Assembly (NCBI GenBank): GCA_002104905.1
Contig: MCFE01000239.1
Location: 55,624 to 119,623 of the forward strand
Direction of reading: 5' to 3'
DNA: 64,000 nucleotides
From: Basidiobolus meristosporus CBS 931.73
Lineage: Eukaryota > Fungi > Basidiobolomycota
Shown: positions 1-64,000 of the stretch, piece by piece
Layout of the letters: the number at the start of each line of letters is the position of its first letter
Numbering within the stretch: position 1 is the stretch's first letter
Notes under the pieces: generated by a model
What the model saw: only the letters and a program-made list of their open reading frames with translations
Told to the model about the DNA's origin: nothing
The model's database searches: none
Made by a program: the position numbers and the translations under genes

Positions 1-1409
1 ATGGCACCATGATTGGACATCAGGACACCATGAAATAACAGCTGCAACGCTGACGCGGACTAGCTCATCAAGGAACGCTGGCATAGTTTGGTTGGCTTTA
101 TGATAAACACAGCTGGCCGTCAGGATGGTCCCCAAGTGCCAGAGGTATCCAGCAGCATCTTTTAGGCACTATGTCGATAAGAATCGCCGTAGAGCTATGC
201 GGGTACATTTCCTAATTTGATGCCCTGAAGCCTACCAGATAACTCCAAATGCGCCCTCCTAATTGAAAACGGGATGGTTCATCCAAAAATCGCCGCTGAT
301 GTACAAAATGGTCAGATAAGGCAGAGGACTTATATATTTGCCTTAGCCGGGAGGTTTCTGTGAACCTATCCCCGGATGCTGGCACCAATATCAGGCCTCC
401 GCTAAACGTATTGGTTTCGTTACGGGATCAACCATATGCTAGGGAGGTGGTCGAAAACAAATACACTTCCCGCCACAGCCCGTAGAGCTGCTGCGTGCAT
501 GGGCTATTCTGAATAGGATTATTTACCACATAGTCTAGCTGCCCGGCCTCTACCCCTGGCTGTCAACATGTACACAGTCAAGTGAATTGCGGGCTGACAA
601 TGTAAAGCCGGATCTACTGCATGGCCAAGGCTTCTTGTACCCTGACTAATGCGGTTCAGTCCCATTTATTCTCCCAGTAACTCGTCCTTGAATCACACTT
701 CCAGCTGCTAGTGCCGACCATTTGCTAGGCTAGGTCGCTTCTTGCACACGAACTGATGGGCCCAGCGCCGTGTAAGTATACTTGCTACAGGAAACGGAGC
801 AGTGGTGCACATGCTCGAGAGGGAACACGTCAACCGACGATGATTACTCTCCAGTGATTCGATCCCGGGAATAAGCGATCTATCGAAAGATTGGAGTAGA
901 TTGTGCAGGGAATGTCACTAGATAAGAGCAATCAGATGCTTGATTTTATCCGACTGCTCAGCTGCCCCTCATGACCGCGAAACCGCCCAACTCTCATCGA
1001 TCTACCACAGCATGGGCCTTCGCTCACCCAGTATCCACTTCACTTGGAGTAGGCATCATTCGGCCACCAATCCGCTACTCGTGGTTCGTACCAATGAGAA
1101 CCAACAAGGCTCCTAGCAGATGCAAACAGCGCTATCTAGTAGTTGGCAACCATATATGCTTAGTATGTTTGGATAGCTTGGGATGTGGCCAATAGAGAAC
1201 ATGCTAATTTGGTGCTACCGTGATCTTCAACCTCTAAGATTGTCAGCTTGAGTGATTGTGATTGATATTGAGTCATTTGTGTTTCCTAAATAGAGCGATT
1301 TGAGAAATCTTTTTCCAAAAGAAACAGTATTGGTAGCGTTAGCTCCATCCGTATATATATGTAGATCCATCACCAGGGAAGCATCATAGTTCAGCATACC
1401 CTCATCAAA

Positions 1410-2681
1410 ATGTCCGATTTCTCTTTAGAGCGTATAGTACGTCCAAATATTCTTGCTTTGGCCCCATACCGTTGTGCCCGTGACGACTATTCCGAGGGTA
1501 TTCTCTTGGACGCAAACGAAAACTCCTACGGCCCCTCTCTGTCCGACACATCCATCTCAGACCTCCCCAACCTTGAAAGATACCCCGATCCTCTTCACAA
1601 CGAGATCAAAGAACGACTTTGTCTGCTACGCGACCTCCCCTCTCCCAAAAACCTCTTTTTAGGTGTAGGCTCCGATGAGGCCATCGACTTACTGGTCCGT
1701 ATTTTCTGCGTTCCCGGAAAGGACAAAATCCTGGTGACCCCACCCACTTACGGCATGTATTCTGTGTGTGCCCAAGTAAACGACGTCGGAGTCGTCAAAG
1801 TACCTCTCAATCTCGATGATGGGAAGTTCCAACTTCAAACCGATAAGGTACCCAACCCCTGCCTTCATCCCTTGATATTTCTGGTATTCACTGACCTTTC
1901 TCCTTAAGGTTCTCGAGTCACTCGAGCAAAACCCCGACGTCAAAATTGTCTTTTTGTGCTCACCCGGAAATCCCACAGGCTCGCTTCTCGCCAAAGAAGA
2001 TGTCCAAAAGATCCTCACCTTCCCTGGGTACCAGGGCATCGTGATTGTTGATGAGGCCTATATCGACTTCGTAGAAACAGATAAAGGATCCTCCACAGCC
2101 CCTTGGGTAACTAAATATCCAAATCTCGTAGTCTTGCAGACTCTGAGCAAAAGTTTCGGCTTGGCTGGCATTAGGTAAGTTGCGCTCGCCTTGGCACTTC
2201 CCACGACGTTGAAGATTAACCCTCATCACGCAGAGTCGGTATTGCCGCTTCCACACCCGAAATCATCGCATTGATGAACAACACCAAGGCTCCTTATAAC
2301 ATCTGCTCGCTCAGTGCCCAAGTTGCCCTTAGCGCCCTTCAAGATTCATCAATTGATTTGATGAAGTCGCGTGTACAGAAAGTCCGTGAAGAGCGCAAGA
2401 AACTCATCGAGAAAGTCGTGAAAATCCCAGGAATCGGCCTTGTTAAGGGCACCAATGATGCCAACTTCGTATTGGTAGAGGTCCTGGATAAAGAAAACAA
2501 GGTACCTTGCAATGAGCGTGCCACTAAGATCTACACGTACTTGGCTGAAGAGCGAGGTATTGTTATCCGACTTCGTTGCAAGGAGCCAGGTTGTCTTGGT
2601 TGCCTAAGAATTACCATTGGCACGCCAGAAGAAAATGTCAAGCTTCTCCAAGAATTGGAGGAGGCACTGAAACTGTTCTAA
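1410..2681 (+). CDS. HIS5: Histidinol-phosphate aminotransferase (3 exons; introns 1848-1908 and 2175-2233)
   Basis: Motifs LDANEN, RYPDP, GVGSDEAID, CSPGNPTG, VDEAYIDF and PLP-lysine motif TLSKSFGLAGIR(V)G. GT-AG introns join the three ORF-track fragments in frame. Confidence 0.96.
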
Positions 2682-2917
2682 ACCATCTGTCACTCGCCGC
2701 ATCCCCCCCCCACCTGCCACTTACCATCAGAATAAATTAGAGATGATATGAAGTTTTTTATATCTGACCATGTATTGTTCTTAGATTATCGTTCAAACAA
2801 TTCAACAAACAATGTTCTATTGCCAAGCCATTGATGGTACTTGAAATGATCTCCTACATGGATCGAAAGCTAACGATTTGTAGGTCTGTTTTAGCTGGCT
2901 ATTTTATGACGGGGTAC

Positions 2918-4478
2918 TGTTGTAAAATTCCTAATTATACCTAAATATTCCATTTTAACTTGGTCACTCAGATCAAAGTCTATGAATCTTAGTATCTTGC
3001 CCAATTCCTTACTTGTCCAAAGGTCCCCAAACTTTGCACACAAGCTCTTGTGGCCTTCCTATATATGTTGTACATGTTTGCTTTGCTAATGTTGTAAATA
3101 TTCAGTTTACATCTAAACCACTCATATAGCTTAAGATTCTATTTAGTTAACTGCTAAGTTATGAATCATTTACGTAAGATTTAGTTTGCAAGATATCGAC
3201 CAATTCTTCGATTTAGTGAAGGCCTGATGAAGGCTTTCAATATTTTCAAACTCGACCAATAGCCCTCGAACTCTGTGCACAGCTTCCTAGTACCTTCTTT
3301 AAACATTCTTATCATTGGTCTCGTAGAGTTTCTTTCACAGTTTAAGTACTTGATTTGACCCAATAAAACAACAGAGGAATTTCATGCAAATCTTTTGTTT
3401 GCCTAATCACTTCAAATACTCCTTCATATCTTGCAACAGCTAACACCATATAAATATGAGTACCACCTTTACCTTTAATAGATCACTGAGTGAGAACCAC
3501 ACAATATTCTTGCTCTTCCAATTATGCCTAATATCTTCAAGAAGCTCTCACAGCATAATCTGCTATCTGACTATTTGGACCAAGTGTATAATGTATGGTA
3601 GTATTCTGAGCAGGATGTATATCAGATTGATGACAAAAATTGCCAAGTAAATCCGGTTGTAAAAGCGTATTACACTATCACATGGTCTTGGCAAAAAAAT
3701 ACGTGGAATATTTTTAGGGAGGTCCCAAGAGCATGTGTGCAAAGTTTGGAGTTGTTTGTAGAACTTATCAATGTTTCATGTTCTGGATACCCGATGTTTT
3801 GGTGAAAATATTCCAAGTAAATCCCAACAAGGAACTCGGCCAGAATTTTGTAAGAGTTGTAGACTATGAGCCAAGTGACCAAGCTAGGTTAATACATAGG
3901 TGTAATTGCTGTCCTGGGTTCCTGATATTTGGTAGGATATTTGAAGTAAACCTCAGCAAGCAACTTGAACATAATACTTTAAGATCTGTGGGCCATGATC
4001 TAAGGGACTAAGTAAATGGAGTACTTAAGTAAAATCAATAAATTCATAACAGTTGGATCCATCCAGCATTTCAGCAGAGGGAAAAGTTCCAGTAATAGAG
4101 ATTCCAGATTATTACACCTTGGTATGCATAGTCTGTTGTGAGAGTCATGGAGATAATGTAAGTAATCGGAAGACTAAGCAGAATATGTGGCATTCATTTA
4201 ACCATTTGCTTATTATAAAGTAGTATTTACACTTTTACAAGGTCTTGGCACCACAAACATATACAAAATGTTAAAGAATGTCCCAAGAACATGTGTGAGA
4301 ATTTTGGGCGCTTTTAGACAACTTATCAGCTTCTCATGTTCTGGGTACTTGACATTGTGTGGAAAAGATTCCTAGTATATCCCGACAGAATTTGGACAGG
4401 AAATAGTGAAGCTCATAAGCTATGATCCAAGTGGCGAAGCTGATGGATTATTTAGGTGTAAATACGAAATTTACAACA
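2918..4478. mobile_element. Cluster of degenerate, nested Copia-family LTR relics in both orientations
   Basis: TGTTGTAA start at 2918 and TTACAACA end at 4478. Shares blocks (cttgggacct, gccaagaccatg, cctaaatatt) with the LTRs at 18574-18905 and 56986-57334. CpG-poor. Internal boundaries approximate. Confidence 0.7.
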
Positions 4479-7260
4479 GTTATAAGGGGTTAGGAATATT
4501 GGGAATTGAAAAGGATCTGCAGGATCCCATAGTTTATTGAGTAGAAGCGAGGTATTTGTGCATCTTATAGAGCCTGGCGGAATAAACCATTGGAAGGTGT
4601 TTTAGAAGAGCATAGAAAAATAGGGGAAAGTTCGGGGCATTTGGGCCCCTTAGAAGAAGCTCATAAATAGACTAGATATGTTCTTAGACAGTAGCATTGG
4701 GTAGAGAGCTGGTTATTTGTAAAGGGTTGTTATCGTTGCATTAAGCTTCCGGAGGGCAGCAGGAGGGGAGTGGAAACAAGCATTTTGGACAGTTTCATGT
4801 TACGAAGGTCAGCGTGGGAAACCCCGGGGACCTCGAATAGTTTAGCAAATATCTATTCGAAATTCCCATCACTCACCTAATCGGACCTGGGGTTCAGCCG
4901 ACTACTGGAAATTTTGGGAAATCAGGATATGCGGAGCGACACCAGACAACGACCAAGAGCACAAGCCGACCTGTGGAATCGAAGTACAGGTGACCGTCGA
5001 AGGTTTGCAAACCTATGGATGAAATTCTACACCACTCAGGACATTTTAGATAACTTCGAGTCACCATTGTATTCATGTGGAGATCGAGTCTTTCACCATA
5101 GGACTATGTAATATGGGAGGCAATCTAATTTTGAGCCACCGGTTGACCAATAATCCCCATAAACAAAATCAGTACCACGTATGTTTGTCTGGACTAGGTG
5201 AAATTAATTTAGGCTTTGGGCTATCGCCCAAACGTTGAGAGAATCGGTGATTTCAATCATTTGTAGATTCTCCGCATCAACCCCAGCAACCTCAATAGCA
5301 GTGCAACTCACCACCGGCACTAGCTTCCTGACCCAGCAGCCTCACCACCTGCTCTTCCAGCCACCTTGCTACCGCAAGACATAGCACCCAAGCCGACCAT
5401 CAAGTGCCATCAAGATCTTGGTGCTGATTTAATAATCATAGGTATAATTTATTAACTGATAATCGTGACGATGGGTACGTTGTAGGACACGCGGCTGCCA
5501 TATCGATTGGTTGATTTCGACACATGGAGTTTGCGGGCGATTTCGCTGAAGTATAGAGATTGTTGGGGAATGCAGCACAACCAAGATAGTGACTGCGTAC
5601 GAGGCGGAACACATACTGACTATCACTTGCCTATGATTTGAATCGTAGCTGGGGACGGTCTGTTATCAGCTGGCATCCCCATTCCAGTAACGTGACCGGA
5701 CAGATAAGACTGCAACGGATTTACGATATACGATTTGGCTAGATGAGAGTATCGCTGAGGTGGAGTACGTACTTCGCATGAAACGGCTCCTTAGAACCCT
5801 GGCGTTGTGTATCGGGAGTATCATGAGCATACACAAATGTCGGATACGCTCCAGGGATCTGATGACACTTACTCTGTCAACATCCACCACGCCGATTCCA
5901 AATGATGGAGCAATCGCAACAACCACAGCAACATGTTTGTCCATAGGTGACAGCACCGTGCAAACCAGAATACCGTATTAGGCGTATGTGTATCTGTTCA
6001 TATCCCAGCTGGTCAACCAACACCGATACAACCTCCCCAAAATGACGGTCGGTTGTTACAAGGAGAATATTCCTAATTTTCCCATATGGAACTGGTTTCC
6101 GGCCTCATGATGGATATTTCCTAAACTGCGACTCAGATCTGGTGAGCGCACAACATATACCAGTAAAGCCTCGCCTACCATTCTAGGCCCTTCCTTAATT
6201 TTGGCCGATATCAATGCCCACCACATCAACAGACATTGCGAAACCTGCGTCCGGCTGGGTTGTGCGCCCGCTCAACGGAGTATCCAAGCAGTAATGCTAC
6301 AGGATTTCCACCGATAGAATCTTTTCCTCTTTCAGTCGAAAGAGCAATCATGGAAAATTTCTTCAAAACAAAGACCGAAAGCATAAATCCCTTTTTCGGA
6401 GTATCCGAATCAAGCACACTGGCATAATTCCAATCCAGCCTGGGACAAGGAGCAGCCCTTCTATTGAACTGTTTCGACAGCAGTAGTAGTTTAAGAGTGG
6501 ACCATCAGCAATCACAGAGCAGCGCTCATTTCAACGTCGCACGCAAGGCCTCTCTGCGTCGTCGTATAACTGGAATGGCCCAAAACATCATGCCGACCAG
6601 TCCATATATGGAACAACACCCTAAACCACCGAAACGCAGTAAACAGCTTGATGATATTTTCCAAGTCCTTATCGATTGCTATTGCCTGTTTGATCGAACT
6701 GGGTCAGACGGCTTGCCGAAATCAGCTGAATCTTGATACATCGCCTTTGAAACCCTCAGTCTATATTTAGAAGTGTCTATTCTTACTTCCTATCATTGAA
6801 ACAGCCCTACTCTATTAAGCTTACCATTTTGTGCATTGGTTTCAGATCAATCAGCCTATTTGTATCAGGATGTAAATACGCCATGTATTGTGTATAACTC
6901 TTTTCATCGATTTTGTTGGACAATAATACAATAGCAGTAACAATAGTACAGACCTCCAAGCTGGTTGACTGCTTTTGGATATTTGGGAACGGTACCGATG
7001 CCTGGCTCGTTGCTATGCATTGACACTGATTTTTCAATTTGGCCAGACCAGTGTTATCGGAGCGTTGGTGTTTATGGCACCCATAGCTCGGAAACCGTTG
7101 AAAAAGCTGGCTTGTCGGATTACTTTGAATGGTACAGGTGGATACTTTAATGATACACAGATTACTATTGATGATATATGGAGATTATGGGTTGTGGTAC
7201 AGTGAGAGGGAATTGGCTCATGGATAATATTACAAAAGCGAAAGATCATTTGAACGCAGA

Positions 7261-8658
7261 TTAGAAAGGAGTGAAGAATACGGTTTTGGGCCTCATGATG
7301 AGCTCTGCCGAGGTTTGGGCCAATTTCAATGTGTTCATGTTCATTTTCACTAGCTGCAGAATCTTGTGGTTGGCGACCGCATGAACAACGCTCTCCGTGA
7401 CTACCACTCTGCCAAATTCTAAACTGCAGAGTGACTGGCATTCTGTTATCAATTGACAAAGCATCTCCTCTGCAGCGACTTCTGATGGCTCCCGACAATT
7501 TCCTAGAACCAGGGTTTTCAACCGCTTGAGGTTGGAAATGCATTTCATGTCCGAAAGTGTATAGGGAAGTCCACGAATATCTAAGTGCTGCAGTTGAGGG
7601 CAGTACTTCGAAATGGCTGGCAGTACGGCTTCCACAATATGGTTGGAGTTCTGGGAGAGGATGATTCGTTTAAGATTAAGACCTAGTTTCTTGACCATGT
7701 TAATGATGCCAGTGGCAGTCACGGAGGTGGCGGAAAGGTCAATTTCTTCCAGTAAGTGGCATTTGCTAGCAATCTCAGCAATGCACTGATCATCAACACA
7801 TTTACAACAGGAAAGCTCGAGTACACGGAGGTTGGGTAATTCAGAGATTCGCAAGATAGCGTCCTTGTTGGCCTGAGTGAAGAACAGTCCACAAGACTGG
7901 AATCCAAAGCGAAGCTCAGTACAACTGTACTGATGATGCTTGATTAACGCATCAATTGTATCGCTGATGGAGCGAATTCCGCGATCACACACCAAAAACA
8001 ATTCCTTCAAATTTTGTGGCTTTTGCGCAGAAATGATCTTTGCGATGGCTGCATCCTCAATATAGTGCGCACGGATTCTTAGTTCCTGGATACTCTTACA
8101 AGCACGAGCGATTACCATGGTATGGGATAGCTCCAAATCTTCGATGTGAAGGCATAGGCTTTGCAAGGACGGGTAGGTTATGTTGGTTGGAAAAACCTCG
8201 GTCAAGCTGAGTAATTCTACAAAAACAAGCTTCTCGAGTACTGAGGAGCACTGGTCTCTAACCAGTCTCCATAGCTTATGTGCTACCTTGTCTCCCGTAG
8301 TCAAACTAAAATCACCATGCCAGGGTGCCATATAACGAAAATCGAAGGCTCTTAACACAGGTAAGAAGTTCGAGTATGCCTTAATCTCCTGGCTTTGAAT
8401 AAAGTCGAGCTCTTCCTTGGGTAGTGTCAAGGTGCTAGAGCCAAGCAGTGTACGGATTAGTTTTTTAACTCTTTGCTCGTCACCGTCCGAGTATTTTCCA
8501 TATCTCGGAAGCGCTAGAGCAGCCCAAGGGTTGCGGTAAAGTCTATGGACTGTAGCTTGTCGCCAAGCACGCGAAACTTGAGCGCAACAATGGAGGGTTG
8601 CGAGGTCGTTTCCTAGGAAACTAAAGGAGAGCTCCAGGCATTCAATGGGTAATTGCAT
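7261..8658 (-). CDS. F-box / leucine-rich-repeat (RNI-like) protein, 465 aa, intronless
   Basis: N-terminal LPIECLELSFSFL..LHCCAQVSRAW F-box pattern. C-terminal LRRs (LRVLELSCC, LEEIDLSATSVT, LQHLDIRG). Confidence 0.85.
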   Translation of the reverse strand: MQLPIECLELSFSFLGNDLATLHCCAQVSRAWRQATVHRLYRNPWAALALPRYGKYSDGDEQRVKKLIRTLLGSSTLTLPKEELDFIQSQEIKAYSNFLPVLRAFDFRYMAPWHGDFSLTTGDKVAHKLWRLVRDQCSSVLEKLVFVELLSLTEVFPTNITYPSLQSLCLHIEDLELSHTMVIARACKSIQELRIRAHYIEDAAIAKIISAQKPQNLKELFLVCDRGIRSISDTIDALIKHHQYSCTELRFGFQSCGLFFTQANKDAILRISELPNLRVLELSCCKCVDDQCIAEIASKCHLLEEIDLSATSVTATGIINMVKKLGLNLKRIILSQNSNHIVEAVLPAISKYCPQLQHLDIRGLPYTLSDMKCISNLKRLKTLVLGNCREPSEVAAEEMLCQLITECQSLCSLEFGRVVVTESVVHAVANHKILQLVKMNMNTLKLAQTSAELIMRPKTVFFTPF

Positions 8659-10206
8659 TGTTGCAATCGATCGTAATGGTGCAAATTGGTAGCAAAGTCA
8701 GGAAGGGCTCAAATTGAAACCACCAAAGATTTCAATTAATAATTCAGAGAAGCACCGTCTAGTGCAGCGGTAAGCCTTTATAAGTGCGTCGAACCACAAC
8801 AAAGATAGATCAATTTCTAAGACCGAAATCATCGGCAATCTGGGTAGCTCAGAACATAATAGGAAAATAATCAGGCATTATAGGAATATATTAAGGGCTG
8901 GTTTCATTTGTTCATAAATAAATAGATTAAAGAACATCCAATGTTAGTCGCCCGATCCTGGGCCCAAAATAGATTTGTGTTGATGGCCTCAAAAAATTCA
9001 GCTAACCCAACGCCGATTACGACAATGATAAAGCTAACTTACTGCATTAGGCAACAGGTCTCTATTATCACAGATCTTTCTTTTTCATAGGATTTGAATC
9101 GCCCCATGTTTGATATGTGATGATATGGATGATATATGGGTGCTCACCTGATTCGCCAAGCAGTCATCCATCATTAAGTGTGTACACTAACAGTACAATG
9201 TCTATCATTGCATCCATTTGATTGCGTGCCACATAAACCTTAAATAATCGGTTCCATGAATGTTGTTCGACATGGTCATGGTGACCAAGATGGATTTCCG
9301 AAACAATGACGAATGTCGTCGTGTAGTAATTGTCAGCCTATTACTCCCCATTGACATAGAGGAGCAGGCGCGAGTTCTGGCAATGTGCTGCATAGGTTGC
9401 CCGTTCTGCCAAATACGAAGAATGAGGATGTATCCCGGATCGATTTGGGCGATTGTATCCATGGGCATTGATATGGTAATGGTTGTTTACCTGCCACGTC
9501 GTTTCCAAATACCAACTTCTCTGACCTGTTATCGGATTTTCTTTCGGAAGGGTTCAGATTAAGGATATGCCGTATCCACACCAAGGAACACTCGATAACA
9601 TGGATAGATGAGGCACTTCAGTAGTCTCTGGTGAATTCTTGGGCCTGGCATGGCGAGGACCCGCACTCAGCCGTCATCTCGACGGCACCCCTTTACAGAT
9701 AGCAATCGTAAAAATGATTCGGTGCCCTTGAAATACTTGGGGCATAATGTGAGTGATGGAGATATACCTTTATTTTCCTAATATGTGGTGGCACTTCTAG
9801 AAATCCCTATTCAACCAGTGATTCCTAGGTATTTGACTCTGTACACAGTCTTTAGTACATATGGGGGTATCCAGTGCTGACACTATGGTTGGTTGCTATG
9901 TGGGTGCTGGTGTAGGCACGGTCACGTAGTACCCCAACTGAATTAAATGTCCTTTAGGGACGTTGCTGCGAGAGCTGATATGAATCACTTCAGCTTTCAA
10001 AACCGATCATAATAATCTTGGTCAATCCGAACATCATTATTATATATATTGAGGGTAATTCCATGTAGCAAATAAAACGAAACTACAGGCTAATATCCAC
10101 ATCGCCAATGCTGAATTAATGGAGCTTCAGGAATTGATATTCTGTAGAAAACAGAGTAGATTGCATCTTACTCGACGAACATAATGGAATTATCAGAGTA
10201 GGGGCT

Positions 10207-11655
10207 TTAGTCGTCTGTGGCGCCGTCATCGACACCATTCAAGTTTGACCGGCTTCTTTGGCGAAGGGACGAGAATAGCAATCGTAGTAAATTGCCATCT
10301 TGAGAGGACGTATTTCGGCTTCCCAGTCTGTTTCTTGTGAGATATTGTCCACTTTCGGAATTAGGTGATCGATAATTGCGCCTGGATTGCTGCATAGTTC
10401 TCAAAGTATCATACGGAGAGAAATCGCTGTATTTTCCTGGTGAATTTCGTGGAGATATTTGACTATATAATCTCAGTAAGTCATCGATGGAGAGCTTTCT
10501 TCTACGTTTCGGATTACGCACTCTGAGCAGAGCATTCCTCAATAACGTTCTAAGAGCGTTGACGAATTTCCTGAACTCATCATCGGCACTTGCGCTATTT
10601 TCTTGATATGGCTGTGTCTCACCTTTAAGGCGCTTGGCTTCGTCATTTGTGCTACTCTCTTGATTTGATTGTGCTTTGGCTCTAGGACGCCGGGCCTCAC
10701 CATTAGCGACATCTTGATTTGGTTGTGCATTGATCCCTTCGCCATTAGAGGTAGATTTGATAAATGACTTGAAAAAGTTGCTTGGAAAATTCAATGTGAT
10801 TAATGACGTGCTTATGGTTGGTTGTCCTGAATATCTTCGTGGATATAAATCCCGTTCATCAGCCAGCTTCGATGCCCTTGGCCGCTCAGTTACAAAAGAG
10901 CCAAGGCGCTGCTTAGGCATATCGTCGTTCTCCAAGCGGGCTTGATAGTTTCCATTTTGCTGTAGTAATGTCAGTAGATCCCTTGAAATGCTCACCGAAT
11001 ATTTATCATTTATCATAATATTGTATTTAGGATCCTCTGCGCTGCTTATGTTGATGGAGGATGGGGGCTCCCGGCTTATGATCTTCGGAGATTGCATCTT
11101 GATTGGTTCAGGCTTCACCTTTCTTGCTACCTTGCGATTTTCTTCAGTGGGATTAGCGCGATTGATGCGTTTTTCAGCTTTCCAGTAACTATGTTGTAGT
11201 GACTTGGTCGTAACTGAGTCGCCTTCCATGAGTATTGTGATGTTTGTTGGTTCGGCGGATTTGGTTGAGGTGGATTGGGAATACACACTAGTTGCCTCGG
11301 ATTTCTGCGGTACGTCTCGTAGATCTTGCGTATTTCCGGCAAGCATGGCGCCCGCCCCTGTTCTTTTCTCTGCAGCTAGTGCTGCTTCCACTTTGAATCC
11401 TGTGTTACTATTCTCATAACTCTCTGAATTCTCAGCATCGAACGTCTCGAGGGCGTATGAGCCTGGCTCTTGATAAACTATCACCAATTCCTCGGAACCA
11501 TCCGTTGCGGTCACGGTTTGAGTGATTGTTGAGGGTGGTTCATTGGTGGAGGTCAGGGTTCCACCTTGCGGATTCGCAGTCCGAGTAGGCGGGGATGTTA
11601 TAGCATAAGTACACGCAGCCAGCAAAGGAATACTGATCAGATGCTGGATCAACAT
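10207..11655 (-). CDS. Putative secreted Ser/Thr-rich low-complexity protein, 482 aa
   Basis: Long single ORF with a signal-peptide-like N-terminus (MLIQHLISIPLLAACTYA). No recognised domain. Confidence 0.65.
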   Translation of the reverse strand: MLIQHLISIPLLAACTYAITSPPTRTANPQGGTLTSTNEPPSTITQTVTATDGSEELVIVYQEPGSYALETFDAENSESYENSNTGFKVEAALAAEKRTGAGAMLAGNTQDLRDVPQKSEATSVYSQSTSTKSAEPTNITILMEGDSVTTKSLQHSYWKAEKRINRANPTEENRKVARKVKPEPIKMQSPKIISREPPSSINISSAEDPKYNIMINDKYSVSISRDLLTLLQQNGNYQARLENDDMPKQRLGSFVTERPRASKLADERDLYPRRYSGQPTISTSLITLNFPSNFFKSFIKSTSNGEGINAQPNQDVANGEARRPRAKAQSNQESSTNDEAKRLKGETQPYQENSASADDEFRKFVNALRTLLRNALLRVRNPKRRRKLSIDDLLRLYSQISPRNSPGKYSDFSPYDTLRTMQQSRRNYRSPNSESGQYLTRNRLGSRNTSSQDGNLLRLLFSSLRQRSRSNLNGVDDGATDD

Positions 11656-12073
11656 TATATGTGTTTATAGTGTCACAGCTCAGATGAACTAACGAAAGTC
11701 AGCACAAGCGTTGCAAGGAGCTCGAGGCTCTACATGCTGTTTACATTTATAACACTTTGATTCTGATACGATATGCTGTGACAATGTTTCTCAAACGAAA
11801 TCCTGATTCATATGGGGTGGCCACAGTGTTTCGAGCATGTTTGGATTTGGTGTCCTACCCAAAGGCTCAGAATCGCTAACTATTCATGTTTAGAAGTGCA
11901 TTTGGGGAATGCTAATCTTGACGTATAGCCAATCAGGGATTTCCTCACCCTGTAACATTTTGGAGGGATGCTCCAGTGCCAATTGGCTGAATTTGTGGGC
12001 GATTTATTTTGCAATACAGAGCATAAGATGTGCCTGATCGTACATCGCTAGTAAGAAAGAATCAACTGCACAC

Positions 12074-13114
12074 TCATTTAACCTCATTGGCTGTTGTGGT
12101 GGCGAATCTACTCTGCAGGGTAATGAGTCCATCTCTAACGAAAGTATATCCACTTCTTACAAATGCCGGGATCTTTGGATTGGCCGTTGGTGAAAGAATC
12201 CATTTATCCATTCGGATGCGAATTTGACCGAATACATGACGAATGTGTGGTGAGGTGGCGTACCGAAGTCTCAGGAAATTGCCATAGAAAAAAACGGCCA
12301 GGGGAGAGATTCTCAAGCTAAATTCAAAAGCATTAATGTAATGAAAATCACAGCATGCTAGTAGAAGAAATGATTACGTGAATGTTTCTTTTAGTAGGAT
12401 GAGCATAACGCCTAGAACTTCGATATAGGAAATGAATCCTATACATTTCTCGTAGTAAGCATCCTCAAATTGCTTGACAGCGCCAATACTCTGCTCCGAG
12501 ACTCCGCGCTTATCCGCAGTAGGGAACAGAATTGGGAGCATCGTTGTGCGGATGTAATCGATTACATGGAATGAGGAATACGCCCCAAAGGGGATCAATG
12601 TTACTGGATTTCCAAAGTTGAGCCCAAATTACTAATGATAAGGATATGGAGGACATACTTAAGACCGGTGAAGAAAGTAGCCAAATAATGGTCATTACAA
12701 AGTACTGAGCATTCTCATCGTTGATGATCTTCTGGAAGAAGGTACTATCGAGAAGAGGTATCTAGAATACGGAATTTAATCGCAGAGTTTAGAATGGAGT
12801 ACAGATGCGAACTTACGCCGTAGGTTTTCCATAATGCCAATCCGTAGCTGAGTAAGGTTCCCATATAGGCCAAATAATACCATGGCTTGGAGTCGCTATA
12901 ACTAAAGGGTCTTTTCAAAATGTAGATTAAGGTGGACACTGTGGCAACAGCATGGCCCAACCACCACACAAAACGAACATTCTAATAAAAAACTTGAATT
13001 AGCAAAATTCTCAAGATGTTTCACAAGACATATCACCGTAGTCAACAACTTAACCCGGCCAAGAAAGGGTATGGTAGAGATTTGCGTAGGCTTTGACGAA
13101 ATTTTAGTAGACAT
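12074..13114 (-). CDS. POM33: TMEM33/Pom33 family ER/nuclear-pore membrane protein (multi-exon)
   Basis: Spliced reading MSTK..LTT|NVRFVWWLGH..YYLAYMGTLLSYG..; PWGVFLIPCN region in another frame gives an FHV.DYIRT-type motif; C-terminal FYGNFLRLRY. Exon limits partly inferred. Confidence 0.8.
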
Positions 13115-15255
13115 GACGTGAAAGTGGAGATATACAGAATGTACAAGAGTTGGAAGACGAAGAGGCGGATGGCGCGTTAATAAAGCGAATGCGAGCAATG
13201 CTTTACTCTTGTCACGGAATACGAAAATGGTCACAGGAGTGTCATTCGATTCGTTGATGATAAGGTTCAATCCAAATTTAATCCGAAATGGTTATTTGGC
13301 ATTCAAAAACGATACGGTGTTAAACGTCAGCATGAAGTGACCTATGATCGACGCTGGCGTACATGATTCCCTTCATAGTTTAGTCATGAGAATATATAAC
13401 GTCAACGGTGTCATCATGATTGAAGCCCCAATGAACCAGAGGTTGAAGCTAGGTTGACGTCTAACCAAGGGAGTTGCCGTTTTCTGCTTGCTCAGGTCGT
13501 CATTATACATTTATAGGATGGTGGCTGATAGGATTCATATTTACGAATCATTTTTAATCTATCTTATGTGCTGCATGAATAACGTTAAGGCGTTGCATTC
13601 CAGCATGCCAAACCAAACTTGGGTAAGAGTGTAGTAGGAACATGTTCTAATACAGTATTACTAATCCAACGAATATATATATATATGATTTTTGGTTGAG
13701 AATAGGCATATCCCCTTATCATAGAGTCTGATCTTTAATACTAGACGTATTTCACTGCAAGACAATCTTGAGAGCACATCTAAGCACTTTGCTGCCGAAG
13801 TTGATGTACATCTCTTATATTATATCAGGCATAAGGCTTATGAGATTACTTTGGAAAATAAAAACTATTTTCGAGAACCAATCTCACCACGTGGGATATA
13901 TATAAATATCGGAGTTCAGTACGGCATGGAAGTCTAAATATTTGTGTAAGTACAATGCCGATTTCAGGAGATATATCTTCAATGTGTTGTTACAAAAGGA
14001 TCTAGCTTCCAGTGTAATGTGAAATAATCCTAGTACATCATTGATATCCATTATAATCAGTAAAATATCACTTGTCGTATTTCTCAAGTAATTCAGCACA
14101 ATAAATTGTGACTGCTTTATTGGTTGAAAATCACCAGTGTTAATTGAATGGAATAGTATCGTCCCAAGCTGTACTTTCAGCTTTCCGCAATACAGCCACA
14201 TGGTTTGGTATGCTTGCTACTAATCGACCGTACGCCCCTTTTCTAGTCTGTCTTAAGTTTATCCCAAAATAAAAGATGTCAACACTTTTCTTCGTGGTAC
14301 AAGTGATGCCGACAATTTTGTAATGTGCATATTTAATGCCCAGTTTAATCACTCACAATGTGGGTTATATGATTCCTATATCAACTTCCAGCTATCTTCA
14401 TATTAGGTTATGCCGAAGAGATTTGAACAATTGCAAACCTTAGAACATGATGCAATTTCCAAGTCAAAAAGGCGTATACTTTGAGCATCTACCAATATTT
14501 GATCCTTCGGCTTCTAAAGCTGTATTTATGTGTCACCTTGAAACTCTATGGACAAGAGTTATCTTACACAAGACACCTATTGGATATGAAGAAGACAAGT
14601 CAAGAGCTAATAGTCATAGGCATCTTGGGTTTACTCTAGATTTAGAGTGTACTTGAATTCCTACCAATATTGCACATGTTTGGTAGAAGACAATTATTGT
14701 ATACAGCCTTCTCAAAAATAACATCTCTACTGAGAGTATTATGAGTTTATATATATCACTCAAGCTGGTCAAAGGGCTTCTCAAACCACATCCCGGAATC
14801 TTGTTCATATTCTAAACGAGGGGTTTTTTGGCATTCTGGGTGGCACCATATATAGATATCATTTGAAATGATCATCCACAAATAATTACAGGAGCACTGA
14901 GGCCCTTCATGACCGACTATCAATATGTTTGTGATACAATAGTATTTGATTGGCCTGCAGCAAAAATACTACACTCTGTCATAGCATACGAGTAATTATC
15001 AATTGTATTCAGGGTTTTCAAATTTACAGAAGCTATATACATATTCATATGGGGATGCGTGGGCTATAAAACCATCAGTCTGTTTCATCATTCCACATGT
15101 TTAAACTCTTGATCAAGCTTGGCAATATTAATGTAACCAGGCTAGCAATATAATTACTAAATGTGGAAATAGATAAATAATTTACTAAACTTAAAGGCTA
15201 TCATTACTGTCACCATTGAGCGTCCCTTTCAATACTTCGCTATTCGCACTACAGT

Positions 15256-18101
15256 ATGTCAGAGAATCCTGAATTTAACATTATCGCTAATCTTGAAACG
15301 CCTGAGTCGTGTCTGGAGCTGCGTATCAGTTGCAAGTAAGAATACTTCTCATCTTTCTAGTGCTTCAAAACAAAAGGTAATCGAAGTGTTCAGAAATCTA
15401 GCAAAGATGGATATTTGTTTTCCATCTGACCCATTGGTTGTATGCCAGGTCTTCAAAGAAGGGGTTTGGCAGGAGTTTGGCCGGACAGAATTCATCAAGA
15501 ATGACTCAAACCCGAACTTTACCACCTCATTTAAACTTGAGTATCGCTTTTCAGATGCTTTACCTTTGAAGTAAGTCATCTAAAAACTGTTCTTTGGAGA
15601 GAATAGCTATTACATTAATACTGACTATCTGAAGGTTCCACGTTTATGATATAGATGATCCTACGCATTCCATTGAGAAAGCTGATTATATTGGCAGTCT
15701 TGAAACTACATTGTCGGAAATTGGTATCTAACTCTTGCAGCCTTGAGAATATAGAATATGGTTTCATTAATGGAATTTTAGTGAATGCTCCCAGCCATGT
15801 GTTGGAGAGACACTTGAAGAATTCTAAACTTTCAAACCCTGGAATAATTAGGGTGGTTGCTGAAGAAGTGGTGGATTACAAAGATATTCTCAAGTGAGTA
15901 GATTGGCAAAACCGGTTTTCATCAGTACATTTCTAATTTCGACTCCAATCTTTGCGAAAGCTTTCACCTGAGTGGAAGGGATTTGAAGAAACCGGTTTGT
16001 ATTGCAATCTTCGGTCCACTTGATCTGTGAGTTAGCTCACTAGTTATATCATGCTAGAGCTTCTTTTCTCGATGCAAATTCTTCTACCGAATCAGTCGTT
16101 TTCAAGATGGTACAGTGCTAAGCGAGCCATTGATGCTGGTTGATTTGACTTGTGTTGGAGGCTTACGATGTCCCATATATTTTAGATGGAAGCTACGTGC
16201 TGGTGCACCAGAGTGAGGTCCAGCACAAAAGCACCAACCCTGGATGGTCTCCGGCTTCAGGTGAGTGGTGGAGGGGGGGAGGAGGGGTGAAGGCAGAGCA
16301 GGGGGCGTATGAGTACTGGACCTGATTGCTGACACCCTCCACTTTACAGTTCCCGTTGTGAATATCTGCAATGGAGATTACGAGAGGCCATTGCTCATAG
16401 AGGTGATGGACTGGAGTAGATTTGGGAGTGAGTTTCATGGCACCAAGTGGCATATATATGTGTCGAACCTATTTCACTAACATGCACTCTAGATCATACA
16501 TTGATTGGCTACTGTAGCACGACTATCAGTGAATTATCTGGTAATGTCGGATCTGAACTACTACTAAGTAACTCAAACAATAAGAAAGGAGGAATTCGAG
16601 GAAAGATATTTGTCAGTGCGTGTAGAATTGAGAAGAGTGATACGTAAGAGCATCTTGAACAGTCTTTGAACATCTCAAAGTTCGTTTGTACTGAGCCGCT
16701 TTTACCAGTTTTCTCGACTATCTGCGCGCTGGTGCTGAGCTGAGTATGACTGTGGCCATTGACCTGTCCGAGTCTAACGGTATGTCCATCGAGGTATTTG
16801 CTCGACTTGCGAACGCATGCTAAGCCACTCTCCCTAACACGATGACAGGCAAATTCGCGGATCCCACCTCGCTACACTTCCAGTCAGGGACCCAGTACAA
16901 CTACTATCAAGACGCAATCCTGTCCATTGGTAATGCTCACGAAACAGTGGGACTTGTCGACAGACCACCGAAACTTACGAATCTATCACAGGCGGTATAT
17001 TGGAGCCTTACGACTCTGATCGCAAATTCCCTGTAAGTTCATCACACCGAGGCCTATGTTGGTTAGGATCATGCACCAATGGGACATCTACGAGTAGGTT
17101 TATGGATTTGGGGCTGGGCTGCCAGGCGGAGCCAATCCTCCCTTCTTTGCTCTAAATGGAAACATCACCCAGGTAAGCTTAGCTTCAGCTCTACCCTTGA
17201 TGACAAAGTACGCAGCCACACTCTGACGCTGCAGCATTAGCCTGAAGTGATAGGTGCCAGGGGAATATTCAACGCTTACAACAATGTCGTCGGGAATATT
17301 GTGCAGACTGAGCCAACGCTACTAGCGCCAGTAAGTGGCTCTCGCCTACATCTGAGGAGTATGCAAGTGACCGCAGCACTAACGAACGCCAAAGTTGATC
17401 AGCTCCGTCTGCGATAAGATTGAGAAAGGCCTTGCCGTCCCCTCAGTTAGTGGAGCACAGAACTACCACATCTTGGTTATCATTACTGATGTGAGTATCT
17501 GAATATGCTTGCTTGGAATCCTGTGGTCAGACTTACAGTGACAACATTCCACTCTAGGGACAAATCAACGATATGGAGGATACGGTGAAGGCAGTGATCC
17601 GAGGTTCTAAGCTCCCCTTGAGTATTGTGATTGTGGGGATAGGCAGCAATGATTTCGCCAACATGAGTATACTGGATGCTGATGAGAGCATCTTGGAGGT
17701 AAGTGGGCACTCAGGATATCCAGGTGGATGAGTGGTGCGAACGTGGTATTGACGATATTCATGATATTCTCATCGAAAAGGCCAATGGTGTTGAGGCAGA
17801 GAGGTAAGCGGAAATCCGGAATACTGGTGGAGGATGCGAACACTGATACAGCCTGGACTGTCAACAGAGATATAGTACAGTTTGTGCCGATGAATGAGTT
17901 TTGTGACGGAGATCTTACAAAGCTGACAAGCGAGGTAAGTATATTCCACGATGTATTGGTATTGCTAATTGCAAGAGTCATACTTGAGCACTCTAGGTTC
18001 TGCGTGAGGTGCCCACACAATATCTGCAGTATATGAAGAGTCGAAACATCAAGCCTATTCCGGTTATTGACCACAGAAGAACCAGTTGGAGACTATACTA
18101 A
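15256..18101 (+). CDS. Copine (C2A-C2B-vWA), paralog 1, many short introns
   Basis: Exons encode LELRISC, SDP.VV, GRTEFIKNDSNPNF, ICNGDYERPLLIEVMDW, VAIDLSESNG, DPTSLHF, YDSDRKFP, ILVIITDG, LPLSIVIVGIG, RDIVQFVP, which are canonical copine motifs. Confidence 0.9.
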
Positions 18102-18573
18102 ACTGTATATCCGCTAATCCCCCATTATTACCTAACGGATATTCTAGTGTGATAATTTAATAGCACCTTACCTACTTTATACACTTTTTCATAAATCGAT
18201 TTCCATGTTATTTTATTTTACCTTAGCCAATCCTGGTAAGTGTATCCAAAAGACTTACCACAAAACATTAGAACGAGTTGGAAGCTATTATCTGACTTTG
18301 CTTGTAGGTTCAATGAAGTTGGCTGGTTGTATAGAAACTTTGTATATTGCAAAATGATGGTATAGCAATGTAAGTTGTTATAAAGGGCATGCTGAGGACA
18401 ATGTGCCAAGCAGGATTGAAGCTAACAAAACAAACTCTCCCAAAGCCTTATGATTTGTAGCCTAAAATGATAGCTATGTATACACTTGCTGTGTATTTAA
18501 AGCAGATGTATTTACATGAGAGTTCATATCAAGCTATCTGTGGCTAGAAACCATTTCACACACTACATATAAG

Positions 18574-18905
18574 TGTTGTAAAAATTCGGAATTCCACCTA
18601 AATATTCACCTAACTTAGTCACTTAGATCATTACCTTCAAATCCATGAGAATACTGACCAAATTCCTTGTCGGCATTTACTTGGAATATTTACCCAGAAC
18701 ATAAAAATTAGATAAGTTGTCTAAACAGCCCCAAACTTTGCACACATGTTCTTGGGACCTTCCTTAACCTATTCTACGTGTTTGTAATGCCAAGACCATG
18801 TAAAAGTATAAATACTACTTTTACATTCAATAAATAATTAAGTGAAAACCACATAATCTACTTGTTCTCCAAATCACTTCCAATATCTCCAAGACTCTTA
18901 CAACA
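18574..18905 (+). mobile_element. Solo LTR (332 bp) of a Ty1/Copia family with 5-bp TSD ATAAG
   Basis: Termini TGTTGTAA...TTACAACA. ATAAG flanks both sides (18569-18573, 18906-18910). Confidence 0.92.
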
Positions 18906-18913
18906 ATAAGCAA

Positions 18914-20400
18914 TGTTTTAAATATCTTAATTACCCCTAAACATTCACCTAACTTGGTCACCTAGATCATTGCCTACATTTCTTAGAGAATTTTGACTAA
19001 ATTCCTTGTCAAGATTCACTTAGAAAATTATCACCAAAATATCAGGTACCCAGAGCATTAAAATTGACTAGTTGTCCAAACAGGCCTAAATTCTGCACAC
19101 ATGCTCTTGGGACCTTCCTGAACATACCCAACATGTTTTTTTGCCAAGACTATGCAAAAATGTAAACACTATTCCTACACTCAATATATCATTGAGTGAA
19201 AATCACATAATCTATTTGCTCTCCCAATCACTTCCAATATCTCCAAAGTTCTTACAACAGGTTATGAGCTCCAAGCTGTCACTTTCTGGAATATCTACTA
19301 CTGCTATTACCAGAAATCTTCCCTCTACTGAAAGACTGGATGGATCTACCCACTAAATCTGGAAGGTGTGGATTAGGATGCCTCACAGGAAAGAGGCCCT
19401 TGAGATTTTGTTATATGCAAATAATGCCCTCCTAAAGGTGGAGGAGAAGAAACCTCAAAGTACCAGAAGAAACAACACAGTGCCCTTAAATACATTTGCC
19501 TTAATGTCAAAGATAAGTTGCTATTTCAATGCTCCAGAGCAAAAACAGCAAAGAAGGCCTGGAAGGCATTAGAAGGCACCAATCAGTCAAGTTCAGCTGC
19601 TAAGAAAATGTATCATTGATGAAACTCCTTGCTACAAAGATACTGCAGGATACAAAATGAAAAATCCAACCAATAGAATTTCTCTATTGGTTGATGAGCT
19701 GGAATCAATGGGTGTACAAACTACTGAGGATCAAGTGATAGTCACCTTTAAGAATAGCCTGACAGGCAAGCTTCAGGGCCTTATATCAGCCCTAGAGCTT
19801 GGAGTTGAAGATCTGGCCTTAAATTCTTCAAATGGAAGGCTCTTGAAAGAAGAGCTAGGAAAATTTTGTGTCAATAATAAGGAAGAAAAAGATGGTTTAA
19901 GAAGCAGCTGTAACCACCTAGTGAGGTATGTATGACCCTTTAAAGGCAACAGCAGCAATTCTTGGAGCTCCTGCACATAGAAAATACAAATATCAGACTA
20001 GTGCTTGAGGAAGGGAGATAATCAGCAAGAAAATTATAAATATGGAAATGCTACAATCACTGGAGATACACTGCACAAACCTGCATTTAGAATGACAACC
20101 AACAAGGATTTTCAGACATGGTATATTGACTCTGAGCATTTGAATAAATTACACACCAAACAGAACTTTTTACCCAATATCAAGAAGTTCCAATTAAGAA
20201 GGTTTTTATGGGGGACAATAAAACACTTGACGTAGTTGCACAAGGAATATCCAGGTATGCTTCAGAAAACATGAAGGCAGCCATACACTTACCTGCAATG
20301 AAGAACTCTTTATACCAGAAATAGGCAAGATCCTTTCAACTGTACACAAGGCCATGGCAGAAGGACCAACTTTCAGTTTTAACAATTCTAGAGGTAGGAT
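18914..20400 (+). mobile_element. Degenerate Copia 5' portion: LTR (18914-19259), PBS GGTTATGAGC (19260-19269), broken gag/protease
   Basis: LTR end TTACAACA is directly followed by a Copia-type PBS. ORF 19657-19935 (ISLLVDELESMG...VIVTFKNSL...LISALE) resembles Copia Gag/UBN2. WYIDSEHL resembles the Copia protease motif. Many stops. Confidence 0.8.
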
Positions 20401-20545
20401 CACTGATCAAAGTGGTGCCCATATAACTTTGGGTATCAGATGTTAGAACCTGTACTAGTAAGCCTATATTCTATCATGTCTGGAAGTCAATATGAGCAGC
20501 TTGAAATAGTAGACATTGCAGAGTGACTGCACAAGGCTTGTAACT

Positions 20546-20890
20546 TGTTGTAAGAAGGTTGGAGATATTGGAAGTAATTGAGGGAACAAGTAGATTAGGT
20601 GGTTTTACTTAATGATTTATTGAATGTAAAAGTAGTATTTGTACTTTTCATGGTCTTGGCATAGCAAACATGTAGGATATGCTTGGGAAGGTCCCAAGAG
20701 CATGTGCACAGAGTTTGGGGCTGACTGGACAGCTTATCAATGCTTCATGTTCTGGGTGCCTGATGTTTTAGTCAAAATATCCTAACTAAATCCTGGCAAG
20801 GAATTTTGTCAGTATTCTCTGAGATCTGTAGTAATGATTTAATTGACTAAGTTAGGTGAATATTTGGGTGGAATAACAAACTCTTACAAG
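20546..20890 (-). mobile_element. Copia LTR, reverse orientation, with degenerate PBS on its left
   Basis: Starts TGTTGTAAG at 20546 and is the reverse complement of the same LTR family. The adjacent aaggcttgtaact is the reverse complement of a decayed PBS. Confidence 0.8.
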
Positions 20891-21539
20891 ATGAAGTGTT
20901 ACACCTTGCAGTGCCAGCTGAAGTCCAGAATATATGGGGGCTAGTGGGTGAACAATGGCATAGAGGCATTGGGTTCCTCCCAAAGTCATGGAAAAAGGGT
21001 GTAACAGCAGAAACTCTTATTGGATAGTGATATTCAATGGAGTTAGTTGTTGAGTGTGATGTTGGGCTTAATGTAAGTGCTGGTATAGAGACTTGTATAG
21101 GTCAGTACAGTTGGCAATTGAGGTACAACTGAAGTTTCAACAGAAATAAATCAATTCATATGCATGAAAAGTAAGAGCAATGGTTAAGTTGGGAAGTAAG
21201 GAGTGTGAAAAAGAGTCAATAGCCAATTCTTTCAATTATAACTTTATTTCTCTCCTGGGAGCATCTAGGTAGTAAGCAATTTTGCCCAAGATGCATTTTC
21301 AAAGTAGCTGTACACAACTCATATATGTCTTCTAGTGCCTTCCATACATCCCCTGCTGTGCTTTCTCCTGAGCATTGCATTTGCAATTTGCCTTGAGCAT
21401 AAAAATATATGGGGTTTGAGGCACTTTGTTCTCACTACTGGTACTTTAAGGCTGATTTTCCTACACCTGTAGGAGGGCATTTTTCTCCTAGAATAATTAT
21501 CCAAAGGCCTCTTGCCATCTTGTTGTAATTATTAAGTTG

Positions 21540-22700
21540 TCGACTGAATATTCATGCTAACTTAGTCACATAGATCTTATTCTGTGATTAGCATTCTGTC
21601 CTGACCAAATTCTTTGTCAGGATTTACTTAGAATATTTTCACCAAATTATCACAAACCCAGATTGTGATCTTTCTGAAAGTTGTCCACAAACCCCAAACT
21701 TTGCACACATATTCTTGGGACCTTCCTTAACAAACACTACATGTTTCATTGCTCTACTTTATCAAAGGTATAAATACCATACTTTTGATCAATAAATCAA
21801 CAAGTGAATAAAATGTGAATCCTCCAGTTCTCCACATCACTGCCAATACTCCTCAGAATATTTCAACACATCTGCACCTTGAAATTTTTGTAAGAATTTT
21901 TGTAGATTTTACAAGTATTTGGGAAACAATCATACTTTTTGATTTTCACTTGATGATGTCTTGTTGTAGGAGTCTTGGAGATATTGGGTGTGATTGGGAG
22001 AACAAGTAGATTATGTGGGTTTCACTTAATGATTTATTCAATGCAAAAGTAGTATTTATACTTTTAAATGGTCTTGGCATAACAAGCACGTAGAGTTTGT
22101 TAAGGAAGGTCCCAAGAACATGTGTGCAAAGTTTGGGGCTGTTTGAACAACTTACCTAATTTTTATGTTCTGGGTAAATATTCCAAGTAAATCCCAACAA
22201 GGATTTTGGTCAGTATTCTCTAGGATTTGAAGGTAATGATCAAAGTGACTAAGCTAGGTGAATACTTAGGTGGAATTCCGAATTTTTACAACACTGAGTA
22301 CCTGATGTTGCAATGAAAATATTTCATACAAATCCCACAAGAAAGTTGGGTTAAACTCTCTAAACCAGGTACAATATGGTCTAGGTGACTCCTTTATGTA
22401 ACTTTATAGGTGTAATCGAAAGATTCATAACAAATAGAGACTTTAATATAATGTTTATTGAATATATGAGTAGTATGTATACTTTAAATGGACTTGGCCG
22501 AAAAAACACATTAGATATGCTTTTGAAGGGCCTAATCATATTTGCTTAAGATATAGGGCAGTTGGGACAACTCTGAGATCTTTCATGTCCTGAATACCTA
22601 ATATTTGGTGCAATGCCAACACAATATTTGGCCAGAATACTCTAGATTTGTAGAACGTGATCTAGTTGATCAAGTTGTGTGAGTATTGAGGTGAATTTGC
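21540..22700. mobile_element. Further LTR copies: degenerate + copy (about 21540-21870), intact 332-bp minus copy (21962-22293), degenerate minus copy (about 22440-22700)
   Basis: 21962-22293 has TGTTGTAG...TTACAACA termini and is close to the reverse complement of 18574-18905. No matching TSD (tgtct vs ctgag). Confidence 0.75.
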
Positions 22701-23806
22701 AAAGTTGACATCATTATTGCCATCATCTGATGTTATTTTCTATTGATTGATGAGTTTTCATCCAACAATACCATGTTTGGACCTGCTCAGCTTCTTTGTT
22801 TTTGTATTGTAGAGTTTGTGAGCCACATTCCCATCTCAGTTACCCGAAAAATTAAGCATCCTCCTATCTGTAAATGATAGCTGCATCAAAATACATAACT
22901 TTTGAGAAGTGGCGTGTAGGTACTCATGGAGAGTGTATACATGCAGCCAGATTGTATTTAGCACCAGATATGTGCTTTTTCCTCTGAGAAGTCATAGGTC
23001 TGCGTACCACAATATACTCAGCCATCGACATATGCATGTTCACCACAAAACTTACATACACCAGGTTAAAAACAACCATCTCAATACAGAGGGACCATGC
23101 TATCCATCCATCTACAGGTAAGCTTCGATCCCCAAAAGCTAGCCATCCAAAGTTGGCCAAATGACCACCTTAGTTAAGCTTCCGAGCACAGATAATTGGC
23201 AATCCGCTGTGGAGTGTAAGGCACCATTTCAATTCAGTATTTTACAATCCACCATGGCCTGGTTTCACAAGGGTTTGCCAATAGAACCTTGGACTACTTC
23301 GAAGATTCATTACCTATCGAGAATGGCTGAATCAAGAAAACTGGCTTGCCCTCACCGTTGCAGACATAACTCTCACTACTCGCATATATGCAATCATGTG
23401 TCAAGATTTCGTAGAAACTATTAGCCTGTCCGAAAAGCATATTGGAAATTATATTGTGGATAGGCTCCATCGCTGAGTCACCCTAGAATAAATCGCAACC
23501 CTTGGTGATACCAATATTGATCGCTACCAAGGTTGATCATATGGTTGGATAATACGTGAGATACAAGTGTTCCTCAAGAGTCTGGTATGTTATAGAATAG
23601 CAGGGTTGGTGCCACTTGCAGAGAAGGCGGGCTGACGAACCCCCGAGTCAAACTAGTTGGTATAACATTTCAATGAATCACTCTTAGATGTTACTTGATG
23701 CGAGAAAAGTAGATCACATGACTCCGGTGCCAAGTATATAGTGATTGCCAGAAACAAGAAACCCTGAACTAACAATCATTGCATTATCACTTCGGCTTGA
23801 TACGGT

Positions 23807-26653
23807 ATGCTACAGAGCTCAGAGTATAATGTCATAGCCAACCTGGAAAAGCCAGATTCGTGCCTGGAGCTGCGTCTCGCTTGCAAGTAAAGTGCATTTC
23901 ACAATTGAGAATAGCTTGTCCAGCACGAGACGGCTAAATTCCATCTTCGAAAGAAATCTTGTCAAGTTGGATATATTCTCTCCCTCAGACCCCATGATAG
24001 TGTGTCTGTCATATACAAATGACAGATGGGAGGAATTTGGCCGTACTGAATACATCGAAAATGATGCAAACCCAAAGTTCTTGAAAACATTGAGGCTTGA
24101 GTATCGGTTTGCTGATGCTTTACCTCTAAGGTTTGCTACCATCTTGACTCTTTCTAGCGTTGATAATCGTAACACTCTCTCAATTTCAGGTTTCACGTTT
24201 ATGATATTGATGACCCCACTCATTCGTTAGAGAATGCTGATTCTATCGGCTATCTTGAAACTACGTTGTCGGAAATTGGTATGTGACCAGTATTGCTTAA
24301 TTTGTACAATCATTATATTGAAGTAACCCCAGTGAGTGCACGTGATATGGTTTTGGAGAAACAATTAGTCAACCCCAAGTATTCCGACCCTGGAGCAATC
24401 AGGATAGTGGCTGAAGAAGTGGTGGATTACAAAGATATTCTCAAGTGAGTAGATTGGCAAAACCGGTTTTCATCAGTACATTTCTAATTTCGACTCCAAT
24501 CTTTGCGAAAGCTTTCACCTGAGTGGAAGGGATTTGAAGAAACCGGTTTGTATTGCAATCTTCGGTCCACTTGATCTGTGAGTTAGCTCACTAGTTATAT
24601 CATGCTAGAGCTTCTTTTCTCGATGCAAATTCTTCTACCGAATCAGTCGTTTTCAAGATGGTACAGTGCTAAGCGAGCCATTGATGCTGGTTGATTTGAC
24701 TTGTGTTGGAGGCTTACGATGTCCCATATATTTTAGATGGAAGCTACGTGCTGGTGCACCAGAGTGAGGTCCAGCACAAAAGCACCAACCCTGGATGGTC
24801 TCCGGCTTCAGGTGAGTGGTGGAGGGGGGGGAGGAGGGGTGAAGGCAGAGCAGGGGGCATATGAGTACTGGACCTGATTGCTGACACCCTCCACTTTACA
24901 GTTCCCGTTGTGAATATCTGCAATGGAGATTACGAGAGGCCATTGCTCATAGAGGTGATGGACTGGAGTAGATTTGGGAGTGAGTTTCATGGCACCAAGT
25001 GGCATATATATGTGTCGAACCTATTTCACTAACATGCACTCTAGATCATACATTAATAGGACATTGTAGCACGACTATTAGTGAACTATTTGCCAAGATT
25101 GGATGCGAATTATCTCTTTCAAATAAAGAGAATGAAAAATCAGGAATTCGAGGAAAGGTATTTGTCAGTGCGTGTAGAATTGAGAAGAGTGATACGTAAG
25201 AGCATCTTGAACAGTCTTTGAACATCTCAAAGTTCGTTTGTACTGAGCCGCTTTGACCAGTTTTCTCGACTATCTGCGCGCTGGTGCTGAGCTGAGTATG
25301 ACTGTGGCTATTGACCTGTCCGAGTCCAACGGTATGTCCATCGAGGTATTTGCTCGACTTGTGAACGCATGCTAAGCCACTCTCCCTAACACGATGACAG
25401 GCAAATTCGCGGATCCCACCTCGCTACACTTCCAGTCAGGGACCCAGTACAACTACTATCAAGACGCAATCCTGTCCATTGGTAATGCTCACGAAACAGT
25501 GGGACTTGTCGACAGACCACCGAAACTTACAAATCTATCACAGGCGGTATATTGGAGCCTTATGACTCTGATCGCAAATTCCCTGTAAGTTCACCACACC
25601 GAGGCCTATGTTGGTTAGGATCATGCACTAATGGGTCATCTACGAGTAGGTTTATGGATTTGGGGCTGGGCTGCCAGGCGGAGCCAATCCTCCCTTCTTT
25701 GCTCTAAATGGAAACATCACCCAGGTAAGCTTAGCTTCAGCTCTACCCTTGATGACAAAGTACGCAGCCACACTCTGACGCTGCAGCATTAGCCTGAAGT
25801 GATAGGTGCCAGGGGAATATTCAACGCTTACAACAATGTCGTCGGGAATATTGTGCAGACTGAGCCAACGCTACTAGCGCCAGTAAGTGGCTCTCACCTA
25901 CATCTGAGGAGTATGCAAGTGACCGCAGCACTAACGAATGCCAAAGTTGATCAGCTCCGTCTGCGATAAGATTGAGAAAGGCCTTGCCGTCCCCTCAGTT
26001 AGTGGAGCACAGAACTACCACATCTTGGTTATCATTACTGATGTGAGTATCTGAATATGCTTGCTTGGAATCCTGTGGTCAGACTTATAGTGACAACATT
26101 CCACTCCAGGGACAAATCAACGATATGGAGGATACGGTGAAGGCAGTGATCCGGGGTTCTAAGCTCCCCTTGAGTATTGTGATTGTGGGGATAGGCAGCA
26201 ATGATTTCGCCAACATGAGTATACTGGATGCTGATGAGAGCATCTTGGAGGTAAGTGGGCACTCAGGATATCCAGGTGGATGAGTGGTGCGAACGTGGTA
26301 TTGACGATATTCATGATATTCTCATCGAAAAGGCCAATGGTGTTGAGGCAGAGAGGTAAGCGGAAATCCGGAATACTGGTGGAGGATGCGAACACTGATA
26401 CAGCCTGGACTGTCAACAGAGATATAGTACAGTTTGTGCCGATGAATGAGTTTTGTGACGGAGATCTTACAAAGCTGACAAGCGAGGTAAGTATATTCCA
26501 CGATGTATTGGTATTGCTAATTGCAAGAGTCATACTTGAGCACTTTAGGTTCTGCGTGAGGTGCCCACACAATATCTGCAGTATATGAAGAGTCGAAACA
26601 TCAAGCCTATTCCGGTTATTGACCACAGAAGAACCAGTTGGAAGCTTTATTAG
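23807..26653 (+). CDS. Copine (C2A-C2B-vWA), paralog 2
   Basis: Same exon structure as 15256-18101, starting MLQSSEYNVIANLEKPDSCLELRLAC. The 3' 2.2 kb is nearly identical to paralog 1. Confidence 0.9.
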
Positions 26654-27321
26654 CTTATTCAAGTGATCACAGCACCGATATTCCACTGTATATGATTATT
26701 CACGTCAAAGACAAGATAACGCAAGCTTATCCTCTTCTTAAGTGTGGTGGTCCTTACTATTAAGAACCATGAAAAACACTCTAGAATCTAGAAAGTGACT
26801 ATAACTTATTATGATTCTATATGTAATAAAACTCGAACCCAGATTGTCATCAAATGTTACATGTGCAGGGTAAAGAACCATTTAATTGTATTCCTTGTCT
26901 CGTAGACTTGGATGATTTGTTTGGCTGTTAGCCTCTGTGATGCATAAACACTGTGGAGAATACCATATTTCCTATTACCGCAGTGCATAGCTGGAAATTA
27001 ATGGTGACATTTTTATATCTAATAAATATAGCATAATGTAGAAGTAAATTTCAAGTTGCATTTACTGTAAAAATGGTCTGATAGGTGCATGATAGGAAAA
27101 AAAATAACCGGTGACTGTTTCAATGCTCATGGTTTTTTTACTAGACATTGAGTCAAATTAACCTCAGGTAAAATCTTCTCATGTGACCATTAGTAGAAAA
27201 AAAGATCATTCAACAGACGTATCCAAAATGGAATCAAATCCATTATACATATGTACTCCAAAAAGGTGGAACTTCGCGTTTCTCTAGTTTCATGTTGGGT
27301 TTTTAACAACTTTGTAACGCC

Positions 27322-30300
27322 ATGAACGTTGTGCGACTAGGTCGTCCTAAGGGTGGTTTAAATGCACCACTACACTCGATATCTCTCCTACGGTTTAAAT
27401 TATATCCTCGATCTCGCTTTGCTTATGTAAAGTTTCGTTTGAAATCTGATACTCTCAACTCGCCAGCTTCTGGTAAATTTATTCACCTACAGATCTATTA
27501 CTTCTAAGTACGTATGGAGAATATATATTAATCGGTTTTTTATTAGACATCCCTCGCAATGAACTAGGAATTCAGATGTTAAGCAAAGAGTTAAAGGAAC
27601 AGATCTTTCCAGGCACGAAAAGCTCTGTTCCAAAAATCAAGGCAGCTCTTGCTGTTGAGCATTTGAAGCGGCAAAATATCTGGGGAAAGAATGTGCAACC
27701 AGTACCTAACACCGGATTCAAACTCCCTCCACTAAAAGGTGGCAATATTGAAGAGCACTTCAAGATACTAGGAAAGAATCAGTCTGAACCTTATTTGAGT
27801 CGTGCAAAAGCCTGGTCAAATTCCAAAGAGTTGCCACCGCGACCAACCAATTGGCAGTTTATATCTGGTTGGACAAAATATGACTTGGATGGATCCGCAA
27901 TACCTGTAAAATATCCTGAAGACGATTTCTTAGTTTTCGACATTGAAACTTTATTATCAGAAAGTGATTATCCTTTATTTGCAGTGGCTGTCGGTTCTTC
28001 TGGCTGGTATGCCTGGGTGTCTCCTCGGTTAACCGGTGAAAGTGACAAACTCAGCCATCTCATTCCTATGGGTAACACCGGAAAAGTTATTGTTGGTCAC
28101 AACGTCGGTTTCGATCGTGCTAGAATCTTAGAGGAATACAATGGATCTGGATCAAACAACGTGTTTTTAGATACGATGTCGCTTCATATCGCAGTCGGAG
28201 GGCTCTCAAGTCATCAGAGAGTTAGTTGGATAAACTATGCCAAAGCGGTAGAGAAGAATGATTCGGAGTATTTGCAAAACGAGCAAGTTACGGGTAGATA
28301 TTTCGGCGTGAGCTCCATCAACCGACTTTCAGAAGTAGCCAAGCTATATTGTGGGATTCACCTTGACAAGTCTGCCAGAGATCTTCTAGTTAGTGGCACT
28401 ATTGAGGAGATCAGAGATGAAATATATCCGTTAATGGACTATTGTGCAAGTGATGTATCGGCTACCCACGAGGTGTTCAAAAAGGTTTTCCCCCGATTTC
28501 TTCGGAAATGCCCTCATCCCGTCTCCTTTGCTGGGATACTTCATATGGGTAACTCGTTCTTGACCGTTAATAGGACCTGGGAGGAGTATATCGAAAAATC
28601 TGAAAAAACCTATAACGATATGTCGAGAAGTATTGAGAACAAACTTAAGGAGCTAGCATTGGCAGCAATGAAAACGTCAGAGGATGGTTCTTTTGCGGAT
28701 GATGATTGGTTGAAGCACCTGGACTGGACGACTACTCCATTAAAGATGACCAAGCCAAAGTTCAAGAAGGATGGAACCTACGCTAAAAATGGAGAACCTC
28801 GCCCCTATACGAATCAATTTCTTCCTGGATATCCTGAATGGTACAAGGCTAGCTACGATAAGAAGAGCAATGATTTACGCATCACTACACGTACTCGTAT
28901 CGCGCCGTATTTACTCAAGCTGAAATGGCGGGGCTACCCGGTTTATTACTCGAAAGGTCACGGTTGGACCTTCCGTGTCCCCGTAGAAGATGATATTGGT
29001 GGAAATGTCAAGCCCTGTACCTTCACTGAGGACCCGTTGGACCCAAACTACGAAGAATACCCTATCTCAGATGTAGCTGGAAAATACTATCGAATCCCAC
29101 ACAAAGATGGTGAGCAAGCAAAGTGTGGGAATCCCCTAAGTAAAGGGTATATCAATGCCTTTGAGGATGGGATTTTAACATCAGAATACCCTGCTGCAAG
29201 AGAGGCGTTGAACATGAATGCAATGTGCTCCTATTGGATTAGTGCACGAGAGCGTATCCGGTCGCAGTTTGTCGTTTGGAACAAGGAAAATGAGCATGTT
29301 GGGAATTTAGGATTCGCAGAGCAAGAACCGGACAATGAGGTTGGTATAATTCTGCCCCAGACTGCTACCATGGGAACTATCACTCGCAGAGCTGTAGAAG
29401 CTACTTGGTTAACGGCCAGTAATGCCAAAAAGAATCGTATTGGATCCGAATTGAAGTCAATGATTCGTGCACCGCCAGGTTACTTAATTGTTGGTGCTGA
29501 TGTAGATTCAGAGGAGCTGTGGATTTCTAGCTTGATGGGAGATGGCCAATTCGGATTACATGGTGCCACGGCCCTCGGTTGGATGACGCTTCAGGGGACG
29601 AAATCTCAAGGAACTGATCTTCATTCAAAGACTGCATCCATCGTCGGCATCAATCGAGATCAAGCTAAGATCTTCAACTATGGGCGTATCTATGGCGCAG
29701 GCTTGAAGTTTGCAACACAGCTACTGTTGCAGTTTAATCCAGAAGTGGACGAAAAAACAGCGGTGGAACGTTCAACCACATTATACAACGCTACGAAAGG
29801 TGTCAAAGAGAGAAGCTTGAAATATTTCGGAAAGCCTTTTTGGCATGGCGGAACCGAAAGTTATATGTTCAATTGTTTAGAGCATATTGCTACCTCGGCA
29901 AACCCTACCACGCCAGTACTTGGATGTACCATTCCTGACGCATTGCTTCCCGAAAATGTTGAGAACCAGGTACCTTCAGAGTTCTCATTCCTGTAATCAC
30001 CAATTGATCTAACATTTGATAGTTTATGACTTCCAGAGTTAATTGGGTGGTGCAATCATCTGGTGTAGACTATTTACATTTACTTCTAGTGTCCATGAAG
30101 TATTTGATCGATAGATACAACATCCAAGCACGTTTCATGGTCTCTGTCCATGATGAAGTTCGATACTTGGTTAAAAAGGAAGACCAGTATAGAGCAGCAT
30201 TAGCCATGCAGATTAGTAATTTATGGACACGTTCTTTATTCAGTTACAAAGTTGGAATTCATGATTTACCTCAAGTAAGTAGGAATAATACTCAGAAATG

Positions 30301-30901
30301 GGTTTACAGTAATTTAACTCCATTCTAGTCGGTGGGCTTCTTTTCCTGTGTTGACATCGATCATGTCCTCCGCAAAGAAACCGATATGGACTGCGTGACA
30401 CCGTCAAACCCAGAACCCATTCCTCACGGGCATCAGTATACTATCGAGGATATCCTCGAAAAAACGAATAACGGTCAATTGGGAGATCCCATCGAAGAGA
30501 CTGTTGAAGAAAATACACCCAATGCCTCTAAAAAACCGACTTTTGAGTTCGAGGAATATTTTGACCGAGAATATCTAGAAGCTCAGATGTATACTGATAT
30601 TAGTGACATCGAGGCTGTTCTATCCGGACGGCAAAGCCCATTCATAGAGGATAACCTTCGTGAGATCGAGAAAATCTCCAACCCGGGTGATTCAGAGGAG
30701 ATAATTGTAGATATAGAAACAGCACTTGGTGAGCCTAAATCTAAACCGGAAACGAAAGAGGTCGATGCGTCATCCCCAACCTACATCACAGGTTCGTTGA
30801 ATCAGCTGCTAGGCAAGAAGGCACCAGGAGCTCGCGGAAACTCTAAGCGTAGATCCCAACTAAACAAATTCATCAATCAAGCATCGAGAAGTAATGAATG
30901 A
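27322..30901 (+). CDS. MIP1: Mitochondrial DNA polymerase gamma (introns about 27473-27546, 29970-30022, 30275-30328)
   Basis: Exonuclease motifs [32 protein letters not shown]. Polymerase motifs [54 protein letters not shown]. First exon is basic and presequence-like. Confidence 0.97.
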
Positions 30902-31755
30902 GTAGTGGTACATGTTTACTCGAATGAAAGCTTTTCCAAATCCAATCATTAGATAAGCCAGCCGTATATAGCATATACACCCATTATTGTCATATGTAGT
31001 TTGTTTTTGCCTCGTTCATATGATCCATTCCAATATACAAATCTCTGTACAGTCATGAAAAATCGCCACGTTTTTCGAGCAGTCCAAGTAGCACTCCTGG
31101 CGCAACAATCCAATGAGCTTCCGCTCGGTGCAGGAAGTTCAGCAGGAAACAGGAGATATCCACTTATTTACTTCTAGTCAATAAATTCGACCAGATCATA
31201 GAGTCTAGAGGAGGAGCCAGCAGTAACAAGACTTCAATTTCCAAACTGTCGGTAGAAATCGAAGTGTCCTAGGCTAAGCCTTGAGTTGTATGCCGTAACT
31301 AGTAATATTTCGAGCTGACGGTGACAATGGATTTTATACAATGGCGATTCAGTTGCGCGCTAGGGGCTACCAAGAAAGAAATCGGATTGAATCGAGTAGG
31401 CTTGGGCTGATTCGAATAGGATTAGGCTTGGCCTGTTCTATCCGTTTACGTAGGTACCAGTTCACTCAGTAGACCTTTTGAGGCGGTTTAGACACCAACA
31501 GAAGATGATAAGCAATCGAATCTATCCAATCTTCCGACAGATGGTGTACATAAGAAATGAAGGGGGTGTTGATGATGGATTATATGGCAGGGACGGGCTT
31601 AGAAACCAGCCCAGCTTAGCCATATAAATGGCTCGCCGCTGCTCCAAACTTGTGGCACATCGAAAAGTATTTTTCATAGGAATCACAATCATTCTGGAGA
31701 GTAGGTAACAAGCAAAGTGAACTAACCGAACTAGATTCACTTCTTCAAAATCGCC

Positions 31756-32754
31756 ATGGCCTCAGCATTTCACCAGCCTCCGGGAACCTTTCCGGAACTT
31801 GAAAAAACCGTCCAGTGGATCAACCTAGCATCGTTGGCAACAACTCTGTTCGTTGCTGTAGACCTCACCTCGGTCATCATCACTCGACGGTATCTGATAA
31901 ATCGGTTTTCCGGCCGGATGGTGTTACGACTATGTGTGGCGGATATCATGGTGGCCGTGAGCAATATCTTGAGTGAGAGGTTCACCACTGTTTCTGGGTG
32001 CATCGTTCTGAACGCTATCAATCAATTTGGCATGCTGGTTTCAGCACTGCTGACCGTGGCCCTGGTTCATAACTTGCGGCTTGTGCTGGTGGAGGGAAAG
32101 CGTGATACCTCGAGACATGAACGAATGTATGTGGTGGCGACCGTCGTGGTATCGCTAGTTGCCACCCTGATCCCAGCCATCTTTGGCTGGGTGAATGGAG
32201 TGTGTGTGGGATATGAATCGATTAGCCCGGCCCCAATAAGGCTCCTGTCCATTTACCTCACATATTTCTTGTGGATCCTGCTCGCACTTCTGTATTCAAT
32301 CTTTGCCATCCCCATTGTCCTGATGCGCCGACCTAAGAAGTCTCGCGTGCTATCGACCTCGAGCACGAGCGCGGCGTCAGCAAAATACGGCCAGGTATCC
32401 AAAAAAGCTGCCCCGTCCACTGCAGAGAGAGAGATCCGCGCCACAGTTTTTAGGATCGTTGGGTACGCCTGGGTTTTGCTGCTCACTCACTTGCCGGTTG
32501 TGTTATCGGTCACCTACAACACAATCCATGCCAGCGAGTCAGGGTCAACGTTTCTGACTTACCTGATGTACGTTACTGCGCCTACCTTGGGTTTACTTCA
32601 CTTCATTATTTTCCTGTTTGATCCAGCCTTCAGGTATGTATTTCCACTGCGCAAGAAGGAGAGTCTTGGAGAACAGGCATGGCAGCTTGTGGATGATGTA
32701 GCTAGCTTAGAGATGCCCTCAGCCGATAATATGCATATCATGAAGTTGATCTAA
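31756..32754 (+). CDS. Seven-transmembrane GPCR-like protein (cAMP-receptor/Git3-like), 332 aa
   Basis: About 7 hydrophobic segments, L..AD in TM2, Cys at the start of TM3, basic third cytoplasmic loop. Intronless ORF. Confidence 0.7.
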   Translation: MASAFHQPPGTFPELEKTVQWINLASLATTLFVAVDLTSVIITRRYLINRFSGRMVLRLCVADIMVAVSNILSERFTTVSGCIVLNAINQFGMLVSALLTVALVHNLRLVLVEGKRDTSRHERMYVVATVVVSLVATLIPAIFGWVNGVCVGYESISPAPIRLLSIYLTYFLWILLALLYSIFAIPIVLMRRPKKSRVLSTSSTSAASAKYGQVSKKAAPSTAEREIRATVFRIVGYAWVLLLTHLPVVLSVTYNTIHASESGSTFLTYLMYVTAPTLGLLHFIIFLFDPAFRYVFPLRKKESLGEQAWQLVDDVASLEMPSADNMHIMKLI

Positions 32755-33609
32755 CCCCGATTGGTGCAATTCGTGGCATCTACTCGTTTCCTTTCAGACT
32801 CACTTCGAACGCTCCCCCATGCTTTGACATCTTCCGCACCATCTTTTTATCTTTGGGACACTTGATACCTGCTGTTTGGGTAAGAAATTTGCATCCACCC
32901 GATACCATCTACATCACGAACCACTCTGTACCATAACCATGCTTAAGCTCGTAGAGGAAGAGAAGGTACGTAGCGCACTGCCCTATACATTTCCCACCAG
33001 ATATTCACCGTTTTCTCGAGCAAGCTTCCGATATCATCCATTCATTTCTTCCTTCATCAAGTTAACTCTTCGAAACACCCAAGAATCTCTACAGTCTGTA
33101 GATACATGCTGCTGCTCTATATTTTACCGCAATAAATGCCATATGTCACACACTGCTGCCGCCTTCCTTCCGGCTGTTCCCTCTTCATGCATCCGGATCC
33201 CAAATGGATTCTTCGGGAATGGCTGGCTACGAGTGCAGAACTCCGACAAGAATCGAGGCCCAAAAGGGGATGGCAATTGGATTACACATCAGATACAGTC
33301 ATTGGGGAAGCGATAGCTAGAAAAGGAAGACCAGTTTGTTGGTTTTGGTATCGGCAGATACGCGTACGTTTATTCGTGCGAAAGGAAATTTGCTATGTGA
33401 CGAGATCTACAAACCATATATAGGCGTCCACCGATAATCCACTGGAAATGCGCAGATATCGCAGGATCCCGGTGGGTAGAAGCTAATGCATTAGGCGAGT
33501 GAATGCGAAGGAATCGTTCTCGAGGAGAGGCGCTAGTATTCAACGGATAATGTACAAATTGTTACAGAGTTCACCACTCACGGGTGCTTGGGGCAACCAA
33601 CGCTAGGGA

Positions 33610-34639
33610 CTAGATCTTACTCGTGATCCTGTTCCACTCGTACCATCTGTTCCCGAAGCCCAGTATCACTTGCGCTAGGTCTCGGATGAACTTCTTTCGA
33701 TTTCCAAGGTCAAATCTGATGCTTGCGGGCAATTCCACCTGCAACGTGTCCAGCCCGCCGACCTTCCAGTATCTGTACGTGCAGTATCCGCCACGATAGT
33801 ACTTCTCACTGCTGGGAGAGGGGTGCTGCGGCGACGGGACTGTCTTATATCCTAAGGACTCCAGTAATCCACCGAACGACTCGTCGCCTCTGAGCAGCTC
33901 GCCGATTTTGGTGTTCGGATGACGGGCAAGCAGACGGCTAAGGCTGAACGGACCAGCATACGAGTCCAACTCCTGGTCAGTGTGCTCGAGCTCGGAGCTA
34001 TTCAAAAGATACCCTAGCTCGATCCAGTTTTGCGGGTGCCTTTGTCCTGCGATTGGGTGGGTGCGTGGATGCGTGGATTGCAGACACAAATTAGGGAATC
34101 CAGGTTGCATATGGGCAGTCGATTAGAGAAGGCTTACCATGAATATCCAAATAAATCCCGGTTCCGTACAGATTTTGGATCTCCTCACAGGCTTGTGACA
34201 GTCTGGCGTGGTATTTAAAATAAACCTCGGCCGCTTTGGTGTTGTCGTAGGCCAAACTCCCAGGCCTCCTGTTCATATCCACCTTGCTACGACGTAAGTG
34301 GCATATCACCAGGTACGGCCTTTTGCCCATATCACCGAGATACTCAACCAGCAGTCGAGCAATCTCCTGCGTGTGTAGATCCCCCAGCAGACTGGCATTT
34401 GGCGACTTCCGTCTCTCCGGAAACTCTGCTGGGTCTAAATAGCCGCCGTGTGAGGCGCTGATGACTAAGGGGAAGTTGCCTGGGATGTACTCCACATAAT
34501 CGGTGGTAGGCATGTCTTTCGGGAAGGCATGCTTGCTGGTGAATTTCGAGATGGCGCCGGGGTCGATGCTCTCAGCGGTTGGACAGGTGTCTTTTAGGAG
34601 CGAGTTAGCGAGCAGGGATTCTAAGTGGACCTGTTTCAT
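33610..34639 (-). CDS. N-formylglutamate amidohydrolase-like Zn-dependent hydrolase (one intron about 34050-34137)
   Basis: PLVISASHGG, RSKVDMNR, YLDIHG|QRHPQNWIELGY, TLQVELP match FGase-family motifs. A GT-AG intron joins the two ORFs. Confidence 0.75.
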
Positions 34640-35746
34640 CAGTGCGTCGGGTTGCTTTGTGTCAAGGGGATGGTGGGCAACACCAGCTCGATTACAGTAT
34701 ATTTAAGGGAGTGGGGATGGCCTAATAATCATTACGTGTATGCGAAGACTAGTTGCCTCATATTCACAAACCATGTCCAGCGAGTCTCGTGAGTCTTCAC
34801 CTCCAACCAAATCCGGCAATCCACCGCTTTTCAATATACGTGATTACATATTCAGTGATAATCAAGAAGCAGACGCTGTGCATAAATCACAACTCTAAGC
34901 TTATTTGAATCAGCTGAGTTGCTGCAAATGGCTTCGCGCCAAGGGTAAAACCGGATGAAGCACCGTCAAGAAGGGTGCTGGATATATCGGAAGAATCGGA
35001 TCTTGAAACCACTGGCAGCGAAAGGAATGAGGCAATAGGGACATATAGGAGGATGGGAGGATATGCGTGATTGCATCTCCAGCTCAAACATGGACGCTGG
35101 CACCCTACCACCGATCAGCCTGCGCTGGTCAGCCGCAATCAAATGACATCTAGGAATAGCGTAGTCTCAGATGTCGATTCCAGCAGATCATCTTCCTCTC
35201 AGTCGCCATAGATGGTAGGCTGTGGTGATTCCCATAGGCGGAGCGTGCGGGAATGCTAGGTAAATCGCGCCGTGAACCAGGTTGCTGCACAGAGAACCAC
35301 AATGCGATGTCATATTTGTTTGGATAGGCGAAATGAGTCACTGCCTTCTGTATATCTATATCTAGATGGGATTTTTTGGTAGATTTGATTGATTGTAGCC
35401 ATCGGACGCTATGTTGGCTTCCAACCCACCACACCATACGGCAAAATTATCGGGACCAAATCGGGATGCCCGGGTTTGCTATCAGCCAACTTAGGCAACA
35501 CTGGGTTACACTACCCAGGAATGGACCAAACTCAGATTGGCATATCAAAATTAGAACCATTAGATGGAAGGTAGTCAAGGCGAGTGAAGCTTATAAGTGG
35601 TGGAAGAGAGTTTTTTGACAAGACCATTCCTGTAGATAAATAGATATTGGCTGGTACCGCGTGTTGGCCATTTGTTTCCACTCTTCCCGGAAACAACGTA
35701 GAACTAGCTCGAAAGCTCCCTTCCTCTCGCCCTGTGCATATTCACT

Positions 35747-37086
35747 ATGGAAAGCAACAGAACACTAAGCGTCTACGAGAGCGCCGTCATTTCGGCCATC
35801 GCTCCGGCGATTGCAGTTTTTTTCAGTAACCCTTTCGACGTTGGTACGTGATCAATCGTTTTTCTTCCCCCTACTCCACTGTGATGTTGACAGCCGTCGT
35901 CTAGCCAAAGTGAGGATGCAGCTTCAAGGGGAAAACCAGGCAGTCGGCAGAGTACGTATCTCCCTCTTCCGGCCGTTGTCAACATTGAATCTAACTCTCC
36001 GTTGCAACCCCAATCACAGGCCTACAAGCATAGCTTTGACTGTATTTATAAGATGGGAAGTCAAGAAGGTGAGCTTTGACTCCAGCTTACCATTGATGGC
36101 TGTGTCAAGTAGATCTAAATGTTTGCACAAGGTTTCCACGCGTTGTACAAAGGAATCGTTCCTGCAGTATTCCGGGAAGCTTCCAAAAACCTGTTTCGCA
36201 TTGTAAGCTCAAGAAATTGGTGAATTGTACTTCCAATGTATAGTGGTTGATGCTCTCTCTTCTAGGGAATGTTCGAGCCTATTCTAAACACCATACACAA
36301 TCCGAACAGCGGAACAAGCGCTCCTGCTTGGAAAAGAATGGTCGTCGGTTGTTTGTGTGGTGCTATGGGCGCCTTGAGCTGCAACCCGTTCGAATTAGCA
36401 AAGACGAGGTACCTGAAGACTCTAACTGATCTCTACTCAAATTATACTGACGCTGATCGAATCGCTCTAGGCTTCAATCATCAGTGAAAAGTGTTGCAGG
36501 TGCCAAGGTTGGCTTTCAGCATGGTTACACTGGCTTGTGGGATGCGCTTCGCAGCATCGTAAAAAGAGATGGCTTCTCGGGGCTATATCGGGGTTCGACC
36601 ATGTCGATGACTCGTTCCTTGGTTGGAAGCGGGTCAAACATGACCATTTACTCACTGACGAAGGAATCCATGTTGCGTAGAGGATATGCCGACGTTGCTT
36701 GGGTAGATACCGGCTGTGGTTTCTTCAGCGCCTTCTGGTCAGTTATATGCATGAACCCAATTGACACACTCAGAGTAAGCACCAGTCTCATTCAACACGG
36801 CAAGCTTGCATTTCTAATCTCTTATTTAAAGACTCGTTACTACAATCAACCCACTTTCCCTGACGGAAGAGGCCAGCTATATTCCAGCGGCTTTGACGCA
36901 TTCAGAAAAGTAACCAAGGCCGAAGGCTACTCAGCCCTATACAAAGGCTTCGTATCGCATTTTCTTAGAATAGGGCCTCATTTCGCATTATCCTTTTGCT
37001 TTATTGGGATACTTCGTCGCCAGTACTGGGCATATCAAGATTATCGCGAAAATAGGTCTAGCATCAAGCGTTTGTCGTTGAACTAG
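35747..37086 (+). CDS. Mitochondrial carrier, OAC1/SLC25A34-35-like (multi-exon)
   Basis: Three carrier signatures (NPFDVAKVRMQLQGE, NPFELAKTR, NPIDTLR) plus GLYRG and LYKGFVSHFLRIGPH. Confidence 0.9.
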
Positions 37087-39571
37087 TTTTGGAGCTCTTC
37101 CGCCCTTGAATTTTTGTAAAGCACTCTTCAGTCCTCTTCCTCATTTATTAGAAGTAGCGTTGTTGGAAAGAAAGTCCCTATCCACGAACGCGATAATGCA
37201 TAGAGACCATCAGAGAAAGTCATAATCTTTATCACATAATCACCCACCCTTCACACATCTTGACAATATAGATTGATTTCGCCAATTAAAGCATATCGAT
37301 TTGATTTTTGGAGTATATGGATGCTCACCAGGATGCGGCTGATTAACTGATCCTGGTTGAAAGCCCGATAGCATTGTGATCGATGCCAGGATTGGCACTG
37401 TTTGGGGGCGAGGACAGCTGAACCAACTAATTGCGGACGAATATTGGCCCTTGCAATTGGGATTCATGCCTATTATGGCGAGGCAGGAACGTAGCATTCC
37501 AGATCGCCCGTTGAAGTTGGGCCGGTAATCGTACGAGCTGTAGCATCGAAGACATGGATTGCGATGCAGATGGCATTCACCTCGGGATCAGGATGGACTT
37601 GGGGTTGGACCGCCCTGAAATTTGGCTGAAAAGTCACGGGGGCTGTTGCAATGTTGGTTGCTGCCTCCCTGTCAACCGAAAACAACGGCCATTCAATGAT
37701 CGGAAGAGTTGGCTCTCGGCGAGGATTCACCAGCCGCTTGATATCCCTCAACCGCACTCATTCTTGTTTCGAACGATGGAAAGCGCAAGCAGAGCGATCA
37801 TCAAAGTTCTATTTGAGCCGACGTTATGCAGCGCTTGCAGTGGGCCCTCTGATGCATAGATGAGTCCACCCTCATGAATCAACGTAACCAACTCCACGAA
37901 ATTATCGCCACCCATCGGTGCGATGCCCATATCCAGTAACCGCGCGAGCAACGACTATCCCCCATCAGCATTCTTTCCTTTTACGTACAAATGATATGCA
38001 ACGCCTCTTTGTTTTGTGAATGAACTTCAGCATCAAGGCACTGTCTTTTGTTTCTCGTATACATGGGTGGCTTCCAAATAGAAGTCGCATGACGATATGC
38101 GAGATGGGCTGCAATGTAAGGATCCAAGGTTTAGCATTAGGCTGTCACACCTGGACTGCCCATCACTGAAGACTGCCTAGCTTGGACTGCATGAAACTGT
38201 GGTAATCGAAGGGTCAGCATGAGGGCCAATCCTTCAATTGGGTTGAAGCCTTCCGGGTATGGCAGAGGTGTCTCATTTAGCCATCCATTCCACATTCTAG
38301 AAATATCCGAAATCGTACAATTAGCGTTTGTGAAACTCCAGGCGATATCGATTATTCTCCTTTCATCACTTTTTTCTTTCTAGAATCCATCGGGAATGAA
38401 ACAAGCGCTTGGCTCTGGTTACATCATAAGGTTGCAGATGTGCGGAATACTATGCCCAGGTAGTCCTGATCAGACATCCGATGACTCTGCTTAAAGTGCG
38501 AATGGTCTGGAGTGAATACAACGATTAACGCAAGTGGAGACCGTGTAAGGGGCAACGTGATTCTACCCGCCTTGAAAGAGCTGGTTTTTGCACGGGGATT
38601 CTTTCCTGGGCCTGCATCCGACTCAAAGAACTGCGGTTGGCAAGATCGGCAGTTGTCGTGACAGGTAGCTGCACCTCGTGTGTGCCAGATATAATTAAGA
38701 GTAGGCAAGAGAGTCGGTAAACATCGAAGTTGCATGACGTTTCATTTGTAGCACGCGCATACCGCGCATCCACAACAAACGGCTGCTGCATGTTTGAGCA
38801 GCCCATTCTACAATCATTGCTAGCCTTGGCCTCGCTTCTTGGTTCGCGCTTTGGACATCATTGTTTTGATGTTGAGCAATAAGATTCCATACATATATTA
38901 TGCCAGTCAGCTGAGCCATTGGTGATTACATCCTGAATTAATGTACCTGAATCAAATGCTCTGCCTATCACTGGCTGGCTTGCAACAACTGACACAGTTA
39001 CCTGTCTCATCTGAAAGCAGCAACGATGAAGACAATGTAATCTATTGAGCGTTAAGCAAATGAGTCCTTTACATTGTTTAGGGAAATTAGCCTGTACATC
39101 CTGTGATCCGGCCGAATTAAGTAAGAATGCATTCTTGACTCCAAGATCAATATTGTTCACTGTCCATTCTCAAATAGAGAGGGCATTCTTATTTGCGAGA
39201 CGGTATAATTGGTGGAGGATCCATTTTCGCGGTCCCTGTGTCAGTCTAGCAGTAACAGATGCCCATTTCGGGATTGAGCATATAAGTAATCAGGGTGAAC
39301 CCAATGTCCACTTGGTTAAAGGGGCTTCCTCACTTTGTCGTACCTTCCGTCTCGTTTAACTAAATATCTCTTGTCTTAAAAATTGCCTAAATAAGTCACT
39401 AACATCGCTTTTTCGCAAGCATTACCCAAAACCAAGAATCATCCTTTGCAAACCTCCTTTCCCTAAATACCACTTCCCTCTGTATTTTTGGTCCCCCTTA
39501 CATATCGTTCTTGGGATAATATCCAACGCAAGTGTACATTTTAACCGCAGTTTTTATTGGCTCACCTAGTC

Positions 39572-41988
39572 ATGGCGAACTACAAAGAAAGGTACTCGTG
39601 ATACCTGCGTTGGGTTCCTGCTGTAGAATTCTCTAACTCCTGGGTTTAGGCTACGCCGTTTTCGCGACATCACTAACGTCCACTCATATTCCCAAACTGT
39701 TGATGTAACGTACATGAAAAAACTATGCTTCCAAGGTACCCAGTTTCCCCCACGGGCTCTTCAAGCCTTGTGCTAACACGCAGTATAGGAATTCCTGACG
39801 AGCAGGGAATCAGGCCAACCTGTTGGAAGGTATTTTAGCCGCGAACCCGCATGTAGTTTCCCTTTCGATGCTAATCTCTCCCGTTTATAGCTTCTTCTTG
39901 GGTATCTGCCACCCGACAAAACTCAGTGGGGTAGTATTTTGACTGAGAACCGAGTTTGTTATTATGTGAGTCCAAAGCGCGAAATGATAGTTCGCTGGAG
40001 CCACGCTAATAATGTTTGTAGAATTTTGTAAAAGATTTGATAGTCAACCCGGGGGAAGAAGACTCTGTTTCTCCGACCGGTAGCGACCATGTAATTAGCT
40101 TTCACTCGCGCTTGATAGCCCATCTGTATTAACGTTTCCACCCTCAACCAAGCCTTTAAATAACGCACCAGATAGCAAATGGAACACGTATTTCAAGGAC
40201 AACGTTATACTGGAGCAGATTGATAAAGATGTACGCCGTACCCTCCCGGATTTCGCATTCTTTCAACAACCAGTAGAAACATCCCACTTCTCGCCGCTTT
40301 CACCCCACCCTCTGGAATCACAGCCCGTTCCCAGCAAGGAAACTTCAAGACTGTTTGAACCAATCAAGGGCAGACGTGCTTTGTTCAAGCGTTTACAGAC
40401 CATCAACAAGAACTTCGGCGCTCGAAGTCGAAACATCAGCAAACGTTCGCCTAAACCTACCAGAAAGATTTCCCTTAACATCGCAGTTAGCCCATCTTCC
40501 GAGGGCGTGGTAGACCCAGCAACTCCGTCGGAGAAAGTTGGGGACGATGAGACTTGTGATCTTCATTGGGAGGCTATCGAGCGACTTTTGTTTATATACG
40601 CGAAGCTGAACCCTGGCGTTGGATATGTTCAAGGAATGAATGAGATTTTGGGTCCTATTTATTATACCATGGCCAATGATCCAGACGAGGAGACACGAGG
40701 TAATTCCCTTCGCTTCATATGCCGCCGCACTTCCAAATTACTGACTGCATTGAATGAAGCCCACGCGGAAGCCGATTCATTCTTCGTGTTCACCCTTCTG
40801 ATGTCGAATATCAGAGATCATTTTGTAAAGTCTTTAGATCATAATACTGACTCTGGGATCAATGCATCGATGAAGCGGATGAACGAGCTGCTTAAAGAGA
40901 TGGACTACGAGCTGTGGCAGAATTTGGTAAGATCAACAGCCCTCCTAGGGAAACCAAACGAAATGATCTAACATCGTAACAAAGGAGGACAAAAATATAC
41001 TTCCGACGTATTACGCGTTCAGGTGGTTAACGGTGATGTGTACACAAGAATTCAGCCTACCTGAGGTGATCCGACTTTGGGACTCCATCCTTGCTGACCA
41101 AGACAGAGGCAACGGCTTCGGATTCCTTGATACCTTCTGTTGTGCAATGGTGATGTAAGTATGATCGAGGAATGGTGATGCTTTTATGCAAGTGCTGAAC
41201 CTTCCGCTTTTGTAGCTGCATCCGGACGGAAATCCTTTCAACCTCCTTTGTAAATACTGTCAAACTTCTGCAGGTATATCGGCATTGTAGATGATTGTTG
41301 ATTTCTTAGTGCTGACCTTTCTATCTAGAACTATCCAATCTCTGATATCCATGTTGTGCTCCAGAAAGCCTACGAACTACGGAAGCTTCAACAGCCACGT
41401 CCAGCAGGTCCCGTAACCCAGCAAGCTCCAGGAGATCCAGAGAAGGTGGAGTCCGACCTAGCAGATGGGTATCCGTCTATCCCCATCTCACCCACATGTT
41501 CTGATGTTGGTATCAATGAAAAAACTGCCGATGAGCTTCACTACAAAGCCCCTAAATTGACGGAGTACCCAACAGATGAAAGCGACGACGACGGAGAATT
41601 GTGCTTATTCAGCACCATCCCTACACCAAAGAGTCTTGGCATCAGTGAGTTAGCACATCCAACAACGCCGCCAACAACGCCACCGCGTCCGTCACCACCC
41701 AATGTACGACTGAACGGCTTGTACAAAGTGGTAGGAGGGTATGCATCGAAGGAGCGCACCAACGATTTCGAAGAAGTAGACCTTAGAAGCGACATTGATA
41801 CCCAATATCCATCAAGCAATCATGTTTCGGAAAACAAGGGGCTTCAGTTCTTGAAGTCCAAGGTGAACATATTCAGCAAGCTGAACACCAACCACGATGC
41901 TTTAGTGAGTGCTGGTTCAGTGGCATCAAAATTAGGTCAGGGCGGAAGGCGATTTGCCGCATTCTGGAAAGAGCGTAAGGCCAACTAG
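39572..41988 (+). CDS. TBC1D13: TBC-domain Rab GAP, TBC1D13-like (multi-exon)
   Basis: SKWNTYFKDNVILEQIDKDVRRTLPDFAFFQ, ERLLFIYAKLNPGVGYVQGMNEILGPIYY, EADSFFVFTLLMS, YYAFRWLTV, VIRLWDS. Confidence 0.9.
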
Positions 41989-42666
41989 GGCCATTTCGAA
42001 CCTAATCAGTTCTAGTAATTGTGCATAGGAAACATCATCAGTCGTAGTAGCTTTATATATATTCTATACATTTGTTATGCAAATATATTTCATATTTCGT
42101 TCGTTTAGTAATTTGATGGTCTCTGCCCAACTTCCCATGTAACTATACATCTAATCAGACCAAATGATTTAGCTCCCCCTCCCAAACGAGGAAACCGTGG
42201 CCTCATATGCTCCTATATTTCTCATTTTCATGATTTTCCTTCGCATCCCTTCCAACACTGACTCGCCCTACTGTTACTTCGCGACTTGCCGTTTCAGCAA
42301 TTAGGGAATAAATGAACCCAAACTGACCTGGTGTTGTTTCCAAATCGCTGTGCGTCCTGTTCCAAACATGGGAAATTACCATCGGGAGATCAGGATTCAT
42401 TCTGGTACCGCGAGATCGTTCTGGTGGAAATGGCTGCCATATTTGGTGCTCGGTGTAATATTATTACCATTCAGAGTCCGGGGTAAACCCCAATTAGACG
42501 TATCTGCACCTTGTGTCATGAAGGTTTCAAGTCTCTCTTGAGATGATGCAACAAGTCGAGTGGGGTTCAGACTTTTAACTCAACAAAATATGAACAGAGA
42601 ATAGACAAGCGGAGCTTTTATAATACATGGGATTGGTATTCACATAACTCTTAATATTCTTCAGGA

Positions 42667-43503
42667 TCAGGACAAGAGGTTTGGGGTCAAGGCCAGCCGA
42701 ATTGTTTCGTTCTGATAATTCGGATCAATGATCATTCTTTCAAAACTCTCCACTTTCTGCAGTTTGCTCTCAAACTCTGGCGAAGTGCACTCAACAGATT
42801 CTGAGGATCTGGTATGTGCAGATGTGGAGGTGCGCTTCGTTAGATCACCTTGCTTCCTCTGCTTTCTACCACTAAACAATGCACCAATCAATCTCGTATC
42901 TCCGCTTGGCCCTTTTCTGCCTGAGAGAGCTCTTGCGGATTTTCTGCTCTTCAACAAAGACCCAGTAATAAAAACAGACTTCTTGGGCTTCTGGTCTTCT
43001 AAGTATTTGCTCTGTGCTCGCTCGAACTCGCAAGGACATCTCTTCTTCGGACTCTTTGGAACAGTATAGCAGCTTTCACAGTTCTTTCTCACCTCAAGCT
43101 GTTTCTCCAGCGAAACCGCTTTACTACTGTCATCTTGGGGCTTTTCACATCCATTCAATGGAGGCTGAAACTCTGGCATCCCTATATTGGTCTTTGCGCC
43201 TCGTTTGTCTGAGTCGAGGGCAGTGCGTTTCACCCAGAAAGAGGCTTGATTGGATAAACTGTCGTGTGAGGCATGTTTCTCATTCTTCTGAAGAATCTGG
43301 GTGACCCGTACGTTCTCCAGGCGTGGTATATGCAGTGTCATCGGCTCCCAAGCAGCAGCTTCCGAACTTTCCAGAGCTTCTCCCTTCCCCTCAACACTAG
43401 CAGAGGTTTCGGTGTGTTTCGACGAGCTGCGTTTGATGAACCTGTTCGATAGGAGCTTACGAAAGGAGTAGGTGATGGATTGGGTGAAGTGATTCGAGGG
43501 CAT
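42667..43503 (-). CDS. Hypothetical Ser/Lys-rich, probably disordered protein, 278 aa
   Basis: Single 837-bp ORF. Short ordered C-terminal motif KVESFERMI..ETIRLALTP. Confidence 0.55.
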   Translation of the reverse strand: MPSNHFTQSITYSFRKLLSNRFIKRSSSKHTETSASVEGKGEALESSEAAAWEPMTLHIPRLENVRVTQILQKNEKHASHDSLSNQASFWVKRTALDSDKRGAKTNIGMPEFQPPLNGCEKPQDDSSKAVSLEKQLEVRKNCESCYTVPKSPKKRCPCEFERAQSKYLEDQKPKKSVFITGSLLKSRKSARALSGRKGPSGDTRLIGALFSGRKQRKQGDLTKRTSTSAHTRSSESVECTSPEFESKLQKVESFERMIIDPNYQNETIRLALTPNLLS

Positions 43504-44862
43504 ATTTGTCTAACGAAAGAAGCGGATGTGAAAGTATATACAAACGATGGGCTATCCTAATGCACAGTATAATTTCCTACTACTGGGCAGGCGTGCGTTG
43601 TTTAGTATATGTAGGAAAAACAAATATGGATCCCCCCAGGCATCAAGCTATATACCCCTTGTCAGCACTATTAATACTAAAGGATCAGTAAATATACTTA
43701 TTTTTAGAGTAATAAAATGCCAAATGTTATACTTAACCTCCTTCTCAGAAGGAGATCCATCCAGGGTAAGTGTAGTACAACTAGGGTGGCTGATATATCC
43801 CGCATCCTGTATCTACTACCCATTTGTGGTTCAAATCATCTATGCACCACACAGTCAATCCCTTGTCTAGAATCCAAAAGAGCAGCCATTAATACCTAAG
43901 CCATCAGAGTAGGGATCGGCGTTTCTTTAGCTATGGACGGCTGTAAGCTCGCTAAATCCCATGATTCAGATGAGCTGGTTCAGTTACGCCCCATTAATGA
44001 TCTTTCTTCCAACATTGGCAATATGCTCCAACATCCACATATATCAGCTTCTGGGGCTTGCTTCGATCGGTATCAGAAATTCCAATGATCATCGATGATC
44101 GAATTTAAGTGGAAAGCGGTGTCTTGAATACGTCAACCTAATTCTACCCTTGGGGGCCATGTGACCCTTCATCAGCACTCTGCTCTGCACCGTTCAGGGT
44201 ATTTTACCATTAAACGGGTGTTAATGGCTAGAGATCAGGTAAGGTAATATTGATTTCTTCGGTTAGACACCTCTCCAGAGGAATCGAAGGCATCATGAAA
44301 TTTATTATACAGATCTATATGGGTCTTGATAATACTTGTAGATGAGACATGAGTGTTTCATAGCAAGTGACGATTGCATATTTAACACTAATCAACTGTC
44401 GTACCCCGGGTAGGATCTAAATCGAGTCATTCAGCCTTTAGGCTGTCGAGATTAGTTGAAACTGCGCACGTTCAGCTGTCGACGCTTGACTAGCTTAAAT
44501 ATGTAGACCATTGGTCCGTTGGCTACGCAGCCCAGAAATAAACTGATTACGCTATGGTTGATGGCTTAAATTTATTAAATCTGGTAGTCTGCTGGATGAT
44601 ATTGGGTTAGGGAGCAGTGAGCTTCGAATTAAAAAATATGTCACCAATTATTCATGGGACAAAACGACATTTGTAATGATCACGCGATTCAATCAATTAA
44701 ATGAGCTTGTGACTGTTAATTTGAATTCCTCAAACTCTACTATACAGCTGCGGAGCTCACTTAAATGACATCCGTTTTCCACTGTGACTTGGTTACGATT
44801 TTTGTTTCTGCTCCGCTCTAATTCTATCTCCCGAACATTATCCTTTAGTTGCCACTTGACTC

Positions 44863-46610
44863 ATGACTTCTCCAACTTCTCTAAGAATGACACCCGCCGA
44901 ATTACAAACCTTCTACAAACCTCCTGAAAATACCCTCTTCGGCGATGTATACCAGATATTTGGTGATACTTGGGATGACCAAGACCTGAGACAAAGAGTT
45001 CTTCAGTTGTTACCACTCAAGAGCGGTCAAACCGGGGATAAAGAGCTGTTAAGCGAGGAGCTGGAGAATCTCTTAACCTGGGAAATCAACACTGATGTGA
45101 GCCTCACTCTGGTGGAAGAATCGACTCCCAATACCACCACTGTATTCAAAGCGCACAGAGATATACTGTCATTAAGAGTGGAGTATTTCCACGTTTTATT
45201 TTCGCATGAGTTTTTAGAGACCACCACTTCGGATATTTCTTTGAGCCCGAAGATATTCACGGCCGATTCTCTGAAATTAATCCTTCAGTATATCTACACC
45301 GGTCAATTTAAGCGCGGCCCTAGAGTAAAAACTTTGATGGAAGTCTGGACTGGTGCCGATTACTTGGGCCTGCAAAGCCTGTGTGACTACTGTCTTTTGC
45401 GTATCGAGCAGAACTGCCATTATCTACGGTGTGACTGCAAGCAATGCAAGATGATGCTCCCACGAGTACTGGAGTTTGCTTTTCGTAAACGCATCGATTC
45501 ACTAAAGGATATCGTTACCACCACCATGGTTATACTTCAAAGACACCTGTGGATAAGTAAAAGTTTTGCTCAATTAGAGGCCGATATCCGAGGTTACGTG
45601 TTGCAGGAGTCCATACAGGCCATCAACTCGAGTAACGTCTTTCGAACACTGAAGTGCTGCTATGAGGCACTCGATGAGATGGTCATCAAAGGCCGATCCA
45701 GCCCGTGGATGGATGTTTTGGAGGAGATAACGGGGGAGCTCAAAGATGCAAGTATTCGTTTGCTTGTATCGAAGTTTGAATGGGTTTGCAATAACGACCA
45801 AGATTTCATACAAGCCATAGACGGAGTGGGATGGAACGCAGATCTATTGGAAAAGGTCATGGACAGTTTAATTCAGAATCTCAAAGATGAATTCGTACTG
45901 CCTATCTATCACCAACTAGATCGGAACCTATTGCAGAGAGAGGCGGTCATATATGCTGGAAGAAACAGCCCGATCACCAGGCTTCTGATCGACGCGCGGG
46001 TTGCTTGTCTAGAGTACATAAAGAGAAGATGGATGGGAATCCGACTCACAGGAGGGTTCAACTATGCAGATGAAGAACTGCTATCATTGATCGCATTAGG
46101 TACATATGTAGCTTACCAAAGTTGCCTGCAGCCGAACCACTTGATAATCTTTTTTGTCTAGAGTTAAATATAGAGGAGCATGACTTACGTGAGGAGAACT
46201 TGCCGGTATTTGCAAATAGATCAAGCAGCACGCAGAAGTCAGATGTCTTGCCGAAGGGATTTCTTGCAAACATGATTGTAAGCCCCCTACCAAGTGGGAT
46301 TTACACACAAGAGGGCACGGAGATGAGCTATCCAGAGCTCAATGTTGGTGATAGAGTGTTGATATTTACATCTCGACGTTACGGCCAAGTGGCTTATATC
46401 GGCCGGACAGAATTCGGCTTAGGAGAATGGATTGGTATAGTGCTGGACAATGCAGGTACACTTCCTTCCAAAATAAGTATTAGTTAAAGAGGTGTGCTAA
46501 TGAAGGTTACAGACGGCCGACACGATGGAACCGTCAATGGAGTCCAGTACTTCACCACCAGCAACAAACGTGGGGTTTTCGTTCGAAGAGAATCACTCAG
46601 AACGGTCTAA
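44863..46610 (+). CDS. BTB/POZ-domain protein with C-terminal CAP-Gly domain (3 exons)
   Basis: BTB: TDVSL..FKAHRDILSLRVEYFHVLF..LILQYIYTG..ADYLGL. CAP-Gly: VGDRV..GQVAYIGRTEFGLGEWIGIVLD..|DGRHDGTVNGVQYF..GVFVR. Introns near 46100-46161 and 46455-46511. Confidence 0.85.
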
Positions 46611-49600
46611 GCACAGAAACGGATTTGCTGAGCAGTAGGAACACCTGATATGCCATATGTTTTGGGAAGAGGCTAGATGTGAGGATTAGACGGCCAGCTC
46701 GATGACCTGGCCAATTCTTAATTATCCTTAAGCCAAATGAACTGGCTTGAATCTATTCCATTTACTATGAACCTCTAAGTGGACTAGGACCCTGGCTATA
46801 AAACTTATCAATTGGGTGAACAAATGCTTTAATATACATTCACATATATAAATAGCCCGAAAGCTGTCAAGATCTATATGAACTGGGAATTGTATCCGGA
46901 TCTACATATTGGCAACACAACACATAGTAAAGCTCCTCTTTCCATTGGAATTTCGACTCATCTCGTATTGAGACCAGTAGAGGTTCAGAATCATTGGTTG
47001 AAGTGGTGGCCGTTCTGTGAGAGACAGCATAAACGTACCCTGAATCAATTCATGGATGACTTTGTGAATAAAGGGCAGTGAGTTCGGAAGTACAGGTCTC
47101 CGGCAATGGTCTGTAGTGATCACGTTCATTTCAATTCGAGTTTAGACTTAAAGAGGCATGTAGCAAGCAAATAGCCCCAAGTATCACATTCATACTCGCA
47201 GTCCCCCAGCAGGTGTTTATTACTGATTCTTGTTTTATCAGATGGATCGGTTTATTGTTGAGCATCATTTGACGTGATTGTGTGAATGGTGTTAGTAATG
47301 AGAGGTAATACCATTTCACTCTTTATAACAGGGCAATCTGAATGACGTCAACCATGATATGAGGCGCCTATTGGTTAAGGTCTGTGCAATTGCTGGTATA
47401 GGAGTAGTATGGTATCTACACCCATACCATCTACACCCAATGGATCAGGAAACGGGTTTGCTAGTCCTACCGTTGCCGAACGTGCATGTTGACATGATTT
47501 CGGTTAGGCGTTTTGAAATTGCACCATTTCCCAGTATGGATGAAATGAATGAGCTAACATTAGGGATTTCAAACAACCTCCGTCGTTCTCTTGACCTGGG
47601 AGCGGATTCCAGATGGAGCCAGGTTATTACGCTTTAGATGGTGGTTAAAACGTCGACCTTACTCCTTCCCACGTGCTGTTTTGCGTCACTTAACAATGGC
47701 CATAACGGAGTAGCTGATTATTGGATTCGCACCCATACCAGCAATATCTGTACACTAGCCGGCGATTCCCGTTGTCTCCCGATTTGCACCATCAGCTTGT
47801 AGAATGGAAGGATCAAGATCTGCTGAAATGGGGAATAGGTGAGCTCCACAAGCAACAGCTCAACGGCTCATTCCAAAAACCGACCGGAATTGGGTATACA
47901 AGGATTGACTACTACTATTCAGAATTAGCCAATATTGCCTACATCGATTGTTACCCACATTACAATCATTAGGTACGTAGTAGAAGGGATGCAGTCTATC
48001 AACCGTGTATCATTTCATCATTTATTGTTGGGAAGTAAATTAGCTTTGGATCAATGACAACACAGAAACAGTGCCACGAGTTGTCGTCTTTTGGTAGTCC
48101 GGACCGCTATCCCATGCTTAATCCCTGCATCTGTTCAACATAGATGATCGTATAGCTCCCAATGATGTTTGGTGTGCCTTGGTCAAAGTCCCGGGTAAAC
48201 CTGCCTGGTAGCTTTTAATGCCTCGGAATGGATGCCAAGCAATAAGCCTCAGGTTGAAAACCTGGTTCGCAGAACTTGTGAAAGCAGCAACAGCCTAAAA
48301 TACTTCGGTCAAGCCTGATCCCATTTCAACAAAAGTGCTCCAGATATATAACCTAGTTATCGACAGCCGCACAGTTGAGGGCACGTGTACAATCAATAAG
48401 ACGACAATCCCAACCGACCTTCAAAGCCACCACCAACAGATACGATCCCTTATGGATCATAGATTTGCCGAATTATTGCTCAAAGCCCATCAATTTGCAA
48501 CTATGCAAAGGTGTTGCAATTAAGAGTATCGCCTACACTCGCTAGTTGCACCAGGATCCAAATATATCTTGTCAATACATTTGGTTCAAAAGCTATTAAA
48601 TATATCGCACCAAATACAGAAGACACAATCATTGGTCATATCAGGATATTCCCAATATGTAAGCATGAAAGGGTTGTTTGCTTTGGCTGATTATCATGTA
48701 GAATACCATATTACCACGTGATCGGGTAACTACTGTCACCACTACCGTTTCCGCTATTGTGGAAGTTGTAAACGATTGGGTACAAGACTGGGGAGACTGC
48801 TAATTGAACAATGGACCAGATGAGTGATAGATATAGAGTGGGCTCCAAAGTAGCCGTCATAAAATTCAAAGTTACAACAAGCGTATGTGGAAGCTTCTCA
48901 AATCAACACCATTCCTAAGACGACGCGTCGCTGAAACTACAGAACCTTGCGAATGCACAAGTCGTTAGGCAATGTTTGAATTACTTCAAACATCGGCTGC
49001 AATCGTGTAGAGAGGCCTCATCAGTTTGCTTTTGCAGGTGTAATGCCAAGTATCGCTGTAACGTCTATATCAAATAATGGCCGTCCTTCCTAGCTGTATC
49101 TACGCAGAAATGTTATTGAACGAAATAGTTCTACCGAACGGGTCGCGAATCATTGCAGATGTAAGGGCTACTCTTTACTTTCCAAGATGGTAAATGCCAT
49201 CATACTATACTAGCTAGCTCAGCTTAATATCAATAGCATTACGCTATGGAACATATCATCTTCTTCTTTGGGGGGGGACTGTATGGAGCATAACTGTTAA
49301 GTTAAGCTTCTATGCATAATGGAAACAAAGCACACTTGAAGTGTCTTCAGAATCAAAATTGTATCTTACGAGTGTCGTATATGTATGGTTGCTTTAGAGT
49401 CGGAATATGCAATTCAGAAAACATGCTTCTGATGTCTCAGTAGTAGGCAGGCCTGCCCATCCAGTACTGAAATAAACCTCTTCTGTGGATGCCTTAATAA
49501 TAGCAATAATTCACAACAGTAAGGAGAATCCAATTAGTATCTTGGAGTGGCGCAATTAGGCTGAGGAAGTCTATCGATGGTGGACAGCCATCTGCCAGAG

Positions 49601-52600
49601 TGAAGAGGGTATTATCACGTACATAATTAAGGTGTGTGGACACTGAAGGTTCTACACAAATATCCATTCAAACGGGATTGCATCACCGACCGGTCCCACC
49701 AGGACCACGTCTGGGAGATTGAATCGGAATCTGGCCCCTATAAAAACTCAGCCGTCTATCAAAGCGCTGGAAATATTTGCAAGCTTGACAGCAAGATGAA
49801 CTTGGGTATTGGATCATCAAATTTAGGGAAGTAGGGGCAGAAGATGGTTTACTATTCCTATTGGGCCTAATTGCAAGTATACGAGAATATACGTTATACG
49901 CAATCGAATCTGGCTACCTAAGGCTATTAAAGTAGCCAACACCCTATCTGAATACACCCTACCTGGCTAGTCTCCCTGCACAATTCGAGAGACCAAGCTC
50001 GAGCGTGTACAGGAATGACAACTAAGAGATGATAAACCACCTTTTGGACTCGAGAGATCCACTTCATTCAGTTGCATATGCTGACTTCCATATTCAATTT
50101 GAAGTTTATCTAGAGCCTTAACAACCTACCCACATAGACCCTGGATACTGCAAGAATCCTGGTTTACGCCGATATTTTTAGGAAATGTGGTATTTCTGAT
50201 ACTTCGTCCACTGATGAAAAAATCATCTATCTTGATGACCCTGCGTCACGTGGCCCTATATCACACAAAAGACTGGTAATCTGTGCACCATATGGTGCTT
50301 CACTCGATAGTTATGTGATGGACTACGGACTCAAACTTGGTGAGAAGGGCGTTCAAGAATCAAGATATTTTTACTAGAGATCGGCAGCACATCCCAATCA
50401 GATATTTTAAATTTGTATTTTTGGATGGTATTCATACCTTTTCAATACGGTCTTGTGATGGTACTCCACCTCAAATACAGCTATAGATTTGGTATCGCTC
50501 GCAACCTTTCAGAAAGTTTGTAGCTAGGCGTCATAGTTTCCCTAGAAATAGTGCATGTGACGATCTATGTATTGCATGTGGTATTATACCTAGACATGGG
50601 CCTAATCCTCAATTCAGTGAAGTTGTAAGTTCAATCCAAGTTGGATTTCTGCTGATTCTCATATGGTATTCTGATGGTGTCCATATAGATACGGACAGCG
50701 CTGCGCATGCCAAATAAATTAATAGCTTTTAAAACTATATTTCAAATGAACTTCATTTTTTAGAACGATGAAGATGTAAAAGTACAGGATTCTGAAGACC
50801 ATACTGGGTATTCTATGTTGCATGTTACAAGTCCAGCATCTAATTTTTCATATATTTAGATGTGTACGTTCATCTATATGAAATGAAGTTCATTGACTTG
50901 GAAATAATTTGTATGAAATTCACTAAATTCCTTGAAGTTGTGAAGATACCAAACATGCCCGATAAGCCCGGAGGTCTACCAACAATCTCCAGGGACCATC
51001 CACGAAAAATTCTTATCTTGGTCGCTACGAGTTTCACCAATAGTATATGTACTTTGTGTAATAAGTGAAAGCCACCCTCTTTTTCAAATTCTCTAAATCG
51101 CTTCCAGAAGCCCACTGCTACTTTCAACATCCTAAACTCTGAGAATATCTTTCCAAGATTTTCAAGGAACCATCCTGCTCCTTACTTCTCTGAGCCCTAC
51201 TTGAACAATTTTCAATCATAGTCGAAGGTATGTACTCTTTCCCGTTTATCAAAACTGCATTAATGGTAACCAAGCTAGGGAGCTATCCATGAGGTATTTC
51301 GCCTGGTGCTCAATTTAATCGGATTATTCGTTCACAATAAACACTTTCACTGAAGAACAACTACCACTATTCAGAAGCGTTCTATTGAGAAGCTGAAGTT
51401 GCGGAAGTCTTTGAGGAATTAAAAACACTTGTATAGCTTACAACAAGACCAAGAAGTTGCAATACTATAATGACGGTAACGGGGTTGAGTTTGTAGGTCA
51501 TCGTATTCTGATGATTCATGTCTAACAAGACTAAGAATATTTATGTCGATCACTGAAATCACTCGGGCTTTTTCTTAAAAGAGGTAAAGCTGAGTTTTAT
51601 GCCGAACTATACAGGAAATACTAAAGTGCTCACAGTGTAAGCCAGTTTTTCCAGTCGAAGTGCCCACCTGTAATTCACAGGGGTGTAGACCCAAAATGTA
51701 TGGTCCCACCGAGATCTTTCCGTAGTCCAAATATCAATGATAGGATACGGTAGAATGGATTCATGATTATCTGTATGGTTCAGATGATTTCGCATACATT
51801 ACTGCGGCTAAATTGCAAACAAGGATTTTGGGTTGAATTCCAATACTTCGCAGCATTTCTACCCGGTGCTTGTAGACTTCGCTTTCATTTGAACCATTTT
51901 GATGTCCGAAATTGGCGTCAAGTGAATATCTTCATCCCACGCTCTCGTTCAATTCCTTTTCTTATTTGACGATCGTTTCTAGAATAGCTTAATAACTTCT
52001 GCGGATCCTCCAAATCTTGCGATCACGACATCACGGCCTGTTTCTCTCCGAATTGATAGCTACATTCTTTAATCTCATTTGTAGTGTGTGGAATGTATTG
52101 CACTGCGTCATCTGAACACTCGCCTGGGCGCTCATCCTAACGGGTGCCTGCGCACACTTTTCCTATGAGGATATTACCACTTTTGTTTAGATTGACATGA
52201 GTAAAACTTTTGTAATGTCCGCAGCCATAATGCTTCTGCCTAAAGAAGGCACGGCGCCTCCTAGCACAAAAATATACTTGGTCATGATGGTTGTACTTCC
52301 TAAAAACTTATGCGTTATACAAATTCAAAGAATCTAAGGAGATTTCATGAGTTTTATGGCCTATTCGCTAGCTCTATCTCCTTAAATATCCCACGTCAAG
52401 CAAGGTTATTTGCAATCGCCATTATAGTGCAAATCCTCATCAGATCCTTGTGCTTTGTCATCATATTCTCAGGCCCCATTCCTCCATCAAGTATAACATC
52501 GTTTGAGTCGTTTCTATCAAAACTTCATCGTAAGAAGACAGCAACTTATCCGATTAATCTACCGTGCTATCATACCCATACACCCGCTTAGAGTTCAACA

Positions 52601-52614
52601 TAAACGCAAACAAA

Positions 52615-53082
52615 ATGGAGGTACGCACTGAGCGCTGCTTTATACGCCCGTTTAAAGAACGTGATATAGACGATTTCATGGTCTACAGAAACGACATGGA
52701 CTGGATGAAGTATCAAGGGTTTAAAGGCTTGTCAAAAGAAGAATACAGAAAAGAGCTTCTTCCTGACCATTCCTTACAGGATGGAAGGCAGCTTGCGATA
52801 GTCTCCAACAAAACTGATGCCGTTATAGGGGATATATTCCTGAAACAGGAGGAAGACTCCGTATTTTGGATCGGATACACCATACATCCATCCAGCGCTC
52901 GACAAGGTTATGCCTACGAAGCAGTCTTGGGAGTTATCGAGGCATTAAAATCGAAAGGAGCTACTTGCGTGAAAGCGGGAGTGGAATCTGAGAATGCTGC
53001 TTCAATACAACTACTCAAAAAGCTGGATTTTCATTACATTGGCTTCGAAGAAGACGAAGAAGTATTTATGTTAAGTTTGTAA
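52615..53082 (+). CDS. GNAT acetyltransferase, RimJ/RimL (Acetyltransf_3) type, bacterial-like, intronless, 155 aa
   Basis: TERCFIRPF start, IGDI, IGYTIHPSSARQGYAYEAV (acetyl-CoA motif A), NAASIQLLKKLDF. The ATG at 52615 is preferred over the ORF-track start at 52564. Confidence 0.9.
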   Translation: MEVRTERCFIRPFKERDIDDFMVYRNDMDWMKYQGFKGLSKEEYRKELLPDHSLQDGRQLAIVSNKTDAVIGDIFLKQEEDSVFWIGYTIHPSSARQGYAYEAVLGVIEALKSKGATCVKAGVESENAASIQLLKKLDFHYIGFEEDEEVFMLSL

Positions 53083-54900
53083 AACATTTGTATGGAGTGT
53101 CCCAGGTGTCGTCCTGCTATGTGGAACCATAATTCCATTGACGCTTATGGCTAACACATTCACAAAATGTTGACACCCCCTTCGATTACCCTTGACAAAA
53201 AGTAATATGCTGCCTAATAGATACTAAACTCTATATACAGCCTCCTGAGATCTTCCTTAAGACATTCTTGTCATTTTACATGTATTTCTACTAAAAGTAT
53301 ATATACTTTGATGTAATAAATCAACGGTATTTATGGAATGAGGAATTTTTCTCAAGCGTTGACTTGCAACCGAGGTGATATGCCTAATATATATGTCCAA
53401 TCTGGTAAACCAACCATTACTAACTCGTTCTCTTAAGGGTAATTAGGTAGAGACAACGCCAGCTCCCTGGACAACATGGTAATTATTGATCATTTAAGCA
53501 GGCCTCCTCCCTTTCTTTTCTAGAGACCAGGAACGAATTATACTGCTCTTGGAAATTCCTAGAATTTGCAAACGTGTAAAATCACTATCCTGACATGCAG
53601 GCCTTGCTGAATTCAAGAATAGGCAGACACACGATGAAAGGTTCTGTAAAATGGGCTACCAAAGATGCGCAAGGATACATGACTAGCAATAGTAAAGCAT
53701 AGATATCAGGACTAAAAGCTCCTCGCAACTGCTCCACTCCGTATCTGATCCAGTCATGATTGTATTATCATAACCAATCCTCCTTGAATTACACGACCAG
53801 ATTTCAAGAGAGGACAGTATACTCAATAAGTCTTGCCAAATGTGGCATTCATCATTCTTTTTTTGCACCGGCAATTGAGAGCTGAATGCAATATCATCAG
53901 ATATTCACTATCTTAATATTCTGTCGGATGGTGATGTCCAACGGGTAAGGAATATGGGGCATCTGTGAGCATGGCCAATCATGCTCTCTAAAAGCCGAAG
54001 TTGCCTCGCCAAATATGACATCATACCGAGGGAGTAAACAATATAGATTAGAGTACTTGCTAAAAACGGCGTATTAAATATACAATTAAAGCAAATTTGC
54101 ACGTAGTCGTGATTTATATCCCACCTGGTAGGTGGATAAAAATTGACCGTGCCAGCGAATCTCTTCAATGATTAACATGGCAGAACCTGAATTAAGGGTT
54201 AGGCTGAGCAGGAGCGGCTATTCCAGCCTTGGTATGAACTTCAATCATGTTGTATCGCCCTGCCCTGGCTAATCCAATGTATGACTGCTGCTTTCTGACG
54301 TTAATAGACGACATGGATAGGAAATTCGGAAAGGAATTCGATCAGACAGTAAGAGCTGCAACTGGTGCTTCAGGTAGTGCTTATATTTGGGCCAACCGAA
54401 CCAGCAAGCCCGCAAATTTATATTCTCAACTAGCAATCATTTTAGCTACCGAAAGAGCTATCAATATCTAGCAGCATCTTGGCCTCTAGAATCTAGTACC
54501 TATTTGAAGGCTATCTTGTGTAACTACCAGGGGTAGAGTCTGAAGCACCCAGATACCCAATCAGTTACGGGATATTCTCCTCTGACCTCACGTACAGCTT
54601 CCAAAGGCATCCAAGACATTATTAGGGCTCGAGGCATCTAGAAGAAGCTGGGAATTCTATCATTGCCTGGGTAGCCTTATTTCGAAAAGCATTTCAATGA
54701 TCAGCCGGTGGGTAAATGTCGGCTAATTAGCCTACCGAGACCGGGAAAGTTTAAATTTGGATCACGTGAATTACTGTCTCAAGGCATGGGCTGCCTAATT
54801 CATTAATAGTTATGTAACATGAGGCTTACTACAATTTGTACATGTGGGTGGTGTTAATGGTGGTTGCAAGAATGCTTACTTTAACCGCGGTATCAACCAT

Positions 54901-55782
54901 TCACTTGATCTCAATTGCGGCAAGATCTGTATTGAGGTCATTCATCGGGGTAAGTTCACTGGACTTCCAACCTTTTGAGCGCCATAGGTGCGATCTCCAG
55001 ATCTGCTCAGTCATTAATTTGCAAGATACAGCCCCTGGAACAATAGGTTAGTATTCTGGTGAGGAGGTTGGCGCACCACATAAAAGCTACTCACATCCAA
55101 TGCTGAATAGATCCTTATGACCCATTACATTGGTAAACTTCAGGATTACAATGAAGAAATAGAACAGGCAAACGGACAACAAGAAGATCAGCCCATCCTT
55201 TATGAGAAAGGAATAGATCGCCCGAGGAGACTCTTTGTATTGTAGGTAGATAATGTTCAAGAACAGAATCGTCAGGAACATGGTGATCATCGTCTCAACT
55301 ACGATTGGGATGAGCATTTCGTACGATTTTGCTAGGCTGGTGCATATGTCTACCGTTATACCTATACGAAAGATCTTCACATCCGCGATAAGCTTGATCC
55401 ACATTGCCAAATGCAACAGCCTAAATATAATGTAGATTGAGGTGAGGAGCTTTGGTCTCTTGTTGACTGACTTTGCCTTGAGATACAGTATGGTGTCCAT
55501 TGATATCACGCTGATGGTGAAGGTGATAGCGAAAACCAAATAGCGAGCTCTACAAGGGAGATTATTGACGAAGCACCCACACAGCTGAACAACCGAATTG
55601 AACAGAAGGAGAACTGCAGGTATTAAGTTCAACTTGAATATCGGATGCTTATTGTGCATAACCGTAATGATGCTGCGGTATATAGTGCTTATAGCAACAG
55701 GAATTGACATGGAAGCAATTACTAAGCCAATATCGTGGTGCAAGACTGGATTCTGGGACGCTAACGGTATTTCACTGGCCAT
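54901..55782 (-). CDS. Multi-pass (about 7 TM) GPCR-like membrane protein, 2 exons
   Basis: Hydrophobic ORF 55087-55782. An intron after FSIGW (gtgagt...ttccag) gives a final exon AVSCKLMTEQIW...AAIEIK*. Confidence 0.65.
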
Positions 55783-56985
55783 CTGTGTACCTATTCAAGA
55801 GCTATTTTGATAAAAATGTACCGATTCTGTAATGTCGAAAAAAGGACGAGGAGAGAAGTGCATGCAAATCCAAAATTATTGATGGAGTGCTGAAACCGAT
55901 TATCTAACATTTATACTTGTGCCAAGATATGTATAGCCTATTACTGGCTATTGCAAATAAAGAAACTTCTCTGGTTTATTTGAGCCATATATCGACTCAC
56001 CCGAAGATGGAAAACGCCCACACAATCAACACCAGCATTAATGGCTAGACGTGGGCATAAGGGCTGCCGGAATTCTATTGGAGCAGGTGAAAGTGGGAGG
56101 AAAGTAGCGCTGAGTAGCCCAGTCTTCTTGCCATTCCCGCAATATTTCATGAGTGCAGTGACCTGGTCGGGCTGAACAGATACGTCGGTAACGTTAAATA
56201 CAGATGATAGGCTTATAGAAGGATAGCATCCCCTGGATGCAGAGTACATTTTCAATATTCTTCATATGACTATATTAAAGACCCCTTAAGGTAATCGAGC
56301 ATTCCAAAACGATTGCACTGTTTTTGCTCAAATATCAACACGTTCACGTTGATGGATATTAGGTTCTGATACGCTATGATCATTTTCCACCAGAAATAAT
56401 AAGTCCACGTGGTGGTAACGACGGTATGGTTCTATCCATCCATCACCGTGCTCGAGGTAGATGAGTAGGTATTGCTTATTATATAATACTTTACAAGGAT
56501 ATAGGTCTCATTGTGGCCAACAATTTAGTTTCTATTTACCAATATGCTTGAAGATTTGAAAACGCTCATTTAGGGAAAGAGGAGGGAAAGTTACCAAGTT
56601 AGTAAACTCTTGAATTTAAATCAATATGGGTCTAAATGCAAGATGACGAAGCCAAGCGCTGCATGGGTAGCTTGCTCAAAAGTAAATAAAAAAATGGCCA
56701 TTTTGGGGAAGCCTATCAGAAAGGTCATCAAGTTTGCCATATGAAAAATATCATACATGGAATTCATATGATATTCTGCTGGTATTCTGACGGTATTTTA
56801 CAGGATTTCAGCTGGTGTTTTTCCTTCAATTTTTGAGCTGTAAATAATAGTGGAAGTAGTAGGTAGCCTATTACCAACTTTGGTATGAAGGTTAAGTAGC
56901 AGGAAAACTAGTGTAATTTATTTGATGCCAGAGTATCCAGAACTGGATTTTTATCATAAATGCTAATAGAGTGGGTAGTTGAAAT

Positions 56986-57670
56986 TGTTGTAAAAAACTT
57001 GCAATTCCACCTAAATATTCACCTACCTTGATCACTTAGATCATTGCCTACAAATCTTAGTGAATACTGACCAAATTCCTTGTTGGGATTTACTTTGAGA
57101 ATTTTCTTGTTCTGGGTACCTGATATTTTGGTGAAAATACTCTAAGTTGTCCAAACTGCCTCAAGCTTTGCAAACATATTCTTGGGACCTTCCTGAGCTG
57201 ATTCTACATGTTTGTAATGCCAAGACCATGTAAATGAATAAGTACTACTTTTCCATTCATAAATCATTAAGTGAAAACCACATAATCTACTTGCACTCCC
57301 AATCACTTTCAATATCTCCAGAACTCTTACATCAGGTTATGAGTTGCAAGCTGTCACTCTCTGCAATGTCTACTACTGCTATTGCTGGAATTTTTCCCTC
57401 TGCTGAAAAGTTGGATGGATCTAACACCAAGTGTGGAAGGTGAAGATAAAGATACTGTAACAAGAAAGAGGCCTTTAGGATATTGTTATTGGAGAAGAGT
57501 GCTCTCCTAAAAACATAAGAGAGGGAGCCTTCAAGTACCAGAAGAAAAAACAAAGTGCCTTTAACTGTGTTTGCCCTAATGTTAGAGACAAATTGCAATT
57601 CAATGCTCTAGAGCAAACACCAACCAATCATGTTTAGCTGCTAAGAAAATGTATCTTGGATGCAAATGCC
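56986..57670 (+). mobile_element. Copia LTR (56986-57334) + PBS GGTTATGAG + start of gag, truncated at 57670
   Basis: Collinear with 18914-19630. It ends abruptly where the telomeric array begins. Confidence 0.85.
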
Positions 57671-58590
57671 TAGGGGAGGGAAAGTAACCAAGGTAGGTGA
57701 AATCTTTATTTGATTTCAGACAAGTCTAACTACAAATAAAGAAGCCAGCTGGGAATAGAAGATTCCCAAAGTAAACACCAAGTTGAATATGAATAAATCT
57801 AAGCTAAAGTTAAATCAGTATCCCAGAGTACACCAGAGCTCAGGTTCATGGGGAGTGAAGTAGATAAGCTTGAGAGATATAATAATCTTTCAGGAAGTGG
57901 GTAACAGCAGGTGAAGGGGAGTTTTTGATAAGTGAAGTGAATCTTGAGAGCAGAGATTCCTCTAATGAGAAGGTCTTGTAAACTGGAGAATCAGGAAACT
58001 CTTTAAAGGCATGGTCAGTAGGTTCCCAGTAAAACTGGTCAGAGACATTTTGAGAGAATTCTTTAGCAATACTTTTGTCAAGTACTACCTCCAGAGTGTG
58101 ATGGCTCATAAATCTCATGTTAACAATCTTGATAAGTTGTAACCTTGTTGCTTGAGATACATCCTATGCTCAGATATAGGAATAAACTCCACATTGGCAA
58201 AGTAGCAGACAACCCAGTCAGTAGCAGGAGGCAAATCAGAGGTGGCAGGAGACTTTCTTTTAGTCTTGGGAGGAGCAGCAGGATGGCTTGCGGAAGCAGG
58301 AACAGACTTTTTGACAGCTCCAGAGTAGGAAGAGTGAGCAGAAGCAGATGCCTTTTGTGGAGTCTTGTTGGCAGGAAGAGTTGGCACAGGGACAATAGAT
58401 TCTTGCAGATCAGAGAAGGCAGACAACAGCTTTTGAACTTGTTTCTTGAGTAGAGCATTTTCAGCTTCAACAAGTACAAGCCTTTCCTCCAGGAAAGAAA
58501 TATGAAGGGAATGGAGTGAAGGCATAAGAAATAAGAAGAAGAGGGTAGGAAAGGGTGGATGGGTAGGAAAATTAGCGGGGAGAAGAGAAG
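57671..58590 (-). mobile_element. Telomeric unit A1: gag/ORF1-only element with its own 3' terminus and pyrimidine-rich 5' leader
   Basis: 3' signature at 57671-57750, ORF 58525-57799, no RT within the unit, bounded by GGTTAGGG at 58591. Confidence 0.75.
57799..58525 (-). pseudogene. ORF1/Gag-like protein of about 242 aa (coiled coil, SYSGAVKK, alpha/beta domain) with two 1-bp deletions relative to copy A2
   Basis: MPSLHSLHISFLEERLVLVEAENALLKKQVQKLL heptads. Both frameshifts are in G-runs (tcttgata vs tcttggata; catgggga vs catggggga), so they may be sequencing errors. Confidence 0.65.
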
Positions 58591-59910
58591 GGTTAGGGTA
58601 GGGGGTAGGGGGGGGGAAACCACTGGTTGGTGTAATCTTTATTGTCAATCATTGTGAAAATAAAGAAGTCAGGGATTGATTCTGGAGTCTTGTAACATAT
58701 TTGTACTGACACTTTGGGCTAATATGTAGATAGGTTGCTATTTCTTGTAGTTCCTCTGCATTGAATAGAGTGTTGAGAGGGAGTGGTGGTAGCACTAGCA
58801 ATAATAACTTATGATCTATGTATTGTGATGTGCTTTTGCCAATTGGTGATATAAAGCAAAGAAATGGGGTTTGCTGATTTACATACTCTTGCCATAGTTG
58901 ATAAAGATACTTGCTATATGCTTCTTTGGGGTTTCTTCTCCCCTCTATTGCTTTGACAAATTGCTGGACTTTTGGGCACCCAATGATACTTGTCCAACAG
59001 GAGTTATTTTGAAGCATCTTGCGTGAAACCCATGCTTGTATCAACTCATTTGTTGATTTTTGGAGTTGAATATGTAGTCTTGTATGGAGGTACAAAATTC
59101 TAATTGAATACAGGAGTAGTCCAAAAGTTGCCAGAACTGTGTGGTGATACTGTGTTGGTGGGAGCCATGGTAATAAAGTATAAATGCTGTGAGAAACAAA
59201 CTTGTCCAGTTTTGTCAGGTATCTTGTTGGAATAGGCATTATTGCCAATCCAAACACCAGTACTGGGAGCACAAACTGCTTGAGTAACAAGTGACATTGG
59301 CTCAAAGATAAATCTGGTGGTGTAACAGAGACTAACTTGTGTAAAGCATGCCATGCAAGTGCTATTTGCCTCCACACATGTGCTTTTACATCCAGACCAG
59401 ATGCAGTAAATGGAAGCCCTAGATAGCTGACAGTTTCTGCTGGGTGCAGAGTTTGAGAGTTCAGCATGATACTGCATCCAACTGGCTTGGTTTTTGCCAT
59501 TGAGAGACTAAGATTGTTTTGTGTAAGGTAGCTGACAATCAGGTCAGAGTCTTTTTTCAAATTACTGGAAGAGATACAAATATCATCTGAGTATAGAGTT
59601 GTAAGTGCAGAGGCTTCCAAGGCAGGAAAGTTGTTCATAAAGATGGCAAATAGTAGAGGGCATAGTACAGATCCCTGCACTACCCCATTTGGAACATCAT
59701 AAGTGGTAGATTGCATATTTGGATGCAAAATGTAGGCCTTTGAGTCCTGATATAAAGCCATGATAAGAGCTGTAATTGAAGGTCCAGCAAAAGCTTCAAG
59801 TTTTCTCCAAAGTAGGTTACGGTCAACTGCATCAAATGCATGGGTAATATCCAAGAGTACTGCTGGAAATTTGTTACAGAGTGTGTGGTCATGGCTTAGC
59901 ATCACAGCCA
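58591..59910 (-). mobile_element. Telomeric unit B: 5'-truncated non-LTR retrotransposon RT (ORF 58649-59911)
   Basis: LDITHAFDAVD, GVVQGSVLCPLLF, LYSDD, KT, YLG are RT domains 3-7 of non-LTR type. The ATG is created at the junction with TTAGG. Confidence 0.92.
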
Positions 59911-60458
59911 TTAGGGGGGAGGGAAAGTCACCAAGGTAGGTGAAATCTTTATTTGATTTCAGACAAGTCTAACTACAAATAAAGAAGCCAGCTGGGAATA
60001 GAAGATTCCCAAAGTAAACACAAAGTTGAAAATAAATAAATCTAAGCTAAAGTTAAGGCAGTATCCCAGAGTACACTGGAGTTCAGGTTCATGGGGGAGT
60101 GAAGTAGATAAGCTTGAGAAATATAATAATCTTTTAAGAAGTGGGTAACAGCAGGAGAAGGGGAGTTTTTGATAAGTGAGGTGAATCTGGAGAGCAGAGA
60201 TTCCTCTAAGGAGAAGGTCTTGTAAACTGGAGAATCAGGAAACTCTTTAAAGGCATGGTCAGTAGGTTCCCAGAAAAACTGGTCAGAGACATTTTGAGAG
60301 AATTGTTTAGCAATACTTTTGTCAAGTACTACCTCTAGAGTGTGATGGTTGATAAATCTCATGTTAACAATCTTGGATAAATTATAACCTTGTTGCTTGA
60401 GATACATCCTATGCTCAGATATGGGAATGAACTCCACATTGGCAAAGTAGCAGACAGC
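59911..60458 (-). mobile_element. Telomeric unit A2: 5'-truncated copy of the ORF1-only element (ORF remnant 60042-60437)
   Basis: Highly similar to 57671-58215, with the same 3' signature. Cut at gcagacagc|ttaggg. Confidence 0.85.
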
Positions 60459-61828
60459 TTAGGGTTAGGGGGGAGACAGTCACCAACAGGTGAAATCTTT
60501 ATTTCAGCTGAAACAAAGAAGCCAGCGCTACTGTGGTAGCTTTGATACAAGAGTGTGTAGCTGAGGGGAATTTGTAGGTAAGTTAATAAGAAGTGATGAT
60601 AGTTCTTCAGTGCTAAACACACTGTTCAGTGGGAAGGGGGGTAGCAAGAGAGGTAAGAATGACTTGTGAACAACATTAATGAGGGGAATGTGATAAGGAT
60701 TGATATTCATCATAAAGGGAGTGTGCTGCTGCAGATATTGTTGCCAAAGGTCTGTCAAGTACTTCAGGTAGGCCAGCTTGGGTTTTTCTGACTGCAGAAT
60801 ATAGTGAGCAAACTTCTTGACTTCAGGATCTCCAAGTATAGTTCTCCTGCAGGAGTCAGGTGTAGTGTGGTGTGTTCTCTTCCAGGCCTTAATCAGTGGG
60901 TTGTTGCAGTTGTGAAGTCTGAGGTATAATCTGGTTCTAAGGTAGAGAAGTCTGATCTTATAGGGCATAAACCCAAAAGCACCAAGAATAGCATGTCTGT
61001 AGGGGCATTCAGGCAAATGAGGCACCAAGGAGGTAATGCACCATACTGCAAACTTGTCAAGCTTAGTGCAGTCTCTAGAAGTAAGAGAGAGAAGTGGTAA
61101 GCCAAATTCCAGGACAGGGAAGACAAACTGCTTGAGTAGAAGGAGGCAGCTGGGAGCTGAAGTGGTAGGAGGAGTAACAGCCAGTAGCTTGTGGAGTGCC
61201 TGTCTTGCCAGGATAATTCTCTTCTTCAGGTGTGCTCCAGAGTCTAGTCCAGTAGGAAGGAAAGGAAAGCCAAGATATGTAGCAGAAACCTGAGCAGGTA
61301 GAGTGGAGTTCTCCAAGTTGATGGGAGAGCCCAAAGGTACTGTCTTTGCAATGGAAAGCTGGAGATTATTCTTCTGCAGATACTGGTGGATGGTCTGGGA
61401 GTCTTGTTGCACATTGGAGGAGGAAGTTCTGATGTCATCAGCAAAGAGAGTAACCAGGCAGTCAGCTGAGAGTCTTGGGAAATCACTCAGGAAGATGGCA
61501 AACAGTATAGGACCAAGCACAGAGCCTTGAACCACTCCATTAGGAACTGAGAACACAGCTGATTGCTCACTTGGGTGCAGAATTCTTGCTTGTGGATCCA
61601 GAAACAGAGACCTGACAAGGAGGGTGAGAGAGATACTGGAGAAGCATTGCAACTTGGACCAAAGCAGATTTCTGTCAACTGAATCAAAGGCCTTAGTAAT
61701 ATCAAACAGAACAGAGGGATACTTGCACTGGAAAGAGTGATCTTGGCTAAGTATGACTGCATATTCCAAGGAGAGGCCAGGAACAAAGCCAAACTGTGCA
61801 GGATGAAACTTGAGGGAGTCAGAGTAGA
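60459..61828 (-). mobile_element. Telomeric unit C1: 5'-truncated non-LTR RT, second family (ORF 60528 to about 61828)
   Basis: QFGFVPGLS, FDITKAFDSVD, GVVQGSVLGPILF, FADD, YLG. RT domains 0-2 are missing and no ATG start lies within the unit. Confidence 0.92.
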
Positions 61829-62358
61829 GGGTTAGGGGGGGGAAAGTCACCAAGTGGTGAAATCTTTATTTACTTATGACAAGTATCTAAAGAAGCCAAG
61901 TTAATCTGAAGTAATTCCTAGAAAGCTAGGTCTGAGAGATATCTTCCTGGTAAGCCAGGTCTGAGAGTTGAGAAGCTGAGTGGTACTATATTTCCTAGTT
62001 AGCTAGGTCCGAGAGAGGTTTCCTGGAAAGCCAGGCCTGAGAAGTGAGAATCTGAATATATCTGAGCTAAGTTATCATGGTTTGCGGTAGCGGAATTGTG
62101 GCCAGAATGGCCAGTAGACTGGGGGAACTGAGATGAATTTCTGGGCGATCACTGGCCAAATTTACTAGGCAAATCTGGCCAATTAGCATTTCAAGGATTT
62201 CAGCCAATCAGAGCCTTTACTTTGCCCGATGGTTGATCAAGCCATCTCCCAATGAGCACACATCAATTTATTAATCAAATTTTGCTGGATCCAGGATTTG
62301 AACCCACATCCATGGGTATGGAAGGGTTAGGGATAACCACAAGGCTAAGTGTTCTTGG
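61829..62358 (-). mobile_element. Telomeric unit D1: non-coding tRNA-derived SINE (about 530 bp), apparently full length
   Basis: Minus-strand head TAGCCTTGTGG (A box) ... GGTTCAAATCC (B box) at tRNA spacing. No ORF. Same 3' signature as the RT units. Confidence 0.8.
62294..62347 (-). promoter_or_regulatory. RNA polymerase III type-2 internal promoter (A box 62337-62347, B box 62294-62304)
   Basis: A box is 10/11 to TRGCNNAGYGG and B box is GGTTCAAATCC. There are 31 nt between TGGT and GGTTC, as in canonical tRNAs. Confidence 0.75.
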
Positions 62359-62427
62359 TTAAGGGTTAGGGTTAGGGGGGAGACAGTCACCAACAGGTGA
62401 AATCTTTATTTCAGTTGAAACAAAGAA
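62359..62427 (-). mobile_element. Telomeric unit C2: about 50-nt 3'-terminal stub of family C
   Basis: Matches the C1/C3 3' end up to aaacaaagaag, then switches to ggttaggggg. Confidence 0.85.
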
Positions 62428-62913
62428 GGGTTAGGGGGAGGAAAGTCACCAAGTGGTGAAATCTTTATTTACTTATGACAAGTATCTAAAGAAGCCAAGT
62501 TAATCTGAAGTAATTCCTAGAAAGCTAGGTCTGAGAGATATCTTCCTGGTAAGCCAGGTCTGAGAGTTGAGAAGCTGAGTGGTACTATATTTCCTAGTTA
62601 GCTAGGTCTGAGAGAGGTTTCCTGGAAAGCCAGGCCTGAGAAGTGAGAATCTGAGTATATCTGAGGTGAGTTGTACTGATTTGCGGTAGCTTGTTTGTGG
62701 CCAGAATGGCCAGTAGACTGGGGGAACTGAGGGGTATTTCTGGGCGATCACTGGCCAAATTTACTAGGCAAATTTGACCAATTAGCATTTCAAGGATTTC
62801 AGCCAATCAGAGCCTTTACTTTGCCCGATGGTTGATCAATTTATTGATCAAATTTTGTTGGATCCATGATTTGAACCCACAACCATGGGTATGGAAGGGT
62901 TAGGGATAACCAC
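62428..62913 (-). mobile_element. Telomeric unit D2: second SINE copy, 5'-truncated inside the A box
   Basis: Collinear with D1, with a short internal deletion and a decayed B box (GGTTCAAATCA). Ends at ataaccac|ttaggg. Confidence 0.85.
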
Positions 62914-63789
62914 TTAGGGGGGGAGACAGTCACCAACAGGTGAAATCTTTATTTCAGTTGAAACAAAGAAGCCAGCGCTACTGTTGTAGCTTTGATACAA
63001 GAGTGTGTAGCTGAGGGGAATTTGTAGGTAAGTTAATAAGAAGTGATGATAGTTCTTCAGTGCTCAAGACACTGTTCAGTGGGAAGGGGGGTAGCAAGAG
63101 AGGTAAGAATGACTTGTGAACAACATTAATGAGGGGAATGTGATAAGGATTGATATTCATCATAAAGGGAGTGTGCTGCTGCAGATATTGCTGCCAAAGG
63201 TCTGTCAAGTACTTCAGGTAGGCCAGCTTGGGTTTTTCTGACTGCAGAATATAGTGAGCAAACTTCTTGACTTCAGGATCTCCAAGTATAGTTCTCCAGC
63301 AGGAGTCAGGTGTAGTGTGGTGTGTTCTCTTCCAGGCCTTAATCAGTGGGTTGTTGCAGTTGTGAAGTCTGAGGTATAATCTGGTTCTAAGGTAGAGAAG
63401 TCTGATCTTATAGGGCATAAACCCAAAAGCACCAAGAATAGCATGTCTGTAGGGGCATTCAGGCAAATGAGGCACCAAGGAGGTAATGCACCATACTGCA
63501 AACTTGTCAAGCTTAGTGCAGTCTCTAGAAGTAAGAGAGAGAAGTGGTAAGCCAAATTCCAGGACAGGGAAGACAAACTGCTTGAGTAGAAGGAGGCAGC
63601 TGGGAGCTGAAGTTGTAGGAGGAGTAACAGCCAGTAGCTTGTGGAGTGCCTGTCTTGCCAGGATAATTCTCTTCTTCAGGTGTGCTCCAGAGTCTAGTCC
63701 AGTAGGAAGGAAAGGAAAGCCAAGATATGTAGCAGAAACCTGAGCAGGTAGAGTGGAGTTCTCCAAGTTGATGGAGAGCCCAAAGGTAC
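62914..63789 (-). mobile_element. Telomeric unit C3: terminal 5'-truncated family C copy (ORF remnant 62978-63766)
   Basis: Nearly identical to 60459-61340. Truncated at ggtac|ttaggg, where the telomere starts. Confidence 0.92.
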
Positions 63790-64000
63790 TTAGGGTTAGG
63801 GTTAGGGTTAGGGTTAGGGTTAGGGTTAGGGTTAGGGTTAGGGTTAGGGTTAGGGTTAGGGTTAGGGTTAGGGTTAGGGTTAGGGTTAGGGTTAGGGTTA
63901 GTTAGGTTAGGGTTAGGGTTAGGGTTAGGGTTAGGGTTAGGGTTAGGGTTAGGGTTAGGGTTAGGGTTAGGGTTAGGGTTAGGGTTAGGGTTAGGTTAGG
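63790..64000 (+). repeat. Telomere, (TTAGGG)n, about 35 repeats
   Basis: TTAGGG tandem array at the window end with the G-rich strand running 5'->3' outward. A few TTAG/TTAGG variants near 63898-63906 and at the end. Confidence 0.98.

Follow-up and report, generated by a model that had tools for sequence, protein, structure and literature searches.

How do several kinds of retroelement come to be stacked directly beneath a normal TTAGGG telomere? The question is raised by one chromosome end of Basidiobolus meristosporus CBS 931.73, for which we analysed a window of 64,000 nucleotides (C523:55624-119623) whose last position, 64000, is the end of contig C523. Within the final ~6 kb, at 57671-63789, eight retroelement units lie head-to-tail on the minus strand in the order A1, B, A2, C1, D1, C2, D2, C3, and all eight have their 3' ends facing the centromere. 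These units, which an earlier note on this DNA had reported with the same polarity, were located as follows:

57671-58580, minus strand: A1, a near full-length (~0.91 kb) ORF1-only element with a short 5'UTR, an ORF and the 3' module
58581-59911, minus strand: B, a LINE truncated at its 5' end, from a rare and decayed sister family
59911-60458, minus strand: A2, a 5'-truncated A copy, 95% identical to A1
60459-61829, minus strand: C1, a 5'-truncated copy of the autonomous LINE C, with most of the RT domain, the ORF2 C-terminal region and the 3' module
60459-60545, minus strand: the 3' module of C1, as an example from the alignment of eight tails
61830-62360, minus strand: D1, a full-length SINE-like element of ~0.53 kb, non-coding
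62361-62427, minus strand: C2, an abortive C unit of ~50 nt consisting of the 3' module only, behind TAAGGGTTAGGGTTAG and a G-run
62428-62903, minus strand: D2, a D copy without ~25 nt at its 5' end and with internal deletions relative to D1
62904-63789, minus strand: C3, the outermost unit, a 5'-truncated C with an ORF at 62978-63766
63790-64000, plus strand: terminal (TTAGGG)n, at least 35 repeats with a few variant units, running to the contig end

C3 abuts the terminal telomere tract directly, and at least 211 bp of (TTAGGG)n cap the array. The earlier note had described most units as 5'-truncated, which is clear for five of the eight but does not apply to A1 and D1, which are full-length or nearly so, while D2 lacks only the ~25 nt given above. 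It had also described the joints as one or two TTAGGG-like units plus a G-run; the G-run is present, and the telomeric part amounts to 2-13 bases, that is, from under half a repeat to about two. Read on the plus strand, each unit starts with these telomeric bases, followed by 4-9 G, a short family-specific spacer and a shared motif, CACC-loop-G(G/T)T(G/T)AA(A/T)TCTTTATT, which has the form TCACC/GGTGA in the C, D and A2 copies. As the note had stated, no target site duplications are visible around the eight units, but their absence is uninformative because duplications within telomeric repeats would be unrecognisable anyway. The 5' junction of A2 carries two additional bases (GC).

Element C is a LINE of ~4.6 kb. 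Behind its 5'UTR comes an ORF1 that combines a zinc-ribbon-like motif with a coiled coil and a C-terminal domain; one in-frame TGA separates this from ORF2, which has an APE-fold endonuclease and a reverse transcriptase (RT). The element has no LTRs and its copies are 5'-truncated, as for non-LTR elements. The RT of ORF2 matches Pfam RVT_1 with an E-value of 2.6e-25 (1.2e-18 for the part retained in C1), and its best PDB sequence match is human L1 ORF2p (5e-13), with R2 at only 0.095 and no telomerase chain among the PDB matches at E <= 1. The Pfam match of the endonuclease is weak (Exo_endo_phos_2, E = 2.8e-4); an AF2 model of the ORF2 N-terminus (pLDDT 78.6) matches APE1, TRAS1-EN and L1-EN with probability 1.0, the TRAS1 endonuclease ranking fourth among the structural matches. 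Family members that are 42-76% identical all have residues N8, D33, Y94, D126/N128, D171 and D201-H202, the catalytic motifs N, D(E), Y, GDxN, D and SDH all being kept across the family, and ORF2 is thus predicted to encode an APE endonuclease with complete catalytic motifs. Pfam found no domain C-terminal to the RT in ORF2, nor was a REL motif found there. The closest proteins outside the family are LINEs, at 30-37% identity.

The elements of the array are very young. Compared with full-length copies, C1 is 98.5% and C3 99.5% identical, and the mean identity among 29 C copies taken from different contigs is 99.46%. Dozens of C copies have an intact ORF2, and the same 922-codon open frame is intact in 35 of 95 scored copies. 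Genome-wide, the number of first-look candidates for C falls from 3' to 5' (1542, 447, 177, 66; the first of these is the count given for C1), and the 5' ends of C and A copies are scattered. The sense strand is biased in composition (G 15.8% vs C 27%). The ORF listed for C1, at 60528-61853, has a start that runs past the C1/D1 junction at 61829. Presumably C supplies the machinery for the other members.

The bodies of these members are not four unrelated ones, as had been supposed, because B and C belong to one LINE lineage and the A ORF is homologous to ORF1 of C. The ORF of B (58649-59911) holds the C-terminal part of an RT domain, from about motif 3 (RVT_1, E = 4.9e-17), plus the C-terminal region; at 49% amino acid identity B and C are two families of that lineage. 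B has only ~10 copies in the genome, 84-93% identical and most with stop codons, and its read depth is ~100-fold below that of C. The A ORF, a coiled coil plus C-terminal domain, is broken in A1 by a 1-nt frameshift (pieces at 58115-58540 and 57846-58118); A2 keeps an intact C-terminal part (60042-60437), and an intact ORF of 242 amino acids occurs elsewhere (L047:11-736, minus strand). It matches the C-terminal half of C ORF1 (34% identity, E = 4e-14), and A is an ORF1-only derivative; there are 218 first-look candidates for A across the genome, at 98-99% identity. D has the features of a SINE: it is short, has no ORF, and shares its 3' end with the partner LINE C. Its head, as seen in D1, contains A/B-box-like motifs (TAGCCTTGTGG and GGTTCAAATCC) and an internal CCCTAACCC, and is followed by a unique body and the LINE-type 3' module. 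Twelve of 20 other D copies have the same 5' end as D1, and most D elements are full-length; D2 is 90.6% identical over 513 aligned positions, and the genome yields 365 first-look D candidates. The description of D as a tRNA SINE stands as regards SINE-like, but the tRNA label depends solely on the box-like motifs; ARAGORN called no sense-strand tRNA in D even at -ps70 and the Rfam tRNA model was absent at E <= 10. No Rfam family matched, hammerhead ribozymes included.

What the families have in common is a 3' module. In the sense direction it begins with a stop codon, a box YTGRCTTCTTT (G in most families, A in the B lineage) and a variable loop, and continues with AATAAAGATT(T/A)CACC, a loop, G(G/T)T(G/T), a spacer, a C-run and TAA(CCCTAA)0-2. 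The C-run and TAA ending, already pointed out in the earlier note, was borne out across the units. B has a variant tail, ...AATAAAGATTACACC..GTGGTTT followed by a C-run and TACCCCCTACCCTAACCC, and a metagenomic relative, L081 (58% amino acid identity), has the same tail with CCCTAACCCTAACC. An alignment of eight tails (A, B, C, D, E and the metagenomic relative) has 30 invariant columns. The predicted consensus fold is an 8-bp stem (CUUCUUUAU with AUAAAGA) plus a 5-bp hairpin UCACC/GGUGA, and the alignment showed no covariation in these stems. From the shared tail alone, we infer that C would mobilise A and D in trans.

The tail is not peculiar to this chromosome end. The 15-mer GGTGAAATCTTTATT, which is common to the tails, occurs exactly 1765 times in the 89.5-Mb genome whereas its reversed control occurs 0 times, and so the occurrences are not due to chance. 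They cluster at contig ends with a constant orientation relative to the telomere–for example, on the contig numbered C1 matches lie at 322950-344688 of 345098, matches close to contig starts are on the minus strand, and on contig L055, which has CCCTAA on its left, the motif is reversed, so that orientation flips with the telomere. The 15-mer was not found in the 57.6 kb of the window internal to the array. On C613 and C781 there are oppositely oriented arrays far from any contig start. The copies lie only in telomeric repeats and always in one orientation, which agrees with the earlier proposal of several kinds of retroelement (RT-encoding LINE, ORF1-only and SINE-like), telomere-restricted, of a single polarity and TTAGGG-capped. 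Misassembly, raised at that time as a possible objection, does not account for the array, because more than 100 different joints between a truncated element body and a tail start are present in short-read contigs from two public runs.

The junctions between units are short. At 102 of 111 internal junctions there are at most 9 telomeric nucleotides before the G-run, only 5 of the 111 have 15 or more, and at 10 junctions there is at most one telomeric base. The sequences before the G-run fall into discrete classes (TTAG, GGGTTAG and TTAGGGTTAG), and the G-run has 4 to 10 G, a spread that slippage or a variable register on the C-run would be expected to give. A T/A run is absent from all 116 sampled junctions, each of which has the G-run (a C-run in the sense direction) and TAA. 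Terminal tracts at six sampled ends measure at least 102-243 bp, and at four of these six ends the inner side of the outermost unit has just 3-7 telomeric nucleotides. Among 64 units sampled on other ends, 9 (14%) are abortive units of 24-109 nt; a new tail starts immediately after them, and in four cases the G-run is preceded by exactly TTAG even though the unit broke off at a non-telomeric end. Unit order is not clearly chronological, the young A1 lying internal to the old-looking B.

We think it somewhat probable that these arrays are the work of a community of telomere-specialised non-LTR retroelements that are primed mostly on free, nearly repeat-less chromosome ends. The RNA of an element would end in a C-run and then UAA (sometimes UAACCC...), and this end would pair with, or just abut, the 3' end of the G-strand at the chromosome terminus. 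The RT would copy the RNA outward, often incompletely, and the new end would either be reused by another RNA or be extended by telomerase to a normal tract of >100-240 bp. Most often the primer would be a free 3' end with no more than two telomeric repeats, whether critically short, eroded or freshly synthesised, and less frequently a random nick in a long telomere; B, A and D would ride on C through the common 3' module, in the manner of stringent LINE/SINE partnerships. We infer the RNA 3'-end pairing, the free-end priming and the telomerase re-capping. Reverse transcription that starts from a G-strand 3' end is compatible with the junctions. That it starts on the natural 3' overhang is plausible, and the junction statistics lean mildly this way, because internal tracts are tiny whereas terminal tracts exceed 100-240 bp, and because of the abortive 24-109 nt units. 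There are counterarguments: conservation of the endonuclease suggests that it is used, as in TRAS/SART, and later insertions that chop longer tracts could yield short internal tracts too.

These counterarguments lead to a different account, which we regard as possible though doubtful, in which the APE endonuclease of ORF2 nicks the TTAGGG G-strand at a fixed phase, the C-run/UAA pairs there, and target-primed reverse transcription follows as in TRAS/SART; the tiny inter-unit tracts would result from renewed hits on every tract of recognisable length, or from cutting biased toward the base of the tract. It is consistent with the APE fold and catalytic motifs kept across divergent family members, with the place of the TRAS1 endonuclease among the top structural matches, with a polarity equal to that of TRAS (G-strand primer), and with the non-chronological order of A1 and B. 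Pairing between the RNA 3' end and the target is also compatible with it, being described for endonuclease-dependent site-specific LINEs such as SART1 as well (PMC7265360). However, random nicking should leave many intermediate tracts, above all beside the outermost units, whereas repeats of 15 nt or more are found at just 5 of the 111 internal junctions, against terminal tracts of at least 100-240 bp. A telomeric target is lacking altogether at ten junctions, synthesis was re-initiated after abortive units truncated within the tail, and the CCCTAACCC(TAA) sites inside D heads and C 5'UTRs were not seen interrupted.

R2 and L1 RTs are well known to jump end-to-end between templates, and trains of such jumps could also build such an array: only the first unit would be primed by the chromosome, the RT would then switch straight from one RNA, on reaching its 5' end or an abortive stop, to the 3' terminus of another, several units would arise per event, and the one or two repeats at junctions would be copied from RNA 3' ends. 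The discrete junction classes, the exact TTAG after four abortive units with non-telomeric ends and the 14% of sampled units that are ultra-short all fit this. Repeated end-priming predicts the same pattern, however, and in most of the switches the RT would have to leave a C RNA at an internal position, and we consider jumping improbable. Most improbable of all, in our estimation, is that the arrays arose mainly by recombination, break-induced replication, segmental duplication between ends, or repeat misassembly. Homogenisation could also give 99.5% identity between copies, and recombination would suit the reversed arrays on C613 and C781, but the sampled tail junctions comprise 110-116 distinct sequences, the short-read contigs hold their >100 distinct joints, 5' truncation points are scattered, and the 3' to 5' gradient in candidate counts is the signature of independent reverse-transcription events. 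Recombination between ends may nevertheless have shuffled or copied arrays.

The Basidiobolus arrays belong with the telomere-specific non-LTR retrotransposons. Among these, TRAS/SART of Bombyx mori are telomere-specific APE-type LINEs of the R1 clade. They resemble the Basidiobolus elements in having an APE-fold endonuclease and RT in ORF2, a separate and tightly coupled ORF1, hundreds to thousands of copies in telomeric repeats in one orientation, coexistence with telomerase-type repeats, and the polarity of TRAS (G-strand primer), but they have a poly(A) tail instead of a C-run and TAA; in Basidiobolus, moreover, inter-unit repeat tracts are almost absent, there are non-autonomous riders (the ORF1-only A and the SINE-like D), and the host is a fungus. 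HeT-A/TART/TAHRE of Drosophila likewise occupy the extreme chromosome end as head-to-tail, variably 5'-truncated arrays whose 3' ends face the centromere, pair a gag-only element with an RT-encoding one that has an APE endonuclease (TART also keeps its endonuclease), and share a sense-strand composition bias and a pattern resembling the healing of non-telomeric ends. In contrast to them, the Basidiobolus arrays are capped by telomerase repeats, their junctions are telomeric bases plus a G-run rather than poly(A), they include a SINE-like member, and the genome encodes a TERT RBD (at C935), in line with the earlier suggestion that telomerase acts alongside. Retroelements thus do not replace the telomerase repeats as in Drosophila: that domain is encoded, and each of six sampled ends carries a terminal (TTAGGG)n tract, at least 100-240 bp in length.

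The earlier note had also likened the polarity to that of the endonuclease-less Athena and Coprina and named GilM/GilT among other telomeric elements; a comparison with these endonuclease-less elements does not hold, as ORF2 has an N-terminal APE-fold endonuclease with conserved motifs. Athena and Coprina, which Gladyshev and Arkhipova are said to have described in 2007 as endonuclease-deficient Penelope-like elements, do have 3' ends with reverse-complement telomeric repeats, 5'-truncated units of the same polarity, capping or separation by short telomeric stretches, and a proposed pairing with G-rich overhangs. A Penelope-like identity of this kind is ruled out by the conserved APE endonuclease and the LINE-like RT (L1 ORF2p, 5e-13). 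Zepp of Chlorella (poly(A) tails, nested insertions) and GilM/GilT of Giardia (without endonuclease) form LINE-like head-to-tail stacks at chromosome ends with telomeric repeats on truncated 5' ends, but both lack a SINE partner and a C-run/UAA module common to several elements. UnaL2/UnaSINE1 is a stringent LINE/SINE partnership in which non-autonomous elements carry the conserved 3' module of the autonomous LINE, with a predicted stem-loop; its insertions are genome-wide, whereas the Basidiobolus partnership is wholly confined to chromosome ends. The fungal MoTeR/FoTeR/Cnl1 elements (CRE/SLACS clade) are telomere-restricted non-LTR elements with telomere-like sequence at the element end and with autonomous and non-autonomous forms (MoTeR1/MoTeR2), but in them a C-terminal restriction-enzyme-like endonuclease is part of the one ORF present (PMC12857005), unlike the separate ORF1 and N-terminal APE domain seen here. 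Membership in that group is ruled out by the order of ORF1 then APE-RT with no domain C-terminal to the RT. A search of a paper library found no description of such a telomeric retroelement array, which agrees with the earlier note, whose author knew of no described system with this composition.

Retrotransposons and telomerase seem to be used together at the chromosome ends of this culturable fungus, because young elements that are found only at ends lie under a normal TTAGGG telomere. More speculatively, and on balance we think it unlikely, Basidiobolus could routinely heal and maintain its ends by retroelement addition beside telomerase, with the host tolerating or having co-opted the process: repeat-less ends, including those made by breakage, would be capped first by LINE, ORF1-only or SINE-like cDNA and then by telomerase. 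The SINE-like rider dedicated to telomeres would be, to our knowledge, without precedent. If the reading is true, the fungus would be a living example of a state between telomeres made by telomerase and retrotransposon telomeres of the Drosophila type, and this might help to explain the tolerance of a genome assembled into ~1366 pieces, many of them telomere-bearing.

The end of the window is a clean (TTAGGG)n tract that runs from position 63790 to the last base. The window covers C523:55624-119623, so the tract coincides with the end of its contig. Inside it we found eight retroelement units, all on the minus strand, in agreement with the earlier note, which had described eight units antisense to the plus strand. 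Their borders at 57671-63789, determined by repeat finding and by BLAST against full-length copies, are as follows.

57671-58580, minus strand, A1 (family A, ORF1-only element)
58581-59911, minus strand, B (decayed LINE)
59911-60458, minus strand, A2 (family A)
60459-61829, minus strand, C1 (family C, autonomous LINE)
61830-62360, minus strand, D1 (family D, SINE-like element)
62361-62427, minus strand, C2 (family C)
62428-62903, minus strand, D2 (family D)
62904-63789, minus strand, C3 (family C)

On the plus strand, each unit starts with a few telomeric bases and a G-run. The joints had been described as 1-2 TTAGGG-like units plus a G-run; the G-run is there (4-9 G), but the telomeric part comprises only 2-13 bases, from under half a repeat to about two. 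After the G-run come a short family-specific spacer, the sequence CACC-loop-G(G/T)T(G/T)AA(A/T)TCTTTATT, and then the antisense body. The array carries on the G-richness of the telomere: its plus strand has a GC skew of +0.16 to +0.41, its sense strand has 15.8% G versus 27% C, and it contains 85 GGG runs versus 22 CCC runs. By comparison with short-read contigs, A1 is missing one G at window position 58130, which accounts for its split ORF, and another at 57849 (a single contig in each case).

The 57.6 kb internal to the array contain ordinary genes (DNA polymerase gamma, F-box/LRR and BTB genes among them), and BLAST searches with full-length copies found no copy of the array elements there. 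Just internal to the array, window positions 56980-57660 hold a different repeat, common to many other chromosome ends at 77-90% identity and in both orientations, and including a 56-nt segment that also matches inverted; this is probably a subtelomeric transposon or repeat. At 56560-56615, a degenerate motif that resembles the tail (TTAGGGAAAGAGGAGGGAAAGTTACCAAGTTAG...) may be the relic of an older, more internal unit.

Family C has a recurrent open frame of 922 codons, found in 35 of 95 scored copies. In Pfam searches its ORF2 product matched RVT_1 (E = 2.6e-25) and, weakly, Exo_endo_phos_2, and an Atlas look-up returned only a generic APE+RVT architecture. Among PDB sequences the reverse transcriptase matched human L1 ORF2p (5e-13), a group II intron reverse transcriptase (1e-5) and R2 (0.095), and no telomerase chain. 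A phmmer search of PDB with the endonuclease region by itself gave no match, so we used a fold search: a model of the N-terminal 245 residues, built from a six-sequence family alignment (pLDDT 78.6), matched APE1, the TRAS1 endonuclease (1wdu) and the L1 endonuclease (2v0r) with probability 1.0. The catalytic motifs (LLNCNS, LCLIDV, YLPPS, GDLNxPH, VDW and SDH) are invariant across members with 42-76% identity; LCLIDV has Asp at a position where Glu is found in most relatives. Upstream of ORF2, the 502 amino acids encoded by ORF1 comprise a zinc-ribbon-like motif (CPNCG...C.C), a coiled coil and, at the C-terminal end, a conserved domain. The ORF1 stop is TGA, and ORF2 follows directly in the same frame without an ATG of its own (L035:4251-4269:-; L061-L068), an arrangement that suggests translation of ORF2 by readthrough or termination-reinitiation. 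In one relative (L079) ORF2 has an ATG 3 nt downstream of the ORF1 stop. The 5'UTR is about 270-300 nt long and includes CAACCCTAACCCTAA; in one copy (L056) about 135 nt of it are tandemly duplicated. The copies look recent: 29 of them, taken from different contigs, share 99.46% identity across 1330 nt.

The earlier note had taken the bodies of the four families to be unrelated, which does not hold for A, B and C. The B protein is 49% identical to that of C, although B is represented by only about 10 copies (84-93% identical), most of them with stops. Family A encodes one protein of 242 amino acids (intact copy at L047:11-736:-), which can be aligned to C ORF1 over the latter's coiled coil and C-terminal domain (34% identity, E = 4e-14); by this homology, A is an ORF1-only derivative of the same lineage. 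In the model of the A protein, a long helix leads through a disordered linker to a beta-alpha-beta-beta-alpha-beta unit, and the end is helical. An RRM-like reading of this model is only a hint, because a fold search with the model (pLDDT 66) found no match at E <= 0.001 and the RRM-like rows were weak. Family D is non-coding, about 0.53 kb long, and has at least 365 candidate copies, mostly full-length. In its head are motifs resembling A and B boxes, plus an internal CCCTAACCC, but searches did not confirm a tRNA origin: ARAGORN found no sense-strand tRNA in D with default or relaxed settings, Rfam searches of the head at E <= 10 gave only chance matches and no tRNA, and an Rfam scan of window positions 55000-64000, covering hammerhead and tRNA models, gave no match at E <= 1.

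All of these families share a 3' module. A YTGRCTTCTTT box (with G at the R position in most families and A in the B lineage) lies directly after the stop codon. Beyond it come a variable loop and AATAAAGATT(T/A)CACC; a loop of 4-6 nt then leads to G(G/T)T(G/T), and a spacer separates this from the C-run and TAA. Thirty columns of the module alignment are invariant. The module is predicted to fold into an 8-bp stem, in which the box pairs with AUAAAGA, and into a hairpin of 5 bp; since both are invariant in the alignment, they have no covariation support. A further telomeric family, F, occurs in the same arrays and orientation (L065:1-760; L033:3505-3760, on the minus strand of the stored locus with the telomere to the right; L027:1694-1711). 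The C-terminal region of its ORF has a CxxC...H...C motif, and its tail (...CCCAATAAAGCACTAGAA) leads directly into CCCTAA repeats, without C-run or hairpin.

The tail recurs at other contig ends, which the earlier note had proposed to search. In the assembly (89.5 Mb, 1366 contigs) an exact 15-mer from the module has 1765 occurrences, and a control has 0. In the contigs listed, matches cluster within the last few to about 22 kb, with reverse matches near contig starts. The long telomere tract, where present, is always 5' of the elements, and at left ends, where the tract reads CCCTAA, the tail is reversed. The excess of forward (1610) over reverse (155) tails means that most contigs have their telomere at the right-hand end, and numerous contigs, about 20 kb in size, seem to contain nothing but array; either could reflect assembly practice or biology. 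Plus-orientation arrays far from the contig start occur at G000:C613:95110-99411 (L059) and G000:C781:57920-67050; on the latter contig (C781) a plus array faces a minus array at a distance of about 6 kb. Fold-back assembly, end-to-end fusion and very long arrays are all possible explanations of these.

The polarity of the units means that the first cDNA strand continues the G-strand, so that the primer is a G-strand 3' end. We propose that element RNA would end in C-run-UAA and that reverse transcription would initiate on free G-strand 3' ends with almost no repeats (critically short, eroded or just synthesised), with telomerase re-capping the end afterwards. At G000:C935:173109-173423, two exon-like sequences match the telomerase RNA-binding domain above the Pfam cut-off; the same contig has an A copy at 190706-190966. 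C (CAACCCTAACCCTAA) and D (CCCTAACCC) both have C-strand telomere repeats inside their 5' regions (L049:1160-1560:-; L056:330-1300:-; window 62325-62335). A full cDNA would therefore end with GGGTTAGGG about 25 nt (D head) to 150 nt (C 5'UTR) from the new chromosome end, where it could possibly seed telomerase or telomere-binding proteins.

We resolved 111 internal junctions, drawn from about 80 loci. Perfect telomeric sequence ahead of the G-run spans no more than 9 nt in 102 of them and reaches 15 nt or more in only 5 (at most 36). TTA, GGGTTA and TTAGGGTTA are the main classes, and at ten junctions there is a single telomeric base or none at all; the G-run itself ranges in length from 4 to 10. 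At six real ends that were sampled, by comparison, the terminal tracts are at least 102-243 bp long, and four of these ends have just 3-7 telomeric nt on the inner side of the outermost unit. Of 64 units sampled, nine measure only 24-109 nt, scarcely extending beyond the tail, and each is followed directly by a new tail; four of the nine have exactly TTAG before the next G-run, although the aborted end was not telomeric. Because of the short internal tracts, the long terminal tracts and these abortive units, we lean towards priming on free, nearly repeat-less 3' ends. The conserved endonuclease argues instead for nicking of telomeric repeats, as in TRAS/SART, which we regard as a less likely but serious rival; random nicking in a 200-bp tract fits the short junctions and abortive units less well. 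The same junctions could also result from trains of template jumps, a third possibility.

Recombination, or the misassembly that the earlier note had raised, is unlikely to be the chief source of the arrays, because the junctions are diverse and truncation follows a 3' to 5' gradient: first-look C candidates fall from 1542 at the 3' end to 447 (mid-ORF2), 177 and 66. Contigs from two public short-read runs (one sample) contain more than 100 different joints from truncated body to tail start, so the diversity is present in raw data. In these runs C, D and A have very high depth and B about 100-fold less; a third run from the same study, labelled as another organism, also contains pieces of C and D. 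We considered whether junction flanks of low copy number might be unique DNA that an element had healed, but rejected this argument, since several of the flanks lie between other element fragments or beside a further family.

Protein searches found a handful of close relatives (48-80% identity), all on element-sized metagenomic or Logan contigs; beyond these, scores drop sharply to generic LINEs (30-37% identity over the reverse transcriptase). One relative, L081 (58% identical), is a complete ORF1-ORF2 element with the same module followed by CCCTAACCCTAACC, and on this sequence evidence the telomere-complementary tail is older than the C family. Three relatives from other public samples (L079, L080 and L081; ERZ27274739, ERR14042384 and ERR14127551) are 48-62% identical and keep the ORF1-ORF2 layout, one with the same telomeric tail, so the lineage exists outside CBS 931.73.

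A few lineages are known to have telomere-specialised retrotransposons: Drosophila, silkworm, Giardia, Chlorella, rotifers and some ascomycetes and basidiomycetes. Each of them displays part of this picture, and for each family compared at least one of its defining features is missing here. In enzyme set and target the Basidiobolus elements are most like TRAS/SART; in array form and gag-only partner they are like HeT-A/TART; and they share a telomere-complementary 3' end with Athena and Coprina, but are not Penelope-like elements. The fungal telomeric non-LTR elements MoTeR, FoTeR and Cnl1 belong to the CRE/SLACS group and have a C-terminal REL endonuclease (PMC12857005), unlike the Basidiobolus elements, which are outside that group and in which no REL motif was found. 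Literature searches on Basidiobolus telomeric, subtelomeric or non-LTR retrotransposons, and on telomere-specific SINEs, found nothing relevant, so as far as the literature searched shows this LINE, ORF1-only and SINE-like system is undescribed.

In a single organism, an APE-type LINE occurs together with a gag-only partner, a SINE-like rider, a tail that is telomere-complementary and not poly(A), and a normal telomerase cap. The system also brings an APE-type lineage of fungi into a niche that, to our knowledge, REL-endonuclease elements have so far filled in this kingdom. To judge from their 99.5% identity and dozens of intact ORFs, the copies look active, and they sit at hundreds of chromosome ends in an early-diverging, culturable fungus. 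This makes it testable whether a LINE reverse transcriptase can be primed by the chromosome end in a cell that has telomerase, and what role its endonuclease would then have.
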